From positions 70,047 to 134,046 of the forward strand of contig CAYPFM010000002.1 in NCBI GenBank assembly GCA_964410185.1: 64,000 bases of DNA, given 5' to 3'. Shown piece by piece: positions 1 to 64,000 of this stretch (positions within the stretch are counted from its first letter, which is position 1; each line of letters begins with the position of its first letter). This DNA comes from an uncultured Candidatus Saccharibacteria bacterium (GTDB lineage: Bacteria > Patescibacteriota > Saccharimonadia > Saccharimonadales > JAUPVS01). Both the position numbers and the translations under genes were made by a program. The notes beneath the pieces were generated by a model. The model made no database searches, was not told the origin of the DNA, and was given only the letters and a program-made list of their open reading frames with translations.

Positions 1-159
1 AACATCTGGTCAGTCAGCGACGGTGCCACCACACCTGGCGGCGAGCGTTTTACATTCTCTTCATCAGTTGTATTTGGTCAGGACCTTGTGCAGGCGCAAG
101 CCCAAGCCAAGCAAGCCGAACAAATTCTGCAGACAAAAGCCATCGTTGCCGACAACTAG
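1..159 (+). CDS. 3' end of a CDS that starts upstream of the window (product unknown)
   Basis: Frame +1 is open from nt 1 to TAG at 157-159 (...QAQAQAKQAEQILQTKAIVADN*). It is absent from the ORF track only because it has no start codon in the window. Confidence 0.3.
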   Translation, partial: NIWSVSDGATTPGGERFTFSSSVVFGQDLVQAQAQAKQAEQILQTKAIVADN

Positions 160-178
160 CTGCTACAATAGACCCACT

Positions 179-958
179 ATGGGGAACTATTGGCAGGAAC
201 GTAACAAACCGTATCAGCCGGGACAGACCGAGGCTTTTAAGGTCAGCCGCAGCAAGATCGAGCTGTTTATGCAGTGCCCGCGTTGTTTTTGGCTGGACGC
301 TCGTCTAAAGATTAAACGACCCAACAGTCCGCCGTTCAACATCAACAAAGCCATCGACGAACTGTATAAAAAAGAATTCGACGCCCACCGCGCCGCCGGT
401 ACGCCGCACCCCATCATGAAGGACAACCAAATTAAGGCTGTGCCGATGCAACACAAAGACCTCGACCAGTGGCGCTACAACTTCACCGGCGTTATCGCCG
501 TGCATAAGCCCACTAACTTGCACGTCTTTGGTGCGATTGATGACCTCTGGGTGAGCGACGATGGGGAAGCCATCGTGGTTGACTACAAGGCCACCTCCAA
601 AGACAAAGAAGTCACCATCGACTCTGACTGGCAGATGAGCTACAAGCGCCAACTGGAAGTCTACCAATGGTTACTGCGCCAAAATGGCCTCAAAGTTTCT
701 GACACTGGCTACTTTGTGTATACCAATGCTCGCATTGACCTGGACGGCTTCAATGATCGCCTCGAATTCCGCACCAAACTCATCCCATACACTGGTAGCG
801 ACGCCTGGGTGGAACCAACTTTGGTTAAGATGAAAGATTGCCTGGAAGGCGATATGCCACCTGTTGGTACTGCCGCTATGGGCGGCCCCTGCGACTTTTG
901 CGAATACGCCAAGTCGCGAACGATGCTGACGCTCGAAGCAATTAAGAAGAAAAACTAG
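179..958 (+). CDS. PD-(D/E)XK nuclease superfamily protein (Cas4/RecB-like, with terminal Cys pairs)
   Basis: ORF 23..958; preferred ATG at 179 (MGNYWQ...). Motifs seen: CPRC near the N-terminus, GAIDDLWV...IVVDYK nuclease core, QLEVYQWLL, and C-terminal CDFC. Confidence 0.65.
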   Translation: MGNYWQERNKPYQPGQTEAFKVSRSKIELFMQCPRCFWLDARLKIKRPNSPPFNINKAIDELYKKEFDAHRAAGTPHPIMKDNQIKAVPMQHKDLDQWRYNFTGVIAVHKPTNLHVFGAIDDLWVSDDGEAIVVDYKATSKDKEVTIDSDWQMSYKRQLEVYQWLLRQNGLKVSDTGYFVYTNARIDLDGFNDRLEFRTKLIPYTGSDAWVEPTLVKMKDCLEGDMPPVGTAAMGGPCDFCEYAKSRTMLTLEAIKKKN

Positions 959-967
959 ACCCAACGC

Positions 968-975
968 TGTATAAT
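968..975 (+). promoter_or_regulatory. -10 box TGTATAAT for serS; 6 nt before the ATG (leaderless type)
   Basis: TATAAT at 970-975 and ATG at 982. A start site about 7 nt after the -10 box would fall on the start codon. Confidence 0.55.
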
Positions 976-981
976 AGAAGT

Positions 982-2280
982 ATGTTAGACATACAGTACA
1001 TTCGTGATAATCCGGACCTGGTGGAAGAGAAGTCCAAACAAAAAAACGTCAAAGTAGACATTAAGGAACTGCTGAAGCTTGATGCTGAACGCCGTAAACT
1101 GCTCACCGAAGCCGAGGATTTGCGCCAACAACGCAATCAACAAGCCGGTGACACCAAGGGGCAAAAACCGACGCCCGAACAGATTGCCAGCGGCAAATTG
1201 CTTAAAGAAAAACTGACCAAAGTCGAAGCCGACCTTACCAAGGTTGACGACGACTTCTGGGCCAAACTTAAAAAGGTACCTAATGTTGCGCTCGACACGG
1301 TGCCAGTTGGCGCCACCGAGGACGAAAACGTCGTCGTCAAAACCGTCGGCGAACCGACCAAGTTTGATTTCACGCCCAAGAACGATGGGGAACTGGGCTT
1401 GCAAAACGACACCATCGACAAAGAACGCGCCGCCAAAGTTGCCGGCGCCCGCTTTGCCTATCTAAAGGGTGATTTAGTCCGCCTGCAGTTCGCGATTATT
1501 AATTTTGTACTCGACACACTCGGCGATGAGAAGTTGCTGCAGAAATTGATCACCAAAAATAACTTGAACGTCAGTGCCAAACCATTCACCCCAATCTTGC
1601 CACCGGCCATGGTTAAGACCGAACCCTACGAAGCCTCGGCTCGTTTGGATGCCGAAGAGGTCACCTACAAACTGGCTAATGATGAGTTATGGATGAACGC
1701 CAGTGCCGAACACAGTTTGTGTACCATGTATATGAACGAAATCCTGGAAGAAAAAGACCTACCGATTCGTTACCTCGGCTACGCCACCAGCTTCCGCCGC
1801 GAGGCCGGCACCTACGGCAAGGACACCGAAGGCATCTTTCGCATGCACCAGTTCGACAAGCTCGAAATGGAAACTTTTAGCACGCCCGAAACTGGCCTCG
1901 ATGAACACAAACTAATGGTGGCCATTCAGGAATACCTGGTGCAGCAACTCGAGCTGCCGTATCAATTGATTCAAAAATGTACGGCCGACATTGGTAAGCC
2001 GAACGCCCAGGGCATGGACATTAATACCTGGATGCCGGCGCAGGGTCAGTACCGCGAAACCCACACCGCCGACTATATGACCGACTACCAAGCCCGCCGC
2101 CTGAAGACCCGTTATAGACGTGGCGATGGGGAAGTCGAATTCATCCACACGGCCGATGGCACCGCCTTCGCCTTGGGCCGCATCCTCAAGGCCATTACCG
2201 AGAACAACCAGACCAAAGACGGTAACGTCAAAATTCCTAAAGTACTGCAACCTTATATGGGAGGAAAAGAAACGATATGA
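982..2280 (+). CDS. serS: seryl-tRNA synthetase
   Basis: 432 aa. N-terminal coiled-coil arm followed by a class II core (FRREAGTYGKDTEGIFRMHQFDKLE, GRILKAI). Confidence 0.97.
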   Translation: MLDIQYIRDNPDLVEEKSKQKNVKVDIKELLKLDAERRKLLTEAEDLRQQRNQQAGDTKGQKPTPEQIASGKLLKEKLTKVEADLTKVDDDFWAKLKKVPNVALDTVPVGATEDENVVVKTVGEPTKFDFTPKNDGELGLQNDTIDKERAAKVAGARFAYLKGDLVRLQFAIINFVLDTLGDEKLLQKLITKNNLNVSAKPFTPILPPAMVKTEPYEASARLDAEEVTYKLANDELWMNASAEHSLCTMYMNEILEEKDLPIRYLGYATSFRREAGTYGKDTEGIFRMHQFDKLEMETFSTPETGLDEHKLMVAIQEYLVQQLELPYQLIQKCTADIGKPNAQGMDINTWMPAQGQYRETHTADYMTDYQARRLKTRYRRGDGEVEFIHTADGTAFALGRILKAITENNQTKDGNVKIPKVLQPYMGGKETI

Positions 2281-2639
2281 TCGAAAAAATTGAAATCAAC
2301 AGTATTCACGCCCAGGTCGACGATGACCTCAAGAAGTATGTCACGAAAAAAATCGGGCATCTCGATAAGTACCTGTCCAAGCACGCCAAGGAATCGGCCC
2401 ATGCCGAAGTCAAGCTCAAAGAGAGTAAGCAGAAAGATAAAAAGCAGTGCGAATGTGAAGTCATCTTACACCTTCCGAATGACAATCTGGCAGTTAAAGA
2501 GGGTACCATCAATATGTACGCCGCCGTTGATATCGTCGAAGCCAAGCTTAAAAACCAGCTTAAAAAATACAAAGAAGTTCACGAGTCACCACGCTTTCAC
2601 CGCCGGGTAATTCGTCGGCTAAAGCACCGCACCAAATAA
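2277..2639 (+). CDS. hpf: ribosome hibernation promoting factor / RaiA family (short form)
   Basis: 120 aa. Typical pattern: I...H.. V.DDLKKYV.KKI.HLDKY...EVKL....K....CEV.L. ATGA overlap with the serS stop. Confidence 0.85.
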   Translation: MIEKIEINSIHAQVDDDLKKYVTKKIGHLDKYLSKHAKESAHAEVKLKESKQKDKKQCECEVILHLPNDNLAVKEGTINMYAAVDIVEAKLKNQLKKYKEVHESPRFHRRVIRRLKHRTK

Positions 2640-2769
2640 ACCCAACTGGGACATTACCGGCGTGTAGCCACAGTCCCGAGGTAAAAATTACACAAAACCC
2701 CAGGTTTTGCGGGCCTTTACGGTATACTAGAAAGATAATCAATCTGGAGATGAGGGAAATCGATTACTG

Positions 2770-5391
2770 ATGAAAAAAGTCTTAAAACGAGTGCTTGGGG
2801 ATCCACAAGTTAAAACCTTAAAACGCCTAACCAAGCGCGTCAAAATAATTAATGACCTGGCTCCCAAGTATAAGAAGATGACTGATGAGCAGCTGCAAAA
2901 ACAGTCAGCCATTCTCAAGGATCGTCTCAAAAAAGAAACCCTCGACCAGATTCTCCCAGATGCCTTTGCGATTGTTCGCGAAGCTGCCAGCCGCACCATC
3001 GGACAACGTCACTTTGATGTCCAGTTGATCGGTGGCATGGTGCTGCACGAAGGCAGTGTCGCCGAAATGAAGACAGGTGAAGGTAAGACATTGGTAGCAA
3101 CCGCGCCAGTTTACCTGAATGCCTTGACCGAAAAGGGTGTGCACGTGGTGACGGTGAACGATTACCTGGCGCAACTGCACGCCGGTTGGATGGGCCAGGT
3201 CTACGCCTTTTTGGGTCTGACTACCGCCGTTATTATTGCTGACGAGTCATACATTTACGATGCCTCATTCGTGAACAAAAACCACTTCGATAAGCGCATG
3301 CATCCGCTCAAGCCATGTTCACGCCAAGAAGCTTACGCCGCCGATGTTACCTACGGCACCAACAACGAATTTGGTTTTGATTACCTCCGCGACAACATGG
3401 TGCGCGAAGTCGATCAGCTGCGCCAACGACCGCTGCACTACGCCATCGTTGACGAAGTTGACTCTATCTTAATCGACGAAGCCCGCACCCCGCTGATTAT
3501 CTCGGCCCCTTCTACTACCAGCGCCAGCGCCTACCAACAGTTCACCAAGGTGGCTCGCCAACTTAAAAAAGAAGATCACTACGAAGTTGACGAAAAGCGT
3601 AAGTCGGTCATCCTGACCGATGATGGCGTCGACATGGTCGAGAAGGTGTTGGGTATCGATAACTTGTACGGCACCGACAATATCCGCACCATCTATCACC
3701 TCGAACAAGCCCTCCGCGCCCAGGCGCTATTCAAGCGCGACAAAGATTACGTTGTCACCAGTGATGGGGAAGTGGTGATTGTTGATGAGTTCACCGGCCG
3801 CTTGCTCAAGGGTCGTCGTTATAACGAAGGTTTGCACCAAGCCATCGAGGCTAAAGAAAGCGTCACCGTTCAAGAGGAGTCGATGACGCTGGCCACGATT
3901 TCCTTCCAGAACTACTTCCGCCTGTACGAAAAGCTGTCGGGTATGACCGGTACAGCCGAAACCGAGAGCGAAGAATTCTACCAGATTTACGAACTGCACG
4001 TCGTGCAGATTCCGCCAAACCGCAAACTGATTCGCCAAGACCGCCCAGACCGCATCTACAAGACCGAGGAAGGCAAGTTCAAGGCAATTATTAAAGAAGT
4101 TAAGATGTTACACCAAAAGGGTCAGCCAGTGCTGATTGGTACGGCCTCGATTCAAAAGAACGAGCGCCTTGGTGTACTGCTCAAAAAAGCCAGCATCCCA
4201 CACCAGGTTTTGAACGCCAAGAACAACGAGCGAGAAGCGAGCATTATCGCCAAAGCCGGCCAAAAGGGTGCCGTCACCCTGGCCACCAACATCGCCGGTC
4301 GTGGTACCGACATTATGTTAGATGACGAAACTAAAAAGCTTGGCGGTCTCTTCATCCTTGGCTCCGAGCGTCACGAATCCCGACGTATTGATAACCAGCT
4401 CCGCGGTCGTGCCGGTCGCCAGGGCGACCCCGGTATTACTCAGTTCTTTGTCAGTACCGAAGACGACCTGATGCGTGTCTTTGGTGGTGATCGCATTGCC
4501 AGCATGATGACTCGCATGAAAGTGCCCGATGACGTACCAATCGAGAACCGAGTTATTTCACGCAGTCTCGAAGCCGCCCAGAAGAAGGTCGAAGGCCACA
4601 ACTTCGACATTCGTAAAAATGTCGTCCAGTACGACGATGTCATGAACCGCCACCGTAAGGCTACCTACTCAATGCGCAAAGAGATTCTACACCGCGCCGA
4701 CATCGAAAAGCGCATTCGCATCTTTATCGAGGAAGAGGCCAAGGCTCTGGCCGCCTCGCCACTGGCTACCAGCGACGTCTATGAAACACTGATTACCGAA
4801 GCCTTTCCGTTTGACGATACCACCCTGGATCGCTTGTTTGACTCTGACGCCCAGCACTTCGAAAAAGCCCTGAACAAGGAAGCGATCGCTCTGTATGAAT
4901 CCCGCACCGCTGCCTTTGGCGCCACCAATATGCGCAAGGTTGAACGCGATGTCTATCTGCAAGTTCTCGACAATCTTTGGATGCAACACCTCGAGAACAT
5001 GGAGCACCTCCGCGAAGGCATCGGCTGGATTAGTGTTGGTCAGCGCGACCCACTGGTCGAATATCGTAAGCAAGGGCAGGCTATGTTTGAAGAGATGCAG
5101 GAAACCTTGCGCCACGAAGTCGTCCGTACCTTGCTGCACGCCGAACCGGTCGCTAGCGAGCTCGACGAGCCAATCGAAACCGATTTGACCCGCGCCGCTC
5201 GACGCTCCATCGATAATGCCGACAAGGTTATCGAAGTCGACGAGTTCACCGAAAAAGACTTTGCCACCACCAGCGAAGGCGCCCCAGCCATCCCTGTTAG
5301 CAATACCAAAAAAGTCGTCACCGCCGACCAACGTAAGAAAGCACACAAAGCGGAACGCAAGCGCAAGGCCAAAGCGAAGAGGAAGAAGTAG
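2770..5391 (+). CDS. secA: preprotein translocase ATPase SecA
   Basis: 873 aa. MKTGEGKTLVAT Walker A, DEVDSILIDEARTPLIIS, TNIAGRGTDI, Lys-rich C-terminus. Confidence 0.97.
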   Translation: MKKVLKRVLGDPQVKTLKRLTKRVKIINDLAPKYKKMTDEQLQKQSAILKDRLKKETLDQILPDAFAIVREAASRTIGQRHFDVQLIGGMVLHEGSVAEMKTGEGKTLVATAPVYLNALTEKGVHVVTVNDYLAQLHAGWMGQVYAFLGLTTAVIIADESYIYDASFVNKNHFDKRMHPLKPCSRQEAYAADVTYGTNNEFGFDYLRDNMVREVDQLRQRPLHYAIVDEVDSILIDEARTPLIISAPSTTSASAYQQFTKVARQLKKEDHYEVDEKRKSVILTDDGVDMVEKVLGIDNLYGTDNIRTIYHLEQALRAQALFKRDKDYVVTSDGEVVIVDEFTGRLLKGRRYNEGLHQAIEAKESVTVQEESMTLATISFQNYFRLYEKLSGMTGTAETESEEFYQIYELHVVQIPPNRKLIRQDRPDRIYKTEEGKFKAIIKEVKMLHQKGQPVLIGTASIQKNERLGVLLKKASIPHQVLNAKNNEREASIIAKAGQKGAVTLATNIAGRGTDIMLDDETKKLGGLFILGSERHESRRIDNQLRGRAGRQGDPGITQFFVSTEDDLMRVFGGDRIASMMTRMKVPDDVPIENRVISRSLEAAQKKVEGHNFDIRKNVVQYDDVMNRHRKATYSMRKEILHRADIEKRIRIFIEEEAKALAASPLATSDVYETLITEAFPFDDTTLDRLFDSDAQHFEKALNKEAIALYESRTAAFGATNMRKVERDVYLQVLDNLWMQHLENMEHLREGIGWISVGQRDPLVEYRKQGQAMFEEMQETLRHEVVRTLLHAEPVASELDEPIETDLTRAARRSIDNADKVIEVDEFTEKDFATTSEGAPAIPVSNTKKVVTADQRKKAHKAERKRKAKAKRKK

Positions 5392-5453
5392 TAGTGGCCT
5401 TGCTTCACAAATCCTTCCGGGTTAGCGTTCTCGGGCGGCTCAGTAATTTCAGG

Positions 5454-5493
5454 ATGTTGCATCTGCAGGCCGCTAGGCCGAAGCCGCAACATC
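5454..5493 (+). repeat. GC-rich palindromic intergenic repeat, copy a (GGCC variant)
   Basis: GATGTTGC-ATCTGCAGGCCGCTAGGCCGAAGCC-GCAACATC. An 8-bp outer stem encloses the core CATCTGCAG..GAAGCCGCA shared with copies at 19262, 22207 and 22998. Confidence 0.8.
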
Positions 5494-5515
5494 AGGGAAT
5501 TAGTGAGGCAGCCCG

Positions 5516-6802
5516 ATGAAGCACTCAGTTTCCGAAATAAAATCCAAAAACGGCGCCCGTGGCCTCCTCATTCATATTCCTGATGCCACCGTCATGACCT
5601 ACGACTTTAACTTCCGGGCCGGCGAGTATCTGGTAGAACGTGACATTTGGGAGACACCACACCTTATGGAACACTTGTTGCTCGGTGCCAACGAAATGAT
5701 TCCCAAGGCTCGAACATTCCAGGCCGAATTCGAAAAAAACGGCGCCTACTCCAATGCCTCCACTGGCAGCTACGACATTACGTACGAAGCCGAGTGTGCC
5801 GACTTTGAATGGGATCGTATTCTTAGCCTGCTGCTTGTGGCCATAACCAAGCCACTGTTCCTGAAAGAGGAATTTGCGGCCGAGTTCGGCAATGTTCGCG
5901 AAGAACTAACCTCACGTTCCAATAGTCACTTCCGACACTTAAGTCTGGCGCTGCGCGAAGAGTACGGCTTTAAGGTCGTGACCGACCAAGAGCGTCTAAA
6001 GTTAATGGACAACGTGCAGTTGCGCGATCTACAGCATCACTACAAGCGAACGCATACCAGCAGTAACTTGCGTTTTGTGATTGCTGGCAACATCACGCCA
6101 GACCGCAAAGCCGCCATTAAAGCCATGATTAGCTCGATTGAATTACCAGAAGGGCACGGTCGGGAAGAGCTGCCAATCGAGCGACCCCACAAGCTCGAGA
6201 AAGCGCTTTACCTCAAGAACGACACCATCGATAACATCTACTTTTATCTCGATACCTTTAAACAGCGCCAGCTCAGTGATCCAGAAGCCGATGCGCTGGG
6301 GCTCCTCAATACCATGCTCACCGAAACGCTCTATTCCCGAATCCTGGGTACCGCCCGCGAAAAGGGCTTGGTTTACAGTATGAGTTCGGGCTATGCGCAG
6401 TTGCGCGAAAACAGTAATTGGTGGTTTGGCGCCCAGGTTATGCCGGCCAACGCGAACGCCCTTTTTAAGATTATTACCAAGGAACTTAACGCCATTTTTA
6501 GTGGTGACTTGGCTGATGATGATGTGCAGGCGGCCAAACAGTATTCGATTGGGCGTTACCAGCGTGGCGCCCAGACCGTCGGTGGCACGGCCAGTGGCTA
6601 CGCCTACCGTTACTTCTTCGACGATGTTATCGAAGACTACTACTTAGTACCGAATCGCATCAAGGCCATTACCAAGCCACGCATCATTAAAGTTGCCAAC
6701 ACCATGTTCGAAGATGGTGTCTGGGGATTGGGCTGTTTAAGCAACGCCGGCAGTGAGTTTGCCGACAAGTTGCACGACCAAGCCGCTGGCCTGTGGCACT
6801 AG
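5516..6802 (+). CDS. M16 (pitrilysin/insulinase) family zinc peptidase
   Basis: 428 aa. Inverted zinc motif HLMEH (HxxEH) near the N-terminus, two-domain length. Confidence 0.8.
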   Translation: MKHSVSEIKSKNGARGLLIHIPDATVMTYDFNFRAGEYLVERDIWETPHLMEHLLLGANEMIPKARTFQAEFEKNGAYSNASTGSYDITYEAECADFEWDRILSLLLVAITKPLFLKEEFAAEFGNVREELTSRSNSHFRHLSLALREEYGFKVVTDQERLKLMDNVQLRDLQHHYKRTHTSSNLRFVIAGNITPDRKAAIKAMISSIELPEGHGREELPIERPHKLEKALYLKNDTIDNIYFYLDTFKQRQLSDPEADALGLLNTMLTETLYSRILGTAREKGLVYSMSSGYAQLRENSNWWFGAQVMPANANALFKIITKELNAIFSGDLADDDVQAAKQYSIGRYQRGAQTVGGTASGYAYRYFFDDVIEDYYLVPNRIKAITKPRIIKVANTMFEDGVWGLGCLSNAGSEFADKLHDQAAGLWH

Positions 6803-6876
6803 CACCGGGCAGTCTGGTCTTGTGAATCGTGCTTATGGTATGATACAAACAATGTAACTAATAAAAGCGAGAAGAT

Positions 6877-7557
6877 ATGCCTCCACAAGATCAAACGCCA
6901 CCTACACCAAACTCTGATACCCCTAATGACCAGGGAAGTGTTATTAACGTTACGACCCCTGGGGATAACGCAGCTACGGGCATTGATCCAATGGCTGCCC
7001 CAAGTGTCGATGCCACACCAAGTGAACCTACCGATGCATCGGCTGGTGACCCAATTGCAATCAATGTTACTACCCCCGAAACACCAGCACCAGCGCCAGA
7101 CTTTAGTGTTCCAGAGGTAACTGCCGAATCAACCCCAGACAACGCCGAGCCAACTACGCCACCACCGGATTCATTTTCGGCTGGCAATGACGCGGCACCA
7201 GCACCGGCTAGTGATGTCGAAAACCCATTGGGTAGTGAAGCTAGCCCTGTATCAGCCCCAGAAGCGCCAACGCCAGATGTATCAGCCCCAGTGACTCCAG
7301 ATTCAGAGGTAACACCAGCCGCACCTGCTGTCGGGGACGCCGCTCCAGTACCAGTAGACCCAACCGCGCCAACGCCAGCTGTTGCACCAATTCCTGGTGC
7401 TACCGATCACCCCAAGAAAAGCCATAAAAAAGGCCTCTTAATTGCCGCCATCATCGGTGTTGTTGTTATTATCGCCCTGATTGCTTTCGTTGTTCTTACC
7501 AGCAAACCTACGAATGTTGGCACAACTTCAGAGAACGTAACGACCACAACTCAGTAA
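6877..7557 (+). CDS. Pro/Thr/Ala-rich low-complexity protein with C-terminal transmembrane anchor
   Basis: 226 aa. About 180 aa of PTPA-rich sequence, then KKSHKKGLLIAAIIGVVVIIALIAFVVL. Upstream TATGAT -10 box with a leader of about 30 nt. Confidence 0.5.
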   Translation: MPPQDQTPPTPNSDTPNDQGSVINVTTPGDNAATGIDPMAAPSVDATPSEPTDASAGDPIAINVTTPETPAPAPDFSVPEVTAESTPDNAEPTTPPPDSFSAGNDAAPAPASDVENPLGSEASPVSAPEAPTPDVSAPVTPDSEVTPAAPAVGDAAPVPVDPTAPTPAVAPIPGATDHPKKSHKKGLLIAAIIGVVVIIALIAFVVLTSKPTNVGTTSENVTTTTQ

Positions 7558-7574
7558 TAGTCTGCCAAGTACGG

Positions 7575-7580
7575 TATAAT
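7575..7580 (+). promoter_or_regulatory. -10 box TATAAT for prfB; 8 nt before the ATG
   Basis: GGTATAAT-ctgcagta-ATG (ATG at 7589). Confidence 0.55.
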
Positions 7581-7588
7581 CTGCAGTA

Positions 7589-8683
7589 ATGCAGGAACTC
7601 ATTTCGCAACTGACCAAGCTTCAAGCGGCGATTGTCGAGGCTATCAACACACTCCAGCTCACCAAGGTTGAAGCAACCTTGGCTGAAGTGACTGCCCAGA
7701 TTCAGTCCGCCGACTTCTGGTCCGACCAGGCCAAGGCCCAGTCGACCATGAAGGAACAGGCCCGCTTACAGGCGCAGATCGAGCCCTGGCGCACCTTAGA
7801 ACGGCAAGTCAACGAAGCGCACGAACTGGCCGAACTGCGCGACACCAGCGTCCTGGGCGACCTACAGCAGCAATTTTTAGATCTGCAGGCCCAGTTCGAT
7901 GAGCTCAAGCGCCAGCTTCAGTTTAATGGCCCATATGACAACAACAACGCCATTATGGCCATCCACGCTGGTGCCGGTGGCACCGATGCCCAAGACTGGG
8001 CGCAGATGTTGCTACGTATGTATGTGCGCTGGGCCGAACAGAACAAATTCAAAGTCGAGACCATTCAGCAGTCAGCTGGCGAAGAGGCGGGAATCAAGAG
8101 CGTGACCTTCGAAATTGATGGTCCGTTTGCCTACGGCAAACTGCAGGGTGAACACGGCGTACACCGCTTGGTTCGCCTTAGTCCGTTTAATGCCGATAAT
8201 TTGCGCCAGACGAGTTTTGCTAAGGTCGAGGTGATGCCCAAAATCGACAATCCGGCCAGCCTCGAAATTGACGAAAAAGACCTAAAGATTGACGTCTACC
8301 GTAGTGGTGGCAAGGGTGGGCAGTCGGTCAACACCACTGATTCAGCGGTGCGCATAACCCACCTGCCAACGGGTATTACCGTTGCTATTCAAAATGAACG
8401 ATCTCAGTTGCAAAATAAAGAAACGGCCATGACCATTATTCGTTCGCGCTTGGCGCAACTGCAGCTTGAGCAGCACCAAGAAAAACTGGCCGGTCTCAAG
8501 GGTCCAAATCAGTCGGCGGAGTGGGGGAACCAAATCCGCAGCTACGTCCTGCATCCCTACAAACAAGTCAAAGATTCGCGGAGTCACTACGAAACCACCG
8601 ATGCCGAAGGTGTACTGGATGGCAATCTGACGCCACTGATCGAGGCCTACCTTGAGTCGCAATTTGGCGCCGACAACCAGTAG
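7589..8683 (+). CDS. prfB: peptide chain release factor 2
   Basis: 364 aa. SPF tripeptide (LSPFNA) and GGQ (SGGKGGQSVN). One uninterrupted ORF. Confidence 0.95.
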   Translation: MQELISQLTKLQAAIVEAINTLQLTKVEATLAEVTAQIQSADFWSDQAKAQSTMKEQARLQAQIEPWRTLERQVNEAHELAELRDTSVLGDLQQQFLDLQAQFDELKRQLQFNGPYDNNNAIMAIHAGAGGTDAQDWAQMLLRMYVRWAEQNKFKVETIQQSAGEEAGIKSVTFEIDGPFAYGKLQGEHGVHRLVRLSPFNADNLRQTSFAKVEVMPKIDNPASLEIDEKDLKIDVYRSGGKGGQSVNTTDSAVRITHLPTGITVAIQNERSQLQNKETAMTIIRSRLAQLQLEQHQEKLAGLKGPNQSAEWGNQIRSYVLHPYKQVKDSRSHYETTDAEGVLDGNLTPLIEAYLESQFGADNQ

Positions 8684-8739
8684 TTGTAAAATCCAGCAAA
8701 CTTAAGAAGAATTTAATCTTTGTTGTTTACGATGGGTAT

Positions 8740-9069
8740 ATGACCGCTGAAATCACCAACCAAGACATCTTCGACGCCCTGACTGATTTTGCGGTCCGGG
8801 TCGAAGAACGCTTTGAGACAATCGAGCGTAAACTGGAGGAACACGACCGCCGTTTCGAAGCCATCGACCGCCGTTTCGACGCCATCGACCAGCGCTTTGA
8901 CCAAATCGAACTCCGGCTCACATCGGTGGAAATCCAGATACGTTCCATGGCCTACGAGCTGCGCGAAGTTAACGTTAAGCTCGAAGATCATGATGGCCGT
9001 CTCACAGCCGTCGAAAATGACGTCAAAGACATTTTCTTCCGCTTGCCATCCGAAGGCTCTACAAGCTAA
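8740..9069 (+). CDS. small coiled-coil protein with tandem RF(E/D)AID repeats (function unknown)
   Basis: 109 aa. EERFETIERKLEEHDRRFEAIDRRFDAIDQRFDQIELRL. Possible -10 box TACGAT 6 nt before the ATG. Confidence 0.45.
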   Translation: MTAEITNQDIFDALTDFAVRVEERFETIERKLEEHDRRFEAIDRRFDAIDQRFDQIELRLTSVEIQIRSMAYELREVNVKLEDHDGRLTAVENDVKDIFFRLPSEGSTS

Positions 9070-9085
9070 TGCTAAATTTGATACA

Positions 9086-9775
9086 ATGGGTGTAATGATT
9101 TTATTGGACCGAGTTACTAAGGTGTACGGCAAGAACACCACGCCAGCCCTCAATCGCATTAGTTTGCATGTTGAACCGCGTGAATTCGTCATTGTTGTCG
9201 GCGCCAGCGGGGCGGGTAAGTCGACGTTACTCAAGTTGCTTACTAGAGAAGAGAAGCCGACCAGTGGCAAGATTATTGTTGGCGGCATCGACTACGACAA
9301 GCTCAAGGATAAGAACATCCCATATCTTCGTCGCCGCATCGGAACCGTTTTTCAGGACTTTAAGTTATTGCCCAATAAGACGGTTTTCGAAAACGTCGCT
9401 TTCGCGCTCGAAATTGTCGGAACCAGCAAACACGAAATTCGCTACACCGTTCCGCGCGTGCTCGACATCGTCGGCCTCAAGGGCAAAGAGAAGCGTATGC
9501 CCCTCGAACTATCTGGTGGTGAGCGTCAGCGCGTTGCCATTGCCCGAGCCATTGCTCGCCAACCCAAGATCCTGATTGCCGACGAACCAACCGGTAACCT
9601 GGACCCCAAGCACGCCTGGGATGTGGTGAAGGTGCTACAGAAGATTAACCAGTATGGCACCACCGTCCTATTAACGACGCACAACCAAGAAATTGTGAAC
9701 AAACTCAAACGCCGGGTGATTACTATTCAAGATGGCAAAATTGCCAGCGACCGGGCGCAGGGGAACTACAAGTAA
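9086..9775 (+). CDS. ftsE: cell-division ABC ATPase FtsE
   Basis: The in-frame ATG at 9086 (or 9095) gives MGVMILLDRVTKVYG. Walker A GASGAGKST, signature LSGGERQR, Walker B ILIADEPT. The longer 8789 start overlaps the preceding gene. Confidence 0.93.
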   Translation: MGVMILLDRVTKVYGKNTTPALNRISLHVEPREFVIVVGASGAGKSTLLKLLTREEKPTSGKIIVGGIDYDKLKDKNIPYLRRRIGTVFQDFKLLPNKTVFENVAFALEIVGTSKHEIRYTVPRVLDIVGLKGKEKRMPLELSGGERQRVAIARAIARQPKILIADEPTGNLDPKHAWDVVKVLQKINQYGTTVLLTTHNQEIVNKLKRRVITIQDGKIASDRAQGNYK

Positions 9776-10731
9776 TGATGAAGGGTTTGAAGCGACGCCT
9801 GATTGTTATGGAGCGGATTTTCAAGGCCGGGGCTGTGAACTTTATTCGCAATGCCTGGCTATCGGCAGCTGCTATCGCCGTCATGGTCATTACGCTTACT
9901 ATTGTCTTATTCTCCTTCATGGCTCGAGTGACGTTTAATCACACCATCCAGCAGATTAATGACAAGATTGACGTCTCGGTCTACCTCAAGGATGACATCA
10001 GTGCCGCCCAAAAAGAAAAACTCATCAACGATATAAAGGCTATGCAGTCAGTCAAGTCGGTGACGTACATTTCTAAGCAACAGGCGCTGGACAAATATCG
10101 CGAACAGAACCAAGGCAACGCCGATTTATTGGTTGCTATTTCGCAAACCGACAATCCGCTTCCAGCCAGCCTCGACGTGAAGCCGGTTGATCCAAACCAA
10201 CTGCAAGAACTAAAGACCTTCCTCGAACGACCGGATGTTAAAAAACTGCAATCAAACGAAACTTCGTATTCCGGCGACCGCAAAGAGGCTATTGATAAGA
10301 TTAGTCATGCCACGAACTTCCTTCAGGAAGCCGGTCTGGTCGGGGTCATCATTTTCACGGTCATCTCCATGCTGATTATTTTCAACACCATTCGTATGGC
10401 CATCTTTAACCGCCGCGATGAACTGAACATCATGCGTTTGTTGGGGGCAAGTACCTGGTATATTCGTGGGCCGTTCGTGGTGGAAACCATGTTGTATGGC
10501 CTCATCGCGGCCATTATTTCGGTCCTTATCTGTAATGCGTTGTTTAGCGTTTCATCGGGAGCTTTCGAAGCCAGCACGCTCGGCCTCCTCGACATTAAGT
10601 TCGCCAATGATTACTTCGTAAACCACTATTGGTTAATTTTGACCGGACAGATTCTAATCGGTATACTAATTGGAGCCGCATCGTCCTATCTTGCTACACG
10701 GCGATACCTCAAATTCAAGTCAACAAAATAA
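9775..10731 (+). CDS. ftsX: cell-division permease-like protein FtsX
   Basis: 318 aa. TM1, large extracellular loop, three C-terminal TMs. Start overlaps the ftsE stop (TAATGATG). Confidence 0.9.
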   Translation: MMKGLKRRLIVMERIFKAGAVNFIRNAWLSAAAIAVMVITLTIVLFSFMARVTFNHTIQQINDKIDVSVYLKDDISAAQKEKLINDIKAMQSVKSVTYISKQQALDKYREQNQGNADLLVAISQTDNPLPASLDVKPVDPNQLQELKTFLERPDVKKLQSNETSYSGDRKEAIDKISHATNFLQEAGLVGVIIFTVISMLIIFNTIRMAIFNRRDELNIMRLLGASTWYIRGPFVVETMLYGLIAAIISVLICNALFSVSSGAFEASTLGLLDIKFANDYFVNHYWLILTGQILIGILIGAASSYLATRRYLKFKSTK

Positions 10732-10793
10732 ACTTCACGAATCTCCTACAAAACAACATAATCAACTAATTGCAATGTATTGCGGGGTGTGGT

Positions 10794-11954
10794 ATGATGC
10801 TTATGTTATCTAAAAAATCAAAAATGACACAAAAAAAGAGCTCCACTATCAAGGGTAGAATCGTCGCAGTCACGCTGGCGCTAACCATGGTAGTGTCTTT
10901 TGGCCGGGTCGTGCTCGTACATGCCGACCAGTTTGATGATCAAATTAACGCCCTGCGGGCCGCCAACAGCCAGAACCAAGCCTCAGCTAATCAGTTGCAG
11001 ATCCAGGCCGACAGTTACCAAGGCGCGATTAATGCTCTCCAGGGTCAAATCAACGCCCTGCAGGCTTCAATTGATGCCAACAAAGCCAAGCAGGCTGATC
11101 TGCAAAACCAAATCACTGCCGCCGAAGCAGAGTTGGCGAAGCAAAAGAAAGTTCTCGGCGATAACATTCGTCAAATGTACCTAGAAGGGCAGATTAGCAC
11201 CCTAGAGATGTTGGCTTCTAGCAAAGACCTCAGCGATTTCGTGGATAAACAGCAGTACCGCAACTCCGTCCAAAGTAAAATCCAGGACACCCTGGCCAAG
11301 ATTACCGAATTGAAGCACCAGCTGAACTCTCAAAAAGACGAAGTCGAGAAGTTGCTAAAAGACCAGCAAACCATGCAAGACACCTTAGCTGGACAGCGTA
11401 ACCAACAGAACGCGCTATTATCCTTTACCGAAGCTCAAAAAGACCAATACACCCAAACCATCAGGGCTAATAATAGCCAGATTTCGAGCTTGCGCGCTCA
11501 GCAAGCTGCTGCCAACGCTCGCTTGTTTACCGGTGCCAATGTGGTGCTTGGATCAGCTTGCGACACCTCTCACGGCGACACCTATCCTTCACCATGGTGT
11601 TCGGCCGGACAAGACAGCATGGTTGACTCTTGGGGTATGTATAACCGTGAGTGTGTTAGTTACACCGCCTGGAAGGTGCACGAAAGTGGCCGCCACATGC
11701 CGTACTGGGGCGGGGTAGGAAATGCTAACCAGTGGGATGACAACGCGCGCGCAGCTGGCATACCAGTTGATGGCAGTCCTCGCGCCGGTGACGTCGCTAT
11801 AAAGAACTCTCAGCCGTATGGACACGCCATGTACGTCGAAGGTGTTAACGGTGACGGAACCATTAACATTAGTCAGTACAACTCCAACTTGAACGGACAG
11901 TTCTCACGTGCCTACAACGTCAACCCCAACGGCTTAGTCTTCATCCACTTCTAA
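10794..11954 (+). CDS. secreted coiled-coil + C-terminal CHAP domain peptidoglycan hydrolase (PcsB-like architecture)
   Basis: Signal/TM segment, about 230 aa of Q/A/L-rich coiled coil, then a CHAP domain (CVSYTAWKV...GHAMYVEGVNGDGTINISQYN). Start chosen at ATG 10794; the exact start is uncertain. Confidence 0.8.
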   Translation: MMLMLSKKSKMTQKKSSTIKGRIVAVTLALTMVVSFGRVVLVHADQFDDQINALRAANSQNQASANQLQIQADSYQGAINALQGQINALQASIDANKAKQADLQNQITAAEAELAKQKKVLGDNIRQMYLEGQISTLEMLASSKDLSDFVDKQQYRNSVQSKIQDTLAKITELKHQLNSQKDEVEKLLKDQQTMQDTLAGQRNQQNALLSFTEAQKDQYTQTIRANNSQISSLRAQQAAANARLFTGANVVLGSACDTSHGDTYPSPWCSAGQDSMVDSWGMYNRECVSYTAWKVHESGRHMPYWGGVGNANQWDDNARAAGIPVDGSPRAGDVAIKNSQPYGHAMYVEGVNGDGTINISQYNSNLNGQFSRAYNVNPNGLVFIHF

Positions 11955-12068
11955 ACAAGCCGAACGCACCGCCCATTTCTCAGCATAAATTCAACCTTGG
12001 TGGCTATATTCTTCTGTGACATAATGAAGAAACTATAAGCAGAATTAATCTTTCCGTGAGGGGTATGA

Positions 12069-13298
12069 GTGCAACATTCAAATACCGAGCCAGCCGCTCG
12101 TAAATCAAAACGACCATCAAAAAAAGCTCGAACCTGGATGAAGCGTCTCAGTTTGGTGTTGATAGCTGGCATCATCTTTATGGTCGGCCTCAATATTGGT
12201 AATGGGCGCATCTCGTTTTCAACCCAAACCGGTGTGCAAAAGAACCTACCGAACAAACTCGATTACACCTCTGTTGACGAGCTGTACAAGGTGCTCAAGG
12301 CCAATTTTGACGGCACGCTTGATCCTAATAAGTTAATCGATGGTGCCAAGCAGGGACTCGTCAAGGCGGCTGGCGACCCACACACCGAATATCTGAACGC
12401 CCAAGAGTATAAGGAATTCAACAACCAGCTGAGCGGTACCTTTAGTGGTATCGGTGCCGAACTCGGCCAGGACGAAAAGGATAATATTATCGTCGTGGCA
12501 CCAATCGCTGGCTTCCCAGCCGAGAAGGCCGGCCTCAAGGCCAAGGACATCATTGTGCAAATTGATGGCACCACAACCACCGGTATGAGCGTCTCAGAGG
12601 CTGTGAACAAGATCCGTGGACCAAAGGGAACGACCGTCACACTCAAGGTGGTGCACGACGGTGAACTTAAAGAAATCAAGATTGTTCGCGACGACATTTC
12701 AATCCCAAGCGTTACCAGTAAGGTAGAAAATGGCATTGGCTACCTCACAATTACTCGGTTTGGTGAAGATACGGCTGAGCTGTCGCGCAAAGCCGCGCAA
12801 AGCTTTAAAGACCAGAACGTTAAGGGCGTCGTGCTCGATATGCGTAACAACCCTGGTGGTTTGCTCGATGCCGCCGTTTCGGTCTCCAGCTTATGGCTGC
12901 CACAAGGCACCACCGTGCTTACCGAGCGCCGCGACAACGTTGTTACCAATACCTACAAAGCAACCGGTGATCCACTGCTCAAGGGCCTACCAACGAGCGT
13001 CTTGATTGATGGCGGAAGCGCCAGTGCCAGCGAAATTACGGCCGGCGCCCTCAAAGACAACGGCGCGGCTACCCTGGTGGGCGAAAAATCCTACGGCAAG
13101 GGCAGTGTGCAGCAAATCGTGAAGCTTAACGACGGCGGTGTGCTCAAAGTCACCATCGCGCGTTGGTATACACCAAAGGGCAAGAACATCGACAAGGCAG
13201 GAATTACGCCGGACACCGTCGTTACGATTAGCGCCCAGGATGTCAAAGCTGGCCAAGATCCGCAAATGGCGGCAGCCGTCAAAGCGCTCGGCTTGTAA
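12069..13298 (+). CDS. S41 family C-terminal processing peptidase with PDZ domain
   Basis: 409 aa. N-terminal TM, PDZ (GFPAEKAGLKAKDIIVQIDG), catalytic region GGSASASEI ... GKGSVQ. GTG start preceded by GAGGGG. Confidence 0.88.
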   Translation: MQHSNTEPAARKSKRPSKKARTWMKRLSLVLIAGIIFMVGLNIGNGRISFSTQTGVQKNLPNKLDYTSVDELYKVLKANFDGTLDPNKLIDGAKQGLVKAAGDPHTEYLNAQEYKEFNNQLSGTFSGIGAELGQDEKDNIIVVAPIAGFPAEKAGLKAKDIIVQIDGTTTTGMSVSEAVNKIRGPKGTTVTLKVVHDGELKEIKIVRDDISIPSVTSKVENGIGYLTITRFGEDTAELSRKAAQSFKDQNVKGVVLDMRNNPGGLLDAAVSVSSLWLPQGTTVLTERRDNVVTNTYKATGDPLLKGLPTSVLIDGGSASASEITAGALKDNGAATLVGEKSYGKGSVQQIVKLNDGGVLKVTIARWYTPKGKNIDKAGITPDTVVTISAQDVKAGQDPQMAAAVKALGL

Positions 13299-13379
13299 TT
13301 ATTACATCTGAAAAAACTTGGCTTCACACCGTAAATGGGTTAGGATATGAGGGATAAAGCGTAAGAGGGGCAATCAGCG

Positions 13380-14984
13380 GTGGCAAAACGACCGACTAAG
13401 TTTATTTTTGTAACAGGTGGCGTGCTTTCCGGACTCGGCAAGGGCATTACCGCCGCCTCCATCGGCAATCTCTTAAAGGCCCGCGGCCTCAACGTTAACC
13501 TCCAAAAATGTGATCCCTACCTCAACGTTGACGCCGGTACCCTCAACCCGCGCGAACATGGCGAGTGTTTCGTTACCAAAGACGGCGCCGAAACCGACCT
13601 CGACCTTGGTCACTACGAACGCTTTCTAGACCAAGAACTAACACAAGCCAGCTCGTTAATGGCTGGTCGCGTCCTCCTAAAGATTATTCAAGATGAACGA
13701 GCCGGCCTGTACGCTGGCGAGGATGTTCAGATTATCCCGCACCTCACCGGCCTGATTGCCGAAACCGTCCAAAAGGCCGGCGAAGGCTTTGATGTGCATA
13801 TCGTCGAAATTGGTGGCACGGTGGGTGACTACGAAAGCCTAAGCTTCATCGAAGCTATCCGCGAACTCGGCCTCAAGGTTGGTCACGAAAATTGTCTCTA
13901 CGTCCACGTCGTCTACATGCCGTACCTCGGTGCCAGCCACGAATTTAAAACCAAGCCTGCTCAGAACTCCGTTCGTGAGTTGCGTGGCCTCGGCATTGCT
14001 CCCGACATTCTGGTTGGCCGCAGCGAAACAGCGCCAAACCCCAGCATTAAAGAAAAACTCAGTCTATTCTGCGGTGTCGACAAGGATTCAATCGCCTTAT
14101 TGCCAAACGCTTCAACCATCTACCAGGTCCCACTGACGCTCGAAGACACTGGTATCGCCGATGTTATCAGCAAGCATCTCGACCTCAAAACCGCCAAGCC
14201 ACACCTCAAAGACTGGCGCCAAGTGGTCGACCGCGCTACCAAGTCACACGCCAAAAAAGTTAAAGTTGGCGTGGTGGCCAAATATCTCGACAACCAAGAC
14301 ACCTACATGTCGGTCTTCGAAGCGCTGCGCGCAGCTGGCTGGTCGCACGACGCTGACGTCGATATTAGCTGGATTGATGCCGAAGAGCTCGAAAAAGCCA
14401 AAGATCCTGCAAGCCTACTCGAAACAGTTGATGGCATCGTGGTGCCCGGTGGTTTTGGAAACCGCGGCTTAGAAGGAAAAATTACGGCGGCCCAGTACTG
14501 CCTCACGAACAAGAAGCCGTATCTCGGGCTCTGTCTGGGCCTGCAAATGGCGGTGATTGGTGCTGCCCGCAATGCTGGCATTAAAGACGCCACAACCGTC
14601 GAGCTGAACCCAGACGGCAAGAATCAAGTCATCAACATCATGGCCGACCAAAAGGGCAAGGAAAATACCGGCGGCAGCATGCGGTTGGGTGACTATCCTT
14701 GTGTCGTCACCAAGGGAAGCATGGCTGCCGAGCTGTACGGCACCAATAAGATTACCGAACGCCACCGTCACCGCTACGAGTGCAACAACGACTACCGTGA
14801 CCAGTACGAAGCCTGGGGCATTAAGCCAGTTGGTCTGTCACCCGACGGCCACTTGGTCGAGATGATTGAAGCCATCGACCATCCATTTATGATGGCCAGT
14901 CAATTCCATCCCGAGTTTAAATCTCGCCCCAATCGACCACACCCAATGTTTGACGGTTTCATCAAGTCACTCTTGCGGAAATAG
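13380..14984 (+). CDS. pyrG: CTP synthase
   Basis: 534 aa. KFIFVTGGVLSGLGKG, glutaminase domain with LGLCLGLQ and HRHRYE. Confidence 0.97.
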   Translation: MAKRPTKFIFVTGGVLSGLGKGITAASIGNLLKARGLNVNLQKCDPYLNVDAGTLNPREHGECFVTKDGAETDLDLGHYERFLDQELTQASSLMAGRVLLKIIQDERAGLYAGEDVQIIPHLTGLIAETVQKAGEGFDVHIVEIGGTVGDYESLSFIEAIRELGLKVGHENCLYVHVVYMPYLGASHEFKTKPAQNSVRELRGLGIAPDILVGRSETAPNPSIKEKLSLFCGVDKDSIALLPNASTIYQVPLTLEDTGIADVISKHLDLKTAKPHLKDWRQVVDRATKSHAKKVKVGVVAKYLDNQDTYMSVFEALRAAGWSHDADVDISWIDAEELEKAKDPASLLETVDGIVVPGGFGNRGLEGKITAAQYCLTNKKPYLGLCLGLQMAVIGAARNAGIKDATTVELNPDGKNQVINIMADQKGKENTGGSMRLGDYPCVVTKGSMAAELYGTNKITERHRHRYECNNDYRDQYEAWGIKPVGLSPDGHLVEMIEAIDHPFMMASQFHPEFKSRPNRPHPMFDGFIKSLLRK

Positions 14985-14999
14985 GCAAATTCTTGTAGC

Positions 15000-15434
15000 A
15001 TGAGCATTATGGACGAACCAACACAAACACCTCCCGCGGCTACTCCCGCACCAACCGCAGCCAGCGCCAAAAAAATCCTTCTGGTTGAGGATGATGACGC
15101 TCTAGCCAGTGTTTACATGACTCGGTTGCAAGCCGAAGGCTTTGACGTCAAGCGCGTTCCCAACGGGGAAGATGCCCTCGCAACCGCGTTGCAGTATCGC
15201 CCTGATCTTATTTTGCTCGATGTTATGATGCCCAAAGTTAGTGGCTTTGATGTCCTTGATATTCTCCGCAACACGCCCGAAACCAACAACATCAAGGTCA
15301 TCATGCTGACAGCGCTCAGCCAAGATAGCGACAAAGAACGCGCCACCCAGCTTGGTGCCGACGACTACCTAGTCAAGTCTCAAGTTGTTATTGCCGATGT
15401 GGTCGACCGCATCCGCCACCACCTCAACGTCTAA
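15000..15434 (+). CDS. stand-alone response-regulator receiver protein (CheY-like)
   Basis: 144 aa. LLVEDDD, LILLDVMMP (phospho-acceptor Asp present), LTAL, LVKSQ. Close paralog of the receiver at 54860..56083. Confidence 0.85.
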   Translation: MSIMDEPTQTPPAATPAPTAASAKKILLVEDDDALASVYMTRLQAEGFDVKRVPNGEDALATALQYRPDLILLDVMMPKVSGFDVLDILRNTPETNNIKVIMLTALSQDSDKERATQLGADDYLVKSQVVIADVVDRIRHHLNV

Positions 15435-15437
15435 TTA

Positions 15438-15466
15438 TTGTCAAAAAAGCCAGCAAATGTTTTAAT
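15438..15466 (+). promoter_or_regulatory. sigma70-type promoter TTGTCA-N17-(TGT)TTTAAT; 8 nt before ATG 15475
   Basis: -35 box at 15438-15443, -10 box at 15461-15466, extended TG at 15458-15459. Confidence 0.5.
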
Positions 15467-15474
15467 AGGCTGTA

Positions 15475-15708
15475 ATGACACACCCACAAATCGACACCAT
15501 TGATTCGGCCGCCCCTCAAGGTGGTTTTGCCGAAGAAGCAACCCTCGCGGCGCTACGACTCGAGGCTTTTGCCGGCGAAGTCGGCCAGCGGGTGAACGCA
15601 CTACTAGATAATGACGCCCTCCCGTATGCCATTGCGGCTGGTACGCTCGTTTTAGCGGGAACTGCTATTACTGCTGTGGGTCGAACCGGCCAAAAACTAT
15701 TAAACTAA
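15475..15708 (+). CDS. small hypothetical protein with C-terminal hydrophobic helix
   Basis: 77 aa. A leaderless-type promoter lies directly upstream. No recognisable domain. Confidence 0.4.
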   Translation: MTHPQIDTIDSAAPQGGFAEEATLAALRLEAFAGEVGQRVNALLDNDALPYAIAAGTLVLAGTAITAVGRTGQKLLN

Positions 15709-15730
15709 AGCCCGCTCCTAAGCCACTCTG

Positions 15731-15759
15731 TTGACAAATCAACAAGCTTATGCTAATAT
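15731..15759 (+). promoter_or_regulatory. promoter TTGACA-N17-(TGC)TAATAT; 6 nt before ATG 15766; member of a three-promoter family
   Basis: TTGACAaatcaACAAGCTTATGCTAATATgcttgtATG. The same core occurs at 16461 and 33858. Confidence 0.65.
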
Positions 15760-15765
15760 GCTTGT

Positions 15766-16401
15766 ATGAATCAGCTCCAGCCTCAGCTAACTCCATCGGA
15801 ACAACCCCACGTTGTATTGCCTGAGGCTGTGCAAGCCCAAATGCCCCCAGAACAACCCTACGAGCCCACCAAGGGCGATCATCTTGCCCGTCTAACCGGG
15901 GCTACGGCAACCAGTATGCTTGGTGTCGGCCTTGCAGCTGAAGCGCCAACTACTGCCGGTAAGCTCGTGGGTGGGGCTATGGCTCTTTACGGCGCACGAG
16001 ATTATGTCAACGCAAGTGCAGAGATGAGTGGTCGTGAGATGCCAACCGAGTCCCTGATGGGACGCACAAAACAGCGACTATTCGAGATGTCTCAGGTTCT
16101 CGCCGACAAGCATGCAGATAGCCAAGGTCTTATTGGTCGCCTAAAGCGACGCGTTGGTGAAGAAGTGCTTGATCTTCAGGACAAAGAATTTCGGGTTAAC
16201 TTCCAGCGTTTAGTTGGTGGTATGGCCGTCAGTATGTTCGGGATTCAGCTCATGGAAGTGCCCGGCACGGCCGCAAAGGTCGTGAGTGGCGCGTTGATGG
16301 TCGGTGGTATGGCCGAAACAGTGCTGAGCACCCAAAAGGTCGGCGATCGCACCAACCAACTTGCCGCACAGGGCGGACCATCACGACGTAACCAGTCGTA
16401 A
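15766..16401 (+). CDS. hypothetical protein with two Gly/Ala-rich amphipathic/membrane repeats
   Basis: 211 aa. Internal repeat TATSMLGVGLAAEAPTTAGKLVGGAMALYG / GGMAVSMFGIQLMEVPGTAAKVVSGALMVGG. Confidence 0.5.
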   Translation: MNQLQPQLTPSEQPHVVLPEAVQAQMPPEQPYEPTKGDHLARLTGATATSMLGVGLAAEAPTTAGKLVGGAMALYGARDYVNASAEMSGREMPTESLMGRTKQRLFEMSQVLADKHADSQGLIGRLKRRVGEEVLDLQDKEFRVNFQRLVGGMAVSMFGIQLMEVPGTAAKVVSGALMVGGMAETVLSTQKVGDRTNQLAAQGGPSRRNQS

Positions 16402-16426
16402 TACAAGCAAAGCCACGCGACAAAAC

Positions 16427-16449
16427 AGCCACCTTCCGGGGTGGTTTTT
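16427..16449 (+). terminator. rho-independent terminator
   Basis: CCACC-ttccgg-GGTGG followed by TTTTT. Confidence 0.6.
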
Positions 16450-16460
16450 ATGTTATAAGC

Positions 16461-16489
16461 TTGACTTAATAACAAGCTTATGCTAATAT
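16461..16489 (+). promoter_or_regulatory. promoter TTGACT-N17-(TGC)TAATAT for the FHA gene; leader of about 20 nt
   Basis: TTGACTtaataACAAGCTTATGCTAATATG. Second member of the shared-promoter family. Confidence 0.6.
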
Positions 16490-16515
16490 GTAGCTAGAAA
16501 CAAGGCACAACAAAA

Positions 16516-17640
16516 ATGACAAACACCAGCCCAAATCCTAGCCCCGAAATCCAAGAACAGCAGAATCCTGTTATTGAAGCCGATTTGCGACAGCAAAGCA
16601 TGGCCTTCAAACTTGCTGAAATGCCTGCTGGTGAGCATGCAGGTTACAAGGACCTGGAACAAGACCGGGTTACAATCCTGGCTGAACTTGATGCAGGCGC
16701 AGGCAATCGTTTTGTCGTCTGCCAAGACAAGCAAGCCAAAGAAGGGGAAAGCCCATATTACGTCTTGAGCACTTTTCGGTTGTACAAGCCAGAAGGCGAG
16801 AACACCTATGGCGTTGCAACGAGTGTCACGTTGGAGCCGGGCGTTCCACTTCCTCTTGGCCGCAACCAAATGGGTGACGTCACAGTTCGCCATGCCGATG
16901 TGACCATGTCACGGAAGCACGCCACACTTACGCTTGCAGAAGACGGAACCTTGAACATCGCCGACCATAGTACGCACGGTACGCACGTTAAATATGCCAC
17001 TACAGAGAATGCTACTCAACCCGAAAGTACGGAAGCTGAGTCGCCCACAAAAGCCGAAGTTGCAGAAGCAGCAGGCCAACATTTAGATGCTAACCTAGAC
17101 GCCTTACGAGCCAACGAAGCCAACGGCGAACTGGGCACTGAACTTGCTGATAGCGTCAATCGTCTTATTAGCTGGGTTCACGCTGATACCACCGGACGTA
17201 CGCCAGAAGGTGATATCAACTGGGAAGCACGTGTCGAGACGAACCGCGACGGCACATTTGTGCTGAAAGCCAAGGCAATTGGGGGCAAGCACGGCATTGC
17301 GCTGCCTGGCGATAAAACCGCTCACCTAAAAACCTTTGAGATTAATGTTGATGAAAACGGCAACCCACTGGGTGATTCAATTAAATTGAATGTAGAGCTG
17401 TGGGATGTCGAGGGCTTTAGGGCTCGCGAAGTACGGGGAGTCCAGATTGAAGCCAACCAAGGGGCGCTAAAAACGACCGACACCACAACGTATCTTGATC
17501 ACGCTCTAGTTGGTACGGACGACAGGTTAGTTAAACTCGCACAAGCCAGCTGGCGTTCACCAGCTACCGTATATGACGCACAGGTTGCTTTGAGCATATT
17601 GTCGGGCAAAGGTAGCGCCCCAGCAGAAGCAGCTCGCTAA
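16516..17640 (+). CDS. FHA domain-containing protein
   Basis: 374 aa. LPLGRNQMGDVTVRHADVTMSRKHATLTLAEDGTLNIADHSTHGTHV matches the FHA pattern G-R...S-R-x-H...D..S..GT.V. The C-terminal 200 aa are unassigned. Confidence 0.7.
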   Translation: MTNTSPNPSPEIQEQQNPVIEADLRQQSMAFKLAEMPAGEHAGYKDLEQDRVTILAELDAGAGNRFVVCQDKQAKEGESPYYVLSTFRLYKPEGENTYGVATSVTLEPGVPLPLGRNQMGDVTVRHADVTMSRKHATLTLAEDGTLNIADHSTHGTHVKYATTENATQPESTEAESPTKAEVAEAAGQHLDANLDALRANEANGELGTELADSVNRLISWVHADTTGRTPEGDINWEARVETNRDGTFVLKAKAIGGKHGIALPGDKTAHLKTFEINVDENGNPLGDSIKLNVELWDVEGFRAREVRGVQIEANQGALKTTDTTTYLDHALVGTDDRLVKLAQASWRSPATVYDAQVALSILSGKGSAPAEAAR

Positions 17641-17662
17641 CGCACGGTAGCTGACTCAAATA

Positions 17663-17688
17663 AAAAGAGCTCCGCAAGGAGCTCTTTT
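17663..17688. terminator. bidirectional terminator hairpin between convergent genes
   Basis: AAAAGAGCTCC-GCAA-GGAGCTCTTTT. 11-bp stem, GNRA-type loop, A/T runs on both sides. Confidence 0.8.
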
Positions 17689-17704
17689 GCTGTGCAGAGG
17701 AACT

Positions 17705-17977
17705 TTATTCGACCGTGACTTCGGTGCGAATGGTAGTTTTGCCAGTAAAGCGGCGGATTTTGCGCTGCTTGTAGGTGACGATGCCGTCGCGGTCAGCGTG
17801 GATGGTGTAGTTGCGGCTGAGCTTGGTGCCAACGCCAGCGCGCTTGGTAAGACCAACCTGGCGAACAATTACCTGGCCGGTGGTAACTTTTTCGCCACCA
17901 AAGAGCTTAACACCAAGGCGTTGCCCGGGACTGTCATGATTATTTTTACTTGATCCACCAGCTTTAACGTGTGACAT
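17705..17977 (-). CDS. rpmA: 50S ribosomal protein L27
   Basis: 90 aa. MSHVKAGGSSKNNHDSPGQRLGVKLFGGE...IVRQ. Confidence 0.95.
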   Translation of the reverse strand: MSHVKAGGSSKNNHDSPGQRLGVKLFGGEKVTTGQVIVRQVGLTKRAGVGTKLSRNYTIHADRDGIVTYKQRKIRRFTGKTTIRTEVTVE

Positions 17978-17990
17978 AGGTCTCTCTCAG

Positions 17991-19208
17991 TTACTTTCTT
18001 GTTATTACTACAAGTTCACGGCCCACAAATTGATCATCCCTGTGATAGATCAAATCTTCATTACGAACGTGAACGAAACTCATCCGAGTATACCCTAATT
18101 CCTCGAGAGAATCAAGGCAAGGGAGGTGTTTAAAACCGTTTTTGGTTTTCCAGGCGGGGACGGCCAAACAGAGATGAAGGTCTGCTGGGGTTTGCTTAGC
18201 CATGTTTTTGAGGAATTTGCGGTGAATAGTGTCGACGTCGCGCATAACTTGACCGAGAGTTTCGGCGTCTGGTTCGGCCGAGAAGGGGCGCCCTAGATAG
18301 GTCTCGCCAGCTACCATATCAAAGCCTGACCACGAATGGTCGGTGGCATCGCCAACTTCGAGCTTAAACGAACCGGCGACGTTGTGCTTTTCGGTCAACC
18401 AGGTCAGGTTGGCTCGGCTATAGTCGATCATGCGTGGCTCTAGGTCGGTACCGTAAGCAGCAAAGCCGGCCAGCAGGGCTTCCTGCAGCACCACACCGGT
18501 GCCACAGAAGGGATCAAGAATACACGACAAGCGGTTACTGAGGGCTACGTCGGCCTTTTGTTCATCGGGTATGGCAGAGACGTGGTTGCCAGCTAAGTTA
18601 ACGATAATTTGGGCCAACTTAGGTGGCAGCATGCCAACGCGGGCGTCGCGCTTGGGACGGGCTTGGTCGCGAGCGGCGTAGGCGTCGATGTCTTGGACGT
18701 CAACGACTTCGGCGATTAGGGTGCCAGAGCCGTCTTTGACCAGCACGAACTCTAGGCCGGTCGGGCCGGTGAGCTGGTTGTGCAGGGTCTGAGCACTACT
18801 TAATTCCAAACTAGTGTTTGGTACCACGCGGACTGAGCGGCCGGCTTTTTTGACGTACTTTTTAACTTCTAAGCCAGCTCGGTTAACTTCGGCGATTGTC
18901 ATGCGCAGGCCGTAGACGTTGAGGCCGAGGCGGATTTTACCTTCAGGAATATCCTGGAGCAGGGGCGGTACGGTTTTGGTCGCCAAGTGACGGATAATTT
19001 GCGGCCAGGCGGTGGTATCGACGCGGCCAAGGACTTTGGCTAACTTGATGGTGCCACCCAGCCGGGCAAACTGCATGTTGCGCGGCTCAACGTCCAGCAC
19101 AGCTACCTGTCGGTCGATCGGGTGCAGCGAACTAGCACCGTGCAGGCGTTCCAGTTCGGCCAAGCCCAGGGCAGGTTGGCGCCCAAGTATTACTAAACTC
19201 TGATTCAT
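17991..19208 (-). CDS. class I SAM-dependent (RNA m2G/Trm11-UPF0020-like) methyltransferase
   Basis: 405 aa. ILDPFCGTGVVLQEA SAM motif I and AAYGTDLE. The N-terminal half resembles a substrate-binding (THUMP-like) module. Substrate not determinable. Confidence 0.55.
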   Translation of the reverse strand: MNQSLVILGRQPALGLAELERLHGASSLHPIDRQVAVLDVEPRNMQFARLGGTIKLAKVLGRVDTTAWPQIIRHLATKTVPPLLQDIPEGKIRLGLNVYGLRMTIAEVNRAGLEVKKYVKKAGRSVRVVPNTSLELSSAQTLHNQLTGPTGLEFVLVKDGSGTLIAEVVDVQDIDAYAARDQARPKRDARVGMLPPKLAQIIVNLAGNHVSAIPDEQKADVALSNRLSCILDPFCGTGVVLQEALLAGFAAYGTDLEPRMIDYSRANLTWLTEKHNVAGSFKLEVGDATDHSWSGFDMVAGETYLGRPFSAEPDAETLGQVMRDVDTIHRKFLKNMAKQTPADLHLCLAVPAWKTKNGFKHLPCLDSLEELGYTRMSFVHVRNEDLIYHRDDQFVGRELVVITRK

Positions 19209-19217
19209 TGAAGGTCC

Positions 19218-19226
19218 ATTATAGCA
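19218..19226 (-). promoter_or_regulatory. extended -10 box TGCTATAAT; 9 nt before ATG 19208
   Basis: The minus strand reads gTGCTATAATggaccttcaATG. Confidence 0.55.
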
Positions 19227-19254
19227 CTTTCACCTCTGTATTGCTACTTAGGTT

Positions 19255-19296
19255 GAAGCTGCATCTGCAGGCCGTTAGGCCGAAGCCGCAGCTGAA
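19255..19296 (+). repeat. GC-rich palindromic intergenic repeat, copy b (GGCC variant)
   Basis: AGCTG-CATCTGCAGGCCGTTAGGCCGAAGCCGCAGCT. Lies between divergent genes. Confidence 0.8.
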
Positions 19297-19331
19297 GCCT
19301 ATGTATGCAATACAGGAGGGAGGGAATGCGT

Positions 19332-19337
19332 TATAAT
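19332..19337 (+). promoter_or_regulatory. -10 box TATAAT; 8 nt before ATG 19346
   Basis: gtTATAATggactgcaATG. Confidence 0.55.
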
Positions 19338-19345
19338 GGACTGCA

Positions 19346-20389
19346 ATGAGCGAAGCTGATAAAAAGAAGCGCTGGAAGCTAATTCTTAACCTGGTGACGA
19401 TTGGGGCACTGGTAGGGCTGTGCTTCTTGATTCGCGACCAGATTGCCGCCACTCTTGATAACTTGACCAAGGTCAACGCCTATGTACTTTTACTGATTCT
19501 GCCGATTGAATTTCTTAACTATGATGTTTATGCCCGGATGTACCGCTATTTGTTTGGTATTTTGGGCTCTAAAACTACCTATAAGGAAATGTTTAAGGTA
19601 TCGTTGGAACTCAATATGATTAACCATGTTTTTCCCAGTGGTGGCGTATCGGGATTTTCGTACTTTAGCCTGCGTTTGAAGCAGCTGGATATTTCGACGG
19701 GGAAGGCCACTTTGGTGCAGACCATGAAGTTCATTCTATTATTTGTTACCTTCGAAATCCTGTTGGTGATTGGCTTGATTTGCTTGGCGCTGGGTGGCCA
19801 GGCCAACAGTTTTATTATTCTGATTGGGAGTTCCATCGCCACGTTGTTGATGGTGATGACCGTTGGTTCAGCCTTTTTGATTGGCAGCGAAAAGCGCATC
19901 AATAGCTTCTTTACGTACATTACTAAGTTCTTGAACCGAGTGATTCACTTGGTGCGGCCAAAGCATCCCGAAACCATTAACGTGGCCAAGGTTCAGGCGA
20001 CATTTAAGGATTTGCACGAGAACTACCAGGTCCTAAAAAGTAACTACAAACTGTTGGTAGGGCCGGCGGTGTGTGCCTTTATGGCCAATCTGACCGAGAT
20101 TGCGGCCATCTATGTGGTCTATATCGCTTTTGGCCACTGGGTGAACCCAGGAGCGGTGATACTCGCTTATGCGGTGGCTAACTTCGCGGGTCTGATTTCG
20201 GTCTTGCCGGGTGGGGTTGGTATCTACGAAGCGCTGATGACTGGTACCTTGGCAGCCGCTGGCGTGCCTGCAGCGGTGAGCATTCCAGTGACGGTAATGT
20301 ACCGCGTACTCAGCATTACGATTCAGGTAATCCCAGGTTACTTCTTCTACCATAGAGCTCTCAAACACGAAGCCCCAGCACTATCATGA
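19346..20389 (+). CDS. polytopic membrane protein, flippase-like / lysyl-phosphatidylglycerol-synthase TM-region family (UPF0104-like)
   Basis: 347 aa, about 8 TM helices. Family assignment is by overall pattern only. Confidence 0.5.
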   Translation: MSEADKKKRWKLILNLVTIGALVGLCFLIRDQIAATLDNLTKVNAYVLLLILPIEFLNYDVYARMYRYLFGILGSKTTYKEMFKVSLELNMINHVFPSGGVSGFSYFSLRLKQLDISTGKATLVQTMKFILLFVTFEILLVIGLICLALGGQANSFIILIGSSIATLLMVMTVGSAFLIGSEKRINSFFTYITKFLNRVIHLVRPKHPETINVAKVQATFKDLHENYQVLKSNYKLLVGPAVCAFMANLTEIAAIYVVYIAFGHWVNPGAVILAYAVANFAGLISVLPGGVGIYEALMTGTLAAAGVPAAVSIPVTVMYRVLSITIQVIPGYFFYHRALKHEAPALS

Positions 20390-21495
20390 CCGATGTTATT
20401 TTGAGTGTCTCTGACTTTGTGGGGGTGCTCAACCAGACGCTGGAGAACGCCTATCCTAACGTGGTAATTGTCGGTGAACTGGCGAACTTTCGGGTCAGCA
20501 AAAACCGCTGGGTGTACTTTGATTTAAAGGACGAATACGCTTCGGTGCGATTTTTTGGAACCGTCTACCAGCTACCCGGTCCGCTGGAAGACGGCATGAT
20601 GTTGCAGGTGCGTGGCAACCCGCGGTTGCATCCGCTGTACAACTTTAGCGTCACGGTGGTGTCGATGCAGCCGGTCGGGGAAGGGTCGTTGCGCAAGGCG
20701 GCGGCCTTGTTGCAGGCCAAGCTAACGGCCGAAGGGCTGTTTGATGAGTCTCGCAAACGGCCGCTGCCGTATCCGCCGGCTTCGGTTGGTTTGATTACGT
20801 CCGGGGAGTCGGCGGCCTATGCTGACTTTGTCAAGATTATGAACGAGCGTTGGGGCGGCGTGGACATCACGCTGACTGACGTGCAAGTGCAGGGCGAAGC
20901 AGCGCCCAGCCAGATTGTCCGCGCCATCGAGTACTTCAATGCCCACGCCCAACCACCCGAGGTGCTAATTATTACCAGGGGCGGCGGCTCGGCCGAAGAC
21001 CTAGCGGCCTTCAACACCGAACCGGTGACACGGGCAGTGGCAGCCAGCCGGATTCCGACGATTGTGGCGATTGGACACGAAGTCGACATCAGTCTGGCCG
21101 AGCTAGCGGCCGACCAGCGGGCCAGCACGCCAAGCAACGCGGCGCAGTTGTTGGTGCCCGACCGCCAGCACGAGCTGCAACAACTTCAGCTCATCAAAAA
21201 TCAGCTGGGCCAACTATTAAGCCAGCTGACGATTGGCTTTAAGCGCCAGATTACAGACTATCAGCAGCGGCTTCATGACCAAACGCGTCGGATTATCGAG
21301 CGTCAACAACAGGCTGTGCATCTTAAACGGCAACTATTGGCGGCGTTTAACCCGCAGCAAATCCTGAAGCGCGGTTATGCCGTGGTATATCAGGATGGTA
21401 AGGCAATTACTTCGGTCAAAGGACGTAAAAAGGGCGAACGACTGACTGTGCGGCTGCAGGATGGCCGCATCGAAACAACCATAACTGAGGTATAA
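20386..21495 (+). CDS. xseA: exodeoxyribonuclease VII large subunit
   Basis: 369 aa. N-terminal OB fold (VVIVGELANFRVSKNRWVYFDLKD), ITRGGGSAEDL, C-terminal coiled coil. ATGA overlap with the upstream gene. Confidence 0.9.
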   Translation: MTDVILSVSDFVGVLNQTLENAYPNVVIVGELANFRVSKNRWVYFDLKDEYASVRFFGTVYQLPGPLEDGMMLQVRGNPRLHPLYNFSVTVVSMQPVGEGSLRKAAALLQAKLTAEGLFDESRKRPLPYPPASVGLITSGESAAYADFVKIMNERWGGVDITLTDVQVQGEAAPSQIVRAIEYFNAHAQPPEVLIITRGGGSAEDLAAFNTEPVTRAVAASRIPTIVAIGHEVDISLAELAADQRASTPSNAAQLLVPDRQHELQQLQLIKNQLGQLLSQLTIGFKRQITDYQQRLHDQTRRIIERQQQAVHLKRQLLAAFNPQQILKRGYAVVYQDGKAITSVKGRKKGERLTVRLQDGRIETTITEV

Positions 21496-21502
21496 TTGAG
21501 CT

Positions 21503-21685
21503 ATGAGCGACTATCGAACAACGAGCGACCAGCTCGACAAAATTCTGTCCGAACTCGAGAGCGGGGACCTGGACGTTGACGCGGCGATTGCCCATTACCA
21601 AAAGGGCATGGAGCTGATCAAGCAACTCGAAAAACAGCTCAAGCTGGCCGAAAACAAGATTACCAAAGTTAAAATCGGCGACTAG
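21503..21685 (+). CDS. xseB: exodeoxyribonuclease VII small subunit
   Basis: 60 aa. LDKILSELESGDLDVDAAIAHYQKGMELIK. Directly follows xseA. Confidence 0.85.
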   Translation: MSDYRTTSDQLDKILSELESGDLDVDAAIAHYQKGMELIKQLEKQLKLAENKITKVKIGD

Positions 21686-22183
21686 ATGCAGCTCCTTGTC
21701 ATTGCTGGAATCATCATAGTCTTGTTGTTTGGTTTTGTGGTCTTGTTTGGCGCGCCGTATCTCCCGACGTTGCGACCACAAGCCACGGCGGCACTGGATT
21801 TGTTAGATCTGCAACCGGGCCAGGTCCTGTTGGAGTTAGGCTGTGGTGATGGGCGCGTCGCTCGGGCTGCCGCCGAGCGGGGGATTCGAGTAATTGGCTA
21901 TGAACTGAACCCAATCCTGGTCTTAATTGCCAAGCTTAACACCTTACGGTACCGAAAATTGGTCACGATTCGTCTTGCTAACTTCTGGCAGATCAGTTGG
22001 CCCGAGGCCGACGGCATTTTTGTCTTTTTACTTGATAAATATATGAAAAAGTTGGATAAAAAGATTATTCAACAGCGGACGGCCCAGAAGCAACCCATCC
22101 GTCTACTCAGCTTTACCTTCCTAATCCCCGGCCGCAAACTCTCCGCCAAAAATGGCGGCCTCTTCTTGTACAAATACGACTGA
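21686..22183 (+). CDS. membrane-anchored class I SAM-dependent methyltransferase
   Basis: 165 aa. N-terminal TM, then VLLELGCGDGRV (motif I) and VIGYELN. Confidence 0.65.
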   Translation: MQLLVIAGIIIVLLFGFVVLFGAPYLPTLRPQATAALDLLDLQPGQVLLELGCGDGRVARAAAERGIRVIGYELNPILVLIAKLNTLRYRKLVTIRLANFWQISWPEADGIFVFLLDKYMKKLDKKIIQQRTAQKQPIRLLSFTFLIPGRKLSAKNGGLFLYKYD

Positions 22184-22189
22184 GCCTAT

Positions 22190-22249
22190 TGCAACTCGCC
22201 GCGCTACATCTGCAGACCCTCGAGGTCGAAGCCGCAGCGTGAGTTGCAA
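22190..22249 (+). repeat. GC-rich palindromic intergenic repeat, copy c (GACC variant) inside a 60-nt hairpin
   Basis: TTGCAACTC...CATCTGCAGACCCTCGAGGTCGAAGCCGCAGCGTGAG-TTGCAA. The 9-bp outer stem is TTGCAACTC/GAGTTGCAA. Confidence 0.8.
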
Positions 22250-22270
22250 AGCGTTCAGGAATCCTTTAAC

Positions 22271-22945
22271 ATGAGCGGTATGAACAGACTTAATCAGCAG
22301 GGGCGCGTCAATGCGCTGTTGATTCCTCTCGTACTAGTGGTGCTGCTATTTCTGATAGCCGGCAGTTTTGGTATCTGGGCTTTTATGAGCCGCCAGGATT
22401 ACAAAAACAATGTTGATGAAAAAATTAAGACTGCTGTTGTGGTGGCCGATAAGGAAACCGCTACTCGCAAAGACAATGAGTTTGCCGAAAAAGAGAAGTT
22501 ACCGCTACGCACCTACAGTGGTCCGGCCGCTTACGGCAGTGTTGTTTTGCAATATCCCAAGACTTGGAGTGCTTACGTGGGCGAGAAGCCCGGTAACACC
22601 AGCCCGGTTGAAGCTTGGTTCCATCCTGGCTTTGTGCCAGTAGCCCAGGGAACAGACACCAGCTATGCTTTACGCCTACAGGTTACCGGTACGAGTTATG
22701 CCGATGTCATCAAGGGCTATGACAACAGTGTTAAGAGTGGCAAGGCGAAGGCCTCACCATACACGCCGGCTAAGAACCCGTCGATTACTGGCACGCGCTT
22801 CGACGGTGAAATCAGCCCGGGCAAAACCGGTGCCATGGTAATTGTGCCACTGCGTGACAAGACTTTGAAAATCTGGACCGAATCAAGCGACTACGTCAAC
22901 GACTTCAATACGAACATTTTGCCGAACTACAGCTTCGCCCAATAG
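22271..22945 (+). CDS. N-terminally anchored hypothetical (extracytoplasmic) protein
   Basis: ORF 22244 has a TTG start. I prefer ATG 22271, which is preceded by AGGAA. TM segment ALLIPLVLVVLLFLIAGSFGIWAF. No recognisable domain. Confidence 0.5.
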   Translation: MSGMNRLNQQGRVNALLIPLVLVVLLFLIAGSFGIWAFMSRQDYKNNVDEKIKTAVVVADKETATRKDNEFAEKEKLPLRTYSGPAAYGSVVLQYPKTWSAYVGEKPGNTSPVEAWFHPGFVPVAQGTDTSYALRLQVTGTSYADVIKGYDNSVKSGKAKASPYTPAKNPSITGTRFDGEISPGKTGAMVIVPLRDKTLKIWTESSDYVNDFNTNILPNYSFAQ

Positions 22946-22968
22946 GGGTTTTTGGACGTGACTACCTG

Positions 22969-23034
22969 TTGCGGCTTCGGCCTTCTGCGAAGACCTGCAT
23001 CTGCAGACCCTTGAGGTCGAAGCCGCAGTGCGAG
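22969..23034 (+). repeat. GC-rich palindromic intergenic repeat, copy d (GACC variant) with an inverted half-copy
   Basis: TGCGGCTTCGGCC (inverted half) ...CATCTGCAGACCCTTGAGGTCGAAGCCGCAGTGCGAG. 34/37 identical to copy c. Confidence 0.8.
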
Positions 23035-23052
23035 AAATTAGCCATGGTTTAG

Positions 23053-23061
23053 TGCTATAAT
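23053..23061 (+). promoter_or_regulatory. extended -10 box TGCTATAAT; leadered (24 nt, contains AGGAATAAGGA) before ATG 23086
   Basis: agTGCTATAATtggcaggaataaggattgagggatATG. Confidence 0.5.
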
Positions 23062-23085
23062 TGGCAGGAATAAGGATTGAGGGAT

Positions 23086-23796
23086 ATGTCCACGTCGAAT
23101 CGTATTAGTGCGCCGTCAACCGATCGTTTGCTTCAGGCTTTGGCCGAAGAACTCAAACTACCGTTGTTACAGATTGCTCGTCAGGCCGAACTTTCGGCGA
23201 GCGGGCAAGTGGATCAGGCCGCTTTAAAGGGCATAGAGCTGTCGGCTACGCAAGCACTTTGGTTCGTCGATAGTTATTTACTGAGTCAACAATTGTTACA
23301 GCAGTCCAGTCTTGAGCTCGAGCCAGTTGCGGTTTCGGCTGCGTTACAAGAAACAGCGCATGTGCTGGAGGGATTGGCAAAACAGCACAACTGCAGCCTC
23401 GAATTACAGCTTAGCGGCCGCTTCGCGCCGGTGATGGCTCATCGTCTGGGTCTGCAGGCCGCCTTGATTGGCCTGGGCAGTACTTTAATCACCGCCGCTC
23501 AAAACGAGGATAAGCCGCAGCTCATTTTGGCGGCGCATCGCACCCACAATGGCATTGTCGCCGGCATTTTTAGTCAGACCGATGGCTTAAGCCGGGCCGT
23601 TTACGAACGTGGACGTTCGCTCTACGGCAAGGCTCGCCAGCCCTTGCAAGAGTTTGCGCCACAGGCGGGGGCGGGGCTCTTTTTGGCCGACGCCTTGTTC
23701 GGTTCAATGGACAGTCATCTACGCGTTGCCAAGCATAATAAACTAACCGGCCTGGCCGCCACTTTGCAGCCGAGCCGTCAGTTGAGCCTTATCTAA
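23086..23796 (+). CDS. cytoplasmic histidine-kinase-like protein with degenerate H-box (His replaced by Glu) and degenerate ATP-binding boxes
   Basis: LLQALAEELKLPLLQI aligns with the HisKA H-box (F)L.N.SHELRTPL..I, placing Glu at the His position. The C-terminal GAGLFLADALF resembles the G2 box. I see no N-box Asn or DxGxG. Confidence 0.55.
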   Translation: MSTSNRISAPSTDRLLQALAEELKLPLLQIARQAELSASGQVDQAALKGIELSATQALWFVDSYLLSQQLLQQSSLELEPVAVSAALQETAHVLEGLAKQHNCSLELQLSGRFAPVMAHRLGLQAALIGLGSTLITAAQNEDKPQLILAAHRTHNGIVAGIFSQTDGLSRAVYERGRSLYGKARQPLQEFAPQAGAGLFLADALFGSMDSHLRVAKHNKLTGLAATLQPSRQLSLI

Positions 23797-24182
23797 TGGC
23801 GACGATACTGCTTCTCGAACCAGATCGTCGCTTAGCGAGCAGCTATAAGCAGGCGCTGACTCGGGCAGGGCACAACGTCTTCTGGCAAACCGATGCTCAA
23901 AAGGCGCTGGAGGTCATCGACGATCATCAGCCCAGCCTGGTCATCATGGAGCTCCATCTACCCAAGCACAATGGCATTGAGTTTTTGTACGAGGTCCGTT
24001 CCTACCCTGATTGCGATCATATTCCGGTCTTACTGCACACCATGGTGCCAACCGATCACCCGGGGTTAGGGCACAGCTATTGGGACCAACTTGGCATCAA
24101 AGAGTATCTATATAAGCCGCAAACCTCGCTGGCCCAGTTGGTGCAACGCGCCAATAATCTGACCGCTTCGATTCCAGTATGA
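23796..24182 (+). CDS. receiver-like protein with Glu at the phospho-acceptor position
   Basis: 128 aa. LLLEPD, SLVIMELHLP (Glu where the Asp is expected), LLHTM (Thr), YLYKPQ (Lys). TAATG overlap with the upstream gene. Confidence 0.6.
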   Translation: MATILLLEPDRRLASSYKQALTRAGHNVFWQTDAQKALEVIDDHQPSLVIMELHLPKHNGIEFLYEVRSYPDCDHIPVLLHTMVPTDHPGLGHSYWDQLGIKEYLYKPQTSLAQLVQRANNLTASIPV

Positions 24183-24868
24183 ACCAAATTGTTACCCAGG
24201 GAATTGTTTTAACGCGGACCAATTATGGGGAGGCCGACCGCATCATCACCATGCTGACACCCGACCAGGGCAAGGTTCGCGTCATCGCTAAGGGTGTCCG
24301 CAAGATTAAGAGCAAGTTGGCTGGTGGGATCGAGCTGTTCAGCGTCAGCCAGATTACCTATTTACCCGGGAAGAGTGACATCAAAACGCTGGTTTCAGCC
24401 CGGTTGCAGAAGCACTACGGTACTATCGTCCAGAACATCAATCGCACCATGTTGGGCTACGAGTTGCTTAAAAGAATGAATCGCGCCACCGAGGATGCCA
24501 CCGAGCCGGAGTACTTCACCCTGATGCAAACGGCGCTGGCTGGGCTGGACGGACCCGTCCCCGAGAATTTGTTGGAATTGTGGTTCGACGCCCAACTGCT
24601 TAAGCTGGCTGGCTATCTACCGAATCTCACCACTGACGTGCACGACCATCGTCTTAGTGCCGATAACCTCTACACCTTCGACTTCGACAATATGGCGTTT
24701 GCTCAGGCCGACCAAGGGTTGCTCACACCGGCGCACATTAAATTTTTGCGTTTGGTGTTTGGGCTAGACGAACCGGGACCACTCGGCCAGGTAGTCGATG
24801 CTGCCAAGGTGGTGGGGCCATGCGTGCAACTGGTGAGCACCATGCGCCACACCTTTATCCGAGTATAG
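24179..24868 (+). CDS. recO: DNA repair protein RecO
   Basis: 229 aa. GIVLTRTNYGEADRIITMLTPDQGKVRVIAKGVRK OB-fold N-terminus. ATGA overlap with the upstream gene. Confidence 0.85.
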   Translation: MNQIVTQGIVLTRTNYGEADRIITMLTPDQGKVRVIAKGVRKIKSKLAGGIELFSVSQITYLPGKSDIKTLVSARLQKHYGTIVQNINRTMLGYELLKRMNRATEDATEPEYFTLMQTALAGLDGPVPENLLELWFDAQLLKLAGYLPNLTTDVHDHRLSADNLYTFDFDNMAFAQADQGLLTPAHIKFLRLVFGLDEPGPLGQVVDAAKVVGPCVQLVSTMRHTFIRV

Positions 24869-24886
24869 TCGGCTAGTAAATAAAGT

Positions 24887-24894
24887 TGTATAAT
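24887..24894 (+). promoter_or_regulatory. -10 box TGTATAAT; 7 nt before ATG 24902
   Basis: gtTGTATAATaagcttaATG. Confidence 0.5.
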
Positions 24895-24901
24895 AAGCTT
24901 A

Positions 24902-24979
24902 ATGAGTGTAGTTGATTTGTTTCCACTAGAAAATCGCGTCAGCCCGAACTATCAGCCTACCAAGGCCAGTCATGAATAA
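24902..24979 (+). CDS. candidate leaderless 25-aa sORF overlapping the start of the next gene
   Basis: MSVVDLFPLENRVSPNYQPTKASHE*. Its last codons (CAT GAA TAA) overlap ATG 24972 of the downstream ORF. There is no evidence of translation. Confidence 0.2.
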   Translation: MSVVDLFPLENRVSPNYQPTKASHE

Positions 24980-25715
24980 AATAATTGTCAGTGGTAGTAA
25001 TGGCGAACGGGATATGCCATCAGCACCAGAGCCCAAAAGACTGACTAAGCGCCAACGGGGGATGGTGGCTGCTGGTGCCGGCATGGTTATAACGTTTTTA
25101 CTGGGCACGATGGTGCCGCGAGAAGCTCCCCAGCCAACGCCAACACCCGCCACCACGACAACATCAACTGAGTGGCAGCCGGGTGTCAGGACATTCAACG
25201 ACTATCTGGCCGAGCGGGTTGTCAAAGGGCGGCTGCTGGCTCACCGCAAACTGACGTACTTTTTGGGACATGTCGAAATTTCGGTTGGCCAACAACCTCC
25301 CAAAGCTGTCGTTAATCCGATTATCTTAACTGACGCCGATGTATTCTATCCTGGCCGAAGCCAGAAGCCAGGCCAGACAAATTCCCAAAACCCCGGTGAC
25401 TTTGATTTTAAGGTCTATGCGGTTCCGCAGGTAATGAAGGAAGAAGAAAACTGGGGTGATTATGGCGAAGGGCTTGATATCTACACCGATTTTCTTGACG
25501 ACTCTACAGGCTTCCAGACGAGCTTCCGGTTTTTTGATGTTGATGGTCAGCCAGTCGATATGCCAGATGCGCTCTTGCCGCAGTCGGAGTCGCCATTTCT
25601 GCAGCACGTTATTTACGCTGACGACCTCGCGCTTGGCTCAACGCATGATGCCAACGGCACGCACTATGATATTCACGCCGCCGATGGCACTCGGATTTCT
25701 TTCCCCGCAAACTAA
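24972..25715 (+). CDS. N-terminally anchored hypothetical protein
   Basis: 247 aa. TM segment MVAAGAGMVITFLLGTMV, then a PT-rich linker. No recognisable domain. Confidence 0.5.
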   Translation: MNKIIVSGSNGERDMPSAPEPKRLTKRQRGMVAAGAGMVITFLLGTMVPREAPQPTPTPATTTTSTEWQPGVRTFNDYLAERVVKGRLLAHRKLTYFLGHVEISVGQQPPKAVVNPIILTDADVFYPGRSQKPGQTNSQNPGDFDFKVYAVPQVMKEEENWGDYGEGLDIYTDFLDDSTGFQTSFRFFDVDGQPVDMPDALLPQSESPFLQHVIYADDLALGSTHDANGTHYDIHAADGTRISFPAN

Positions 25716-25724
25716 CCAATAAGG

Positions 25725-25730
25725 TATAAT
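25725..25730 (+). promoter_or_regulatory. -10 box TATAAT; 8 nt before ATG 25739 (glyQS)
   Basis: aagGTATAATtatcagcaATG. Confidence 0.55.
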
Positions 25731-25738
25731 TATCAGCA

Positions 25739-27124
25739 ATGAGTAAAACTGAACCCACCCCAGTCTCTTTAGACGACATTGTCAGCCTATGTAAGCGCCG
25801 CGGTTTTGTATTTCCGAGCAGCGATATATACGGCGGTTTTGCTGGTGTCTATGACTTCGGACCCTATGGAGTGGAGCTCGCCAATAACCTTAAGAATGCC
25901 TGGTGGAAGTATATGGTCCAGCGACGTCCCGACATCGTTGGGCTGGACAGTGGTATCTTCATGGCACCGGCCATCTGGAAGGCCAGCGGGCACGTCGATG
26001 GTTTTAGTGACCCATTGGTGGAATGCAAGAACTGCCACAATCGCATCCGTGCCGACCATGTCTTAGAAGAGCTGGGTGAAGTCGCCGATGAAAAAATGAC
26101 CGAAGCCGAACTAAACGACCTATTCGACAAACACAAATCCAACATCAAATGTCCGAGTTGTGGCAAAAAAGACTGGGGCAAGGTCAAGGCCTTCAACCTT
26201 TTGGTCAAGTCCAACCTCGGTAATTTGGGCGAAAACTGGGATGAAGACCCGAGCTACTTGCGCGGTGAAACCTGTCAGGGTATTTACGTGAACTTCCCAA
26301 ATGTTGTCGACAGCACACGCGTGAAGATTCCGTTTGGTATCGCTCAAGTGGGGAAGGCCTTCCGCAACGAAATTAGTCCCCGCCAGTTCATCTTCCGCGG
26401 CCGCGAATTTGAACAGATGGAAATGCAGTATTTCACTGAACCAGAAGCCATGATGGATGAGTACGAAAAGCTGCGTCAGTACCGCTGGGACTTCTATAAA
26501 ACCATCGGTATTAATGAAAAGAATCTTAAATGGCACAAGCACGACAACCTGGTTTTCTATGCTAAAGAAGCCTATGATATCGAGTACAAATTCCCATTTG
26601 GTTTTAAAGAGCTGGAAGGAATCCATGCTCGCGGTGATTACGATTTAACGCAACACCAAAAGGGAAGCGGCAAGGATCTTTCTTACTTTGACCAAGCTAA
26701 CGACAAGCGTTACATCCCGAACATCATCGAAAGTTCGGTTGGTGTTGGCCGCATGTTCCTGGCCGTCGTTACTGACGCCTACACAGTAGACGAAGTGAAT
26801 GGTGAGGCTCGTACTTTCCTCAAGCTTGACCGCTCACTTGCTCCAATCAAGGCGGCCGTCTTCCCGTTGCTCAAGAACAAGCCAGAACTAGTGAAGAAGG
26901 CTAAAGAAGTTTACGCCATGCTATCAGAAGATATGATGGTTGAATTCGATGACAACGGCAACATCGGTAAACGGTATCGCCGCCAGGACGAAATTGGTAC
27001 GCCGGCGTGCGTGGTTGTCGACTTTGATACGCTCGAAGATGACACTGTTACGGTGCGTGATCGGGATACGACCAAGCAGGAACGGGTCAAGATTAGCGAA
27101 CTGGTTAGCAAGCTAAAGGGGTAG
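25739..27124 (+). CDS. glyQS: glycine--tRNA ligase (single-chain class II, GlyQS type)
   Basis: 461 aa. RGFVFPSSDIYGG, GKAFRNEISPR..IFRGREFEQME, C-terminal anticodon-binding domain. Confidence 0.95.
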   Translation: MSKTEPTPVSLDDIVSLCKRRGFVFPSSDIYGGFAGVYDFGPYGVELANNLKNAWWKYMVQRRPDIVGLDSGIFMAPAIWKASGHVDGFSDPLVECKNCHNRIRADHVLEELGEVADEKMTEAELNDLFDKHKSNIKCPSCGKKDWGKVKAFNLLVKSNLGNLGENWDEDPSYLRGETCQGIYVNFPNVVDSTRVKIPFGIAQVGKAFRNEISPRQFIFRGREFEQMEMQYFTEPEAMMDEYEKLRQYRWDFYKTIGINEKNLKWHKHDNLVFYAKEAYDIEYKFPFGFKELEGIHARGDYDLTQHQKGSGKDLSYFDQANDKRYIPNIIESSVGVGRMFLAVVTDAYTVDEVNGEARTFLKLDRSLAPIKAAVFPLLKNKPELVKKAKEVYAMLSEDMMVEFDDNGNIGKRYRRQDEIGTPACVVVDFDTLEDDTVTVRDRDTTKQERVKISELVSKLKG

Positions 27125-27127
27125 ATT

Positions 27128-27811
27128 GTGGCGCAAGCGGTTAAAGTGCTGGTGTGGGATTTGGACGGGACGATTACCGATAGTTTTGGTATGTTCGTAG
27201 AGCTGATGCATGAGTTGGCGCCGGCATTTGGTTTGCCGCAGCCCAGCCGTGAGATTATGCTCCAGAACTATCATGGCGGGCTGGCCGATTCGATTCATGC
27301 CAGCCTGGGCGGTGCATTGTCGGAAGCGCAGCTGGAAGAGTTTGTCGCCAAATTCTTAGATAAGCAGCAAGGGCACTACGAAGTCGTTGAAACCTGTCTA
27401 TTAGAAGATGCACTCGACCTGGCCAAACGCGCTACCCAGCAGGGCTTGAAACAAGTCATTGTCACCAATCGTGATCATGCCGGCCGTGGCAAAGCCAGCC
27501 CACGGCACATTGTCTCCAGCTCTTCGCTCAAAGACCATATTCACGAAGTTATTTGTGGTGATGAAGCTCAGGGCTTCCGCAAACCCGACCCTAAAGTGCT
27601 CGGCAATTTACTGGAGCGGTGGGGCGTTACGCCCGCTGATGTCCTGGTGATTGGCGACCAGCATGTTGATGCACAACTGGCCTTAAATCTGGGCAGTAAA
27701 GCCGTTTTGGTTATCCGTGACGGCTCAGAATTCGCCCAGGCACACAAGCTCGACAAAAACTGGCAGGAGCATGTGACGATCGTGGAAAGTCTCAAAGACG
27801 TCTTGCTATAA
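27128..27811 (+). CDS. HAD superfamily hydrolase (phosphoglycolate-phosphatase-like)
   Basis: 227 aa, GTG start. Motif I VWDLDGTITDS, motif II VTNR, motif III/IV K...VIGDQHVD. Confidence 0.8.
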   Translation: MAQAVKVLVWDLDGTITDSFGMFVELMHELAPAFGLPQPSREIMLQNYHGGLADSIHASLGGALSEAQLEEFVAKFLDKQQGHYEVVETCLLEDALDLAKRATQQGLKQVIVTNRDHAGRGKASPRHIVSSSSLKDHIHEVICGDEAQGFRKPDPKVLGNLLERWGVTPADVLVIGDQHVDAQLALNLGSKAVLVIRDGSEFAQAHKLDKNWQEHVTIVESLKDVLL

Positions 27812-27813
27812 AG

Positions 27814-27822
27814 TGCTACAAT
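27814..27822 (+). promoter_or_regulatory. extended -10 box TGCTACAAT; 7 nt before ATG 27830
   Basis: agTGCTACAATtattgagATG. Confidence 0.55.
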
Positions 27823-27829
27823 TATTGAG

Positions 27830-28363
27830 ATGAAATTCTTACTATTGGTTGGTTCGGGCGATGTTGCCTCTCATTCCTACGGCTTAGGCAAGGCGATTCA
27901 GGCACAATTGATAGCCGACGGTGCCGAGTGCGAGCTGATTAATCTATCCGAGTATGGCTTGCCGCTGTACACGCGGGGCGTGGAACGTGACAAAAAGTGG
28001 GATAACAAAACCCAGGCATTCCTCGATAAAAGTTATGCTGCCGATGGCTTTGTGTGGGTGACACCCATCTATCACAATAGCTTCAGCGGTATCCTTAAAA
28101 ATGCCTTGGATTGGCAGCATTCAAAGTTCCCAGATAAAGTAGTTGGTTTCGCTAGTAACGGCGGCAACCGCAGCCCGCAAGCGGTGGATCAGCTTATGTT
28201 GGTTGCTCGAGCCCAACACCTGCACAGCGCACGGGTTCGTATTTGCACCCAAGAAAGTGACTTCGATGATGACAAGCAACTAACCGAGCCGGCCATGTTA
28301 GCCCGCACCAAAGAATTTTGCGACGAATTGGTAAGTCTGGCCAAAAAGGCGGGGAAGTCATGA
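27830..28363 (+). CDS. NAD(P)H-dependent FMN reductase family flavoprotein
   Basis: 177 aa. Flavodoxin-like; VWVTPIYHNSFSGILKNALDW is typical of the family. Confidence 0.8.
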   Translation: MKFLLLVGSGDVASHSYGLGKAIQAQLIADGAECELINLSEYGLPLYTRGVERDKKWDNKTQAFLDKSYAADGFVWVTPIYHNSFSGILKNALDWQHSKFPDKVVGFASNGGNRSPQAVDQLMLVARAQHLHSARVRICTQESDFDDDKQLTEPAMLARTKEFCDELVSLAKKAGKS

Positions 28364-28845
28364 ACCAGGGCCTTGAAAACGTCGAAAAAACCATCAGGGA
28401 TTACCTCCCAACTATTATTCATATGTCCTTGGCCACCAGCGCGAACAACAGGCCATGGGTCTGCGAAGTGCACTTTTACTACGACGATGACCTAAATATC
28501 TACTTCCGCTCCGAAACCGGCCGCCGCCACAGCCAGGAAATTGCTCAAAACCCGCGGGTGGCAGGTAATATCGTCAGCCAGCACGGTAAGAGCGATAAGC
28601 CCCGCGGCATCTATTTTGAAGGCACCGCCGAGCATCTCGAGAACGTTGATGAAAATCACCCAGCCTACCTCATGGCAGTGCGCCGTTTCGAGATGGGTCC
28701 AGAAATTCTTGAAAAAGCCAGTCGCCCAGATGGCACTCACTTTTACAAAATCACCGTCTCTGACTTTTATGTTTTCGACGCCCGTGAGTCCCAACCTGGC
28801 CGCAAGTACCACCTGCCTTGGGCAAGTAACTCCGGCTACAAGTAA
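28360..28845 (+). CDS. pyridoxamine 5'-phosphate oxidase-like FMN-binding protein
   Basis: ATGA overlap start at 28360 (MNQGLENVEKTIRDYL). MSLATSANNRPWVCEVHFYYD...IYFRS split-barrel pattern. Confidence 0.75.
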   Translation: MNQGLENVEKTIRDYLPTIIHMSLATSANNRPWVCEVHFYYDDDLNIYFRSETGRRHSQEIAQNPRVAGNIVSQHGKSDKPRGIYFEGTAEHLENVDENHPAYLMAVRRFEMGPEILEKASRPDGTHFYKITVSDFYVFDARESQPGRKYHLPWASNSGYK

Positions 28846-29279
28846 TTGAATATTTTTGGTGCCACAATCTGATCAAGCTCGGCAAAAGACTCGCGGCTCA
28901 AAAACTCCGGCAACACCGTTTCTTTGGCGGCATCGATAAAACCAAGCTTCGCAATCTCTTTTTGGCCATGGCTGGTTTTTGAGAGGTCGATTGCCAAGTA
29001 GTCAGCGGCGTTTTCGATTAGAAAGAAGAACTCCATTTGTTCCTGGCCGTGCCACTTAAATTGCTGTACGTAGAGCAATCGGCCAACGCGGGCAGCAATC
29101 CCGGTTTCTTCAATCATTTCACGTTCCAGGGCAGGGATGAGGCCTTCACCAGGATCGACACCACCACCGGGCACACTCCAAAAGTCGACCGCCGGCTTGC
29201 CGTCGTAGGCACCCAACTGGAAGCACAGCAACTTACTGTTGTGCACGACAATTCCACGGACGGCGACGCGACGATTCAT
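28836..29279 (-). CDS. Nudix hydrolase
   Basis: Nudix box GGGVDPGEGLIPALEREMIEETG. Start chosen at ATG 29279 (MNRRVAVRGIVV), 6 nt after a TATACT -10 box. Confidence 0.8.
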   Translation of the reverse strand: MNRRVAVRGIVVHNSKLLCFQLGAYDGKPAVDFWSVPGGGVDPGEGLIPALEREMIEETGIAARVGRLLYVQQFKWHGQEQMEFFFLIENAADYLAIDLSKTSHGQKEIAKLGFIDAAKETVLPEFLSRESFAELDQIVAPKIFNYL

Positions 29280-29285
29280 ATAGCA

Positions 29286-29291
29286 AGTATA
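29286..29291 (-). promoter_or_regulatory. -10 box TATACT; 6 nt before ATG 29279 (Nudix)
   Basis: The minus strand reads gagTATACTtgctatATG. Confidence 0.5.
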
Positions 29292-29294
29292 CTC

Positions 29295-29303
29295 TGTTAT
29301 GAT
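29295..29303 (+). promoter_or_regulatory. extended -10 box TGTTATGAT; 9 nt before ATG 29313
   Basis: cTGTTATGATtggttcagtATG. Back-to-back with the Nudix promoter in a 33-bp gap. Confidence 0.5.
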
Positions 29304-29312
29304 TGGTTCAGT

Positions 29313-30152
29313 ATGAAAAATATTGAATGGCAAGTCGTGGATCAAGTGCTTGATACTTTACATCCGGCCGAGGGCGGCTACACCTCGGCGTTGAGGGGGA
29401 CGGTCGAGTTGCCGGACGGTGATCAGGCATTTGTTAAGATTGCCCAAACCGAGGACGAAAAAAACTGGATCAACAAAGAGCGTCAGGTTTATAATTGGCT
29501 GGCTAAACAATCATATTCTGCTATCCCGGAACTCATTGCGGAAAATGATGGTGGTATGTTGCTTGCCGATTTGTCACATCTTGACTGGTCGCCGACATGG
29601 ACTGAGCAAAAGCTCGATCTGGCAATCTCGGCTCTAGAGGATTTGGCTAGTCTATCTGAGCCAGCTCAACAGCAGCCGTTTTTCACCTCAAGCCTAATGG
29701 ATCTTCCCAACGGTTGGCAGGAACTTGCCGCTAGTGGAAAAACGACCGACCTCGTCTCACCAAGTCAGGTGGCCACCTTCGCCCAACAAACAGCAGACTT
29801 TGACACTGGCGGCAATACTTTGATCCACGGTGACATCAGGAGCGACAATCTAGCTTATGATGCGGAGAATAACAAAGTCTATATTGTCGACTGGAACTGG
29901 GCGGAAATTGGTAGTGTATCGTTAGATCTGACAGCGTTCCTGGTTAGCGTGAAAAAAAGTGGTTTTGATATTCCAGACAGACACCGGCATCTAATCAGCG
30001 CCGATGATGCGTTATTTTTGGCTGGCTTCTGGCTGTATTCTGGCAACCAGCCACCACCACGTGACGACGATAGAGCGCGCCAGCTCCGCATCATGCAACT
30101 TGAAAGTGCCAAAGTCGCTTTACAGTTTTACAACCAACTGCAAACTTTGTAA
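29313..30152 (+). CDS. phosphotransferase enzyme family protein (aminoglycoside/choline-kinase-like)
   Basis: Start at in-frame ATG 29313. LIHGDIRSDNLAY (HGDxxxxN) and YIVDWNWA (DW). The longer 29037 ORF runs antisense through the Nudix gene. Confidence 0.7.
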   Translation: MKNIEWQVVDQVLDTLHPAEGGYTSALRGTVELPDGDQAFVKIAQTEDEKNWINKERQVYNWLAKQSYSAIPELIAENDGGMLLADLSHLDWSPTWTEQKLDLAISALEDLASLSEPAQQQPFFTSSLMDLPNGWQELAASGKTTDLVSPSQVATFAQQTADFDTGGNTLIHGDIRSDNLAYDAENNKVYIVDWNWAEIGSVSLDLTAFLVSVKKSGFDIPDRHRHLISADDALFLAGFWLYSGNQPPPRDDDRARQLRIMQLESAKVALQFYNQLQTL

Positions 30153-30159
30153 TTAGGCG

Positions 30160-30168
30160 TGCTATCAT
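30160..30168 (+). promoter_or_regulatory. extended -10 box TGCTATCAT; 6 nt before ATG 30175 (rnhA)
   Basis: gTGCTATCATtaatcgATG. Confidence 0.5.
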
Positions 30169-30174
30169 TAATCG

Positions 30175-30600
30175 ATGATTACGTACTATACAGATGGTAG
30201 CTGTGAGCCCAATCCTGGTACCGGCGGCTTCGCGGTTATAAAAGAGATGAAGCCAGCCGTTCTGGGCGGGGAATTCGATACCACCAACATCCGCATGGAA
30301 GGCTTTGCCATCATCGCCGCCCTAAAAGATGCCAATGGCGAAGACTGCCAAATCTACAGCGACAGCGAATTCTGGATTAAGGTGATTACCGTTTGGTCAC
30401 TGCCGTGGGAGGCGAATGGTTGGAAAAAAAAGGGCGGTCCAATTAAGAACCTCGATATCGTCCAAGAAGTCGTGCCCTTGTATCGCAAGTCACGTGCCGA
30501 ACTTATCTGGGTACGTGGCCACAACAATGACCCCGGCAATGAACTGGCTGACGAATGGGCCAACAAAGCCCGCCAACAACAGCTCGCCAAGAAGAAGTAA
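30175..30600 (+). CDS. rnhA: ribonuclease HI
   Basis: 141 aa. YTDGSCEPNPGTGGFAV, E in RMEGFAI, YSDSEF, GHNNDPGNELADEWA. Confidence 0.9.
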   Translation: MITYYTDGSCEPNPGTGGFAVIKEMKPAVLGGEFDTTNIRMEGFAIIAALKDANGEDCQIYSDSEFWIKVITVWSLPWEANGWKKKGGPIKNLDIVQEVVPLYRKSRAELIWVRGHNNDPGNELADEWANKARQQQLAKKK

Positions 30601-30605
30601 CAGCG

Positions 30606-31028
30606 ATGTTTAAGCCCGACTTAACACCGCAACAAATGTTGGAGCTGGGCGTTTTTGGCGGTGCTTACTTCTCGGAGGAGGACCGGCAGGAATTCCCCAA
30701 AGAATGGTTTGCTAAGGCACGACTGAGCGACCATGGACCTGATCCAGAGTGCAATTACTTCGGTGTTATGGCCAGCCAACCCCATAGCGTCTGGTTACAG
30801 AAAGGCTGGATCAATGAAGTTGATCCACTGGGCTGGTTCCAGTGGTATTGCCGCTACTATCAGGGCCGCCGCCTACCACAAGAAGACGAGCGCCAGATTA
30901 AGCGCTGGAAGGCCATGACCCGACACGTCTCCCAAGTTAAAAATGCCTGTCACCCAGGCGATGCTACCTGTCACACCAAACAACGCCAGGCCTTGCTGCA
31001 CTGGGCCTACGACAGCCGCAGCCTATAA
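30606..31028 (+). CDS. conserved-looking hypothetical protein (Trp/Arg-rich GWFQWYCRYYQGRR motif)
   Basis: Start at ATG 30606, 6 nt after the rnhA stop. No family name recognised. Confidence 0.5.
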   Translation: MFKPDLTPQQMLELGVFGGAYFSEEDRQEFPKEWFAKARLSDHGPDPECNYFGVMASQPHSVWLQKGWINEVDPLGWFQWYCRYYQGRRLPQEDERQIKRWKAMTRHVSQVKNACHPGDATCHTKQRQALLHWAYDSRSL

Positions 31029-31082
31029 AACACCAAATCGCTACTGCTTGCACCCAACCACAGGGGCGGCTAAGCTAGGAGG

Positions 31083-31871
31083 ATGTCTGATATTAAAGAA
31101 ATTGGTAGCTACCAAGCGGTCGCCCTGGGCTTCGAGGACGTATTGGCCAATTGCGCAGAAGCCAAGCAGCAAGCGAACAGGGATGCCTTTAAGCTATTTG
31201 CCACCAGCCAAGACGTTTTTGATAGTCGGTTTATGAACATTGCCGAAAGCGTACACAACGCAGCGAAGGCCCAAAATCTTGGTGAAGCCGAGACAATTGC
31301 TTGGACATTGGCACAGGCCTGCATTATCGACGACGAAGCAGATATCGAGGATACCTATGTAACAGGGGTTCTGGCCTGCAAGCAGCAAGCCTATAATGAT
31401 GTCGAAAATCGTGGTTTGCCCGAAATTGGCGGAATGAGTCTACTTGTTCGGGCTCTCGATCGGCAGCTGTCGAAAAGAGTAGGCATTGTGTCTGTCGCAC
31501 CGGTGGGGGTCATAAAAGCCTTTCTACGCCACAGTAATCTTGATGATATTATTTCCTGTAGTCATATATTTGCTGCAGACGATGAGGACGAGACGTGTGC
31601 GGCGCCGAACCCAGAACAGTACATTAACGCCGGCAATCAGCTTAAAATCGATTCCCCCGAGGGTCTACTGGTCATAGATAGCTCACCAGAGGCATTAATT
31701 GCCGCTAAGAAGGCTGGCGCCACCGTTGTGGGTATTCTGAACGGCCAGCCTCGGACGACATGGGAAACACTTGAAGCCCACCAGTTTGCGCCAGACTTCA
31801 TTGACACAAACCACCTGGAATTAAGTAGACAGCTTGGCATTCCAGCACCTCGTGCCAGTAAGCTACCGTAG
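31083..31871 (+). CDS. HAD-like protein with degenerate motif I
   Basis: 262 aa. The C-terminal LLVIDSSPEALIAAKKAGATVVGI matches HAD motifs III/IV. The N-terminal VALGFEDVL replaces the DxDGT nucleophile motif. Confidence 0.45.
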   Translation: MSDIKEIGSYQAVALGFEDVLANCAEAKQQANRDAFKLFATSQDVFDSRFMNIAESVHNAAKAQNLGEAETIAWTLAQACIIDDEADIEDTYVTGVLACKQQAYNDVENRGLPEIGGMSLLVRALDRQLSKRVGIVSVAPVGVIKAFLRHSNLDDIISCSHIFAADDEDETCAAPNPEQYINAGNQLKIDSPEGLLVIDSSPEALIAAKKAGATVVGILNGQPRTTWETLEAHQFAPDFIDTNHLELSRQLGIPAPRASKLP

Positions 31872-32516
31872 AATATTGACGGCTCGAGCCGCCACCAGAG
31901 CAATGGTTGCAAGTGACGTAAAGGCCTGGATAGACATCAGGAGTTTAGCGCGGTAGGTGAGCGGCATGGCATCAGTCGGGCTGAAAGCCGTGGCGTTGGT
32001 GATGGATACATATAAGTAGTCAAAAAAGGTCGGCGTCCAGTTGGGCTGCTTGGTCTCTTTCTCGTTACTCGACATTTGGGGGAAGAGGAAGTCGCGCACA
32101 CCGTCGGGCGCGCCCTTCGTGCTGCGGCCATCGAGCTCCCAGTACAGCAAACCAAAAACAATTACGTTAGTGGCATAAATAATCAGTGCGGAGTAAATAA
32201 GTTGATGGCCATCCTTGGCCGTGCCATTCAAAAGGGAATCACTCACCAATATCAGCGAAGCGATGTTGGTAACAGTAATGAGCAGGAGCAGCAGGATCGA
32301 GAATAGCCGCCGCAGCACGGCATGACTGGGGCGGTGCTTGCGGCCGCTCGGTAAGCTGATGGCAATTAACAGCAGTGCTTCAAATATCGGTAAGGCGTAG
32401 TGTGGCCCGACGACGTATTCGCCTGGCAGGAACACCTGCACAAAAATGGCCACCAAAATCGCTGCTTGGACGTGCCAGATAGGCTCATCCCGCCGATGTA
32501 TTTTGGCTAACTTCAT
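31863..32516 (-). CDS. integral membrane protein, DUF1345-like
   Basis: Start chosen at ATG 32516 (MKLAKIHRR), 6 nt after a TATAAT box that lies inside the longer GTG-initiated ORF. 5-6 TM helices; FFDYLYVSITNATAFSPTD motif. Confidence 0.55.
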   Translation of the reverse strand: MKLAKIHRRDEPIWHVQAAILVAIFVQVFLPGEYVVGPHYALPIFEALLLIAISLPSGRKHRPSHAVLRRLFSILLLLLITVTNIASLILVSDSLLNGTAKDGHQLIYSALIIYATNVIVFGLLYWELDGRSTKGAPDGVRDFLFPQMSSNEKETKQPNWTPTFFDYLYVSITNATAFSPTDAMPLTYRAKLLMSIQAFTSLATIALVAARAVNILR

Positions 32517-32522
32517 ACCATC

Positions 32523-32528
32523 ATTATA
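32523..32528 (-). promoter_or_regulatory. -10 box TATAAT; 6 nt before ATG 32516
   Basis: The minus strand reads gcgcTATAATgatggtATGaag. Confidence 0.5.
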
Positions 32529-32583
32529 GCGCACGTAAGCGTTTTGCCCACTGCTCGGCGATAATCTGCTAAAGTAGAGGCAT

Positions 32584-33840
32584 ATGGCGACGCCAATCTT
32601 TCCGAAAAACTTCTACTGGGGGGCCAGCACGGCCGCGCACCAAGTCGAAGGAGGCCTTCACAACGACTGGACGGTTTGGGAGCTGGCGCACGCCAAGCAA
32701 CTGGCCAAAGGTGCCTCACATAAATTAAGTTGGCTCAACAACTGGGCGGACATCAAGTCTCAGGCCGAAAACCCAGCCAACTACGTTTCCGGCGAAGGGG
32801 TGGATCACTATAATCGCTACAAAGAAGATTTTGATATCATCGGCCAGCTGAATATGAACGCCCTGCGGTTTGGTATTGAGTGGGCCCGCCTCGAACCAGA
32901 AGAGGGGCAGTGGGATGAAGCAGTCCTGCAACACTATCGTGACTACCTGCAACAACTACGGGCTCGTAATATCGAACCTTTCCTTAACATCTGGCACTGG
33001 ACAGTGCCGGTTTGGTTTGAAGAAAAAGGGGCCTTCACTAAAAAGGCTAACCTCGACTACTTCTTGCGCTTTGTCCAAAAAATATCGGACGAACTCGGCG
33101 CAGATCTTAACCACATCCTCACACTCAATGAGCCCAATGTGTACTCCAGTATGGGCTACCTAACGGCCGACCGACCACCGTTCGAAAAGAGTCCCTGGAA
33201 GGCACTCATATCCTACCGAAACCTTGCCAAAGCCCACAAGCGAGCTTACACGCTCCTCAAACAAGCCCACCCACACCTCCAGGTCGGCATGGCTGTGCAG
33301 CTAGGTAATATTCAAGCCAAGCGCGGCCACAGCTTCTTTGACGTTCTGACTACGCGCGTCATGCGGTATGCCTGGAACTGGTGGTTTTTGCGTCGTATCC
33401 GGAATCATCAAGACTTTGTTGGCGTTAACTACTATTTCACCGACTACTACCAGAACTTCAAGCGTCATAACCCCAAGGCTCCACTCAACGACCTGGGCTG
33501 GTATATGGAACCCGAAGGTATTTATCCCTTGTTGTTGCGCACTTGGGCACACTTTAAGAAGCCGATTATTATTACCGAGAACGGTGTGGCAGACGCGCAT
33601 GACCAGTATCGCCGTTGGTGGATTGAAGAAACGGTGATTGCCATGGAGCGGGCTCTCAGCGAAGGCGTTGACCTGCGTGGCTATTTCCACTGGAGTCTCC
33701 TTGATAACTTCGAGTGGGAATCGGGCTGGTGGCCAAAGTTTGGCTTGGTCGAAGTAGACCGAGAACACGGCATGAAACGAACCATTCGCCCGAGCGCCAA
33801 ATGGTTCGGGGACCTTATTAAACAGTTGCGCCAACTCTAG
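32584..33840 (+). CDS. glycoside hydrolase family 1 beta-glucosidase
   Basis: 418 aa. FYWGASTAAHQVEG, acid/base TLNEPN, nucleophile ITENG, WSLLDNFEW. Confidence 0.92.
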   Translation: MATPIFPKNFYWGASTAAHQVEGGLHNDWTVWELAHAKQLAKGASHKLSWLNNWADIKSQAENPANYVSGEGVDHYNRYKEDFDIIGQLNMNALRFGIEWARLEPEEGQWDEAVLQHYRDYLQQLRARNIEPFLNIWHWTVPVWFEEKGAFTKKANLDYFLRFVQKISDELGADLNHILTLNEPNVYSSMGYLTADRPPFEKSPWKALISYRNLAKAHKRAYTLLKQAHPHLQVGMAVQLGNIQAKRGHSFFDVLTTRVMRYAWNWWFLRRIRNHQDFVGVNYYFTDYYQNFKRHNPKAPLNDLGWYMEPEGIYPLLLRTWAHFKKPIIITENGVADAHDQYRRWWIEETVIAMERALSEGVDLRGYFHWSLLDNFEWESGWWPKFGLVEVDREHGMKRTIRPSAKWFGDLIKQLRQL

Positions 33841-33857
33841 CAAACCACCCGATATAG

Positions 33858-33886
33858 TTGACATTTTACAAAGCTTATGCTATTAT
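33858..33886 (+). promoter_or_regulatory. promoter TTGACA-N17-(TGC)TATTAT; 9 nt before ATG 33896; third member of the shared-promoter family
   Basis: TTGACAttttaCAAAGCTTATGCTATTATGcttacatcATG. Confidence 0.6.
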
Positions 33887-33895
33887 GCTTACATC

Positions 33896-34381
33896 ATGAA
33901 AGATAACCAACAATCAATCGCTCGCCAAATCGTAGAAGTTAATCAGCCACTTCCTGGTCTTGACAGTAAAGCTGATCGCAAACGCCGCCACGATCGCATG
34001 AACGCCCAACTATCGCTGCCAGGCAAGGCCTTGCTTTTAGGAACAGGTACGTTGGCATTACTCGGCCTTGGTGCTGAAATGCGACACCAAGATGATGTGC
34101 AAGCTAAACAGCCGGTTGAGTTTGTCTCCCACGAGGCACCCCGACAGGTTGACCCAAGCCAGATTAGTACCGTCGAAGTTACCCCAGCAACAACTATTGT
34201 TACTGTCGGCGAGGGCCAGGGCCCTTACCAGGTCGTTACCGGCGCGGTTGAGCAGGGAATCGTAGCTCCCGAAGATGCACCAGCTGCCATTAATGACGTA
34301 CAGAATCAGTACAATCATATGCCTGACGGTCAAGCACATCCCAACGATACTGTTTCAGTTCAAGTTAGCCCTAAACACTAA
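33896..34381 (+). CDS. hypothetical membrane-anchored protein
   Basis: 161 aa. Basic N-terminus, TM segment ALLLGTGTLALLGLGA. No recognisable domain. Confidence 0.5.
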   Translation: MKDNQQSIARQIVEVNQPLPGLDSKADRKRRHDRMNAQLSLPGKALLLGTGTLALLGLGAEMRHQDDVQAKQPVEFVSHEAPRQVDPSQISTVEVTPATTIVTVGEGQGPYQVVTGAVEQGIVAPEDAPAAINDVQNQYNHMPDGQAHPNDTVSVQVSPKH

Positions 34382-34402
34382 CGATTTCCTAAATACCCAA
34401 TC

Positions 34403-34431
34403 AATACACCACATGTGTGGTGTATTTTTTT
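34403..34431 (+). terminator. rho-independent terminator
   Basis: AATACACCACA-TG-TGTGGTGTATT followed by a T run. Confidence 0.75.
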
Positions 34432-34445
34432 GCCCATGACACAAC

Positions 34446-34454
34446 TGTGGATAA
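34446..34454 (-). promoter_or_regulatory. perfect DnaA-box 9-mer (TTATCCACA on the minus strand) upstream of the mraZ promoter
   Basis: The + strand reads cTGTGGATAAc. One of four identical CTGTGGATAA 10-mers in the window. Confidence 0.5.
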
Positions 34455-34496
34455 CTTGGGACACTTTCTCTATAAAAGGGAAGAAAAGGGGTTGTA

Positions 34497-34544
34497 GTGG
34501 GTAGCTGTGGGTAGTATATTCAAACCAGTGGGTAAAAGTGGGTA
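34497..34544 (+). promoter_or_regulatory. putative MraZ operator: four direct GTGGGTA repeats (34497, 34507, 34528, 34538)
   Basis: taGTGGGTAgctGTGGGTAgtatattcaaaccaGTGGGTAaaaGTGGGTAag. Spacings are 10/21/10 nt. A TATATT -10 candidate lies between the two pairs. The site is 76 nt upstream of the mraZ start. Confidence 0.7.
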
Positions 34545-34619
34545 AGACAAAAGAGTCTTAGCCATCCACAAAACAAACACACAATTTATCGGTTCAACGA
34601 GAGGAACCTGGGACAATAA

Positions 34620-34970
34620 GTGGATTATTTCGAAAGAAAACTTGACGACAAGCGGAGACTGACTATTCCAGTCGAACTGCGTCACGAATTCTTATCCGGA
34701 GTAGTCGTAACCAGGGGATTTAAGAACTACCTGCATCTGTATCCAAAAGATGTATGGGATCAGTTAGTTGAACCAAAGCTTCAGGGGAATATCCTGGATG
34801 AGCTAACCGCCGATCTAAACGTGCAGTTTAGGATGGGAAAGAGTGATAGCGAGCTCGACCAAAAACAGGGTCGCATCACACTTGAACAGCACTTGCTGGA
34901 CTACGCAGGCATAACCCAAGGGGTTGTTGCAGTCCGAGCTGGACGGTACTGGCGAATCCAAGCCGCTTGA
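34620..34970 (+). CDS. mraZ: transcriptional regulator MraZ (short, two SpoVT/AbrB-like repeats)
   Basis: 116 aa, GTG start. LDDKRRLTIPVELR and LDQKQGRITLEQHLLDYAGI are the duplicated DxxGR motifs. First gene of the dcw cluster. Confidence 0.85.
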   Translation: MDYFERKLDDKRRLTIPVELRHEFLSGVVVTRGFKNYLHLYPKDVWDQLVEPKLQGNILDELTADLNVQFRMGKSDSELDQKQGRITLEQHLLDYAGITQGVVAVRAGRYWRIQAA

Positions 34971-35260
34971 TCATTGTTGTTTGTTGAACCTTAACAAATA
35001 ATTAGCACGAGAAAAAACACTCGAGATTAGCTAATTGATAGTCAACAAGTGATCAAAGGCCCACTATAAAAGGTCTTCGTTCTTTTATCAAAACACCTCC
35101 CAAAACTCCACCTCACACATAAGTCTCTCAAACGGTTATTTAGAAAATGCAAATAGGTCAAACTATTCAAACGTTTTTCAAATAACAGCTACAAAAACAA
35201 AAAGGCTCGAAACAAAAACAAAAAAGTTGGCTATCAATTAGGTGATCTTGCCAAAAACAA

Positions 35261-35279
35261 ACACCAAAACAAAAACAAA
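35261..35279 (+). repeat. A/C-rich 19-mer ACACCAAAACAAAAACAAA, 3 nt before the rsmH ATG
   Basis: An identical 19-mer recurs at 36285-36303 before ftsL. Confidence 0.85.
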
Positions 35280-35282
35280 ACG

Positions 35283-36170
35283 ATGCAGACCGATCAACCA
35301 ACTCAAGACAATCACCATGTTCCGGTGTTGCTCGAAACCGTTCTCCAGTACCTGGCACCACAGTCAGGGGAGACCTACCTGGACCTGACCGCCGGTTACG
35401 GTGGCCACGCCAAAGCGGTCTTGGAGCGGACGGACAACCCACAGGGTGTAACGTTGGTCGATCGTGACCGCCAAGCTGTCGCCGCATTACAGCCCCTCGT
35501 CAAACAGGGTGCTCATATGATTCACAGCGACTTCTTGCACGCTAGCCAACAGCTAGCCGATAGCGGGCACGAGTACGACATGATCTTGGCTGATTTAGGA
35601 GTCTCATCGCCGCACCTTAATAATGGTAGTCGTGGGTTTAGCTTCGTCACCGAAGCTGAATTGGATATGCGGATGGATCAACGCCAAACGCTATCGGCCC
35701 ATAATGTGGTCAACGACTACAGCGAAGCAGAGCTGACCGACATCTTGTGGCGATACGGGGAAGAACCCAAATCGCGGCAAATAGCCCGGTTGATTGTGCG
35801 GAACCGACCGTTCCATACAACCACAGAGCTAGCCAATGTCGTCAAAAAGGCCTGGCCTGGCCATAGTAAAGTGCACCCAGCTACAAGGACCTTTCAAGCA
35901 GTCCGAATCGCCGTTAACGACGAGATCGCGCTACTGGAGAAAGCCTTACCACTGTGGATTAGCTTACTTAAACCAGGTGGTAGACTAGCCGTTATCAGCT
36001 TTCATAGCCTCGAGGATCGGGTCGTCAAACAAATGTTTGCCGAGTACGCCGAAGGGTACGAAGCCAAAATTGAGCTACTTACCAAAAAGCCCGCTACTGC
36101 CAGCGAGCATGAATTAGTTTTTAATCCGCGTGCCAGGAGTGCAAAACTCCGAGCCGCCGCAAAAAAATAA
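35283..36170 (+). CDS. rsmH: 16S rRNA (cytosine1402-N4)-methyltransferase
   Basis: 295 aa. HVPVLL, YLDLTAGYGGH, LADLGVSSPHL, ISFHSLEDR. Confidence 0.93.
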   Translation: MQTDQPTQDNHHVPVLLETVLQYLAPQSGETYLDLTAGYGGHAKAVLERTDNPQGVTLVDRDRQAVAALQPLVKQGAHMIHSDFLHASQQLADSGHEYDMILADLGVSSPHLNNGSRGFSFVTEAELDMRMDQRQTLSAHNVVNDYSEAELTDILWRYGEEPKSRQIARLIVRNRPFHTTTELANVVKKAWPGHSKVHPATRTFQAVRIAVNDEIALLEKALPLWISLLKPGGRLAVISFHSLEDRVVKQMFAEYAEGYEAKIELLTKKPATASEHELVFNPRARSAKLRAAAKK

Positions 36171-36284
36171 ACAGAAAGGGATGCACATGCCTATCCAGGT
36201 CAAAAGCAGCTCCCGAGCGTACAAGGTTAGAGTTAAAGTAATTTAACCACCTTGTAGTGGGGGTCTTGGGCAACCGAGGCTCCC

Positions 36285-36303
36285 ACACCAAAACAAAAAC
36301 AAA
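36285..36303 (+). repeat. second copy of the A/C-rich 19-mer ACACCAAAACAAAAACAAA, 23 nt before the ftsL-like ATG
   Basis: Exact match to 35261-35279. Confidence 0.85.
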
Positions 36304-36326
36304 CATAAAAAGAGAATTAACAATAC

Positions 36327-36674
36327 ATGACATATTCCAGTACTTTGGCAATGAATCGACAGCGATTTGGCCAGCGGAACCAGAATAGTACGAGCTTTCA
36401 GAAGAAGAGCCGTACCATCGGTCCTGTCAGCAACACGATTATTCTGATCGTTCTGGCATGTGTGCTCGGACTGTTGTATCTTACCCAGGTGACCAAGACA
36501 AATGCTTACGGTTACAAGATTAACAACCTACAAGACCAACAGACGCAGCTGAAAGAGCAGCACGACGACCTCGAAGTAGCAGCTGCTCGTTTGAAGGCGC
36601 TTGATCGAGTCCAGGCGAGCGAAGCGGCCAAGAACCTCGTGTCCGTTGCCCCAACCGCCACCGTTCAAAACTAA
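36327..36674 (+). CDS. ftsL: FtsL-like cell-division protein (bitopic, coiled coil)
   Basis: 115 aa. Single TM (IILIVLACVLGLLYL) followed by a coiled coil. Sits in the position between rsmH and ftsI. Confidence 0.6.
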   Translation: MTYSSTLAMNRQRFGQRNQNSTSFQKKSRTIGPVSNTIILIVLACVLGLLYLTQVTKTNAYGYKINNLQDQQTQLKEQHDDLEVAAARLKALDRVQASEAAKNLVSVAPTATVQN

Positions 36675-36683
36675 TTCTTAGCA

Positions 36684-38459
36684 ATGCCCCCACGCACCAA
36701 CTCTATCCCCGGCGGTAATACCGCCGTGCAACGCTTACGTATATGGTATGGCGTTTTTTTGGCTGTGGCGGCTATTTTTGTGTTTCGGGCCTTCTACTTA
36801 CAGGTGATTCGTCAGGACTACTACCATAAATTAGCTTTGGCGAGCCAGCTGAAACAGTACGAAATTCCAGCCGAACGGGGTGTTATTGAGGCCCACGACG
36901 GCGACCAAATCGTGCCCCTGGTACTAAACCAGAAGCAATATACCTTGTTTGCTGACCCCAAGTTCATTAAAGATCCGTCTAAGACAGCCGATCAAGTGGC
37001 TCGCGTCATCGGTGGTAATGCTGCCGACTACGAAAAGCTCATGAAGGCGAACAGCCGCTACTCGGTTTTGGCCAAAAAACTTACCAAAGAGCAGAAAGAG
37101 GCCATTACCAAGCTGGAGATCAAGGGTATCGGCACGCGCGATGTTACGTCGCGCACCTATCCCGAGAGTTCACTGGCGGCGCAGCTCCTGGGCTTTGTGA
37201 ACGATGAAGGGGATGGGAAGTATGGCTTGGAACAAGCCTTGAACCCGCAACTAAAAGGACAACCAGGCGAGCTGAAGGCCATTACTGATGCTCGCGGTAT
37301 CCCGTTAGCCGCCAACAAGGACAATATTGTGAAGGCGCCGGTGGCCGGCAAACGGGTTGTTTTGACGGTTGATATTGCTATGCAAAAACAGCTTGAGGAT
37401 ACGCTGAAGAAGGGGCTGGAACGCGCCAAATCAACCTCTGGTGACGCTGTTATTATCGATCCCAATACGGGCGCGATCTTGGCCATGGCCAGCTACCCAA
37501 CCTACAATCCGGCCGAGTTCTATAAAGTCACGGACGGTAACGTCTTTACGAGTGGTGCCGTGAGCAATCCGCTGGAAATTGGCTCCACCATGAAGCCGTT
37601 AACAGCTGCCGCGGCGCTCGATCAAGGTGTTGTTAAGCGGGACACGACCTATTATGACCCCAGTCACTATTCGGTGGATGGCTATAACATTACTAATATT
37701 GAAGAAGATGGTGGGGCTGGGACACGCTCGGTGGCCGACATTTTGCAGTTGTCACTGAACACCGGTGCGACCTGGCTCCTGATGCAAATGGGTGGCGGAC
37801 AGATTAACCAGAAAGCCCGAATGGCTTGGCACAACTACATGGTTGATCATTATCAGTTTGGCAAGGATACTGGCGTCGAGCAGGGGTATGAATCCCATGG
37901 CACCATTCCTGATCCGAACGACGGATACGGACTCAATTTGCAATACGCCAACACCGCGTTTGGGCAAGGTATGACGGCGACGCCACTACAGCTAGCAGCC
38001 GCCTTGGCTAGTGTGGTAAATGGCGGCACGTACTACAAACCCCACCTGGTGGATGGCTACATGACCGACCACGACGAGTTTAATCAGCAGAAGCCGACGG
38101 TCGTTAAAGCCAATGTCGTCAAGCCGGATGTCGGGCAGACACTCAAAGAGCTGATGCAGTACACCTTCGATAAAAACCATGTCACGTATGGTATGCCGAA
38201 CGTGCCAGCGGGCTATAATCTTGGCGGTAAGACGGGTACGGCTCAAATCGCCAAGCCGGGCGGTGGCTACTATGATGATCGATTTAACGGTACGTTCATG
38301 GGCTTTGTAGGTGGCGATAAGCCACAATACGTGGTGGTCGTACGGGTGAATGAACCAAAGATTGGCGGCTATGCTGGTTCTAAGGCCGCCGCGCCGCTCT
38401 TTTCGGATATTGCTACCTTCTTAATTGGTAATTTTAATGTCACGCCAAAAAGTTCGTAA
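36684..38459 (+). CDS. ftsI: class B penicillin-binding protein (FtsI/PBP2-type transpeptidase)
   Basis: 591 aa. N-terminal TM, STMKP (SxxK), SLN (SxN), KTGTA (KTG). Confidence 0.9.
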   Translation: MPPRTNSIPGGNTAVQRLRIWYGVFLAVAAIFVFRAFYLQVIRQDYYHKLALASQLKQYEIPAERGVIEAHDGDQIVPLVLNQKQYTLFADPKFIKDPSKTADQVARVIGGNAADYEKLMKANSRYSVLAKKLTKEQKEAITKLEIKGIGTRDVTSRTYPESSLAAQLLGFVNDEGDGKYGLEQALNPQLKGQPGELKAITDARGIPLAANKDNIVKAPVAGKRVVLTVDIAMQKQLEDTLKKGLERAKSTSGDAVIIDPNTGAILAMASYPTYNPAEFYKVTDGNVFTSGAVSNPLEIGSTMKPLTAAAALDQGVVKRDTTYYDPSHYSVDGYNITNIEEDGGAGTRSVADILQLSLNTGATWLLMQMGGGQINQKARMAWHNYMVDHYQFGKDTGVEQGYESHGTIPDPNDGYGLNLQYANTAFGQGMTATPLQLAAALASVVNGGTYYKPHLVDGYMTDHDEFNQQKPTVVKANVVKPDVGQTLKELMQYTFDKNHVTYGMPNVPAGYNLGGKTGTAQIAKPGGGYYDDRFNGTFMGFVGGDKPQYVVVVRVNEPKIGGYAGSKAAAPLFSDIATFLIGNFNVTPKSS

Positions 38460-38495
38460 CAGCGGAGGAATAACGTATAATATGAGGAAGAAATC

Positions 38496-39539
38496 ATGTC
38501 GACAATAAACATCACCGTTAACACCGCTACGCTTGTGCGAATCCTCTCGCTCGGCTTTTTGACCTTCTTGATTAGCATGGTGATTACACCGCTGTATACC
38601 AACCTGGCCTTTAAGTGGAAGCTCTGGAAGAAGCCGCGCGAAAAAACCGTCACTGGCGCGCCGACGACGATTATTAGTCAGCTCCACGCCGGCAAGCATA
38701 AACGACTAATTCCAACCATGGCTGGTATTGTCTTTGTGGTTTCGGTCGGGCTAGTGACGATGGCCTTAAACTTGAACCGAAGTGAAACCTGGCTGCCGTT
38801 GGCCGCGTTTGTCGGCGCCGGTTTTGTTGGTCTGATTGATGACATTATTAACGTCCGCGGAACAGGGGCGGGGGTGGCTGGTTTACCGTCTAAGTTGAAG
38901 CTGTTGCTAATTACGGGCATCGCCCTGGTTGGTGGCCTCTTCTTTTATTACAAGCTCGACTTCTCGAGCTTGCACATACCACTGGTGGCCAGTAGTTTCC
39001 ACCTAGGCTGGTTGATTATTCCACTGTTTGTTTTGGTAGTAGTGGCAACCGCCAACGCAGTTAATATTACTGATGGGATGGACGGTTTGGCTGGTGGCCT
39101 GTGTGCGATCGCTTTCTTGATTTACACGATTATTGCCTTCTTAGAAGGTCGCTATGGCGTGGCCGGCTTCTGCATGGCCATGGTCGGTGGTTTGATGAGC
39201 TACACCTGGTTCAACCTGTTTCCGGCACGCTTCTTTATGGGTGATGTTGGTTCGTTCGCACTGGGGACGGCTCTCGGTGTGGTGGCTATGTTAACAAACA
39301 CCGTCTTCTTGCTGCCAATCATTGGCCTGGTCTTTGTGGCCGAAACTGGCTCGGTAATGCTACAGGTTACTTCTAAGAAGTTACGCCACGGCAAGAAGCT
39401 TTTCAAAGTTTCACCGGTGCACTATTTATTCCTAGCTAATGGGTGGCCCGAAACTAAGGTGACAGAGCGCTTTTGGATCATTGGTCAGGTGGCTGGCGTG
39501 ATGGGTCTGATTCTGTTTGTGCTCGGTCGGTGGATTTAA
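38496..39539 (+). CDS. mraY: phospho-N-acetylmuramoyl-pentapeptide transferase
   Basis: 347 aa. NAVNITDGMDGLAGG, FMGDVGS, 10 TM pattern. Confidence 0.93.
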   Translation: MSTINITVNTATLVRILSLGFLTFLISMVITPLYTNLAFKWKLWKKPREKTVTGAPTTIISQLHAGKHKRLIPTMAGIVFVVSVGLVTMALNLNRSETWLPLAAFVGAGFVGLIDDIINVRGTGAGVAGLPSKLKLLLITGIALVGGLFFYYKLDFSSLHIPLVASSFHLGWLIIPLFVLVVVATANAVNITDGMDGLAGGLCAIAFLIYTIIAFLEGRYGVAGFCMAMVGGLMSYTWFNLFPARFFMGDVGSFALGTALGVVAMLTNTVFLLPIIGLVFVAETGSVMLQVTSKKLRHGKKLFKVSPVHYLFLANGWPETKVTERFWIIGQVAGVMGLILFVLGRWI

Positions 39540-39543
39540 ACTT

Positions 39544-40809
39544 ATGAAATTCGCCAGTCCCGTCAGACGGCCGGCAGATCAAGAGGCTTCTCGTCAACGT
39601 CGGCATCGTCCGGACTACTGGCTGCTGCTCATTGCCACGGCGCTTATGGTCATCGGCTTGATTGTGCTGTACGCCATTAGCCCCGGTCTAGCGATTCAAA
39701 AACATGTTGGCGAGAACTACTTCGTGAACAAGCAGCTACTGGCCATTATTCTTGGTATTGCCGCGTTCGTGGCCTTGTCGAACATTCCCGTCGCTTTCTG
39801 GCGAACCATGCAGCGACCGCTGTTAATCGCGGCTGGTGTGGCTGCCGTTGCGGTACGAATCTTTGGTGAGCGCGTCAATGGTGCCTATCGTTGGATCCAG
39901 GTTGGCGGTATGTCTTTTCAGGCCGCCGAGCTAATTAAGTTCGCCTTACTGATTTGGTTAGCTAGTTTTTTGGTTGATCGCATCCGTGAAGGGAACCTTG
40001 GTGACCTCAGAAAAACCCTCCAGCCACTGGTAATCGCGCTGCTATTAATTGGTCTGGTCGTCGGTAAAGTGCAGAGTGACTTTGGTTCGACCGCGGTTAT
40101 GATTGCCATGATGGCTTCGATGGCTTTTGTGGCCGGCATGCCGATGAAGCGGGTCATGATGGCCGGTGGAGTGGTGGCGATCGGCATCATCCTACTGATT
40201 AGCGGCAGCGCCTACCGACGTGACCGGGTGCTGACCTTTATGCACCCGGAACGTGACTGTCAAAACACCGGCTACCAAGTCTGCCAGGCCTTGATAACGG
40301 TTGGTTCGGGCGGCGTCTTTGGTTTGGGCGTGGCTAACAGCGTGCAAGCCTACGGCTACCTACCAGAGGCGGCCAACGACTCCATCTTTGCTATCTTGGC
40401 CGAAAAGTTTGGCTTCCTTGGTGTAACGGCTTTGATCGGCTTGTTCGTGGCATTCTTCCGGCGGCTTTTCAAAATTGCCGAACGCGCACCCGATGACTAC
40501 AGTCGATTACTGGTGGTTGGCATCTTGGCCTGGTTAAGTACCCAAGTACTGATTAACGTTGGCGCCATGATGGGCCTGCTACCTCTTAAGGGGATTACCT
40601 TACCGTTCATCAGTTACGGTGGCACCAGCCTGGTCTTTGTACTGGGCGCCTTGGGCATTGTTTTTCAGATTTCTCGCTACACCGTCTACCGGACGGCGGC
40701 GGTGAGTTCGCAATCAACTAGAGAAGGGAAGGCGTATGAAAGTACTCCTAACCGGCGGCGGAACGGGCGGTCACATAACCCCGTTGTTAGCCGTCGCCCA
40801 GAAGCTTAA
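39544..40809 (+). CDS. ftsW: SEDS family peptidoglycan polymerase FtsW
   Basis: Start at ATG 39544, 5 nt after the mraY stop. 9-10 TM helices, QPAE-like SFQAAELIKF, PLKGITLPFISYGGTS. Confidence 0.88.
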   Translation: MKFASPVRRPADQEASRQRRHRPDYWLLLIATALMVIGLIVLYAISPGLAIQKHVGENYFVNKQLLAIILGIAAFVALSNIPVAFWRTMQRPLLIAAGVAAVAVRIFGERVNGAYRWIQVGGMSFQAAELIKFALLIWLASFLVDRIREGNLGDLRKTLQPLVIALLLIGLVVGKVQSDFGSTAVMIAMMASMAFVAGMPMKRVMMAGGVVAIGIILLISGSAYRRDRVLTFMHPERDCQNTGYQVCQALITVGSGGVFGLGVANSVQAYGYLPEAANDSIFAILAEKFGFLGVTALIGLFVAFFRRLFKIAERAPDDYSRLLVVGILAWLSTQVLINVGAMMGLLPLKGITLPFISYGGTSLVFVLGALGIVFQISRYTVYRTAAVSSQSTREGKAYESTPNRRRNGRSHNPVVSRRPEA

Positions 40810-41887
40810 AGACCTCGATCCCGCGACCGAGATTGTCTACGTTGGCGAACGTGGCACTAAGTTTGCTAGCATGACAGCCGGCGAAAACGCCTTTGATAGC
40901 CAGCACAAGGTCTTTGCCGGTAAGTTTCGGCGTTATAACGGGGAATCGTGGCTCAAGCGATTGCTGGACGTTAAAACCAATCTCCTGAACATTCGCGACT
41001 TCTTCTATCTCTTTATGGGCTTGATTGAAAGCTGGTTCTTGTTACGTCGCGTCAAACCAGATGTCATTTTGCTCAAAGGAGGCTTTGTCGGCGTGCCTAT
41101 TGGCTTAGCCGCCCGCAAACGCATTCCGTTAGTAACACACGACTCCGACGCCTTACCGGGCCTCGCAAACCGTCTGGTGAGCCGCTGGGTGGTCTACCAC
41201 GCCACCGGCATGCCTCCAGAGTACTATCAGTACCCCAAAGACAAGGTGAAGTACGTCGGCGTGATAGTTGGTGATGCCTACCAAAAAGTTACCGCCGAGC
41301 TCCTAAAGCAGTATCGGGATGCCCTTAAGTTACCCGAAGACGCGCAGGTTCTGTTAGTGACTGGTGGCAGCGGTGGCGCAGGTAGCATTAACAGTGCCAT
41401 GGTCCAGCTCGCGCCACAGTTACTCGACAGCTTACCCCAGCTGCACATCATTCATGTGACTGGTAATGGCAAAGAAGGCGTTTATGGTGACTATCAGCAT
41501 CAACGACTCTTGGTAGCCGGTTTATTGAGCGAATTTTATCGCTACACTGGTGCGGCTGATGTGATTGTCACCCGCGCCGGCGCCAATACGATTGCCGAAT
41601 TTGGCGTCCAAGCCAAGGCCTGTGTGGTGGTGCCTAACCCGATGCTGACCGGTGGGCATCAGCTCAAAAATGCCGAATTCTTAGCCGCTCACCAAGCAGC
41701 CGTAATTGTAGACGACGCCACCCTCGGTACCCACCCAGAAGCGCTCAAAGAAGCAGTCAATGATCTGTTAACGGACGCCCAAAAGCGCACGGAGCTTGGC
41801 CAGCGACTCAACGACCTAACCGTCAAGGATGCGGCCAATAGTTTGGCGCAGCTGCTGCTCTCGGTTGGCAAACGGGCAGGGGAGTAG
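40736..41887 (+). CDS. murG: UDP-N-acetylglucosamine--lipid I GlcNAc transferase MurG
   Basis: 383 aa. LLTGGGTGGHITP, GGSGGA, TRAGANTIAE. Overlaps the ftsW 3' end by 74 nt. Confidence 0.92.
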   Translation: MKVLLTGGGTGGHITPLLAVAQKLKDLDPATEIVYVGERGTKFASMTAGENAFDSQHKVFAGKFRRYNGESWLKRLLDVKTNLLNIRDFFYLFMGLIESWFLLRRVKPDVILLKGGFVGVPIGLAARKRIPLVTHDSDALPGLANRLVSRWVVYHATGMPPEYYQYPKDKVKYVGVIVGDAYQKVTAELLKQYRDALKLPEDAQVLLVTGGSGGAGSINSAMVQLAPQLLDSLPQLHIIHVTGNGKEGVYGDYQHQRLLVAGLLSEFYRYTGAADVIVTRAGANTIAEFGVQAKACVVVPNPMLTGGHQLKNAEFLAAHQAAVIVDDATLGTHPEALKEAVNDLLTDAQKRTELGQRLNDLTVKDAANSLAQLLLSVGKRAGE

Positions 41888-41889
41888 AC

Positions 41890-42777
41890 GTGCGAATACG
41901 GCCCACCAAAACCACTCGTCAACCACAACCGACCGCCGCGCCGCGCGGTGTGATTTCGTATAACACCAATCGTGTGGCTGGGGCCGGGAAGGTTGTAAGT
42001 CCCAAGGCCGAACATTGGTGGCAACAGGGGTGGGTAAGAAACCTACCGACGTTTCTGGCACTGGCCGTAATTACCATCAGTGTCTTGTACTGCCTCGGCC
42101 TCTCCACCAATCCAAAAGTTGTCGTATCTACAACAAGTCCACAGGCAGTCGTTTTGCGTGACAAGGCCGAATATCAGCGTGGCGCTCAGCGTATCCTGGA
42201 AGACTCAGCCCTAAGCCGGACCAAGTTCACCGTTAATACCGGTGGTTTTGAACGGGCCTTCCGCGCCGCCTTCCCGGAAGTCGATGATGTTTCCTTGGCG
42301 CTACCGCTGGTGAGTCGGACGCCCATCGTTACGATTAGCACGGCCCAGCCGCAACTACTCCTGACCGCTCAAGGCAAAGTCTATGTGCTCGACAAACGTG
42401 GAACAGCCATCATGATGGCCAATGACCTCAGCTCTTCTATCCGTCAAACCCTCCCCGTGGTTGATGACCAAAGTGGCTTGTCAGTTTCGGTTGGTAAAAC
42501 CGTCCTGCCGGCCGAGCAGATCCAATATATCACCTCTGTTCTGGCCCAGTTTAAGGCCAAGCAAGTGGCTGTCGAAACTATCACGCTCCCGGCCACTGCC
42601 CAAGAGGTAGACATTAAGCCAGCCGGTAAGCCCTACTATGTAAAATTCAGTACCAGCACCGAGGCGAGGGAAGCGGCTGGCGACTACCTGGCTACCAAGC
42701 AGCGCCTTGAACAGACCAACACGACACCAACACAGTATGTCGATGTGCGGGTGCCAGGCCGCGCATACTACCAGTAG
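41890..42777 (+). CDS. ftsQ: cell-division protein FtsQ/DivIB-like
   Basis: 295 aa, GTG start after GGGGAG. N-terminal TM, then POTRA-like and FtsQ-type beta domains. Last gene of the dcw cluster. Confidence 0.65.
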   Translation: MRIRPTKTTRQPQPTAAPRGVISYNTNRVAGAGKVVSPKAEHWWQQGWVRNLPTFLALAVITISVLYCLGLSTNPKVVVSTTSPQAVVLRDKAEYQRGAQRILEDSALSRTKFTVNTGGFERAFRAAFPEVDDVSLALPLVSRTPIVTISTAQPQLLLTAQGKVYVLDKRGTAIMMANDLSSSIRQTLPVVDDQSGLSVSVGKTVLPAEQIQYITSVLAQFKAKQVAVETITLPATAQEVDIKPAGKPYYVKFSTSTEAREAAGDYLATKQRLEQTNTTPTQYVDVRVPGRAYYQ

Positions 42778-42961
42778 TCGCCCCACCACTACTCTCCTAT
42801 GTTCGCAAAGTGTTCACATGTTTGTTTATGTATGATCCAGCAAAAAAACTATACTATGATGGGGAAACGGGCAAATGTCAAAAAAGGCAGGAAAGCGCCC
42901 AAAGCGGGGAAATACATATAAAAGTATAGAAAGGCACGAAAAGCAAATATTGCAAACCGAC

Positions 42962-42970
42962 TGTGGATAA
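42962..42970 (-). promoter_or_regulatory. perfect DnaA box (TTATCCACA on the minus strand)
   Basis: The + strand reads cTGTGGATAAg. Confidence 0.55.
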
Positions 42971-42993
42971 GTCGGGCCGTTGTACAAAATATC

Positions 42994-43002
42994 TGTGGAT
43001 AA
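42994..43002 (-). promoter_or_regulatory. perfect DnaA box (TTATCCACA on the minus strand)
   Basis: The + strand reads cTGTGGATAAa. 32 bp from the previous box, same orientation. Confidence 0.55.
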
Positions 43003-43184
43003 AGCGACGTAGTGGCAAGCCATTCTAAGGGCTTCTGAGAGTGTGTTTGGAGAGGGTTTGAATAGGAACACCAGTTACAATAGAAAGTAGCGCGCAGAAC
43101 GAAGCGAATAGACAAAAACCTTGGTGACTCGAAAATACTTCCCTTTAGCAGGGGTATCACTAATCCTCTTATGTATATAAATAT

Positions 43185-43212
43185 AAGTCGCAAAATATAC
43201 ATTGTGCGACAT
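43185..43212. other. dif-like Xer recombination site candidate (palindromic arms around a 6-bp TGTATA/TATACA core)
   Basis: The minus strand reads ATGTCGCACAA-TGTATA-TTTTGCGACTT. The inner 16 bp CACAATGTATATTTTG match 14/16 to E. coli dif CATAATGTATATTATG. Confidence 0.4.
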
Positions 43213-43414
43213 GATTGCTATGACTGGTTGTGTGTTCTGCTCCGGCTTCTGCCGGCTGGAATTTCTGCCGCTGCTGTTTTTTATTTTGTGTTATTGCGTT
43301 AATTCTCTACTGCTACTGCCCGGGAGCTTTTTTTGGCACTATGTGAGATTGCCTGTTTCCTATTGGCTGTCACTATCGTGTTCGTAATTTGTACAAAGTT
43401 TTTGTGAACAGACT

Positions 43415-44011
43415 TTAGCTGGCTGTGACAGTAGCCCGACTGGCTTGCTGAAGCTCATGGGCTTCGAGTGCTTGTTGGGTGCTTAATGGGTGATGATGAA
43501 GCTCTACGCGGCCACCGTAGATACCTTCCCCTGCACTATCCATACGAAGTGTTAATGGACGATCGTAGGTGCCTTCGGGTACGTCAGTGTGGGCCGCAGC
43601 GTCGGTCAGTCCGTGGATGCTAAAAACACCTTCATCAAAGCTAATCTCACCGTTCCGAAAAGAAAACGCCTCACTACTAAAGGTGACCGCGACTAACTCC
43701 GTATCAACAGGGGTCCAACCAGGGTTGCCGTCACTGACCTTACCTTGTTCGAACGGGTTCACATACTGTCGAAACGGTCGTGGGGTTGGGTTGCCACGGA
43801 CGCGTAAGGAGCTTTTCCACTCTCTGTCGTCGGCTACTTGGCGGTTGTCGAGGCTGAAGCCATAGAAAGCACCGCTGGCGACATTACCGAGTTGAAGGGT
43901 TGGCTGCGACTCCTGGGCAAGGATTTTGCCAAGGAAACCGGCGAGCTCGGGCGAGGGCACCTTGATTCTTAGTAAGTAATCAACAAAGTGGTGCTTCAAA
44001 TCCATAGCCAA
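43415..44011 (-). CDS. hypothetical protein (shares a short xGEG(I/L)Y segment with 46803..47201)
   Basis: 198 aa. No recognisable domain. LTLRMDSAGEGIYGG resembles IEMRLEDS...SDTGEGLYIADG in the 132-aa protein. Confidence 0.5.
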   Translation of the reverse strand: MAMDLKHHFVDYLLRIKVPSPELAGFLGKILAQESQPTLQLGNVASGAFYGFSLDNRQVADDREWKSSLRVRGNPTPRPFRQYVNPFEQGKVSDGNPGWTPVDTELVAVTFSSEAFSFRNGEISFDEGVFSIHGLTDAAAHTDVPEGTYDRPLTLRMDSAGEGIYGGRVELHHHPLSTQQALEAHELQQASRATVTAS

Positions 44012-44079
44012 TACCCCAATTCTAAATTTAGGATAAGTATAATCCTCTGCTTTTCTTTTGTCTAGGATTGGCAGCTACG

Positions 44080-44658
44080 TTAGTAGATTGGTTCAATGTC
44101 GACCAGATGGAGGGCTGGAACCGATGGCCTGGCTGCGCCCCGAAGTCGGCCAAAGATGTATTGGTCGATGCGGCCGATGTCCCGCAGTGGGGATCGGCTA
44201 TGATGAGGGCGGTTTTTGGTGTAGGCCTTAATTTTGCGACCACAGTCTTGCATCATAACTCGTTCCTCAGGCGAAGCCTTTGCCCAGACGGGCTCAATGC
44301 CATAGCCCTCAACGACGGCTACTCGAGCAAGCGTTCGATAATGAGGCGTGCCTTCTGCTTGGAAGGTGTACCATTCGGTCGGTGCGACACTAATACCAGC
44401 GGCGCGGAGGAGCTGGAACTCGTTGTTCGTCTGTTCTAGCAGGGCCTCAATTCCTTCGAGGCTACACGGCGCCGCAACATGCCTTGGGGACTCTCGGAGG
44501 CGGACTTCTCGAACGATGTGACTAAAGCCATCACTAACTTGGGCTTGCATGGCCTCCCGCCTATCCAGCCAAGACTCTTCTCCTTGTACTTCAAACCAGA
44601 CAATCGGCTGATTGGGCCAGGGGGCGCCAACTTCTGCAACCGTGGCTGGTAAATTCAC
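44080..44658 (-). CDS. hypothetical protein, paralog of the core of 45913..46758 (possible kinase-like fold)
   Basis: 192 aa, GTG start. Shared motifs with the 281-aa protein: G-I-x-V-A-P, D-[IV]-x3-D-Q-Y-I, L-V-D. Confidence 0.5.
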   Translation of the reverse strand: MNLPATVAEVGAPWPNQPIVWFEVQGEESWLDRREAMQAQVSDGFSHIVREVRLRESPRHVAAPCSLEGIEALLEQTNNEFQLLRAAGISVAPTEWYTFQAEGTPHYRTLARVAVVEGYGIEPVWAKASPEERVMMQDCGRKIKAYTKNRPHHSRSPLRDIGRIDQYIFGRLRGAARPSVPALHLVDIEPIY

Positions 44659-44665
44659 GGCTTCT

Positions 44666-45700
44666 CTATTCGGCTAGAGCGTAGGTAGCTTTGGCGACGC
44701 GCTTGAACTGGGCTTTGCCCTGCAGGTTCAAAAGGATGGTCGTTTCTTTAACGTGACGGCTTTTAAGGACGCGCTTGACGATTTCATCGCGGTGGAGGGG
44801 TTCGCCTGCCTTTTGGAGGACTTCGGTGATGATATCGGCCACAGTGCCCTTCTCGTAGCCCCATTCCTTTAAGGCGTAGATGCCGCGGCCAATCAGAACG
44901 AAGCGACTATCTTTGATCAGTTCGTTGTGGATGGCTTGGGTGGTGACATCTTTGCGCTTGAATTCACTGCCCTTGATGGCTTCGGAAATCTCATTAAAGT
45001 GGAGGGGCTTCCCTTTTTCGTAAAGAATGACGTAGATTTTGTCACGAATGTTCTTGGGGTTGACCATTGGCCACTTCACTAGGCCCCAGCGACCGTTAAG
45101 GGTGGCTAATTGCTTAGAGGTGCTAGCCAAGGCGGCAACGTGCTTGCTGTCGGTGTCTTTAACAGAGGTGGCAACCTTGTCGATAGAAGTTGGTTCCCCG
45201 CCCTTTTTGATGGCGTCGATAATCTTGGCAACCTGATCTTTCATCTGTTTTTCGGTGTGGAGCTTGGCCAAACCGACAGCGTGGTAGAAGTTGTCGTTTT
45301 CGTCGATAACAGCCAGGTTTGGGCACAGTAAGGTCAGAAAAGCGACGCGGGCTTGGTCGGTGCGGCTGTTGTCTTTGGTGAGCTTGGCACTGAGGTCGCT
45401 GACGCGGCTGACGCCACCCAGTTGCTCAAGTTCGGTTACGAAACGAGCCTGTAGCTCTTTGATGTGTGGCAGGTCCTGTTCAGCGGTACTCTTGAGGCGT
45501 GTGATAACAGCTTTTTCGAGTTGGCGAACGCGTTCGCGTGTGATGCCAAGGAGTTCCCCAATCTGTTCTAGGGTTTCTTTTCGTTCAAACAGGCCAAAAC
45601 GGCGCGCAATGATTTCGCGTTCTCGTTCACGCTCGATAGTTGCTAGAACATCATTAATAATCTGTTCAATATCGAGTGTGGTCGGGGTTTGGTCTGCCAT
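44666..45700 (-). CDS. sigma-70 region-4-like HTH protein with repeated HARE-HTH (RpoE/delta N-terminal-like) domains
   Basis: EIIARRFGLFERKETLEQIGELLGITRERVRQLEKAVITRLK is region 4. I see no region 2. The C-terminal half has 2-3 HARE-HTH-like units (GKPLHFNEISEAI...GRGIYALKEW; GEPLHRDEIVKRV...ATYALA). ATG 45700 is preceded by AAGGAA; the ORF could also start at TTG 45751. Confidence 0.6.
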   Translation of the reverse strand: MADQTPTTLDIEQIINDVLATIEREREREIIARRFGLFERKETLEQIGELLGITRERVRQLEKAVITRLKSTAEQDLPHIKELQARFVTELEQLGGVSRVSDLSAKLTKDNSRTDQARVAFLTLLCPNLAVIDENDNFYHAVGLAKLHTEKQMKDQVAKIIDAIKKGGEPTSIDKVATSVKDTDSKHVAALASTSKQLATLNGRWGLVKWPMVNPKNIRDKIYVILYEKGKPLHFNEISEAIKGSEFKRKDVTTQAIHNELIKDSRFVLIGRGIYALKEWGYEKGTVADIITEVLQKAGEPLHRDEIVKRVLKSRHVKETTILLNLQGKAQFKRVAKATYALAE

Positions 45701-45759
45701 ATCGTATTCCTTGTCTGTTAAGTCATCGGGCGCCCACTCTGCCGTCAACAATTACTAAC

Positions 45760-45788
45760 ATTATAAAACTTTAATTATTAAAAGTCAA
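45760..45788 (-). promoter_or_regulatory. promoter TTGACT-N17-TATAAT for the sigma-r4/HARE-HTH gene
   Basis: The minus strand reads TTGACTtttaataattaaagtttTATAATgttagtaaTTG. Confidence 0.6.
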
Positions 45789-45912
45789 ACGTATGTCTTT
45801 ATGTAGTTATTGTAGCACCAACTGGACTATCGTGCGTGACTATTGCGTGGCAATATTACAACAAAATAGTCTGAACAGATAGCAAGTTGGGGATAAGTTG
45901 GTGGCTTGTTGA

Positions 45913-46758
45913 TTACAGGCTGCGGGTCATGTCGTACAAATGTTCCAAGGCGTGGTTGGCTACTTTCATCCGTAAATCCGCTTCCTCTTCCACCTTGGCG
46001 ATAATTTCGAGGTCGTTGGTGACTTGGGTGTGAGTGGTCGTATCCATGTAGGCATACAGCCCGCCAGTGGTCAGCCAAACATGAAAGATGGTGAACGCGC
46101 CTTCAAAGTTATCACCAAACCGTAAGTGCTCCTCGCCGGTGTCAACAAGGATTGGCTCCCCCTGTTGATTGACGATGTATTGATCAGTTTTGCTGACATC
46201 AAAAAAGAAGGGGTTGTCGGTCGGTTCGGTGCCGGCGAGGTGCTTCAGATAGGTGTCACGCGCGTACTTGCTTAATTTTTGGGTGAGACTGCTGGCTGCC
46301 GCTGTCTTTGCCTCTGTTGGGACATCGGTACTTTCGAACCATTCTTCCAGTTGTGTGCCTGGAACATGCGGACTGATGCGAAGCAGGCTCGGGACACCGT
46401 CGACCTCTGCAACGGCGTGCCAGCGCGGCGCAACAGCAATACCGTAACCTTCTAGGATATCAAGCTTGTTTTCGAACGGCTCCTGTCCTTCTGCCAAGGG
46501 GTCAAGGACGGCACGCTTCAAGCAGGAATAGGCATATTTTCGGTCGTACGATGGTTCGGTTGAGTCGAAGGCCGGGCGATTGTACTTGTCGAGGATGGCT
46601 GCATTTGGGTACAGATGACGCAGCCAGGCTACCGGCTCGCTTTCCGTGCCGTAGAGCGGGCGTACTGGGAACTCCTGACACTCAGAGAGCAGATGGGGCT
46701 CCAGGCTCAGTTCACCGGGCACGGCACGAATAGCGGGAATCTCAACAAGATGTTGCAT
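45913..46758 (-). CDS. hypothetical protein, larger paralog of 44080..44658 (possible kinase-like fold)
   Basis: 281 aa. GYGIAVAPRW, FFDVSKTDQYIV, PILVDTGE. Confidence 0.5.
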   Translation of the reverse strand: MQHLVEIPAIRAVPGELSLEPHLLSECQEFPVRPLYGTESEPVAWLRHLYPNAAILDKYNRPAFDSTEPSYDRKYAYSCLKRAVLDPLAEGQEPFENKLDILEGYGIAVAPRWHAVAEVDGVPSLLRISPHVPGTQLEEWFESTDVPTEAKTAAASSLTQKLSKYARDTYLKHLAGTEPTDNPFFFDVSKTDQYIVNQQGEPILVDTGEEHLRFGDNFEGAFTIFHVWLTTGGLYAYMDTTTHTQVTNDLEIIAKVEEEADLRMKVANHALEHLYDMTRSL

Positions 46759-46766
46759 AAGACAGT

Positions 46767-46775
46767 ATTATAACA
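46767..46775 (-). promoter_or_regulatory. extended -10 box TGTTATAAT; 8 nt before ATG 46758
   Basis: The minus strand reads ttaTGTTATAATactgtcttATG. Confidence 0.55.
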
Positions 46776-46802
46776 TAATAACGTGGCCATCGCCAGTTTG
46801 AT

Positions 46803-47201
46803 TTAAAGACGAGGCTGGGTCAAGATGCAACGTAGGACGGTGCTTCTCGCGTTGGCAATATCAAACACCGTCTCTGCGTAGCGGGCTTCGAGTCCGGCAA
46901 CATTGGCTTCATCAATTCTCTTGGTGGAGTCCATTGCAATTGAGTAGTCCTCTGGTGGACAAGCACCGCACTGGTCACAGGCAATTTTGGCCGCAAAACC
47001 GGTTAGGTTTAGTACGGGTGTTGATTCGCCATCAGCTATGTAGAGCCCCTCGCCGGTGTCGCTCATAACGCGAGCGGCCGGCGAATCTTCTAGGCGCATT
47101 TCAATGACATCTTCGACTTCTCCCTGAGCTTCGACGTCAACATAGAGGCCGCAACGGCGAACACCTTTAATGACTGCTTCAACGGGACGGTAGCGATTCA
47201 T
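46803..47201 (-). CDS. hypothetical protein (CDQCGAC motif)
   Basis: 132 aa. No recognisable domain. Confidence 0.45.
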   Translation of the reverse strand: MNRYRPVEAVIKGVRRCGLYVDVEAQGEVEDVIEMRLEDSPAARVMSDTGEGLYIADGESTPVLNLTGFAAKIACDQCGACPPEDYSIAMDSTKRIDEANVAGLEARYAETVFDIANARSTVLRCILTQPRL

Positions 47202-47207
47202 AAGTTA

Positions 47208-47216
47208 ATTATAACA
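47208..47216 (-). promoter_or_regulatory. extended -10 box TGTTATAAT; 6 nt before ATG 47201
   Basis: The minus strand reads GCTTTTTTATGTTATAATtaacttATG. The same 18-mer GCTTTTTTATGTTATAAT precedes 54178. Confidence 0.55.
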
Positions 47217-47237
47217 TAAAAAAGCAACTAGCGCTAG

Positions 47238-49541
47238 CTACTTCTTCTTGGCAGCGGTTTTGCGCTTGGGGAACTTGCGTCCCTTGCCCTTGGCCGGCGC
47301 GGCGGCGAGGAGTTCTTTACACTCCTTCTCTGTTAGCTCGGCGGGTTCCTTGTCTTTTGGAATCTTGGCGTTCTTCTTGCCGTCGGTTATGTAAGGGCCG
47401 TACTGGCCGTTCAAAACGTCTATACCGCTGTCGAAGCGCTGGATGTACTTGTTGGCTTCTTTTTCGAGCTTTTCTTTGTAAGCAACCAGGGCTTCTTCGA
47501 GGGTAATGGTCAGCGGATCGGCGCCTTTAACAGAGACAAAAAGCTTGTCGACCTGGATGTAGGGGCCAAAACGGCCGATGTTGGCTTTGATCTCTTTGCC
47601 GTCTTCGGTCAGGCCGACGGTGCGCGGCAGTTTAAACATTTCTAGGGCCTGCTCCAGCGTGACTGTTTCCAGGGTGGTGTTGGCCGGCAGCGGCGCGAAG
47701 CGGGGTTTTTCTTCACTTTCGGTCTCGCCCATTTGCAGCATGGCGCCATAGCGGCCATAACGAGCGATGATGGGCTTACCGGACTTAGGGTCTGGGCCTA
47801 ATTCACGGGCCTGTGAGGCCTCTTGGCGGCTGACATCGGCTGCACCCTCGATGAGGGGGTGAAAGTCCTTGTAGAAGTCCTTGAGCATTTGCTGCCACTT
47901 CTCTTTGCCCTCGGCGATGTCATCGAACTCGGCTTCGACCTTGGCGGTAAAGTCGTAATCGAGGACGGTGCCAAAGTGTTTGGTCAAGAAGTCGGTGGTC
48001 ATGTCGGCAATGCCGGTCGGGACCAGCTTATTGCGGTCGGCCCCTGTTATCTCGGTGCGGGTGGCGCTAGTGATAGTGCCCTTCTCTAAGGTAATGGTCT
48101 CAACTTCTCTTTCGACGCCTTCGAGGTCCTTCTTTTCGATATAGCCGCGGCTCTGGATGGTGCTGATAGTCGGTGCATAGGTAGATGGCCGACCGATGCC
48201 CAGCTCTTCTAACTTCTTCACCAAAGCGGCTTCGCTGTAGCGGGCGGCTGATTTGCTGAAGGTTTGGGTGGCGGTCATGCTGTTGAGCGGTAGTTTTTGC
48301 CCCTGTTCCACGGCTGGCAGAATGGTGTCGTCCTTGCCTCCCCCGTAGACCTTAAGGAAGCCATCGAACTGGAGGACTTCACCCTTGGCGATGAAGGCCG
48401 GCTTGGTTGTGCTGGGTTGAATGGTGATTTCGCTCTTTTCCAGCTGGGCGGGCGCCATCTGGCTGGCCAGGGTGCGCCGCCAGATGAGGTCGTACAGCTT
48501 TTGCTGCTGCGCATCGTCACCGAGGTTCTGCCTGCTGAAATCAGTCGGTCGAATGGCTTCGTGTGCCTCCTGGGCACCGGCGGACTTGGTCTTGAAGGTG
48601 CGCAGTTGGTAGTAGTCTTTGCCGTATTGATGCTGAATGTAGTCGGCGGCATTGTTGAGAGCCAGCTGTGACAGGTTGGTGCTGTCGGTACGCATGTAGG
48701 TAATGTGCCCACTTTCGTATAGGCGCTGAGCTAGGGTCATGGTTTGACGAACGCTGTAGCCAAGCCGCAGGGCGGCCGCTTGCTGCAGTGTACTAGTGGT
48801 AAATGGTCCTGATGGGTTGCGGGTGCTGGGCTTGGCCGTCATGTCGGTAACGGTAAATTCGGCCGGCACGCAGTCTTCTAGGAACTTCTGGGCTTCTGCT
48901 TTGGTTGGCAACTTGGTGGCTAATTCGGCTTTCAGTTCCTGGCCTTCAACGTCAAACAAGGCCGCAATCTTATAGGTAACCTCGGCTTCGTGGGCGTTAA
49001 TTTCGCGCTCACGCTCGACGATTAGGCGGACAGCTACAGATTGGACGCGGCCGGCACTCAGGCCGGTTCTTACCTTTTTCCACAAGACGGGCGAAAGCTC
49101 ATAACCAACCAAACGGTCGAGGATGCGACGGGCTTGCTGGGCATCGACCAGATCCTGGTCGACGGTGCGTGGGTTTTCGATGGCGTGCAGGATGGCGGTC
49201 TTGGTGATTTCATGAAAGACAATTCGCTTAGTCGTCTTGGGATCTAGCTTCAGGGCACTGGCCAGATGCCAGGCAATCGCCTCCCCTTCGCGGTCTTCAT
49301 CAGATGCCAACCAGACGGTAGCATCCTTGGCGGCTTTGCGCAGCTCGGCGACGACCTTCTTTTTATCAGCGCTGACTTCGTAGGTAGGCTCGAAGTTATT
49401 GGCGATGTCTATATTAAGACCTTTTTTCGGCAAATCACGGATGTGGCCAAAACTACTTTTGACGGTGTAGTCTTTGCCTAAATATTTTTCGATCGTCTTG
49501 GCTTTCGCCGGACTCTCAACGATTACTAAGTTTTTAGCCAT
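47238..49541 (-). CDS. topA: DNA topoisomerase I (type IA)
   Basis: 767 aa. Toprim N-terminus (LVIVESPAKAKTI, DEDREGEAI), active-site region SGHITYMRTDS, Lys-rich tail. Confidence 0.96.
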   Translation of the reverse strand: MAKNLVIVESPAKAKTIEKYLGKDYTVKSSFGHIRDLPKKGLNIDIANNFEPTYEVSADKKKVVAELRKAAKDATVWLASDEDREGEAIAWHLASALKLDPKTTKRIVFHEITKTAILHAIENPRTVDQDLVDAQQARRILDRLVGYELSPVLWKKVRTGLSAGRVQSVAVRLIVEREREINAHEAEVTYKIAALFDVEGQELKAELATKLPTKAEAQKFLEDCVPAEFTVTDMTAKPSTRNPSGPFTTSTLQQAAALRLGYSVRQTMTLAQRLYESGHITYMRTDSTNLSQLALNNAADYIQHQYGKDYYQLRTFKTKSAGAQEAHEAIRPTDFSRQNLGDDAQQQKLYDLIWRRTLASQMAPAQLEKSEITIQPSTTKPAFIAKGEVLQFDGFLKVYGGGKDDTILPAVEQGQKLPLNSMTATQTFSKSAARYSEAALVKKLEELGIGRPSTYAPTISTIQSRGYIEKKDLEGVEREVETITLEKGTITSATRTEITGADRNKLVPTGIADMTTDFLTKHFGTVLDYDFTAKVEAEFDDIAEGKEKWQQMLKDFYKDFHPLIEGAADVSRQEASQARELGPDPKSGKPIIARYGRYGAMLQMGETESEEKPRFAPLPANTTLETVTLEQALEMFKLPRTVGLTEDGKEIKANIGRFGPYIQVDKLFVSVKGADPLTITLEEALVAYKEKLEKEANKYIQRFDSGIDVLNGQYGPYITDGKKNAKIPKDKEPAELTEKECKELLAAAPAKGKGRKFPKRKTAAKKK

Positions 49542-49584
49542 ATGCGTGATGTCTAGTATACCTTATTAGTGACAAGGCGTAATC

Positions 49585-50250
49585 CTACGGCAATTTTGGC
49601 GACAATGCAAATAAATTAAGAATTTGCTCAGCGTCCTGGACCAGCTGCGCACCTTGGTTGATTAAGTTATGTGTCCCAACGCTGTTGTTACTAAAGATAC
49701 TGCCCGGCACGGCCAAAACTTCCTTGCCCTGATCTAACGCAAACTGAGCGGTGTGCAGGCTGCCGCTTTTCTCGGCCGCCTCAGTAATAAGCACGGCGTG
49801 GCTGAGGCCGGCAATGATGCGGTTGCGGGCGATGAAGTGGTATTTGTGCGGCCTGAGTTGGCCAGGATATTCGCTGACCAGTGCCCCACCCTGTCGCACG
49901 ATAGTTTCCGCCAACCGGCGATGGGTGGCGGGATAGATACTTTCGATACCACCCGGCAATACGGCAATAGTCTTGCCCCCGGCGTCCAGGGTTGCTTGAT
50001 GGGCGACGCTGTCGACTCCTAAGGCCAGCCCGCTTACAATCGGAATACTGGCCCAAGCCACAGTGGCTGTCATCCGCGTTGTAACTTCTCTGCCATATGG
50101 GGTAACCGCCCGGCTCCCCACAATCGCCAGCGTCTTGTACGCCAGTATCTCAGTGTTACCAACGACGTACAGCTTATAGGCGGGTTGCGGCAGCTTTGTT
50201 AGTTGGTGTGGGTAATGTCGGTCACCCGGGATAAGTTCGTGTACCTCCAC
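49585..50250 (-). CDS. dprA: DNA-processing protein DprA (core Rossmann-like domain only)
   Basis: 221 aa, GTG start after AAGGAG. GLALGVDSVAHQATLDAGGKTIAVLPGG and SGSLHTAQFALDQGKEVLAVPG. Confidence 0.85.
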   Translation of the reverse strand: MEVHELIPGDRHYPHQLTKLPQPAYKLYVVGNTEILAYKTLAIVGSRAVTPYGREVTTRMTATVAWASIPIVSGLALGVDSVAHQATLDAGGKTIAVLPGGIESIYPATHRRLAETIVRQGGALVSEYPGQLRPHKYHFIARNRIIAGLSHAVLITEAAEKSGSLHTAQFALDQGKEVLAVPGSIFSNNSVGTHNLINQGAQLVQDAEQILNLFALSPKLP

Positions 50251-50529
50251 GCTCGGCTCCTTTCAGATTGGTGCCTCGCGGGTTTCTGTATATAGCTTAG
50301 CAACAGCTACGATTTTGGGAGCGCAAATTAACCGGTTTTTAATGATTCAGATTAATAAAGTTAATAATCCCACACCGTAGCATTCTTAAAAAACTTAATC
50401 TGAATTCTTACCTTTTGGTTAAATGGTGCTCCAAAATCCATAGCACACCAAAAGGCACTGTAAGAGCCGGCCAACAGAGGTCGAAAACATAATTTAAAGA
50501 AACTAAGTTGCACAAAAAGCAAAATAGTA

Positions 50530-50557
50530 TTGACAAACAACAGAAAGTTGCTAAAAT
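50530..50557 (+). promoter_or_regulatory. orphan promoter TTGACA-N16-(TGC)TAAAAT with no long ORF downstream
   Basis: -35 box at 50530-50535, -10 box at 50552-50557, extended TG at 50549-50550. Confidence 0.55.
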
Positions 50558-50824
50558 AGCAATCCGTAAGCGTAATACTTTACGTTTCGCACCTTTTACC
50601 CCCAATTCTAACAAATTGTTAGATTGTTCTCAGAGCGGCAGCCTAAGTTGTTACCCTCCACTTATCGCAGCACTCGGTGTCAAAACCGAACGCTCTAGAA
50701 CAAACTAATCCCTTTAACAGATCCCGGAACCAGGCTTGCCTGGTCGAGGTCCCCAATTCAAAGTGAGTATTCAAGTATTCTGCGACCTTCGGGTCCAGAG
50801 GCGCACATCTTTAAGGAGTTTTGG

Positions 50825-50902
50825 ATGCTGACGCTTCACTGGGGTGGGTTGAAGGGTGTAATTTGGGGAGAACCTGACATTCTTGGTTCTCCTTTGAAAT
50901 AG
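50825..50902 (+). CDS. candidate 25-aa sORF inside the orphan transcript
   Basis: AAGGAG at 50813-50818, a 6-nt spacer, ATG at 50825. MLTLHWGGLKGVIWGEPDILGSPLK*. The stop abuts the terminator. Confidence 0.25.
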   Translation: MLTLHWGGLKGVIWGEPDILGSPLK

Positions 50903-50941
50903 GCCTCCAGCGGTGCCCACCCCCTCTGGAGGTCTTTTTTT
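50901..50941 (+). terminator. rho-independent terminator
   Basis: AGGCCTCCAG-N15-CTGGAGGTCT (10 bp including one G-U pair) followed by TTTTTTT. Confidence 0.8.
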
Positions 50942-51578
50942 ATACAATAAAACTGCGGGTTTCGGTAGGTAGTTGCCCGCCGTAGATATATTCCACCAAA
51001 AGACTGTTCACCTCTTGTGCTAAGGCCGGGAGGTGTTTTTGTTCATCAGCCGTAAACTTGCCCAAGACGAAATCGGCGCTGTCGGCCTGGCCAGAAAAGT
51101 CATTGGCTATGCCGATGCGGACGCGGCCGGTGGCTGGGCTGCCGAGGGCAATGATCGATTTAACGCCGTTGTGTCCAGCGTGGCCGCCACCGGTACGGAG
51201 ACGGATCTGACCAAACGGGATGTCAATTTCGTCGTGCACGACCACGGTGTCGGCATCACTGACCTTGTAGAAGCGCTGTACGGCCTGTACAGCCTCGCCA
51301 CTGTTGTTCATGAAGGTAGAGGGCTTACAGAGGATAACGCGCGTCTGACCAAGGTTGTGAGTGCTCAGGTGGGCTTTTAAATCCTTCTTATTGGTCCAGG
51401 CTGGAAAGTCGTTTGTTTGGGCAAAGTAGTCCAAGCTGTAAAAACCAACGTTGTGGCGCGTTAATTCATACTCTTTGCCTGGGTTGCCAAGTCCAACGAT
51501 AAGGATGGTTTTGGTGAGTCCAACGCTGTAAAGAGGTGGTTCGATATTGCTGTTTTGCTCACGGACGAATAATCCCAT
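50940..51578 (-). CDS. pth: peptidyl-tRNA hydrolase
   Basis: 212 aa. LIVGLGNPGKEYELTRHNVGF, GHNGVKS. Has an N-terminal extension of about 20 aa relative to typical Pth. Confidence 0.92.
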   Translation of the reverse strand: MGLFVREQNSNIEPPLYSVGLTKTILIVGLGNPGKEYELTRHNVGFYSLDYFAQTNDFPAWTNKKDLKAHLSTHNLGQTRVILCKPSTFMNNSGEAVQAVQRFYKVSDADTVVVHDEIDIPFGQIRLRTGGGHAGHNGVKSIIALGSPATGRVRIGIANDFSGQADSADFVLGKFTADEQKHLPALAQEVNSLLVEYIYGGQLPTETRSFIV

Positions 51579-51593
51579 AGCGTCTAGTATCGG

Positions 51594-52052
51594 TTATTCT
51601 GGGCGATTCAACAAGTAATGCAGCGGGTTGGTGCCTTGCTCCAAAAGGGATACATATGCTTTTGTTCGATAGAGGGCTTCCACTGGGATATCAAAGGTTG
51701 GGTTGATGACATCAGTCTCGTTGGTTTCTTCAACGTTCAATGCGGTTCCTGCATCGATTCCCATATACTCGTCAATGCTAATCACGTCGTCTTCCTCAAT
51801 AGAGTAGCCATAGGTGAGCGCCACCCAATGACCAGTGTGAGCCGAGACGATTCGCAATACCACAAAGCCCTCACTGACGCCTTGCTCGCTAGCGGCTTGA
51901 CTCAACGCTTCCAAATCTTCCTCCAGGCTGTCGAGAGCTGGTGGCGTGAGGGCCTCGGAGAACTCGAGATCAGCTAGCTGGTCGAGTAAGTATTGAAGAA
52001 TAGTGTCGTTATTGACGGGTAGATATTTTACTTCGGAGATTTCGCCTGGCAT
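51594..52052 (-). CDS. acidic hypothetical protein
   Basis: 152 aa, very Asp/Glu-rich. No recognisable domain. Lies between der and pth. Confidence 0.45.
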   Translation of the reverse strand: MPGEISEVKYLPVNNDTILQYLLDQLADLEFSEALTPPALDSLEEDLEALSQAASEQGVSEGFVVLRIVSAHTGHWVALTYGYSIEEDDVISIDEYMGIDAGTALNVEETNETDVINPTFDIPVEALYRTKAYVSLLEQGTNPLHYLLNRPE

Positions 52053-52070
52053 ATCACTAATTTCCTGAAT

Positions 52071-53432
52071 TTATTTAGGAGCGCTGGGATCCCAACGTGA
52101 TTTACGAGGATGAGACTCGTGTTTTTCGATGTACCAAAACTTAATTGGCGAGCCCGTGTAGTCCCACTTTTCGCGCATGGTGCGATCCATGTAGCGCTTG
52201 TAGCTCCAGTGCAGAAACTTGGTGTGGGCGCCAAAGACCTTGAAGCTGGGGTTGGGGTTGTCGTCTTCTTGAACGATGTAGTTGAGCTTGGGGTTGCGGT
52301 TTTTGAGGCCGGCTGGCGGATGGTCATTAACGATTTGTCGTAACCAACGGTTTAGTTCGACGGTGCGAATCTTTTGGTTGCGGCGTTCGTCAATTTCGAG
52401 GGCCAGGTCAAATAGCTTGGCAACATTTTGACCACTGACGCTACTGGTAAAGACCAGCGGTGCCCATGGCAGGAAGGCAAATTCGGTGCGCAAGCGGGCG
52501 GCAATTTGGTCGCGACTGTAGGGGTCTTTATCTTCCAGGCTGTCCCACTTGCTGATAACCAGTACCAGACCCTTGCCGGCTTCTTTCACCATGCCCGCGA
52601 TCTTTTGGTCTAGCTGAGTGCCAACTTCGTTGACGTCCATCAGCATGAAGCAGATATCGGCCTGTTCAATGGCGGACAGGGTGCGGATGACGCTGAAGTG
52701 TTCAATCCCCTTCCCGATCTTACCGCTGCGGCGGATGCCGGCGGTGTCGAGCAGTTCGATTTCCCGCCCTTTGAACTTAACCATGGTGCGGTTGATGTCG
52801 CGGGTGGTACCGGCTACGTCGGCAACGATGGCCTGCTGTTTTTTGGCTAAGGTGTTAAATAGATGAGATTTGCCAACGTTAGGGCGTCCCAGTAGGGCGA
52901 TGCGCAGACGGTCGTCGGCTTCGTTGATGGTGGCTTCGGGAATGACCTGCCCGAGCTTCTCTAACAGCTCTTCGATACCACTGTTCTGGGTGGCACTGGT
53001 CATGATGATGGTTTTGATGCCCAGACCCTGGAACTGAGTGGCCTTGGCGCGGTAGGCTTTGTCGGCCTTGTTGACGACCAGGAAGACGGGTTTTTGGGTC
53101 TTAAGGGCGAGCTTGGCGACGCGGCGGTCTTCTTCGGTAATTTGGAGGTTGGCTTCGATGACGACCCAGATGACGTCGGCACTGTCGGCAGCCTGTAGAA
53201 TCTGTTCTTGAATGGTGAATTCAAAGTCGTCTTCGGGGCTCTTCATACCAGCGGTGTCGACCAGCCAGAAGTCGCGCTCACCAAAGCTGGCCTTGGCCAT
53301 AATACTGTCGCGGGTAGTGCCAGGTTCGTTGGCCACGATCGCTTCACGCCGTTGCAGGATGGCGTTAAACAGGCTCGATTTACCAACATTGGCTCGGCCG
53401 ACAATGGCGACGATAGGAACTTTTTTGCTCAT
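52071..53432 (-). CDS. der: ribosome-biogenesis GTPase Der (EngA)
   Basis: Start at ATG 53432 (MSKKVPIVAIVGRANVGKSSLFN). Second G domain GRPNVGKSHLFN, DTAGI twice, KH-like C-terminus. Confidence 0.93.
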   Translation of the reverse strand: MSKKVPIVAIVGRANVGKSSLFNAILQRREAIVANEPGTTRDSIMAKASFGERDFWLVDTAGMKSPEDDFEFTIQEQILQAADSADVIWVVIEANLQITEEDRRVAKLALKTQKPVFLVVNKADKAYRAKATQFQGLGIKTIIMTSATQNSGIEELLEKLGQVIPEATINEADDRLRIALLGRPNVGKSHLFNTLAKKQQAIVADVAGTTRDINRTMVKFKGREIELLDTAGIRRSGKIGKGIEHFSVIRTLSAIEQADICFMLMDVNEVGTQLDQKIAGMVKEAGKGLVLVISKWDSLEDKDPYSRDQIAARLRTEFAFLPWAPLVFTSSVSGQNVAKLFDLALEIDERRNQKIRTVELNRWLRQIVNDHPPAGLKNRNPKLNYIVQEDDNPNPSFKVFGAHTKFLHWSYKRYMDRTMREKWDYTGSPIKFWYIEKHESHPRKSRWDPSAPK

Positions 53433-53439
53433 TCCTTCT

Positions 53440-53468
53440 ATTATAACAGAGGTACGGCATATTGACAA
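53440..53468 (-). promoter_or_regulatory. promoter TTGTCA-N17-TATAAT; 7 nt before ATG 53432 (der)
   Basis: The minus strand reads TTGTCAatatgccgtacctctgtTATAATagaaggaATG. Confidence 0.6.
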
Positions 53469-53485
53469 CTAAATAAAATAGTTAC

Positions 53486-54178
53486 TTAGATGCGGTTGAG
53501 GTCGAGGGGTAGGCTGTTCGTCAGGTTGGCGCCTTCGAAATCGAGCAGGCCGGCCTGTTGGCAGCCTGTTACGACGATCTTCCAGGTAGCTGGAACGAAG
53601 CGTCGAGCCGGGCAAACATTTGGTTCATCATCGGTCAGGTTGGGGCTCTGGCCATGGCGAAGCGCCCAGGAAGTGGCTTCTTGCTGGGCTACCTGCAGAA
53701 TGAAAGGATTTGGAGCAAAGTGGTTATCACCGGGGTTGTACATGAAAGAGGGTTCGTTCAAAGAGACGCTACCCTTGAGGCCGAACCAGGTTTCGTACTC
53801 TCGATTTTTACCTTGGATCATGTTGGCGATGTGCACAAAGAAGCGAACGGTACGGGCGTCGAGCAGCGCCGTCTCGAGTGTTGCGCTGTCAGGCTTCTGG
53901 ACAGCCTCGGCACAGTATTCGTCATACCCGCCTTTGCAAAGTGCTACTCCTCGGGCGGCAACAGCCAGGCCATGTTTGACCACTTCGTTTGGTAGGCTGG
54001 CCGCGGCGGGTACGCGAGAGAATTGATCAAAGAGCTCCTCGGCTACCTGGGCATACGGGCCAAAATGAGTCTCATCGACGGGTTCTGCAGGTTCGAGGGG
54101 CGTAACCCATGACAAATCAGCAAAGACTGCTTTACAGGCTTCGACTTGAGCGTCAAAACGTTCTTGATTGCCGGACAT
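53486..54178 (-). CDS. hypothetical protein
   Basis: 230 aa. No recognisable domain. Leaderless-type promoter upstream. Confidence 0.5.
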   Translation of the reverse strand: MSGNQERFDAQVEACKAVFADLSWVTPLEPAEPVDETHFGPYAQVAEELFDQFSRVPAAASLPNEVVKHGLAVAARGVALCKGGYDEYCAEAVQKPDSATLETALLDARTVRFFVHIANMIQGKNREYETWFGLKGSVSLNEPSFMYNPGDNHFAPNPFILQVAQQEATSWALRHGQSPNLTDDEPNVCPARRFVPATWKIVVTGCQQAGLLDFEGANLTNSLPLDLNRI

Positions 54179-54185
54179 TCGGCAT

Positions 54186-54194
54186 ATTATAACA
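54186..54194 (-). promoter_or_regulatory. extended -10 box TGTTATAAT; 7 nt before ATG 54178
   Basis: The minus strand reads aGCTTTTTTATGTTATAATatgccgaATG. Confidence 0.55.
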
Positions 54195-54202
54195 TAAAAA
54201 AG

Positions 54203-54856
54203 CTATAACGACACGAAAACTTTGTTGCCGACTTGTTCGAGGTTGTAGTCGCCAAACTGGGTGCGCTTGAGGGCCAGCACCTCGTAGCCACGGGCTTCGA
54301 AGGTTCGCCGGACTTGGCGGTTGCGCCCTTCGTGCATAATGACTTCCCACTCGTGCGGTTTACTGGTTGCTTCGAGCGCCAACTTACTGGGGCCATCTAT
54401 CAATTTAACGCCCTTTTCGATGGCGGCTTTGTCGGCGGGCTGCAAGGGTTTGTTCAGGGTGGCGATGTAGCGCTTCTCTTTTTGGCTACCAGGATGTGCC
54501 AGGTGGTGTGCCAGCGTGCCATCGTTGGTAAGCAAAATGAGACCCGAAGAGTCTTTGTCCAGCCGGCCAATTGACTTTAGGTGGTGCAACTCCTTGGGCA
54601 GGAGGTCATAAATGGTACTACTGCCCTGTCCGTCTCGGCTGCAGACGTAACCGGTTGGCTTATTGAGTAGAATTGTTTGGGTGGCGTTAGGTAATTTAAG
54701 TGACCGACCATTAAACAAAACCTGGTCGTTTTCGTGGACGTTGGTGCCGAGGGTGGCTGTCTGGCCGTTGATTGTGACGCGATGTTGGCTGATAGCCAGA
54801 TCGGCGGCGCGGCGGCTCAGGCCGGTGGCCGAGGCGATGAATTTATTAATGCGCAT
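54203..54856 (-). CDS. rRNA pseudouridine synthase, RsuA/RluB/RluE family (S4 domain + catalytic domain)
   Basis: 217 aa. MRINKFIASATGLSRRAADLAI (S4), GRLDKDSSGLILLTNDG (catalytic Asp motif). Confidence 0.88.
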   Translation of the reverse strand: MRINKFIASATGLSRRAADLAISQHRVTINGQTATLGTNVHENDQVLFNGRSLKLPNATQTILLNKPTGYVCSRDGQGSSTIYDLLPKELHHLKSIGRLDKDSSGLILLTNDGTLAHHLAHPGSQKEKRYIATLNKPLQPADKAAIEKGVKLIDGPSKLALEATSKPHEWEVIMHEGRNRQVRRTFEARGYEVLALKRTQFGDYNLEQVGNKVFVSL

Positions 54857-54859
54857 GGT

Positions 54860-56083
54860 TTAGAGTGCGATGTCGCCAGGATTGGTACTGTCGCCGCCAG
54901 CAGCAGGTGTGATGACGGTGTTGGTTGCGGGTGTGGCAACCGGCTCATCGGCGTTATCTTTGAGATTTTCTTTCTCGAGCAAGGCGTTCAAGTCAACTGA
55001 TGGCGCCAAGGCGTTTTCGGTTGGCTGTAGTACCAGCTTTTTATGCGACGGCGCTTCGACATTGGCACTGCTACCGCTGGCTTCGGCGGCGGCTTCACCT
55101 GACGGGTTTGAAAGAGCATCTTGAGCAGCTGAGGTTGGTGGCGCGCTGACATCAACGGCTGGCGCGCTGGCGGGGGCTGGTGGTGTTGGTTCGGCTGCAG
55201 GTGGTTCAGCGCCGGCACCAGTTGTGCCACTCAAGACAGGATTGCTGGTGATAAAGTCTTGAATTTGCTTTTCGACGCCGTTGGTTTCTTCGGCTCCGGT
55301 TTTGGTTAAATCATTGTTGATTGGCTCGGTTTCTGCTTGCGGCGCAGCTGGCTGTGTGGTGGCTGGAACTGGCGGGGTTGGCGGAACAACCACGGGCTCA
55401 GCTGGTTCTGGAACGGCTGGGGCTGATGGTGTTGGGGTCTCGAGGGGTGCGGCTGGCGCCGGCGCCGGTGCGGGGGTCGTGGCTGCCGGTGGCTCAGTTG
55501 CTGGCGTTGGCGTTGGTGCTGGTGAAGAAGTGGGCGGTGTCGCGGCAGCGCCTGCAGCAGTGAGGCCGACGGGAGGTTCTACTAAGACCGGCTCTTCTGG
55601 TTTGGCGGCGACTGGTTCGGCTGGTGGAGTTGCAACCGGTGGCGCGGCAACGACTGGCACATCAACGGGTGTAGGGCTTGCCGCCGTGCTGACAGTATCG
55701 GTCGCGGATGCGCTGATGTCACCCAAGACTTCGTGGGCAACCTTAATGACATCTTCCAGGGTGACCTGTGATTTGACGAGGTAACGGTCGGCACCGAGCT
55801 TTTCGGCTCGAGAGCGGTCTTCGGCCTGGCCAAGCGCGGTCATCATGATGACTTTGGTGTTCTTGGTTTCGGGGGTGGCGCGGAGAATATCAAGCATATC
55901 AAAACCGCTAATTTTAGGCATCATAACGTCCGAAATAATGAGGTCTGGGCGCTCCTTGACGGCCAGCGCGAGCGCTTCCTCGCCATCGTGGGCCGAGACA
56001 ATCTCGTATCCCTCGGCAACTAAACGAGCATCGTAGATTTCACGGAGGTTGTTATCATCTTCGACGAGCATTACTTTTGGCAT
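54860..56083 (-). CDS. response-regulator receiver fused to a Pro/Ala/Thr-rich low-complexity tail of about 280 aa (no output domain)
   Basis: 407 aa. VMLVEDD, LIISDVMMP, MTAL, LVKSQ. Beyond that there is only PAPT-rich sequence. Confidence 0.8.
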   Translation of the reverse strand: MPKVMLVEDDNNLREIYDARLVAEGYEIVSAHDGEEALALAVKERPDLIISDVMMPKISGFDMLDILRATPETKNTKVIMMTALGQAEDRSRAEKLGADRYLVKSQVTLEDVIKVAHEVLGDISASATDTVSTAASPTPVDVPVVAAPPVATPPAEPVAAKPEEPVLVEPPVGLTAAGAAATPPTSSPAPTPTPATEPPAATTPAPAPAPAAPLETPTPSAPAVPEPAEPVVVPPTPPVPATTQPAAPQAETEPINNDLTKTGAEETNGVEKQIQDFITSNPVLSGTTGAGAEPPAAEPTPPAPASAPAVDVSAPPTSAAQDALSNPSGEAAAEASGSSANVEAPSHKKLVLQPTENALAPSVDLNALLEKENLKDNADEPVATPATNTVITPAAGGDSTNPGDIAL

Positions 56084-56139
56084 TGATTGATTCCTTGTTT
56101 GCGCGAGTTATAACGCGGTTATGGTTTGTTGCAATTGTA

Positions 56140-57750
56140 TCATGAAGCGTCCTTGGTGGGTAGCGGCGTAAAGGAGATGCTATTGGCTTCGTTCGCCTCT
56201 AGCTCCTTGGCGCGTTTATTGTCGAGGCGCGGTAGATTAATGTAGAAGGTACTGCCCTCACCGACTTTACTTTCGACCCAGATGCGGCCGTTGTAAAGCT
56301 CGATGATCTTGGCGCAAATAAACAAGCCTAAGCCGGTGCCGCCAATGGTGCGGGTGGCCGAGCTGTCAACACGGTAGAACTTTTGGAATAAGTGAGGAAT
56401 ATCAGACTCAGGAATGCCTGGGCCAGTGTCTTTGATTGAAATCTGCACGACATCGTTGTTGCCGGTGAGGCCGATAGAAATAGTGCCTTTCTCGGTGTAT
56501 TTAACGGCGTTATCAAACAGGTTGGTAATGACTTCGCGGATGCGCTCCGGGTCGGCATGAACGTAATAAAGCGGCTTGATAATTTTGGGGCGGCTGGCTG
56601 GTATGTGACTGGCGTTGACAGTCTCTTCGTGGGTACCCATGACATATTCCATGTGCAGGCCCTTCTTTTCGGCCGAGAAGCGTAAATCTTCGACAACCTT
56701 TTCGGTGAACGTGCTCATTTCGATGACGCTGGGGTGGTCGCTCAGGCGGCCATCTTCAGCCTTGGTACTGGTTAGCAAGTCTTGGAAGAGCCGACCAAGG
56801 TGCTGGGTTGATTCGTGGGCTTTCTCGAGGTAGCCCCGCGCCTTGCTGTCGATTGTGCTGACACGGTCGTTCAGGGCCAGAGCTAGGTAGCCTTCGATTG
56901 CGGCCACAGGTGTGCGCATCTCGTGACTGGCGGTACTGACGAAGTCGGCGCTTCGCTTCTCTTCACTGCGTTCCTGACTGACATCACGGAAAATACCGAC
57001 CAGCCCGGTGACATTGTTATTTTTATCAAGCATGGGCGAAATACTAAAGGTTACGGCGACGGGTTTATCGCTGGTGTTAATGAGGACGGCGCCATTATTG
57101 TGAATCGGCGTGCCTTTTGCAAAGGCCTGGGCGAACGGATCTTGCGCTTCGGTATAGGGCACACCCTTCTGGTCGGTGATTTTAAAGACCGACTTGTAAT
57201 CCAGACCATTGGCATCGTTGGCCTTCCAGCCAGTAATCGTGGCGGCGGCCGGGTTAAACAGCCGAATCACGCGCTTCTCGTCGATGAGGACCACGCCGTC
57301 GTCGATGCTATCAATAATCAAGCTGGACTTGAGCTGTTCGAGGTGTAGGAGGGATCCCATCTTGGGGTCGTTACGCAGCTTGGCGTTTAGCTGCCACCAA
57401 TAGATGAAGCCGACGGCGCCGATGACCAACAGCACGAGACTTACCCAAAAATAGGCCGAGGCTAACATGCCGCTATTGGTGGCCGCCATGATGGTCTCGA
57501 ACAGGGCGAATATGTATGAAATCAAAACTGCCAGCCAGGGTTCGGGCTCAAAATACGAACGGCTCACAATCGCTTCGACGGATAGTTGGATTAAGACTAG
57601 TCCAGCCAGCAACGGCGTATAGGCGTGCACGAGCTTACTGCCCGATAGATGAAGAACAGTCACCAAAACAAAGGCCAACACAAAGTGAAGACTATAGGCA
57701 ATCAATGCGCGGCGTACCCAGCGCAAGGTGGAGGTTGGAGTTTGGTTCAT
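56140..57750 (-). CDS. membrane-bound PAS sensor histidine kinase
   Basis: 536 aa, about 4 TM helices, PAS (DGVVLIDEKRVIRLFNPAAATITGW). H-box SHEMRTPVAAIEGYL, N-box NLFDNAVKYT, DTGPGIP, GGTGLGL. Confidence 0.9.
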   Translation of the reverse strand: MNQTPTSTLRWVRRALIAYSLHFVLAFVLVTVLHLSGSKLVHAYTPLLAGLVLIQLSVEAIVSRSYFEPEPWLAVLISYIFALFETIMAATNSGMLASAYFWVSLVLLVIGAVGFIYWWQLNAKLRNDPKMGSLLHLEQLKSSLIIDSIDDGVVLIDEKRVIRLFNPAAATITGWKANDANGLDYKSVFKITDQKGVPYTEAQDPFAQAFAKGTPIHNNGAVLINTSDKPVAVTFSISPMLDKNNNVTGLVGIFRDVSQERSEEKRSADFVSTASHEMRTPVAAIEGYLALALNDRVSTIDSKARGYLEKAHESTQHLGRLFQDLLTSTKAEDGRLSDHPSVIEMSTFTEKVVEDLRFSAEKKGLHMEYVMGTHEETVNASHIPASRPKIIKPLYYVHADPERIREVITNLFDNAVKYTEKGTISIGLTGNNDVVQISIKDTGPGIPESDIPHLFQKFYRVDSSATRTIGGTGLGLFICAKIIELYNGRIWVESKVGEGSTFYINLPRLDNKRAKELEANEANSISFTPLPTKDAS

Positions 57751-57878
57751 GAATATGTGGAGTTGTACAATCCTTTACCATAACCATTATGTCATGCTCC
57801 TCTGTTCGGGGCAACCGCCGCGGCTGGCTGGAGTATTGTCGTTTCACCTCTGTTGTGATAAGATGTTGCGGTCGTTAC

Positions 57879-57953
57879 GGTCTCTTCGTCTAACGGTTAG
57901 GACACCAGGTTCTCATCCTGGCAATACGGGTTCGATTCCCGTAGAGATCACCA
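57879..57953 (+). tRNA. tRNA-Glu (anticodon CUC), CCA encoded
   Basis: GGTCTCT-TC-GTCT..AGGAC-A-CCAGG-TTCTCAT-CCTGG-CAAT-ACGGG-TTCGATT-CCCGT-AGAGATC-A-CCA. The D arm resembles E. coli tRNA-Glu (TTCGTCTA...AGGACAC). Confidence 0.9.
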
Positions 57954-57993
57954 ATCTAAAAGCCCCAGCTCGTCTGGGGTTTTTAGATTGGTG
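57949..57993 (+). terminator. 20-bp hairpin/terminator that includes the tRNA 3' end
   Basis: CACCAATCTAAAAGCCCCAG-ctcgt-CTGGGGTTTTTAGATTGGTG. The core GCCCCAG/CTGGGG plus a T5 run acts as a terminator. Confidence 0.75.
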
Positions 57994-58139
57994 CTTTCAC
58001 GTCGTGAAAGTCGAACCCGTGGGTTCGTAGACAAGGAGTGCGCGCAGAAGTTTACTTCGAGCACGCGACGCAGGCGCAAGCCTGAAAGGCTTATCCCCGT
58101 AGTTCAATTTCTCGTGCTATGCCCACGGAGCAAATTTGA

Positions 58140-58778
58140 TTAGCGGATTTTGAAGACGTAGGTGGCCGTTCGCCACAGGCGGGTTAGGCAGTATAAGCAG
58201 ACAGCTATAAGTGCCCAGCCAGTCAGCGCGAATTTGTAGGTGCCAATTTTTTGATAGCTGCCGATGGTGATGGCGGCCAGGCTGTTGGCGAGCGGTAGCG
58301 CTACAACTAGGAAGACAAGTAAGAAAATAATCAGCACGAACCAGGCACAGACCAAGTAGGCGTAATGAGCGATTTTTGAGTGCCAGTAGCCTTCCCGCCC
58401 GGCGGACTGGACGTAATTGCTGGCTTCGACATCTTCTTTGGCTTGGTGGTAGGTACTCTGAACCGACCAGACAATCATGTACGCAATCGAACCAATGAAG
58501 GCCCAGACCACCAAAACGGCCAGCTTGCCAAAGATGTCTTGGTGTAGGTAGTTGGTTACGAGATCGAAGTGAGGTTGCAGGGTTTGGCTGGCGGTTTGTG
58601 GACTGACTTGCGCGCTATTGATAGCTGTTTCCCAGAGCAAACGGGAGTTGCCAATGAGCAGAATAATTAGACTAGCCCCTGCAAGGGCCACGACTTCCAC
58701 CCACGACGGCACTAAAAATCTGCCAAAGGCGTGATCAGTTTGGCTGTCGTTAAAGCCGGTTTGAGCAGGCTGCTTCAT
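58140..58778 (-). CDS. polytopic membrane protein (unknown function)
   Basis: Start chosen at in-frame ATG 58778 (MKQPAQTGF), which forms an ATGA overlap with the upstream gene stop. 4-5 TM helices. Confidence 0.5.
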   Translation of the reverse strand: MKQPAQTGFNDSQTDHAFGRFLVPSWVEVVALAGASLIILLIGNSRLLWETAINSAQVSPQTASQTLQPHFDLVTNYLHQDIFGKLAVLVVWAFIGSIAYMIVWSVQSTYHQAKEDVEASNYVQSAGREGYWHSKIAHYAYLVCAWFVLIIFLLVFLVVALPLANSLAAITIGSYQKIGTYKFALTGWALIAVCLYCLTRLWRTATYVFKIR

Positions 58779-59326
58779 ATATATCTTGCTAATAACGAGC
58801 GTCTTATTAGTAGTAACCTCAGTAGAATAGCATAAACGTGTACGCAAAATACGGGGCAGATAAGCGCTGCTAATAGCGCCAAGCTGGGCTGTTGGTAGGC
58901 ACGCTCCGTCCACGGTAGCACCACACGCAGCAGAAAAATGGTGTAGTACATGGTTACTACGGCGATACAAAGACGGAACAAACTATTTTCGATAGAAAAC
59001 TCCAGAGGCCGCCAGCGATTCTTGGCTCTCCGTTTTGAACGAAGGCGGGCCAGATCGTCGCCGATTTCGCTGACAAAATTACGGGATAACCAATAGAAGA
59101 TATAGATGCCCACGCCTAAGAACAACCAAAAACTGACAAAAGAAACAGTCCTCAGCCAATCACTAACGGTTTGCGACTCGGGCGCGTTGGCGAGCAGATT
59201 GTGATAGACAAGAAAAATGACTGCCACGGCGACAGTTTCGCACAAGAGTTGGCGGCCAGTGGGACGCGTCCAAGCCACAAAATGCTTAAGATTAACTGAG
59301 GTTTTTGTGGTCGGCGCACGTTTCAT
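58775..59326 (-). CDS. polytopic membrane protein (unknown function)
   Basis: 183 aa, about 4 TM helices. Confidence 0.5.
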   Translation of the reverse strand: MKRAPTTKTSVNLKHFVAWTRPTGRQLLCETVAVAVIFLVYHNLLANAPESQTVSDWLRTVSFVSFWLFLGVGIYIFYWLSRNFVSEIGDDLARLRSKRRAKNRWRPLEFSIENSLFRLCIAVVTMYYTIFLLRVVLPWTERAYQQPSLALLAALICPVFCVHVYAILLRLLLIRRSLLARYI

Positions 59327-59349
59327 TAACCATTAGTGTAATCCGTCTC

Positions 59350-59358
59350 TGTGGATAA
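59350..59358 (-). promoter_or_regulatory. perfect DnaA-box 9-mer (TTATCCACA on the minus strand) upstream of 59425
   Basis: The + strand reads cTGTGGATAAg. Fourth copy of the CTGTGGATAA 10-mer. Confidence 0.45.
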
Positions 59359-59424
59359 GCAAACTGCTTGTGTTATTGACAACGAGTGGTTTTCAGCTGA
59401 TAAGCCGCTTAGATAAGGAAAAAT

Positions 59425-61296
59425 ATGCCTCAAAAACAAAAACCAAAAAAATCAGCCCGGCCGGTTGCGGCCAAAACGAAGGCAAAGCCCAAAGCTGTTG
59501 CCAAGAAACCAACCAAACGACCGGCTAAACGACCGGTAAAAGCACCAGTAGCTAGTAAGCGCCGACTCAGCAAGTCACGTCTGCTGCTATTTGCTGTTGC
59601 CTTTGCAGCCATTGGTGTGGCATTTATGCTCTACGCTCAAGCCGCTGCAGATACCCAAAACTATTACCTCGGTTTCGGTAATGGCACCAACGCTTCCCTG
59701 GCCTTTACGTATGGCAACGTTGGAGACAAGCCGGTGGCTTGTAAGTTAGCCGGCAAAAAGGGCGCCAGCACAGTCTCGGTCTATCGCCCGAGTGAGGGTA
59801 AGTTCTACCTGCACGGCAGTAACGATTCGACCCCTGGCGCAACCGTTGTTGCGCTTGGGACGAGTGAGTCGCAGCCGCTGTGTGGTGACTGGGATGGAAA
59901 CGGCACATACACAGTCGGTATTTATACGGCTAGCGGATCAACCCACAAGTTTGAGTTGCAAAACAGTAACAAGAGCCTGCCCGCCGACAAAACCATTGAT
60001 TTTGGACAAGCCGGTGACATTGCTCTGGCCTGCGACTGGAACAGTGATGGTAAAACGGACATTGGTATCTATCGTCCAAACAACCAGACCTTCTACTTCC
60101 AGTGGATGACAACCAGTCCGACCGGAAGTGGCAAGGTTGATCGTTCCTTCCAATTTGGTAACCCTGGTGACCTGCCGGTTTGTGGTGACTGGAACGGCGC
60201 CAACGCTGCTGGCATCGGTGTCTACCGACCCGGTAACCAGACCTTCTACCTATCTGACGATACTAACCCCACCAAGGTGAACTACCAGTTTGCCTACGGT
60301 AACCCTGGTGACAAGCCACTGGCAGGTGACTGGCAAGCCCAAGGCTTTGATTTGGCTGGTGTCTACCGAGTTGGCCCAACCCCAACCAAGCCAACCAATT
60401 CTACCTCTACCAGCCTTGGTTTTCAGGCCAAGAATGTGCTTGATCCATCATCTCCGGCCGCCGCCTTCAGTTGTGTCGTAGCCGGTAAGACAATTAGTAA
60501 TGTTACGACTAAAGAAGCCTGCGACTATTTTGCCAAAGCTTATAGCGCCGGCTACTTCAGCGCTGGTGCACCTGCCCCCGCTCCGGCCGCCGCCAAGGTT
60601 GGTGGCGTCACAATGGGTACCGAAACGCTACAGCTCGGCTCCAGGGGAGACGGCGTCAAAGCGCTCCAAACCAACTTGAATATCCTTGGCTACGCGCTAA
60701 CGGTCGATGGTGATTTTGGGCCAGCTACTAAGAACGCGGTTATGGCCTTCCAGGGTAGTTACAACATACCAGTTGATGGTGTCGTCGGTGCGCTTACCAA
60801 AGCCGCGCTGTTTACTGCATTGAGTGGTGCGCCTGCACCAAGTACGCCGATTCCAAACCCTGTTGCGCCACCGCCGGTTGAGGTAACCCGAAATAGTGGC
60901 ACACCAAGTACCGGATCAGCATGGAACTGCTGGGTATACGGCTCTCTTATACAAGGTATTCATGACCAAGCTGCTTGTAATTACTTCAAGAATGCACTTG
61001 ATGCCGGTTACTTTACTGCTGTAACTCCACCAGCACCCGCACCAACACCTGTTGCAGCTCCGCACAATCCTCAGCAAACCGGTGACCTAAGTAGTCTGCG
61101 AACTTGTTTCTCTTGGTATCTCCACACGAATGGTGTTTGGGAATCCCGAACGGCAAATAGCACAACAGAAAGTGCCTGCTACGATCGACGAAACCTTACC
61201 ATACCTGATGGCTTCGCCAGTATCGTGAACATTCCGGTTAACCACATTGACTGGGGTGGCAAAAGAGACATCTATGTTAACCCAAGCAACCGATAA
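59425..61296 (+). CDS. anchored surface protein: Lys-rich N-terminus + TM, FG-GAP/VCBS-like repeats, peptidoglycan-binding (PG_binding_1-like) domain
   Basis: 623 aa. Repeats GDWDGNGTYTVGIY / CDWNSDGKTDIGIYRP / GDWNGANAAGIGVYRP / GDWQAQGFDLAGVYR. PG-binding LGSRGDGVKALQTNLNILGY...DGDFGPATKNAVMAFQ. Confidence 0.7.
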   Translation: MPQKQKPKKSARPVAAKTKAKPKAVAKKPTKRPAKRPVKAPVASKRRLSKSRLLLFAVAFAAIGVAFMLYAQAAADTQNYYLGFGNGTNASLAFTYGNVGDKPVACKLAGKKGASTVSVYRPSEGKFYLHGSNDSTPGATVVALGTSESQPLCGDWDGNGTYTVGIYTASGSTHKFELQNSNKSLPADKTIDFGQAGDIALACDWNSDGKTDIGIYRPNNQTFYFQWMTTSPTGSGKVDRSFQFGNPGDLPVCGDWNGANAAGIGVYRPGNQTFYLSDDTNPTKVNYQFAYGNPGDKPLAGDWQAQGFDLAGVYRVGPTPTKPTNSTSTSLGFQAKNVLDPSSPAAAFSCVVAGKTISNVTTKEACDYFAKAYSAGYFSAGAPAPAPAAAKVGGVTMGTETLQLGSRGDGVKALQTNLNILGYALTVDGDFGPATKNAVMAFQGSYNIPVDGVVGALTKAALFTALSGAPAPSTPIPNPVAPPPVEVTRNSGTPSTGSAWNCWVYGSLIQGIHDQAACNYFKNALDAGYFTAVTPPAPAPTPVAAPHNPQQTGDLSSLRTCFSWYLHTNGVWESRTANSTTESACYDRRNLTIPDGFASIVNIPVNHIDWGGKRDIYVNPSNR

Positions 61297-61324
61297 TAAA
61301 TAAACTTAAAGGATACTCATAACG

Positions 61325-61762
61325 ATGAAACTCAATAAACCGGTCACAATTGCAATCACAATAGTCAGTGCAGTGCTAATCTTTGCCGCTGGAATCTACG
61401 TCGGCGAAGCCTATGTCCAGCCACGCATAGAGGCGAACAACCGTAAGGCGGCACTTGCAGCCGGAGAGGCCTTTGTTAAGAATGTTACTACAAGAAAGCT
61501 AGCCGATGCCTACGCGTCTACCGCCAAAGGTCTGCAAGCCAAACAGTCGAAAGATGATTTTTCGAAAGCATTGACCGGCCTAAACGGCGACAAGCTAGTT
61601 TACAACAAGCCGCAACTCGTTCACGAGGGTAAAGCATATTTCTTCTCGCAATCAGTTGATAATCTGCCTCCTTCGGCAACGGGCAGCGCCAACGGCATCT
61701 TCTACGTCACACTCGATAAAGAAAGTGGTACCTGGAAGGTTACGACCGCCTCCGTTCAGTAG
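61325..61762 (+). CDS. N-terminally anchored hypothetical protein
   Basis: 145 aa. TM segment VTIAITIVSAVLIFAAGIYV. Confidence 0.5.
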   Translation: MKLNKPVTIAITIVSAVLIFAAGIYVGEAYVQPRIEANNRKAALAAGEAFVKNVTTRKLADAYASTAKGLQAKQSKDDFSKALTGLNGDKLVYNKPQLVHEGKAYFFSQSVDNLPPSATGSANGIFYVTLDKESGTWKVTTASVQ

Positions 61763-61792
61763 TATTGCTTGAGCCTCCGGAAAGCATTGGCC

Positions 61793-61798
61793 TATAAT
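61793..61798 (+). promoter_or_regulatory. -10 box TATAAT; 7 nt before ATG 61806
   Basis: gcCTATAATagggctgATG. Confidence 0.55.
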
Positions 61799-61805
61799 AG
61801 GGCTG

Positions 61806-62483
61806 ATGCTTTCTTCATTTAAGAACCTGCGTGAATTCTTTCGCTCGCCGCTGGTGTGGTTTGGCTTGCTGGCGGCCTTGTTATACAGCTCCTGGCCGCT
61901 AGGCTTCTGGCTCGATCGGCCGGTGGCCTATCACTCATTAGCGAGTGAGCTGGAAGCCCCCCACCGTCCCTACAACTGGCTGTTTATTAGCATGGATGTG
62001 CTGACTGGTCTGGTTTTAGCGGGAATTGGCATCTGGCAAGCACGCAAGCGGCCCGTCCAGGTGCCGGGTATTATCATCTGGAGTTATGTCTTGTTTGGGC
62101 TTTTGGTGGCAGTTGCTGCCCTGACTCCCCTAGTGTGCGATCCCACCACTCAAAGTTGCGGGCCACTTATTCATAACTACCGGCTATTGGTGCATGGTAT
62201 CGCCAGCATTAGTTCAGTCTTTTTCCTACTGGCCGCCCTGATTGGAGTGACGCACCGGGCGCACAAACATCATAAGACCAGTTATGTGGCGATTGGCTTG
62301 AGCGTATTATTGGTTGGTTGGCTGGTTTTTGGGGTTGGCTCATTGTTGCAAATACTGCTGCACACACATAGCGGTAATAGTATGCAAGACTTCTTTATTA
62401 GTCTGTGTAGCCTAACGATTATTGCCGTGGTAGCTAACGTGGAGTGGCATCGGCTGGCGCCGCTTCGGGACGAAGAGGTTTAA
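61806..62483 (+). CDS. polytopic membrane protein (unknown function)
   Basis: 225 aa, 6 TM helices. The 3' end overlaps the convergent umuC 3' end by 50 nt. Confidence 0.5.
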   Translation: MLSSFKNLREFFRSPLVWFGLLAALLYSSWPLGFWLDRPVAYHSLASELEAPHRPYNWLFISMDVLTGLVLAGIGIWQARKRPVQVPGIIIWSYVLFGLLVAVAALTPLVCDPTTQSCGPLIHNYRLLVHGIASISSVFFLLAALIGVTHRAHKHHKTSYVAIGLSVLLVGWLVFGVGSLLQILLHTHSGNSMQDFFISLCSLTIIAVVANVEWHRLAPLRDEEV

Positions 62484-63756
62484 CGGTCGGCAACTCGTCC
62501 CAACGGGTGGTGTAGCGTGGGCTGCGTAGCATCCGTTTGGGCTGCCAGGCCTGCGCCAGGTCTTCGGCGGCATACCGAACCGTGTTCTTGCCAAAACGGT
62601 CATTAAGGGCATCGAGCGCGGCCGAGCGGGCCTGTCGTTGGCTGTGTTTGGCCGGATCAACTTCGCCCAACAAGTCGGTTTGCAGTTGGTGGTCGGGCAC
62701 GAAGTCGGATAGCCAGACGCCGGCGCGGTGATAGTCGGCCTGTTTGTCGTAAATCTTATTGAAGGCACCGACGACGGCGGCGATGAGTTGGCCGGTGTCG
62801 GCCGTGGGCATGTTAAAGAGCACTTCACTGCTCCAAGTGCGGTAATTGGGTTTATGACGACTACTGTTGAGGAAGATGGCCGCCCGTCGAGCTAGCTGGT
62901 GACTGCCGCGCAACCGATAGGCCGCCTGGGTGGCAAAACTGGCCAGGGCGGCCTCGATGACGTGGGCTTGGTTGGTGTCTTCGCCAAAGGTGCGTCCGCG
63001 CGAGATGGTTTGATGGGGCTTGCCGAGGCGCTCCAAAGGAATGCAACTGGTGCCATTGAGCTCCAGAACCATCTGTTCGCCGTGGACTCCCAGCAGTTGC
63101 CTGGCCCGGGCTGGTCGTAGTTGCGACAAGACGGCGGCGTTAATGACGCCTTCGGCCTGCAACTGTGGGGCCAGCTTGCGTCCAACCCCCCAAACAGAGC
63201 GGATCGGCACTTGCGCCAAGGTGGCCAGCCGCTCTTCGGCAGACATGTGATAAATATCACACACTCCCCTGTTAGCCGGTACTAATTTACCGACATCGGT
63301 GGCAATTTTGCTAAGCGTTTTGCTACCAGCAATACCAATTGATACGGGAATGCCAATCTCCTTCCAGACCTGCTCGCGCAAAACCCGCGCCCAAGCTGAA
63401 AAGTCCTTAATTTCAAGTTCGGAGAGGTCGAGGAAGGACTCGTCGACGGAATAGACCTCGATACGTGGTGTCACCCGGGTGAGAATTTCGGTTAAACGTC
63501 GGGAGATATCGCCATATAGTTCGAAGTTGGCCGAGAACGACACCACCCCATTATCTTTAAACAGCTGACGGTATTTAAAGGCGGGTGCTCCCATCGGGAT
63601 GCCGAGGGCTTTGGCCTCGGCCGAACGCGAGACGGCGCAGCCATCATTGCTGGACAAAACCACCACTGGCCGGGTGGCCAGCCCCGGCCGGAACAACCGT
63701 TCGCAGCTGACGAAGAAGTTATTGCAATCGACTAAGGCAAAGATGGGCTGTTTCAT
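62434..63756 (-). CDS. umuC: Y-family translesion DNA polymerase, UmuC-like
   Basis: Start at ATG 63756 (MKQPIFALVDCNNFFVSCERLFRP). SNDGCAVSRS, VWGVGRK, C-terminal SPRYTTRWDELP. Confidence 0.88.
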   Translation of the reverse strand: MKQPIFALVDCNNFFVSCERLFRPGLATRPVVVLSSNDGCAVSRSAEAKALGIPMGAPAFKYRQLFKDNGVVSFSANFELYGDISRRLTEILTRVTPRIEVYSVDESFLDLSELEIKDFSAWARVLREQVWKEIGIPVSIGIAGSKTLSKIATDVGKLVPANRGVCDIYHMSAEERLATLAQVPIRSVWGVGRKLAPQLQAEGVINAAVLSQLRPARARQLLGVHGEQMVLELNGTSCIPLERLGKPHQTISRGRTFGEDTNQAHVIEAALASFATQAAYRLRGSHQLARRAAIFLNSSRHKPNYRTWSSEVLFNMPTADTGQLIAAVVGAFNKIYDKQADYHRAGVWLSDFVPDHQLQTDLLGEVDPAKHSQRQARSAALDALNDRFGKNTVRYAAEDLAQAWQPKRMLRSPRYTTRWDELPTVKPLRPEAAPADATPR

Positions 63757-64000
63757 GGGCGGTACTGGTGTATTACGGCCGTCACGGTGCCCCACAGCGT
63801 GCTTTCGGCGGGTAGCTTGGTAAACGGCGTGATAATGAACTCATCGTCCTTGGTGGCCACCACCATGTCGCTTTTACGTGGGGTAAGTGACCGGTCAATT
63901 ACTACAACGTCGTTGGCAAAGATTGACCGCTCCTCCCAATCATTCCCTTCTATGCGCATGAAGAATGTGCTGGTGGGCTGTTTGATGAGCAGTCGATGTA
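63753..64000 (-). CDS. UmuD/LexA-S24-like protein, 5' end outside the window; Ser-Lys dyad positions substituted
   Basis: The open frame runs to the window edge (..HRLLIKQPTSTFFMRIEGNDWEERSIFANDVVVIDRSL...EFIITPF...). It aligns with UmuD [19 protein letters not shown]...GEFTVKKL. ATGA overlap with umuC. Confidence 0.7.
   Translation of the reverse strand, partial: HRLLIKQPTSTFFMRIEGNDWEERSIFANDVVVIDRSLTPRKSDMVVATKDDEFIITPFTKLPAESTLWGTVTAVIHQYRP

Follow-up and report, generated by a model that had tools for sequence, protein, structure and literature searches.

A conserved kinase-receiver pair, predicted to be catalytically dead, encoded with RecO in Saccharibacteria

Directly upstream of recO, Saccharibacteria encode an ancient and conserved two-component pair, a histidine-kinase-like protein and a single-domain receiver, which is predicted to be catalytically dead and is maintained under purifying selection. 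Both partners retain their folds, both have lost catalytic residues, and both are encoded in an operon whose third gene is recO; we consider it probable that they constitute a phosphorylation-independent pseudo-kinase/pseudo-receiver complex co-expressed with RecO. Although both halves of the cognate pair appear dead, they have been retained, with closely coupled translation, throughout a bacterial class whose genomes are tiny, and in genomes so small such retention argues for an important function.

Organization of the locus

The preliminary description of this DNA reported three overlapping reading frames, and both overlaps are real (Table 1): in TAATG (23794-23798) the TAA stop codon of the kinase-like gene and the ATG of the receiver gene have one base in common, and in ATGA (24179-24182) the TGA stop codon of the receiver gene overlaps the ATG of recO. 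RecO was recognized by PF11967 (72 bits, cut-off 27; 4e-20), by PF02565 (28.7 bits, cut-off 22.1; 1.3e-6) and by TIGR00613 (83.2 bits, cut-off 48.7), and on the upstream side the trio is adjoined by xseA and xseB, which encode exonuclease VII. The hairpin that precedes the operon, with arms that are 93% complementary in a repeat search and a predicted RNA fold of -36.1 kcal/mol (z = -2.5), has no U-tract, and no site was called there in a terminator scan; it probably ends or insulates the transcript of the upstream gene. A promoter common to the three genes had also been proposed. The extended -10-like element TGCTATAAT is indeed present and TGNTATAAT is enriched, occurring 6 times against 1.1 expected in the window (the whole 64-kb stretch of DNA analyzed), but a two-hexamer consensus scan (-35/-10) of the operon region found no promoter pair, and TGCTATAAT is regarded here as a plausible candidate only for the promoter of the operon. 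A search of the operon leader against Rfam returned no RNA element. Horizontal acquisition of the locus was considered and rejected, its GC content and skew being unremarkable, as was a role in anti-phage defence, for which PADLOC gave weak receiver-like noise only. Elsewhere, the window encodes a genuine PAS-HisKA-HATPase_c kinase (56140-57750) and two further receivers, at 15000 and 54860, which were said to retain the phospho-acceptor Asp and are in fact both canonical (E-D-D...D...T...K).

Table 1. Positions of the features in the window and the basis on which each was assigned.
Feature	Position	Strand	Details and basis
Hairpin, 14-nt arms, 30-nt spacer	22970..23027	+	Between the upstream gene and the candidate operon promoter element
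Extended -10-like element TGCTATAAT	23053..23061	+	25 nt 5' of the ATG of the first gene; read from sequence
Pseudo-histidine kinase gene	23086..23796	+	236 aa; profile matches and AF2/Foldseek
H-box-like motif QALAEELKLPLLQIAR	23134..23181	+	Residues 17-32; CpxA alignments
Degenerate nucleotide-binding region	23437..23691	+	Residue alignment to 7z8n; conservation counts
Single-domain pseudo-receiver gene	23796..24182	+	128 aa; PF00072 match
recO	24179..24868	+	229 aa; PF11967, PF02565, TIGR00613

The kinase-like protein

The first gene encodes a soluble protein with no sensor or transmembrane region, identical to an entry of a public protein collection (P0001), in which a DHp-like helical hairpin (residues 9-72) is followed by a degenerate CA (Bergerat) domain (residues 79-236). 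Searched as a single sequence it gave nothing in Pfam at E <= 10, only chance amidase matches in the PDB with phmmer (E about 1), and in NCBIfam a match to CreC at E = 0.014 that is not usable. The profile of its family, on the other hand, matched CpxA (1e-8), the full-length histidine kinase 7z8n (4.9e-8) and DivL (3.7e-7), and an AlphaFold2 model (pLDDT 84, pTM 0.80) retrieved HK853, DivL, EnvZ and CusS with Foldseek over the full length (E about 1e-10). Models and profiles agree on the presence of both the DHp hairpin and the Bergerat-fold CA domain, and the histidine kinase ancestry originally suggested for this protein is borne out. Among 142 family representatives, seven reach HisKA in Pfam (best 6.3e-5) and one reaches HATPase_c (1.6e-3). 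An hhalign comparison of the family profile with the genuine kinase of the window, taken as a single sequence, aligned the G2 region alone (probability 0.4%) and was superseded by a larger family profile searched against the PDB. The correspondence with Pfam domain profiles proposed for the pair holds in part: the receiver matches PF00072, whereas the kinase-like protein has no Pfam match and its positions were placed through CpxA and 7z8n.

In the profile alignments Glu21 (GAA, 23146-23148) lies on the phospho-His position, opposite His248 of CpxA, within the H-box helix; no other stretch of the protein is as conserved as this helix. The family has mostly lost the HisKA phosphatase motif E/DxxT/N, with Gln or Glu at +1 and Leu at +4. 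In the alignment to 7z8n the N-box helix comprises residues 118-140, the LtNLvgNAik of the kinase aligning with L-x-x-L-G-x-x-L-I of the family, and Gly129 and Thr133 stand at both Asn positions; likewise, Ser163 takes the place of the G1 Asp (DxGxG), in a column occupied in the family by Ser, Gly, Ala or Thr. The seven commonest residues listed for the second N-box position of 269 sequences do not include Asn, and those listed for the G1 column do not include Asp. A partial G2 remnant (G195-A-G-L-F-L-A-D) is left, in which G195-A-G197 aligns with the last two Gly of GGTGLGL, along with a conserved LYGxARQP loop (residues 179-186) and invariant G160, G222 and Q232. Both the exchange of His for Glu and the lack of an N-box Asn and of a DxGxG box next to a G2-like remnant had been correctly read from the single sequence. 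A pseudo-histidine kinase is defined as a protein with the histidine kinase fold that lacks one or more histidine kinase functions (PMC12632262), and, to judge from its residues, the 236-aa protein fits this definition, having histidine kinase homology, an acceptor His and ATP-binding residues that are lost, and a sequence under purifying selection. The LYGxARQP loop and the G2 remnant may leave room for the binding of some ligand.

The receiver-like protein

The second protein matches PF00072 at 48.3 bits (cut-off 30.2) and has no output domain. Its AF2 model (pLDDT 91) found DivK, VicR and RR468 as best matches with Foldseek, with TM scores of 0.8-0.9 to DivK and RR468. In phmmer alignments to CpxR and RstA, Glu52 (GAG, 23949-23951) lies on the phospho-Asp, in agreement with the earlier reading of SLVIMELHLP, and the conserved Thr and Lys that this reading also recognized are Thr82 (24039-24041) and Lys107 (24114-24116); His58 is a further key residue. 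The segment ILLLEPD aligns with ILLVDDD, which puts Glu8-Pro9-Asp10 (23817-23825) in the acidic pocket and Pro9 at the position of the second pocket acid. The proposal that the Asp-to-Glu exchange acts as a phosphomimic is right in so far as Glu52 is present, but since Pro9 replaces the second pocket acid the protein is a pseudo-receiver on two counts and not simply such a mimic. A pseudo-receiver is a receiver without at least one of five catalytic residues, and an aspartate-less receiver (ALR) is one without the Asp (PMC12632262); with neither the Asp nor the second pocket acid in its sequence, the 128-aa protein is classed here as an aspartate-less pseudo-receiver.

Conservation across Saccharibacteria

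The trio of kinase-like gene, receiver gene and recO was found at more than 120 loci in Saccharibacteria, with identities of 30-100%, and the pair does not owe its state to a recent mutation; the ortholog survey found the Glu/degenerate state lineage-wide, which disposes of the recent inactivating lesion that had been envisaged as an alternative. All 51 GTDB loci that reach into recO have the order kinase-like, receiver, recO, with overlaps of mostly -1 or -4, the ATGA overlap between receiver gene and recO is conserved in 45/51, and the operon linkage with translational coupling recurs at every locus having enough sequence.

The peptide pattern of the GTDB locus scan required Glu at the His position and is not usable for asking whether Glu is fixed, which was judged instead from an exhaustive search for representatives of the kinase-like family (1094 at E <= 1e-3, 262 at E <= 1e-30) and from a RecO-anchored metagenome scan, a sample unbiased as to the state of the pair. 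In the latter, the pair was present at every locus with enough upstream DNA and His was found in 0/42 kinase-like genes. Among 269 family proteins the His position holds Glu in 233 (87%), Gln in 13, Asp in 9 and His in 4, and Leu, Asn, Ala, Arg, Tyr and Gly also occur; His is missing from over 98% of the members, and because so many residues are tolerated, Gln, Asp and His included, Glu21 itself is not essential to the role of the protein. On the receiver side Glu was found at position 52 in 52/52 orthologs of one set, and in a set of 121 receivers this position is Glu in 117 and Asp in 4, together with E8 in 120/121, P9 in 118/121 and D10 in 117/121. The Glu-type sets show no exception to T/S82 and K107, no sampled receiver has anything other than Pro, Ser, Ala or Thr at the second pocket position, and two His-bearing kinase-like members adjoin Glu-type receivers. 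In a sister clade Asp stands at both acceptor positions, yet the ATP-binding motifs and the second pocket acid are absent; its receivers have Asp52 in 105/121, Lys in 118/121 and Thr or Ser in 116/121, and position 52 of the receiver switches between Glu and Asp from clade to clade. The contigs that carry P0278, P0291 and P0324, which are Asp-type receivers, are cut off before the H-box of the kinase-like gene. Glu is accordingly not strictly fixed at both sites, given the Gln, Asp and other residues at the His site and the Asp-type sister clade. What is kept in the pair is an acidic cluster made of E8, D10 and E/D52 of the receiver and E/D21 of the partner, as well as K107 and H/R58.

Mutual information calculated over 86 pairs ranked R32 of the kinase-like protein and S16 of the receiver second of 30,208 residue pairs, and 18th within the Glu-type clade alone, a small signal that largely tracks one clade split. 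R32 is His+11, equivalent to A271 of HK853, and S16 is equivalent to I17 of RR468.

Proposed mechanism and alternatives

We infer that phosphate can be neither made nor passed within the pair, and since both partners have lost the residues that pass phosphate, the pair would have to work by protein binding alone. The two proteins would most likely form a stoichiometric complex through the canonical docking surface between helix 1 of the kinase and helix 1 of the receiver, with the receiver fixed in one conformation by Glu52, Thr82 and Lys107, and the complex would act on a third protein as a phosphorylation-independent adaptor or regulator. A module in a constitutively on-like state, as suggested in the preliminary description, is a hypothesis only. 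Translational coupling would provide for equal production of the partners, co-ordinated with that of RecO. RecO is a candidate client, although a broader growth-critical role, of which co-expression with RecO would be one facet, appears more probable.

A more specific hypothesis, unlikely in our judgement, has the pair serve RecO in particular, as its regulator or accessory; it could, for instance, dock RecO (or RecO-SSB-RecR) and control the loading of RecA in repair or natural transformation, and the operon would be a true functional unit. The invariant gene order and the ATGA coupling in 45/51 loci, kept across 30-100% identity, are in favour of this hypothesis, as are the single promoter-like element 5' of the trio, preceded by the hairpin, and the position of xseA and xseB directly upstream. 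In genomes as highly syntenic as those of Saccharibacteria, however, conservation of gene order says little about shared function, and in Firmicutes recO is commonly located within mixed housekeeping operons beside glyS. Moreover, the sequences of the pair show no DNA- or RecO-binding feature. In Southlakia epibionticum Tn-seq, the syntenic kinase-like gene SEML1_0246 was scored GD/GD/ES (8, 3 and 1 insertions) and the syntenic receiver gene SEML1_0247 NE/GD/ES (2, 1 and 0 insertions), while recO (SEML1_0248) was scored NE/NE/GD (25, 36 and 29 insertions) (PMC10633639 Table S1). The pair becomes essential in this organism and recO does not, from which it follows that the pair does something not needing RecO; likewise, depletion of the pair where recO tolerates insertions argues that its main role does not run via RecO. 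These results have to be read with the nature of the S. epibionticum counterpart in mind, which matches HATPase_c at 1e-9 and HisKA at 5e-8, with a receiver at 6e-22 (PMC10633639 Table S2), and is more canonical than any family member sampled. A protein search and locus look-ups for oral-clade orthologs led to the sister Asp-type clade and to nothing as canonical as SEML1_0246, which may still be an active kinase, and if it is, the Tn-seq result would not transfer to the pseudo-pair. Substitution of the pair for RecR or RecF was ruled out, as S. epibionticum encodes both (PMC10633639 Table S1). Taken together, the link between pair and RecO put forward at the outset stands as regards the operon and its conserved translational coupling, whereas a functional link is a possibility suggested by the operon only, and the Tn-seq results point elsewhere.

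The degenerate CA domain or the pseudo-receiver could alternatively be a ligand or metal sensor, with a small molecule switching the complex, which would then not be constitutively on; we regard this reading as unlikely. Strong conservation is seen in the family-specific motifs of what was once the nucleotide pocket (LYGxARQP, G195-A-G197 and the invariant G160, G222 and Q232), but folding or contacts with a partner could account for it just as well; K107 and H/R58 are retained alongside the all-acidic cluster of E8, D10 and E/D52 with E/D21 of the partner, although neither Pfam nor NCBIfam recognizes a ligand-binding motif in the pair. Ligand-binding pseudo-receivers are documented elsewhere (PMC12632262); known examples bind c-di-GMP or quinone.

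The same acidic cluster admits a more elaborate form of the phosphorylation-independent complex, to which we attach little weight. The Glu at the phospho-His position of the kinase-like protein, or the Asp found there in the sister clade, may insert into the still acidic pocket of the receiver (E8, D10, E/D52). A divalent cation, or else Lys107 and His/Arg58, would bridge this contact, and the inserted carboxylate would mimic the phosphoryl group. The pair would then be frozen in a complex that resembles the transition state of phosphotransfer, permanently docked and possibly metal-sensitive, and might serve as an essential, lineage-defining adaptor whose output is growth on the host and/or RecO-dependent recombination. 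If so, this would be the first whole cognate two-component pair turned into a structural module.

Signalling by phosphorylation through a non-canonical chemistry, with the pair acting as a Spo0B/ChpT-like phosphotransferase fed by a genuine kinase, or with phosphorylation on a different residue or driven by acetyl phosphate on the receivers of the Asp-type sister clade, would agree with the DHp and degenerate CA architecture, with the acceptor His of four kinase-like members, with Asp52 in 105/121 sister-clade receivers that keep the Ser and Lys, with the invariant T/S82 and K107 of the Glu-type sets and with the genuine kinase encoded in the window, but is highly improbable, as the pair in the window has Glu, no phosphoryl acceptor in such chemistry, at both sites, His has given way to chemically diverse residues in over 98% of the family, the His-bearing members are paired with Glu-type receivers, all sampled receivers have Pro, Ser, Ala or Thr in place of the second metal-binding acid and the phosphatase motif E/DxxT/N is mostly absent.

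Significance

Pseudo-kinases and Glu-type pseudo-receivers are each already known, but a conserved cognate pseudo-pair appears to be undescribed: the literature on Saccharibacteria together with RecO or response regulators, and on pseudo-kinases together with pseudo-receivers, was searched and yielded no description of it. The mechanisms by which pseudo-receivers are activated were called a mystery in a 2025 review (PMC12632262). With 236 aa and 128 aa, the two proteins offer a minimal soluble system for the study of a kinase-receiver interface without phosphate transfer, and the natural E/E, D/D, D/E and rare His variants are a ready-made allelic series. The role of the pair is directly testable, because Saccharibacteria are genetically tractable and the syntenic genes are fitness-critical in Tn-seq. 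Should the connection to RecO exist, recombination in these naturally competent epibionts would be subject to a level of control that has gone unrecognized.

Comparison with known systems

The best structural matches of both models include the two members of the HK853-RR468 system of Thermotoga maritima, and the strongest a-priori interface covariation maps to its specificity positions A271 and I17. Unlike the pair described here, HK853-RR468 is a kinase/phosphatase-receiver pair with full activity, in which His260 and Asp53 are present and the N, G1 and G2 boxes are complete. In architecture the kinase-like protein fits Spo0B and ChpT, in which a DHp-like hairpin is joined to a CA-like domain that no longer binds ATP and which dock single-domain receivers. 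Both of these proteins retain the phospho-acceptor His and relay phosphate, in contrast to the window protein, which has Glu21 in its place and belongs to a family with His in 4/269 members.

With PsmA of Streptomyces venezuelae the kinase-like protein shares an H-box Glu, which varies to Asp, Gln, Val or Tyr in PsmA orthologs (PMC12963549) and among Glu, Gln, Asp and others in the present family. PsmA has no conserved ATP-binding motifs, no autokinase activity was detected for it and it acts through protein-protein interaction, binding DivIVA at hyphal tips (PMC12963549). It is, however, a large hybrid that combines PAS domains and a long disordered linker with a C-terminal receiver in which the Asp is retained (PMC12963549). 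The protein of the window, by contrast, amounts to a minimal core of 236 aa, and its degenerate receiver is a separate protein.

The receiver resembles in turn the Glu-type ALRs, such as plant PRRs, fungal Rim15p and many bacterial proteins, which are Pfam receivers with Glu for the phospho-Asp. Glu is the commonest replacement of this residue in aspartate-less receivers, and it has been proposed to contact the conserved Thr and Lys and to stabilize an active-like state (PMC12632262). All of the 20 characterized bacterial atypical regulators reviewed are orphans except CmrT and FrzS (PMC12632262), while the receiver of the window has a co-encoded cognate partner, itself a pseudo-enzyme, and lacks both the second pocket acid and an output domain.

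DivL-DivK of Caulobacter crescentus offers a further parallel, as a HisKA-type core without the acceptor His acts there by binding a single-domain receiver, and both DivL (4q20) and DivK (1m5u and related entries) rank with the best structural matches of the models obtained here. DivL has Tyr at the His position, carries PAS sensor domains and senses whether a genuine receiver is phosphorylated (PMC4211667). The pair of the window differs in that its receiver would not be phosphorylatable, its kinase-like protein is devoid of a sensor domain and the translation of its two genes is coupled.

The kinase-like and receiver-like proteins

A protein identical to the 236-aa kinase-like protein is present in public data (P0001, on a 240-kb contig), and its closest named relatives belong to Candidatus Saccharibacteria / Saccharimonadales. 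A word-indexed search returned more than 1,400 relatives at E <= 1e-3, and an exhaustive one 1,094 cluster representatives, 262 of them at E <= 1e-30. As a single sequence the protein had no match in Pfam, HisKA and HATPase_c included, and nothing but a weak CreC match in NCBIfam; likewise, at E <= 0.01 HATPase_c was detected in 1 and HisKA in 7 of 142 family representatives. A profile of 142 family sequences, searched against PDB, matched CpxA (1e-8), the histidine kinase 7z8n (4.9e-8, near full length) and DivL (3.7e-7), and in these alignments Glu21 falls on the phospho-His, Gly129 and Thr133 on the two N-box Asn, Ser163 on the G1 Asp, and G195 and G197 on the last two Gly of G2. The AlphaFold2 model (pLDDT 84, pTM 0.80) consists of a pair of long helices and, after them, an alpha/beta sandwich, with full-length structural matches to HK853, DivL, EnvZ chimeras, CusS and RetS. 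Alignments and model both bear out the core proposed in the preliminary description, histidine kinase-like with Glu for His, lacking the N-box Asn and DxGxG, and with a remnant of G2. The HisKA phosphatase motif (E/D-x-x-T/N after His) is mostly absent, with Gln/Glu at +1 and Leu at +4, and no sensor, HAMP or membrane segment is found. The top PDB match, CpxA chain 4biz, has Glu at the phospho-His position (ISEELRTPL) and slightly outscores the His-bearing CpxA chains (ISHELRTPL).

The 128-aa protein is recognized as a receiver by Pfam (48.3 bits vs a cut-off of 30.2), and its AlphaFold2 model (pLDDT 91) shows the standard (beta-alpha)5 fold, nearest to DivK, VicR and RR468. When it is aligned to CpxR and RstA, the phospho-Asp is matched by Glu52, the acidic pair by E8-P9, and the conserved T and K by Thr82 and Lys107, in agreement with the Glu substitution and the retention of Thr and Lys claimed beforehand; neither protein of the window aligns a His or Asp at its acceptor position. 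By the nomenclature of PMC12632262, its sequence classes it as an aspartate-less pseudo-receiver in which the second pocket acid is gone too. The two other receivers of the window display the canonical E-D-D...D...T...K, as had been stated of their Asp. One of them is the N-terminal part of a 407-aa protein, which has no further Pfam match in its ~300 C-terminal residues and adjoins a 536-aa kinase; the syntenic SEML1_0318 and SEML1_0317 of Southlakia epibionticum are non-essential (PMC10633639). The gene order around the other, which partly mirrors SEML1_0237/SEML1_0238, indicates long-range collinearity of this genome with the cultivated oral Saccharibacterium.

Features of the window
Feature	Position	Strand	Basis or description
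S41 peptidase, CTP synthase, single-domain receiver	12069-15434		receiver at 15000-15434, canonical
Hypothetical protein, 233 aa	22244-22945	+	conserved, directly 5' of the trio; no Pfam/PADLOC match
Inverted repeat	22970-23027		14-nt arms, -36 kcal/mol, z = -2.5
Extended -10-like element TGCTATAAT	23053-23061	+	sequence
Copies of TGNTATAAT (extended -10)	19218, 23053, 46767, 47208, 53440, 54186		sequence
Kinase-like gene, 236 aa	23086-23796	+	ORF call
Counterpart of the 4biz phospho-His segment	23134-23181		PDB profile match
Receiver-like gene, 128 aa	23796-24182	+	ORF call, Pfam
recO, 229 aa	24179-24868	+	ORF call
ORF between recO and glyS, 247 aa	24972-25715	+	no Pfam or PADLOC match
Genuine two-component system	54860-57750	-	kinase with PAS, HisKA, HATPase_c (HATPase_c 1e-32)

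Operon layout and linkage to recO

Both overlaps reported for the trio are present in the window sequence, TAATG at the kinase-like/receiver junction, where stop and start have one base in common, and ATGA at the receiver/recO junction, a 4-base overlap. The survey of orthologs that had been proposed found the order kinase-like gene, receiver, recO in 51/51 GTDB loci extending into recO, with junctions mostly of -1 or -4 and ATGA at receiver/recO in 45 of the 51; sister-clade and metagenome loci agree. The flanking genes keep their order as well, from an LPG-synthase-like membrane protein through xseA, xseB, a methyltransferase and a hypothetical protein to the trio and then glycyl-tRNA synthetase. 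The slot between recO and glyS varies in relatives, being occupied by a reverse-strand gene (L001/L002) or an HD-domain gene (L141), or empty (L143/L144). A two-hexamer scan of 22200-25800 found neither promoter nor terminator. Since six copies of TGNTATAAT occur in the window vs 1.1 expected by shuffling, extended -10 promoters with no -35 element may be usual in the source genome. The inverted repeat lies between the upstream gene and the trio operon, within the 140-nt spacer 5' of the putative operon promoter; this strong hairpin has no U-tract and no match in Rfam. GC content and skew are unremarkable.

Conservation of the acceptor sites

In 269 family proteins, collected without regard to the residue at the His position, this residue is E in 233, Q in 13, D in 9, H in 4, L in 2 and N, A, R or Y in one each, and neither Asn at the Mg-binding N-box position nor Asp at the G1 position is among the residues listed. 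Such diversity speaks against Glu21 being needed for catalysis or on strictly structural grounds. Receivers beside kinase-like genes carry E at position 52 in 52/52 cases in one set and in 117/121 in another, with E8, P9, D10, H58, T/S82 and K107 near-invariant, and even P0264 and P0255, which are among the few kinase-like proteins to carry His, adjoin Glu-type receivers and recO. Because the search pattern of the GTDB locus scan required Glu at the His position, a RecO-anchored metagenome survey was added, in which all loci with sufficient upstream DNA had a receiver and a kinase-like gene, with E 35, D 5, G 1 and N 1 at the His position and E 59, D 9, A 1 and N 1 at the phospho-Asp site. A recent inactivating lesion is ruled out by these counts across the family, the adjoining receivers and the metagenome loci.

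A search seeded with an Asp-type receiver revealed a second large group (L109, L129, L131, L141, L143-L145), in which Asp52 is found in 105/121 receivers, the pocket reads E-[P/S/A/T]-D, Arg replaces His at 58 and Ser occupies the T position. Their kinase-like neighbors read ALSDDLALPL, so that Asp stands in for the His; these proteins have also lost the N and G1 boxes, and recO follows them. At the receiver site, Glu and Asp have replaced each other several times. From this sister clade and these interchanges, what stays constant is acidity at each of the two former acceptor sites, the loss of the second pocket acid and of the ATP-binding residues, and the linkage to recO, and Glu as such is not part of it. 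Fixation across the lineage stands, with the nuance that acidic residues, rather than Glu specifically, are what is fixed.

Conservation in the kinase-like protein peaks in the helix around the former H-box, AE[EQ]LKLPLLQIAR. By mutual information with average-product correction over 86 non-identical kinase-like/receiver pairs, kinase R32 and receiver S16 rank second among 30,208 position pairs, a score matched by 0.3% of random 6x6 sets of variable positions. R32 (His+11) is the counterpart of HK853 A271 and S16 that of RR468 I17, both of which appear as specificity positions in the titles of PDB 4JAS and 4JA2. Within the Glu-type clade alone R32 x S16 ranks 18 and L36 x A20 ranks 66, and as the sample is small and much of the signal tracks one clade split, this covariation is only suggestive of docking between the two proteins.

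Transposon insertions in Southlakia epibionticum

The data of Wang et al. 2023 (PMC10633639) cover a block collinear with the trio region, in which recO tolerates insertions and the kinase-like and receiver genes 5' of it are depleted. SEML1_0245, counterpart of the 233-aa protein, is Patescibacteria-enriched, essential at every time point and predicted to be PsbP/Mog1p-like (Tables S1, S2).

Syntenic genes of S. epibionticum (PMC10633639 Table S1)
Gene	Product	Calls T0/T1/T2	Insertions: input; T0, T1, T2
SEML1_0242/0243	xseA / xseB
SEML1_0244	methyltransferase
SEML1_0245	hypothetical protein	ES/ES/ES
SEML1_0247	response regulator, 366 nt, 4-nt overlap with 0246	NE/GD/ES	10; 2, 1, 0
SEML1_0248	RecO, 675 nt, 4-nt overlap with 0247	NE/NE/GD	38; 25, 36, 29
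SEML1_0249	GlyRS	GD/ES/ES

One important reservation applies to these data: in hmmscan, the kinase-like SEML1_0246 matches HATPase_c at 1.1e-9 and HisKA at 5.3e-8, and its receiver scores 6e-22 (Table S2), which makes it more canonical than any of ~400 family members sampled; consequently, a live kinase may occupy this orthologous position. Since insertions in recO itself are tolerated, the depletion in the two upstream genes cannot stem from polarity on recO or glyS. The S. epibionticum genome has RecR and RecF, so the pair is not their substitute.

Discussion

With no His, Mg-ATP ligands or adenine contact in one partner, and no Asp or second metal ligand in the other, the pair of the window is predicted to lack two-component chemistry, and these missing residues support the phosphorylation independence put forward in the preliminary description. 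Both proteins are nevertheless under strong purifying selection, with folds and docking helix kept. The best-supported mechanism would be a complex that acts by binding, independently of phosphorylation, and that is produced in fixed proportion with RecO. The acidic residue at 52 may engage T/S82 and K107 and hold the receiver in an active-like conformation. That a longer carboxylate can engage T and K in this manner is discussed in PMC12632262, although the idea was disproved for some pseudo-receivers; the conservation of T/S82 and K107 together with an acidic residue 52 fits it. Gene order makes RecO the obvious candidate target, but judging by the Tn-seq pattern the pair probably has a wider role. 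The preliminary interpretation is thus supported in part, its "constitutively on" state and its functional link to RecO being hypotheses.

Our literature search yielded no account of a cognate pair made up of two pseudo-enzymes, and nothing on the present family of Saccharibacteria or on its linkage to recO. The pair should interest specialists in signal transduction as well as in Patescibacteria biology. Glu at the D site is common among pseudo-receivers, HisKA domains devoid of His amount to about 0.9%, and nearly all characterized bacterial atypical regulators are orphans (PMC12632262). Among known pseudo-histidine kinases, DivL has Tyr at the His position and binds DivK~P (PMC4211667), and PsmA of Streptomyces venezuelae has Glu there, variable in orthologs; its ATP motifs are degenerate, and autokinase activity was not detected (PMC12963549).

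Follow-up and report, generated by a model that had tools for sequence, protein, structure and literature searches.

What is the role of a 637-bp non-coding island that separates the convergent 3' ends of two genes in a Saccharibacteria chromosome? The island occupies positions 42778-43414 (no strand assigned) of the 64-kb stretch of DNA analyzed here as a whole, which we call the window. The initial annotation described it as an AT-rich gap between convergent gene ends and proposed that it contains a replication or chromosome-organisation element. The gap was confirmed (42.1% GC, compared with 52.0% window-wide), and the proposal itself is supported by class-wide invariance, mid-chromosome position, convergent gene polarity and phage integration.

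The best explanation of these data is that the island marks the meeting point of the two replication arms in Saccharibacteria and that its core, at 43185-43212, is the chromosomal dif. We put the probability that this core is an Xer recombination site of the dif type, placed where the replication arms join, at about 80%. The features observed are the 11-6-11 anatomy of the core, its invariance, the convergence of genes on it, its position in the chromosome records and its use by mobile elements. By analogy with XerCD/dif, Xer-type tyrosine recombinases would bind the two inverted 11-bp arms and cut the core, strands would be exchanged across the 6-bp centre TATACA, and a chromosome dimer would thereby be resolved into two monomers at division. 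Inovirus-like prophages are inserted exactly at this site, and other phages have a centre and right arm of their own. No Xer or FtsK gene is present in the 64-kb window.

The conserved island and its palindromic core

The island is the largest convergent gap in the window and among its three largest true gaps. Its left neighbor, at 41890-42777 on the + strand, is the last member of a mraW-ftsI-mraY-ftsW-murG cluster, and because it is preceded by these five genes it lies in the usual place of ftsQ. The FtsQ-like protein had no match in Pfam, NCBIfam or PDB, and the named ones among its 31 homologues come from Saccharibacteria or Patescibacteria. The right neighbor is an orphan, lineage-specific ORF of 198 aa (43415-44011, - strand), which matched only itself in the protein database. 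In relatives, its slot is occupied by other ORFs, ahead of a conserved sigma70_r4/HARE-HTH gene and topA. Among ORFs of at least 100 aa, 40 lie on the + strand and 2 on the - strand to the left of the island, and 15 of 16 lie on the - strand to its right, up to 59.3 kb. The + to - switch of coding strand described initially is thus present.

Alignment of the region downstream of ftsQ had been suggested as a check. We used as relatives ten contigs encoding FtsQ-like homologues at 40-87% identity. All of them retain a gap of 510-780 bp between the FtsQ-like gene and the convergent genes, and the aligned gaps consist of invariant blocks separated by variable, indel-rich DNA, the strongest block being the palindrome. 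In a larger set of about 120 genomes, non-coding DNA extends for approximately 400 nt to the left and 200 nt to the right of the core. Several blocks of the island reach 80-100% column identity over 114 species and preserve their order and spacing, whereas the identity of the flanking FtsQ-like protein falls to 36-40%. All four blocks are found in 62 of 110 genomes, and nine divergent genomes of this set have the core as their sole block.

A dif-like 9-6-9 palindrome had been reported in the island. We found it at 43187-43210 (GTCGCAAAA-TATACA-TTGTGCGAC) as a single copy in the window at up to three mismatches, with no occurrence in shuffled sequences. Across 127 genomes, this 24-nt palindrome varies at one base only (G in 101 genomes, A in 26). 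Two more bases are constrained on each side (R-A on the left and R-T on the right), and therefore the conserved unit comprises 28 nt. From the third flanking base onward the sequence is random, and Watson-Crick complementarity of the flanks is at chance level, with no covariation. The resulting core (43185-43212, + strand) has the format 11-6-11, with a left arm AAGTCGCAAAA (43185-43195), a centre TATACA (43196-43201) and a right arm TTGTGCGACAT (43202-43212), and its consensus reads R-A-GTCGCAAAA-TATACA-TTGTRCGAC-R-T. A search with the motif TCGCAAAATATACATTGTNCGA in one genome per species detected exact copies of the inner 22-mer in at least 120 species-representative genomes, nearly all of which are labelled Saccharibacteria; among the matches listed, there is one copy per stretch and one per assembly. 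Neither a second copy at up to seven mismatches nor a second, degenerate site close to the core was found in the genome loci examined.

The core forms five of the six possible pairs at positions 7-12/17-22, a number above the bound set for dif sites by Kono et al., who require more than four (PMC3025954). It is identical to the E. coli dif at 18 of 28 positions, including the whole central hexamer, and to the dif sites of B. subtilis and Frankia at 17 and 15 positions, respectively. This similarity is moderate, and since six positions in the window reach 18/28 to the E. coli dif by chance, it proves little when taken alone.

Mobile elements at the site and competing readings of the palindrome

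The core 22-mer is also present in two viral contigs, L137 and L148. In L137, the end of the ftsQ-like gene is followed by the left blocks of the island, the full site and then about 5.5 kb of foreign DNA. This insert encodes a rolling-circle Rep (Pfam 1.9e-11, PHROG 9.6e-15) and a Zot-like protein, which are hallmarks of filamentous phages, and none of its seven ORFs matched an integrase family. At its far end lies a hybrid site, CAATATCGCAA-TATACA-TTGTGCGACAT, past which the normal right flank of the host resumes with the right-edge block of the island (block F, described below). The full site at one end of the insert and the hybrid at the other show that the element recombined within the site; it supplied the degenerate left arm, and an intact site remained. 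A right-hand junction of the same kind, formed by another Zot-encoding element, is seen in L148, and block F is likewise kept to the right of it. Inoviruses have been predicted earlier in the Candidate Phyla Radiation (PMC6813254).

The centre together with the right arm was found in 24 viral contigs, compared with about two expected by a rough estimate. Besides the two prophages, there are 22 viral contigs that carry free-standing copies of the site. The viral left arms are either degenerate or repeat the right arm in inverted form (ATGTCGCACAA), so that many of the phage sites are perfectly palindromic. Kono et al. described XerD arms that are degenerate in the sites of phages (PMC3025954). 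Several of the free sites are located on tailed-phage contigs with terminase genes, and an identical centre and arm are found in at least three phage types that are unrelated to one another. Apart from the host flank in L148, no other block of the island (neither the edge blocks A and F nor DnaA boxes) was seen near the free phage sites. Because phages carry the site without these blocks, the 28-mer works as a unit alone, which argues against a mere RNA hairpin or operator. We consider this use by mobile elements to be the decisive evidence for a site of the Xer/dif type.

The initial annotation had also offered an unannotated RNA as an option. In its most specific form, this reading supposes a small RNA of about 90 nt on the - strand, in which the palindrome would form the 5' hairpin and a linker would connect it to a terminator hairpin, and it attributes the conservation to the RNA. 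The terminator hairpin would correspond to block D (43137-43169, - strand), which has the structure ACTTCCCT-loop-AGGGGTAT followed by TAATCCTCT, with a loop whose length varies between genomes; its consensus, ACTCCCCT-loop-RGGGGTAT, is located 60 to 35 nt to the left of the core. The one base at which the palindrome varies, and the changes commonly seen in block D, retain pairing as G-U on the - strand only. In 74 genomes against 25, block D has its more stable form as RNA of the - strand (p=3e-6), and a short U-rich tail follows it on that strand. Against this reading, none of the 12 predicted pairs showed a compensatory change among 35 sequences, the only substitutions being C-G to U-G on the - strand, and the loop of the palindrome is as invariant as its stem. 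The Rfam check gave no match at gathering score and chance-level hits only at E-values up to 10. A canonical promoter is enriched on neither strand, a strict terminator test is passed by only about 18 of 110 genomes, and the copies in phages stand by themselves, the left arm in many of them being unable to pair with the right arm. A small RNA as the reason for the conservation is thus unlikely. The stability of block D, its U-rich tail and the C/U variation in the core are hints of - strand transcription through the site, and such transcription could coexist with dif function.

Other expression signals were examined in the same region. On the - strand of block B (see below), TTGACA and TATAGT lie 22 nt apart in the window and in the relatives inspected, a spacing at which block B is not a canonical promoter. 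The match to a canonical sigma-70 promoter on the - strand of the window did not generalise beyond it, and in 110 genomes no position was enriched for the canonical consensus used, although this phylum may have promoters that depart from it. The idea that block D is an intrinsic terminator in general was rejected on the small number of genomes that pass the strict test. The reading frames that were tested in the island are not conserved, in line with the doubts raised initially. A 117-aa ORF on the - strand shrinks to a median of 12 aa in relatives, and an ORF starting at a conserved ATGTCAA ranges from 4 to 60 aa across genomes. A 21-aa sORF, which had already been judged unconvincing, has no ATG and is disrupted by a 1-nt indel in the closest relative (L001, 87% identity). 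The initial annotation also listed a 61-aa TTG ORF at 43202-43387. The three island ORFs that were scanned had no family match.

The prophage junctions at the palindrome admit another reading, in which a dedicated integrase of a phage or other element uses the palindrome for attachment, the host Xer system does not act on it, and it is conserved for some other host reason. The integrase screen of the tailed-phage contigs covered part of each contig, which leaves some room for this. On the other side, the 5.5-kb inovirus-like prophage of L137 showed no integrase among its ORFs, the same centre and arm recur in unrelated phage types, and the host site is built as 11-6-11 in the manner of dif and sits in mid-chromosome at the polarity switch. 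Taken together, these points make a dedicated integrase site distinctly improbable.

Chromosomal position, DnaA-type boxes and the rest of the island

The reading as a chromosomal dif places the core where the replication arms meet, and the arrangement of genes agrees with this. Loci were oriented by means of the asymmetric 22-mer. Among ORFs of at least 150 aa in the oriented loci, the ratio of + to - strand is 326:5 to the left of the site and 9:289 to its right; that is, approximately 98% of the ORFs converge on it. In four complete or near-complete chromosomes, the site is located at 0.487, 0.476, 0.466 and 0.504 of the record, and in a fifth, complete genome at 0.758. The records concerned are CP064960.1, OY970322.1, OY970327.1, JAXHLG010000002.1 and CP023991.1, the site being at about 762.5 kb in CP023991.1. 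Four of five positions within 5% of the circle would not be expected from arbitrary record starts. The study that reported the two MFD genomes, which are two of these four, applied dnaapler to its circular genomes (PMC12313526), and the origin of Saccharibacteria has been located in the dnaN-dnaA interval, from which replication proceeds in both directions in the normal way (PMC6031116). The site is therefore probably opposite the origin and dnaA, provided that the records start at dnaA.

GC skew, another of the checks proposed, is not informative here. Its sign does change from - to + near 43 kb in the window. Skew tracks the coding strand gene by gene, so the flip is a coding-strand effect and not independent evidence. 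At third codon positions, there is no clear sign switch at the island, and coding-strand and gene-specific effects dominate. The few genes on the opposite strand have positive skew residuals on both sides of the site. The skew pattern thus counts mildly against the dif reading. A replication-linked skew switch was dropped as a line of evidence, since neither 64 kb nor 8-kb loci allow it to be told apart from the effects of coding strand and of individual genes.

The two perfect DnaA boxes described initially are both present, 32 bp apart on the - strand. Box 1 (42962-42970, TTATCCACA) is part of the conserved block C, CTGTGGAWAAGTCA, and box 2 (42994-43002, also TTATCCACA) is conserved only in close relatives: it occurs in 8 of the 10 and has low column identity in the 114-genome alignment. 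In total, the window contains four perfect DnaA boxes versus about 0.5 expected. A box of the form TGTGNAWAA is found in 99 of 110 genomes, 180-250 nt to the left of the core and in one fixed orientation, at 40 times the density of the flanks. These boxes, the AT-rich DNA around them and the change of skew from - to + could suggest a replication origin or a secondary DnaA-dependent element. What the boxes do not make is an origin: a single box, TGTGGAWAA, is widely conserved (exactly one in 81 of 110 genomes, none in 11 and two or more in 18), the genes converge on the island while origins have diverging genes, and the skew follows the coding strand. Moreover, no dnaA motif or signature was detected in the 64-kb window, reading the island sequence revealed neither a DnaA-trio nor the pattern of an unwinding element, the origin of this group is placed at dnaN-dnaA (PMC6031116), and the site lies at 47-50% of four chromosomes. 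Given box number, gene polarity, position and the lack of dnaA in the window, an origin was ruled out as a candidate, and the broader DnaA-dependent reading is very improbable.

Finally, the stretches at about 43005-43135 and 43245-43375 are poorly conserved and indel-rich, as expected of a functionless decaying spacer or gene remnant (e.g., of a lost ftsA or ftsZ), but the blocks at 80-100% column identity beside a much more divergent FtsQ-like protein, with order and spacing kept, reduce the chance of this to almost nil and uphold the earlier preference for a functional element over empty spacer.

Accepting the core as a probable dif does not account for the rest of the island, because a dif needs only 28 bp. 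Both edges of the island carry a GTTC-N7-GTTC motif in direct orientation. Block A (TGTTCGCAAAGTGTTCA, 42800-42816, + strand) is the left copy, with 80-99% column identity in 114 genomes, and block F (TGTTCGTAATTTGTACA, 43379-43395, + strand) is the right copy; they are the only two exact copies of the motif in the window. The edge motif, TGTTCG-YAWWWT-GTTCA, lies about 20 nt from the neighboring stop codon and was found at the left edge in 87 and at the right edge in 74 of 110 genomes, against a background of about 1%. Block A is about 367 nt to the left of the core and block F a median of 194 nt to its right. In many of its copies the edge motif has the sequence GTTCGCAAAAT, differing from the left arm of the core (GTCGCAAAAT) by one additional T. 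GTTC-N7-GTTC is also the format of the alphaproteobacterial LexA site (PMC8565304). An SOS-box reading of blocks A and F was rejected, as there are just two exact copies and the other matches to GTTC-N7-GTWC fall inside predicted genes; just past the start of a UmuC-like ORF, no GTTC-N7-GTTC motif was found.

Between the left edge and the core, block B (42842-42884, + strand) contains an A-tract, a CTATAC and the first AAAWGTCAA repeat (AAATGTCAAAAA, 42873-42884). AAAWGTCAA occurs twice in this interval, and one of the copies is fused to the DnaA-type box. DnaA box 1 is immediately preceded on its left by a near-palindrome, GCAAATATTGC (42943-42953, no strand), which reads GCAAATATTTGC in relatives. 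On the right side of the core, GTTCTGCTCC (43234-43243, + strand) is moderately conserved, reads GCTCTGCT in many genomes, and is present in the host flank to the right of both prophages. The AT-rich palindrome CTTAT-N10-ATAAG of the initial annotation exists at 43168-43187, in a stretch that is poorly conserved in the 114-genome alignment, and is itself not conserved.

The blocks outside the core are real, and this setting of about 600 bp is conserved in most of the class. We regard the blocks as putative elements of the junction at which proteins would bind or transcripts would end, and the dif core may work in concert with them. As a tentative and rather doubtful extension, the two arm-like GTTC-N7-GTTC repeats, the DnaA-type box of fixed orientation, the repeated AAAWGTCAA and the hairpin might together form an accessory nucleoprotein architecture of about 600 bp, which would control Xer recombination or tie DnaA and replication control to the terminus. 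To our knowledge, neither accessory Xer control nor a tie between DnaA and the terminus is known for a chromosomal dif.

Significance and comparison with known systems

Saccharibacteria (TM7), which live as ultra-small episymbionts, are difficult to cultivate and to engineer. The site marks the probable terminus in fragmented metagenome-assembled genomes, which may be used for checking assemblies and for estimating growth from coverage. Copies of the site link uncultured phages, both inovirus-like and tailed, to Saccharibacteria hosts, and the site represents a natural landing pad for the integration of DNA into these bacteria. In addition, its conserved setting provides a testable lead into the way replication is brought to its end in a reduced genome. 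dif is a well-known type of element, and no description of a dif site in Saccharibacteria or Patescibacteria was found in the literature searched, in which the site thus appears undescribed for the phylum. What is unusual here is the fixed place after ftsQ, the near-symmetric arms and the conserved setting of about 600 bp.

The closest counterpart is XerCD/dif of E. coli and its equivalent in B. subtilis (CodV-RipX). Both have a 28-bp site with inverted 11-bp arms and a 6-bp centre, and the E. coli centre is the same as that of the Saccharibacteria core (TGTATA on the other strand). Like these sites, the core is present in one copy wherever checked, lies roughly half-way along the chromosome where the gene polarities converge, and is strongly conserved across a large clade. 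Unlike them, its inner arm bases are AAAA/TTGT instead of the usual ATAA/TTAT, its arms are near-identical (2 of 11 positions differ), and it always lies just after ftsQ in a conserved non-coding island of about 600 bp.

The single-recombinase systems XerS/difSL, XerH/difH and archaeal XerA/dif also resemble the present case, in that near-symmetric arms would fit one recombinase acting on both halves. The small asymmetry of the arms is invariant in 127 genomes, and two recombinases would fit the sequence as well. The genes for XerS and XerH adjoin their sites, whereas a motif search found no recombinase gene within 8 kb of the site in any locus; on this ground, a xerS/xerH-like module was discarded.

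The integrated elements recall IMEX, the integrative mobile elements exploiting Xer, which include CTXphi, VGJphi and TLCphi of Vibrio as well as filamentous phages of Xanthomonas and Yersinia. As in IMEX, filamentous-phage-like elements are found at the site, an integrase is absent from the one screened, an intact site on one side is accompanied by a hybrid with a degenerate arm on the other, and free sites keep one arm and the centre. The differences are that the hosts are Saccharibacteria, that tailed phages with terminases also have the site, and that many sites are palindromic. By analogy with IMEX, integration would here proceed by Xer.

With respect to its surroundings, the core may be compared with the plasmid sites cer and psi, in which an Xer core is flanked by conserved extra DNA, as it is here, where this DNA could bind accessory proteins; the resemblance of blocks A and F to the left arm of the core plus one base is a further likeness. 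cer and psi are plasmid sites with accessory DNA of about 180 bp on one side, whereas the Saccharibacteria site is chromosomal and has such DNA on both sides. oriC, datA, DARS and the DnaA-box clusters (DBCs) of B. subtilis share with the island a consensus DnaA box, AT-rich non-coding DNA and conserved position and orientation, but the island differs from oriC and DnaA-box clusters in its usually single box, its convergent genes and its location in mid-chromosome.

Prophages and free viral copies of the dif-like site

Two inovirus-like prophages of approximately 5.5 kb were found to be inserted in Saccharibacteria exactly at the dif-like site (the 28-bp core of the island, window 43185-43212). 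The first one occupies positions 1353-6833 of viral contig L137, flanked by attL (1325-1352) and attR (6834-6861), and the junction of the second lies on the reverse strand of contig L148, at approximately 6630-6660 of the oriented sequence. Each carries genes for a Zot-like protein and a rolling-circle Rep along with small hydrophobic ORFs, and screening of seven ORFs in the L137 prophage revealed no integrase.

The site is also present as a free-standing copy on further viral contigs (L138/L158, L146/L160, L151, L143, L139, L149 and L159), and in many cases this copy is a perfect palindrome, ATGTCGCACAA-TATACA-TTGTGCGACAT. Among those of these contigs that were screened, several contain terminase or head-tail genes. 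A separate viral family (L141 and L152-L156) has the left arm AGATGTCCTAA in common; its screened member, L155, carries genes for a replication initiator and a RecE-like exonuclease. We consider these site-carrying contigs to be candidate Saccharibacteria phages. In one of them, L138, repeated GGCGTTTAAT-N-TGTCAA units were observed at 59-72 and 1024-1320, together with near-identical repeats of about 70 nt, and one copy adjoins a TGTGGATAG box. This repeat region may serve phage replication or packaging.

Features at the core and the left edge of the island

At L111, a further genome locus carrying the core, the right arm contains a tandem duplication of ATTGTGCGAC (…TATACATTGTGCGACATTGTGCGACATTG…) immediately right of the core, which may be the footprint of aberrant recombination. 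At the left edge of the island, a C-rich, G-poor tract, CCCCACCACTACTCTCC (window 42779-42797), separates the stop codon of the ftsQ-like gene from block A, the GTTC-N7-GTTC motif. Relatives have such a tract at the same place (consensus CCCC…CTCTCC), and it might act as a Rho-loading or transcript-end signal.

Other gaps, DnaA boxes and skew in the window

A second long gap (window 50251-50939; 689 bp, 44% GC, - strand) lies between dprA and pth, and neither a convincing ORF nor an Rfam match at an E-value up to 1 was found in it. A topA-pth gap of 770-800 bp is kept in relatives (L012, 11687-12455; L015, 5986-6784). Besides the two in the island, the window has two perfect DnaA boxes, located at 59350-59358, within a 98-bp divergent gap (59327-59424), and at 34446-34454, within a 238-bp gap (34382-34619) directly upstream of the first ORF of the cell-division gene cluster.

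For + strand genes, GC skew at third codon positions changes from about -0.24 at 1-16 kb to about -0.06 at 19-43 kb. The shift falls at window ~16000-19300, close to three ORFs that match no family and of which one is on the - strand; it could reflect a difference in codon usage.

Possible hotspot of gene turnover right of the island

Immediately right of the island (window 43415-44658, and the corresponding stretches of relatives' contigs L001-L016) lie one to three orphan genes, which differ between relatives; this region beside the site looks like a gene-turnover hotspot. In all relatives examined, a gene for a protein with sigma-70 region 4 and HARE-HTH domains has been retained at a distance of one to three genes to the right of the island, and in some it is the first gene there. 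This gene lies at window 44666-45751, with homologues in L004, L007, L010, L012, L013 and L015, and the proteins are 344-361 aa long. The HARE-HTH domain also occurs in the delta subunit of RNA polymerase.

Follow-up and report, generated by a model that had tools for sequence, protein, structure and literature searches.

Organization of the Locus and Related Genomes

The window, that is, the whole stretch of DNA that was analyzed, is 64 kb in length and carries the division and cell-wall (dcw) operon on its + strand. A 637-bp non-coding gap separates the ftsQ-like gene, the last of this operon, from a string of genes on the − strand, which consists of two family-less ORFs, sigma70_r4/HARE-HTH, topA, dprA, pth, der, rluB, a response regulator, and a histidine kinase. 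The operon and the features of the gap were the following:

34620–42777, + strand: dcw operon with mraZ, rsmH, an ftsL-like gene, a PBP gene, mraY, ftsW, murG, and an ftsQ-like gene (Pfam matches)
42778–43414, no strand: conserved non-coding module from the ftsQ-like gene to the convergent − strand genes (alignments of relatives)
42801–42815, + strand: GTTC-N7-GTTC direct repeat no. 1 (GTTCGCAAAGTGTTC), directly after the ftsQ stop codon (kept in relatives)
42961–42970, + strand: DnaA box 1 of a pair (exact match; orthologous box in 17 of 17 loci)
42993–43002, + strand: DnaA box 2 of the pair, in direct orientation, 32 bp after box 1 (exact match)
43141–43154, + strand: short inverted repeat of the form CCCT-N6-AGGG(G), with the palindrome 33 nt to its right (conservation)
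43187–43210, no strand: dif/Xer-type site, a 9-6-9 imperfect palindrome, GTCGCAAAA TATACA TTGTGCGAC (conservation and prophage junctions)
43380–43394, + strand: direct repeat no. 2, of the form GTTC-N7-GT[T/A]C (GTTCGTAATTTGTAC), at the module's right end (kept in relatives)

The related loci came from species-representative genomes (L002 and L004), from JGI metagenomes (L010–L016), and from contigs encoding FtsQ-like homologues (L106–L117), the sources of these homologues bearing names such as Candidatus Saccharibacteria, Saccharimonadales, or Patescibacteria group. By the source names of its close homologues, the window belongs to Saccharibacteria (Patescibacteria). The species-representative genomes yielded no more than two syntenic MAGs, both distant (MurG proteins 36–38% identical). 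The G+C content of the related loci ranged from 35 to 52%, and the identity of their FtsQ-like proteins from 24% to about 64%. The order of the dcw genes was identical in all of them, and the sigma70_r4/HARE-HTH gene was a constant syntenic neighbor of the module.

Number and Distribution of the DnaA-Box 10-mer

The 10-mer CTGTGGATAA was present four times in the window (34445–34454, 42961–42970, 42993–43002, and 59349–59358), always on the + strand. Exact matching thus bore out the first-pass annotation, which had described four perfect DnaA boxes at these positions, all of them intergenic and in a single orientation. Dinucleotide-preserving shuffles gave an expected count of 0.10, and none of 100 shuffles yielded four copies. 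One-mismatch variants of the 9-mer were found 13 times against 11.4 expected, which is the chance level in the window, so that the excess is confined to copies matching the DnaA-box consensus exactly.

None of the four perfect copies is located within a real gene. The paired boxes overlap only an antisense ORF of 117 aa (42849–43202), in which the relatives show non-triplet indels. In 297 kb from 15 non-redundant related loci, with a non-coding fraction of 0.17, 24 of the 25 perfect 9-mers were non-coding, the lone genic copy being at position 5028 of L119. It must be noted that these 25 copies are largely orthologous, so counts of conserved sites do not represent independent events. No dnaA gene was found among the window ORFs scanned against Pfam, a set that included all ORFs of at least 328 aa and part of the shorter ones, which is in line with the initial statement that the window has none; dnaA was likewise absent from the related loci retrieved.

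The presence of the boxes, their enrichment, their conservation, and their fixed spacing are direct observations. A reading of the repeats as functionless, due to compositional over-representation or chance, could appeal to the sample being a single 64-kb window and to the genic copy in L119. Nevertheless, four copies were never reached in the shuffles, the one-mismatch variants were not enriched, and position, orientation, and spacing were kept over 35–52% G+C and protein identities down to 24–40%. Positional conservation in the aligned sequences effectively refutes this reading, whose probability we consider negligible.

The Box Upstream of mraZ

The first of the four boxes precedes the dcw operon, in a region with the following features:

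34403–34431, + strand: intrinsic terminator of the upstream gene, ACACCAC-atgt-GTGGTGT followed by a T-run, just 5′ of the mraZ box (scanner call)
34445–34454, + strand: 10-mer of the DnaA-box type preceding the mraZ/dcw promoter; the − strand reads TTATCCACAG (exact match)
34492–34544, + strand: putative promoter P_mra, with a −35 box TTGTAG (34492–34497), a spacer of 17 nt, and a −10 box TATATT (34515–34520) (sequence reading)
34497, 34507, 34528, and 34538, + strand: four GTGGGTA repeats of the MraZ-operator type over P_mra (sequence reading)

The P_mra hexamers were not called by a generic promoter scanner, and we infer the assignment of 34492–34544 to P_mra and an MraZ operator from the following pattern. 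The GTGGGTA repeats, with spacings of 10, 21, and 10 bp, form a series of GTGG-core repeats at intervals of about 10 bp that overlaps the putative promoter. In other bacteria, GTGG-type MraZ binding repeats constitute the MraZ operator (bioRxiv 10.1101/2022.02.09.479790). In addition, the arrangement TTGnnG, 17 nt, TA(T/G)(A/T)(T/C)T, together with the GTGGGTA repeats, is kept in all relatives.

A perfect TGTGGATAA was found upstream of mraZ, in the same orientation, in all nine related loci covering the region, although the FtsQ-like proteins of these genomes are only 24–40% identical and their G+C content ranges from 35 to 52%. In each of the nine, a box ends 37–38 nt from the putative −35 box. 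The perfect copy holds that place in seven; in L002 and L004, the 38-nt position is occupied by TGTGTATAA and the perfect copy lies 40 bp farther upstream. The center of the mraZ box is near −77 relative to the inferred P_mra start, and the distance from the box to the first MraZ repeat is 50–51 bp, about five helical turns, which places both on roughly the same face. The terminator hairpin lies 5′ of the box in the window and 3′ of it in L012 and L013. Given that the hairpin can be on either side of the box, the constraint appears to be the distance between box and promoter.

A DnaA box at the promoter of the first dcw gene has a precedent in the yllB(mraZ)-ylxA-ftsL-pbpB promoter of Bacillus subtilis (Goranov et al. 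2005, as summarized in PMC2533591 and bioRxiv 10.1101/2022.02.09.479790), with which the region studied shares a DnaA-box site upstream of the first dcw/mra gene, adjoining the MraZ repeats. At the B. subtilis yllB(ftsL) promoter, DnaA is reported to repress (PMC2533591; bioRxiv 10.1101/2022.02.09.479790). The case described here differs in having one perfect box (two in some relatives) strictly 37–38 nt from the putative −35 box, in belonging to a different phylum (Patescibacteria), and in that DnaA binding is predicted. Taking together the nine loci, the fixed distance, and this precedent, the mraZ box very plausibly places the division and cell-wall operon under DnaA-box control. The proposal that single boxes bring division and envelope genes under DnaA control is well supported by conservation for this operon; for the PG-binding gene next to the fourth box, treated below, it is doubtful. 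DnaA bound about 77 bp upstream of the P_mra start would most likely modulate transcription of mraZ-rsmH-ftsL-pbp-mraY-ftsW-murG-ftsQ, and would in this way couple division to replication status, as reported for yllB-ftsL of B. subtilis.

The Paired Boxes and Their Conserved Module

The motifs of the module follow each other in a constant order, namely GTTC-N7-GTTC, an A-tract with CTATA, GTCAAA, a purine-rich block, the box or boxes, a variable spacer, CCCCT...AGGGG, the palindrome GTCGCAAAATATACATTGTGCGAC, a T-rich stretch, and GTTC-N7-GT[T/A]C. The same ordered motifs were present in the related loci that span the whole module, and box and palindrome were scored in all 17. At the box position, TGTGGA[T/A]AA was found in 17 of 17 loci, always on the dcw strand and about 140–230 nt left of the palindrome, this distance (141–229 nt from the end of the box to the site) being variable and without helical phase. 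A pair with a spacing of 32–33 bp (three turns) occurs in seven loci of the clade of the window, including L106, L109, L111, L112, L116, and L117. The paired boxes are perfect in L106, L112, L116, and L117, and L109 and L111 have TGTGGAAAA twice; distant relatives carry a single module box.

Several other explanations for the conservation of the module were considered. Searches of the module against Rfam, with both gathering and permissive thresholds, gave no relevant family, and a structured RNA between box and dif was rejected, as the MFE z-scores over 14 loci were inconsistent (+1.3 to −7.9, mostly near 0). Small ORFs were also discarded, none being conserved and the indels not being multiples of three. 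The promoter scanner called a leftward TTGACA-17-CATAGT in the window, and TTGAC[T/A] hexamers are conserved on the − strand; their −10 partners were poor or variable, so that no firm promoter could be assigned for the box to control. The inverted repeat is kept as CCCCT-N4-6-AGGGG in most loci, with covariation absent. Regarding the direct repeats, GTTC-N7-GTTC is the direct-repeat LexA motif of Alphaproteobacteria (PMC8565304). A LexA reading was set aside; the pattern shows no enrichment in this DNA, with 2 copies in the window against 2.3 expected. Repeat no. 2 reappears beside the inserted elements in L016.

The Palindrome as a dif/Xer-Type Site

The 24-nt palindrome is unique in the window, occurs once per related locus apart from prophage hybrids, and is nearly invariant in all relatives over the 35–52% range of G+C content. 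It has the form of a dif site, namely a single-copy imperfect palindrome with two arms around a center within the 6–8-bp range. Two prophages mark it more precisely. In L016, an insertion of 6386 bp at the palindrome is bounded by GTCGCAAAA|TATACA|ATGTGCGAC and GTCAGCTAG|TATACA|TTGTGCGAC. In L048, an IMG/VR contig, the order is ftsQ, the GTTC repeat, the box 202 nt left of a full site, an inovirus-like prophage of 5.5 kb, a hybrid site, and, 187 nt farther on, a second GTTC repeat. Both prophages encode a rolling-circle initiator and a Zot or Zot-like protein, and no integrase was found in either. The full and hybrid sites that bound them share the center and the right arm, and integrase-less elements that leave hybrid sites are what characterizes IMEX-type attachment sites. 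In addition, about 24 IMG/VR viral contigs carry full copies of the site.

Integrase-less filamentous phages such as CTXphi and XacF1 integrate at dif by means of the host Xer recombinases (PMC5666396, PMC7307601). Since integrase-less filamentous prophages were inserted exactly at the palindrome with hybrid copies, these junctions identify it as a dif/Xer-type recombination site. Direct likeness to the dif of Escherichia coli or B. subtilis was left out of the argument, as neither score exceeded the shuffled controls; the palindrome is the best match to E. coli dif in the window (18 of 28 positions, 16 of 18 in the core), and shuffled sequences reached 17–20. The central hexamer reads TGTATA on the other strand, like that of E. 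coli dif.

In every locus the genes converge on the site. When the loci are pooled, the + strand holds 91 of 95 genes to its left and the − strand 54 of 61 to its right, a pattern that suits a terminus and is incompatible with an origin. The skew at 4-fold sites was dominated by gene orientation (beta −0.21), and the effect of the side (0.017 ± 0.042) gave no replication signal. Gene orientation and prophage junctions together place the module in a terminus-type context, at what these two lines of evidence mark as the probable replication terminus. Known dif and IMEX sites have in common with this one the imperfect palindrome with a 6-bp center, the single copy, the gene convergence, and the integrase-less inovirus-like insertions. 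They differ in that the arms are here nearly symmetrical (GTCGCA[A/C]AA), which suggests a single Xer protein or two very similar ones, and in that the site lies inside a conserved module of about 600 bp whose DnaA box and GTTC-N7-GTTC repeats have no counterpart in known dif regions. The definition of a Saccharibacteria dif site at which filamentous prophages integrate should aid the annotation of prophages and termini in CPR genomes.

This context bears on the initial suggestion that the paired boxes belong to an oriC-type element. If the module were the chromosomal oriC or a secondary origin, DnaA would assemble on the boxes and open the A/T-rich stretch AAAAAAACTATACTA, which lies some 100 bp left of them. 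Known origins do share with the module perfect boxes in direct orientation within a long, conserved intergenic region; an A-tract/AT-rich block is conserved in it, and the 4-fold-site skew is compatible with an origin. However, instead of a cluster there are one or two boxes, only one in distant relatives, no AT-rich unwinding element adjoins them (the nearest being the one about 100 bp off), and neither DnaA-trios nor, by eye, A-centered trinucleotide repeats accompany them. Moreover, dnaA and dnaN are not nearby, none having been found in the scanned ORFs of the window, and the neighboring gene strings are convergent rather than divergent, so that with an origin here about 90% of the genes, the dcw operon and topA among them, would be transcribed against the replication fork. 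Finally, the dif/Xer-type site used by the integrase-less filamentous prophages lies in the same spacer, 184–216 nt from the pair. The palindrome being dif-type and the genes converging there, the pair would be terminus-proximal and not part of oriC, and we reject an origin at this place as very improbable.

Identity of the Binding Protein

The four copies in the window and the 25 copies in the related loci match the DnaA-box consensus TTATCCACA perfectly. The classical relaxed consensus of the DnaA box is TTWTNCACA, degenerate at positions 3 (W) and 5 (N). The orthologous sites read only TTATCCACA, TTTTCCACA (changed at position 3), or TTATACACA (changed at position 5). Given that the variants are restricted to the positions at which the DnaA consensus is degenerate, the pattern fits DnaA; the non-conserved copy at 45888 (TTATCCCCA) breaks this rule. 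These data support the motif as a functional, selectively maintained site of the DnaA-box type. DnaA is its presumed binder, and the direction of regulation by the boxes is likewise presumed. It must be considered that in B. subtilis, as reported in PMC2533591, single or double boxes bind DnaA weakly in vivo and stable binding needs dense clusters.

The first-pass annotation had also mentioned a different regulator sharing the motif. Another protein, be it MraZ, the sigma70_r4/HARE-HTH product, or an unknown factor, would then recognize CTGTGGAWAAGT, and the identity with the DnaA box would be coincidental. GTGGATA is one base away from the MraZ repeat GTGGGTA, and the spacings could suit MraZ or another factor, about 50 bp (five turns) from the mraZ box to the first repeat and 32–33 bp (three turns) within the pair. 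The sigma70_r4/HARE-HTH gene is always the neighbor of the module and has a box or near-box upstream of it in three loci, and the flanks of the 9-mer (C before, GT after) are fairly conserved too. Against such a binder, however, all nine consensus positions are kept in 25 copies, with only DnaA-tolerated variants at the orthologous sites, and this allowed-variant pattern argues for DnaA over a different regulator. As for MraZ, the variant TTATACACA destroys the GTGG core that it needs, and the promoter-proximal TGTGTATAA of L002 and L004 is without that core, so the DnaA-box sites do not behave as MraZ operator repeats. The latter are always GTGGGTA and never GTGGATA, and operator repeats and boxes never interconvert in the relatives. 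With respect to the sigma70_r4/HARE-HTH protein, boxes upstream of its own gene are missing in most loci and differ in strand. On balance, we consider a binder other than DnaA unlikely.

Possible Roles of the Boxes Outside the Origin

The reading that we favor, and hold to be reasonably probable, is that the boxes are DnaA-box-type binding sites acting outside the origin, with two ancient positions that bracket the dcw operon. At the terminus-proximal position, DnaA would probably be regulatory, architectural, or titrating. The box or boxes beside dif may serve for weak titration or as a sensor at the terminus, may control a transcript running leftward, may have an architectural part near dif, or may act as a roadblock at the end of the operon.

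Extra-oriC loci such as the DnaA-box clusters (DBCs) of B. subtilis and datA and DARS of E. coli resemble the sites described here in having intergenic consensus boxes away from the origin that are conserved among relatives. Those loci have from 3 to more than 5 boxes, are located near the origin or at mid-replichore and, in the case of datA and DARS2, need IHF, whereas here one or two boxes lie about 200 bp from dif at the terminus. The dif-proximal pair might then be a locus of DnaA titration or inactivation of the datA/DBC kind, not a transcriptional element, with a copy number that, at the terminus, doubles only when replication finishes. This would suit the high-affinity consensus boxes on the same helical face, 32–33 bp apart, a conserved A-tract and GTCAAA block that could be a bend of the IHF/HU type, and a module in which no controlled promoter, ORF, or RNA was found; clusters of DnaA boxes outside oriC are also reported in B. 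subtilis (PMC2533591). Nevertheless, the one or two boxes of the module, at most two at 32–33 bp and just one in distant relatives, are far below the numbers of datA or the B. subtilis clusters (PMC2533591), do not form a group of at least three close boxes with an IHF site, and no IHF consensus was identified in the module. A dedicated titration locus seems to us rather unlikely.

Another possibility is that the box or boxes and the rest of the module's left half represent accessory sequences of the Xer/dif system, similar to cer and psi, where a bound protein would shape the synapse or the integration of prophages. In this regard, the conserved non-coding DNA lies on one side of the core only and within about 400 bp, the motif order is kept in all loci, and the prophage insertions leave the left half intact and joined to a full site. 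However, the distance from box to core varies by about 90 bp without phase, and the same box occurs at P_mra, 8.5 kb away, with no recombination site. Chromosomal dif sites, moreover, normally work without accessory sequences (XerCD/FtsK). We consider an accessory role quite improbable and rank plain DnaA-dependent regulation or titration above it. The variation of the box-to-dif distance is also an argument against a rigid nucleoprotein architecture with Xer.

We found no description in the literature of a conserved DnaA box beside dif, and likewise nothing relevant on oriC or dif of Saccharibacteria. As far as the literature found shows, a box beside dif is an undescribed arrangement of an extra-origin DnaA-box element. 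Patescibacteria have tiny genomes with few recognizable cell-cycle regulators, and the constancy of the distance between box and P_mra throughout the Saccharibacteria lineage suggests that division is timed there by the initiator itself. More tentatively, and with a rather small chance of being right, DnaA may have a conserved docking site in Saccharibacteria that adjoins dif where the division operon ends, and this would tie the initiator to the closing events of the cell cycle. In that event, the site might act as a sink or sensor for DnaA whose state switches only upon replication of the terminus. Alternatively, it might serve as an accessory factor when Xer resolves dimers or prophages integrate, or regulate a transcript that extends back into ftsQ. 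Together with the fixed box at P_mra, the dcw operon would then have initiator sites on both sides, in a bacterium with a minimal genome and without most known cell-cycle regulators. Initiator binding next to dif would be at a location not reported before, and it could offer a concrete, testable handle on how replication, termination, the resolution of dimers, and division are coordinated in these epibionts. Some of them are reportedly cultivable and genetically tractable.

The Boxes at 59349 and 45888

Two further sites, one perfect and one with a mismatch, lie outside the two conserved positions:

59349–59358, + strand: fourth perfect box, 17 nt upstream of TTGACA (59376–59381) and 66 nt before the ATG of a 623-aa PG_binding_1 protein (exact match)
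45888–45896, + strand: copy with one mismatch, TGGGGATAA (TTATCCCCA), preceding the sigma70_r4/HARE-HTH gene (sequence scan)

No promoter was called by the scanner in the 59349 region. The nearest homologues of the 623-aa protein, which are 37–40% identical, showed no consistent conserved box upstream of their genes. This box appears to be younger and lineage-specific, and DnaA control of the PG-binding gene, as had been envisaged, is doubtful on the basis of these comparisons.

The one-mismatch copy, which had been reported near 45884, does exist, and its true position is 45888–45896. The copy departs even from the relaxed consensus TTWTNCACA, and most relatives lack it; it is probably non-functional. 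In two of the metagenomic loci, L014 and L016, the equivalent spacer contains perfect boxes, in opposite orientations.

The dif/Xer-type site and its inserted prophages

The module, a conserved non-coding region of about 600 bp between the ftsQ-like gene and the convergent minus-strand genes, contains an invariant palindrome, GTCGCAAAATATACATTGTGCGAC, which is a dif/Xer-type site of Saccharibacteria. In a related metagenomic locus (L016) and a viral contig (L048), inovirus-like prophages were inserted exactly within this palindrome, leaving a hybrid copy behind. Their gene content comprised an RCR initiator and Zot, and no integrase was found in the prophages of these two loci. Full copies of the palindrome were present on approximately 24 IMG/VR contigs.

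Palindrome copies
Window, 43187-43210
L016, 7958-7981 and 14344-14367
L048, 1327-1350 and 6836-6859

A second class of IMG/VR contigs (L021, L051, L058, L059, L070, L071, L086, and L088) carried TTGTGCGAC arranged as a direct repeat and not as a palindrome, with the layout TTGTGCGAC-N2-TTGAC-N9-TATACA-TTGTGCGAC. In some of them a GTTC-N7-GTTC repeat was located about 330 nt downstream.

Repeats flanking and within the module

The module was flanked on both sides by GTTCGTA-N4-GTTC direct repeats (window 42801-42815 and 43380-43394) with a period of 11 bp and, at times, three units. These again adjoined the inserted elements in L016 (8161, 14535, 14583, and 15638), one of them immediately 5' of a prophage RBS and ORF. 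The motif is the same as the direct-repeat LexA box of Alphaproteobacteria, and the spacer of the motif resembles a −10 box (TAAAAT). The repeat is possibly an operator for the SOS response or for a phage repressor.

In a single lineage, represented by the related locus L011 (3049-3136, MFE z about −7) and with identical sequence in L012, the variable spacer between the DnaA-type box and dif held an inverted repeat, perfect over about 30 bp; the spacers of other lineages had nothing comparable.

Genes adjoining dif

The stretch from the module to the sigma70_r4/HARE-HTH gene held ORFs that varied by locus and, both in the window and in the related loci, gave no Pfam or PHROG match. These ORFs form a variable islet immediately next to dif, possibly made of integrated-element remnants. 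An IS1595 transposase was found farther along in L106.

Variable ORFs and neighboring gene
Window 43415-44658, minus strand, variable ORFs
L013 11453-12652, L015 3057-3854, L106 11437-12955, equivalents
Window 44666-45751, minus strand, sigma70_r4/HARE-HTH gene (promoter region 45752-45800)

The sigma70_r4/HARE-HTH gene was in synteny with topA in every case and carried on its own strand a conserved textbook promoter, TTGACT-17-TATAAT, which shows that canonical sigma-70 hexamers are in use in the lineage.

The dcw promoter region

Four GTGGGTA repeats (window 34497-34544; spacing 10, 21, and 10 bp) overlapped the putative dcw promoter and were kept in all relatives; they form an array of the MraZ-operator type. 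A conserved element, (C/T)(A/C)TCCACAAAA (window 34561-34572; equivalents in L106, L112, L116, and L109), followed the putative P_mra −10 at a distance of about 45-55 nt and had partial likeness to an inverted DnaA box (TCATCCACA in L116).

Strand composition and other features

Throughout the window and the related loci, the coding strand was C-rich and T-rich at 4-fold-degenerate sites (GC4 skew about −0.13 to −0.38), and gene strings were strongly co-oriented, to approximately 93% both left and right of the module. At the end of the window was a gene for a translesion polymerase of the UmuC type (IMS, DUF4113; 62434-63795, minus strand), and a single tRNA-Glu(CTC) was located at 57879-57953, flanked by minus-strand genes.
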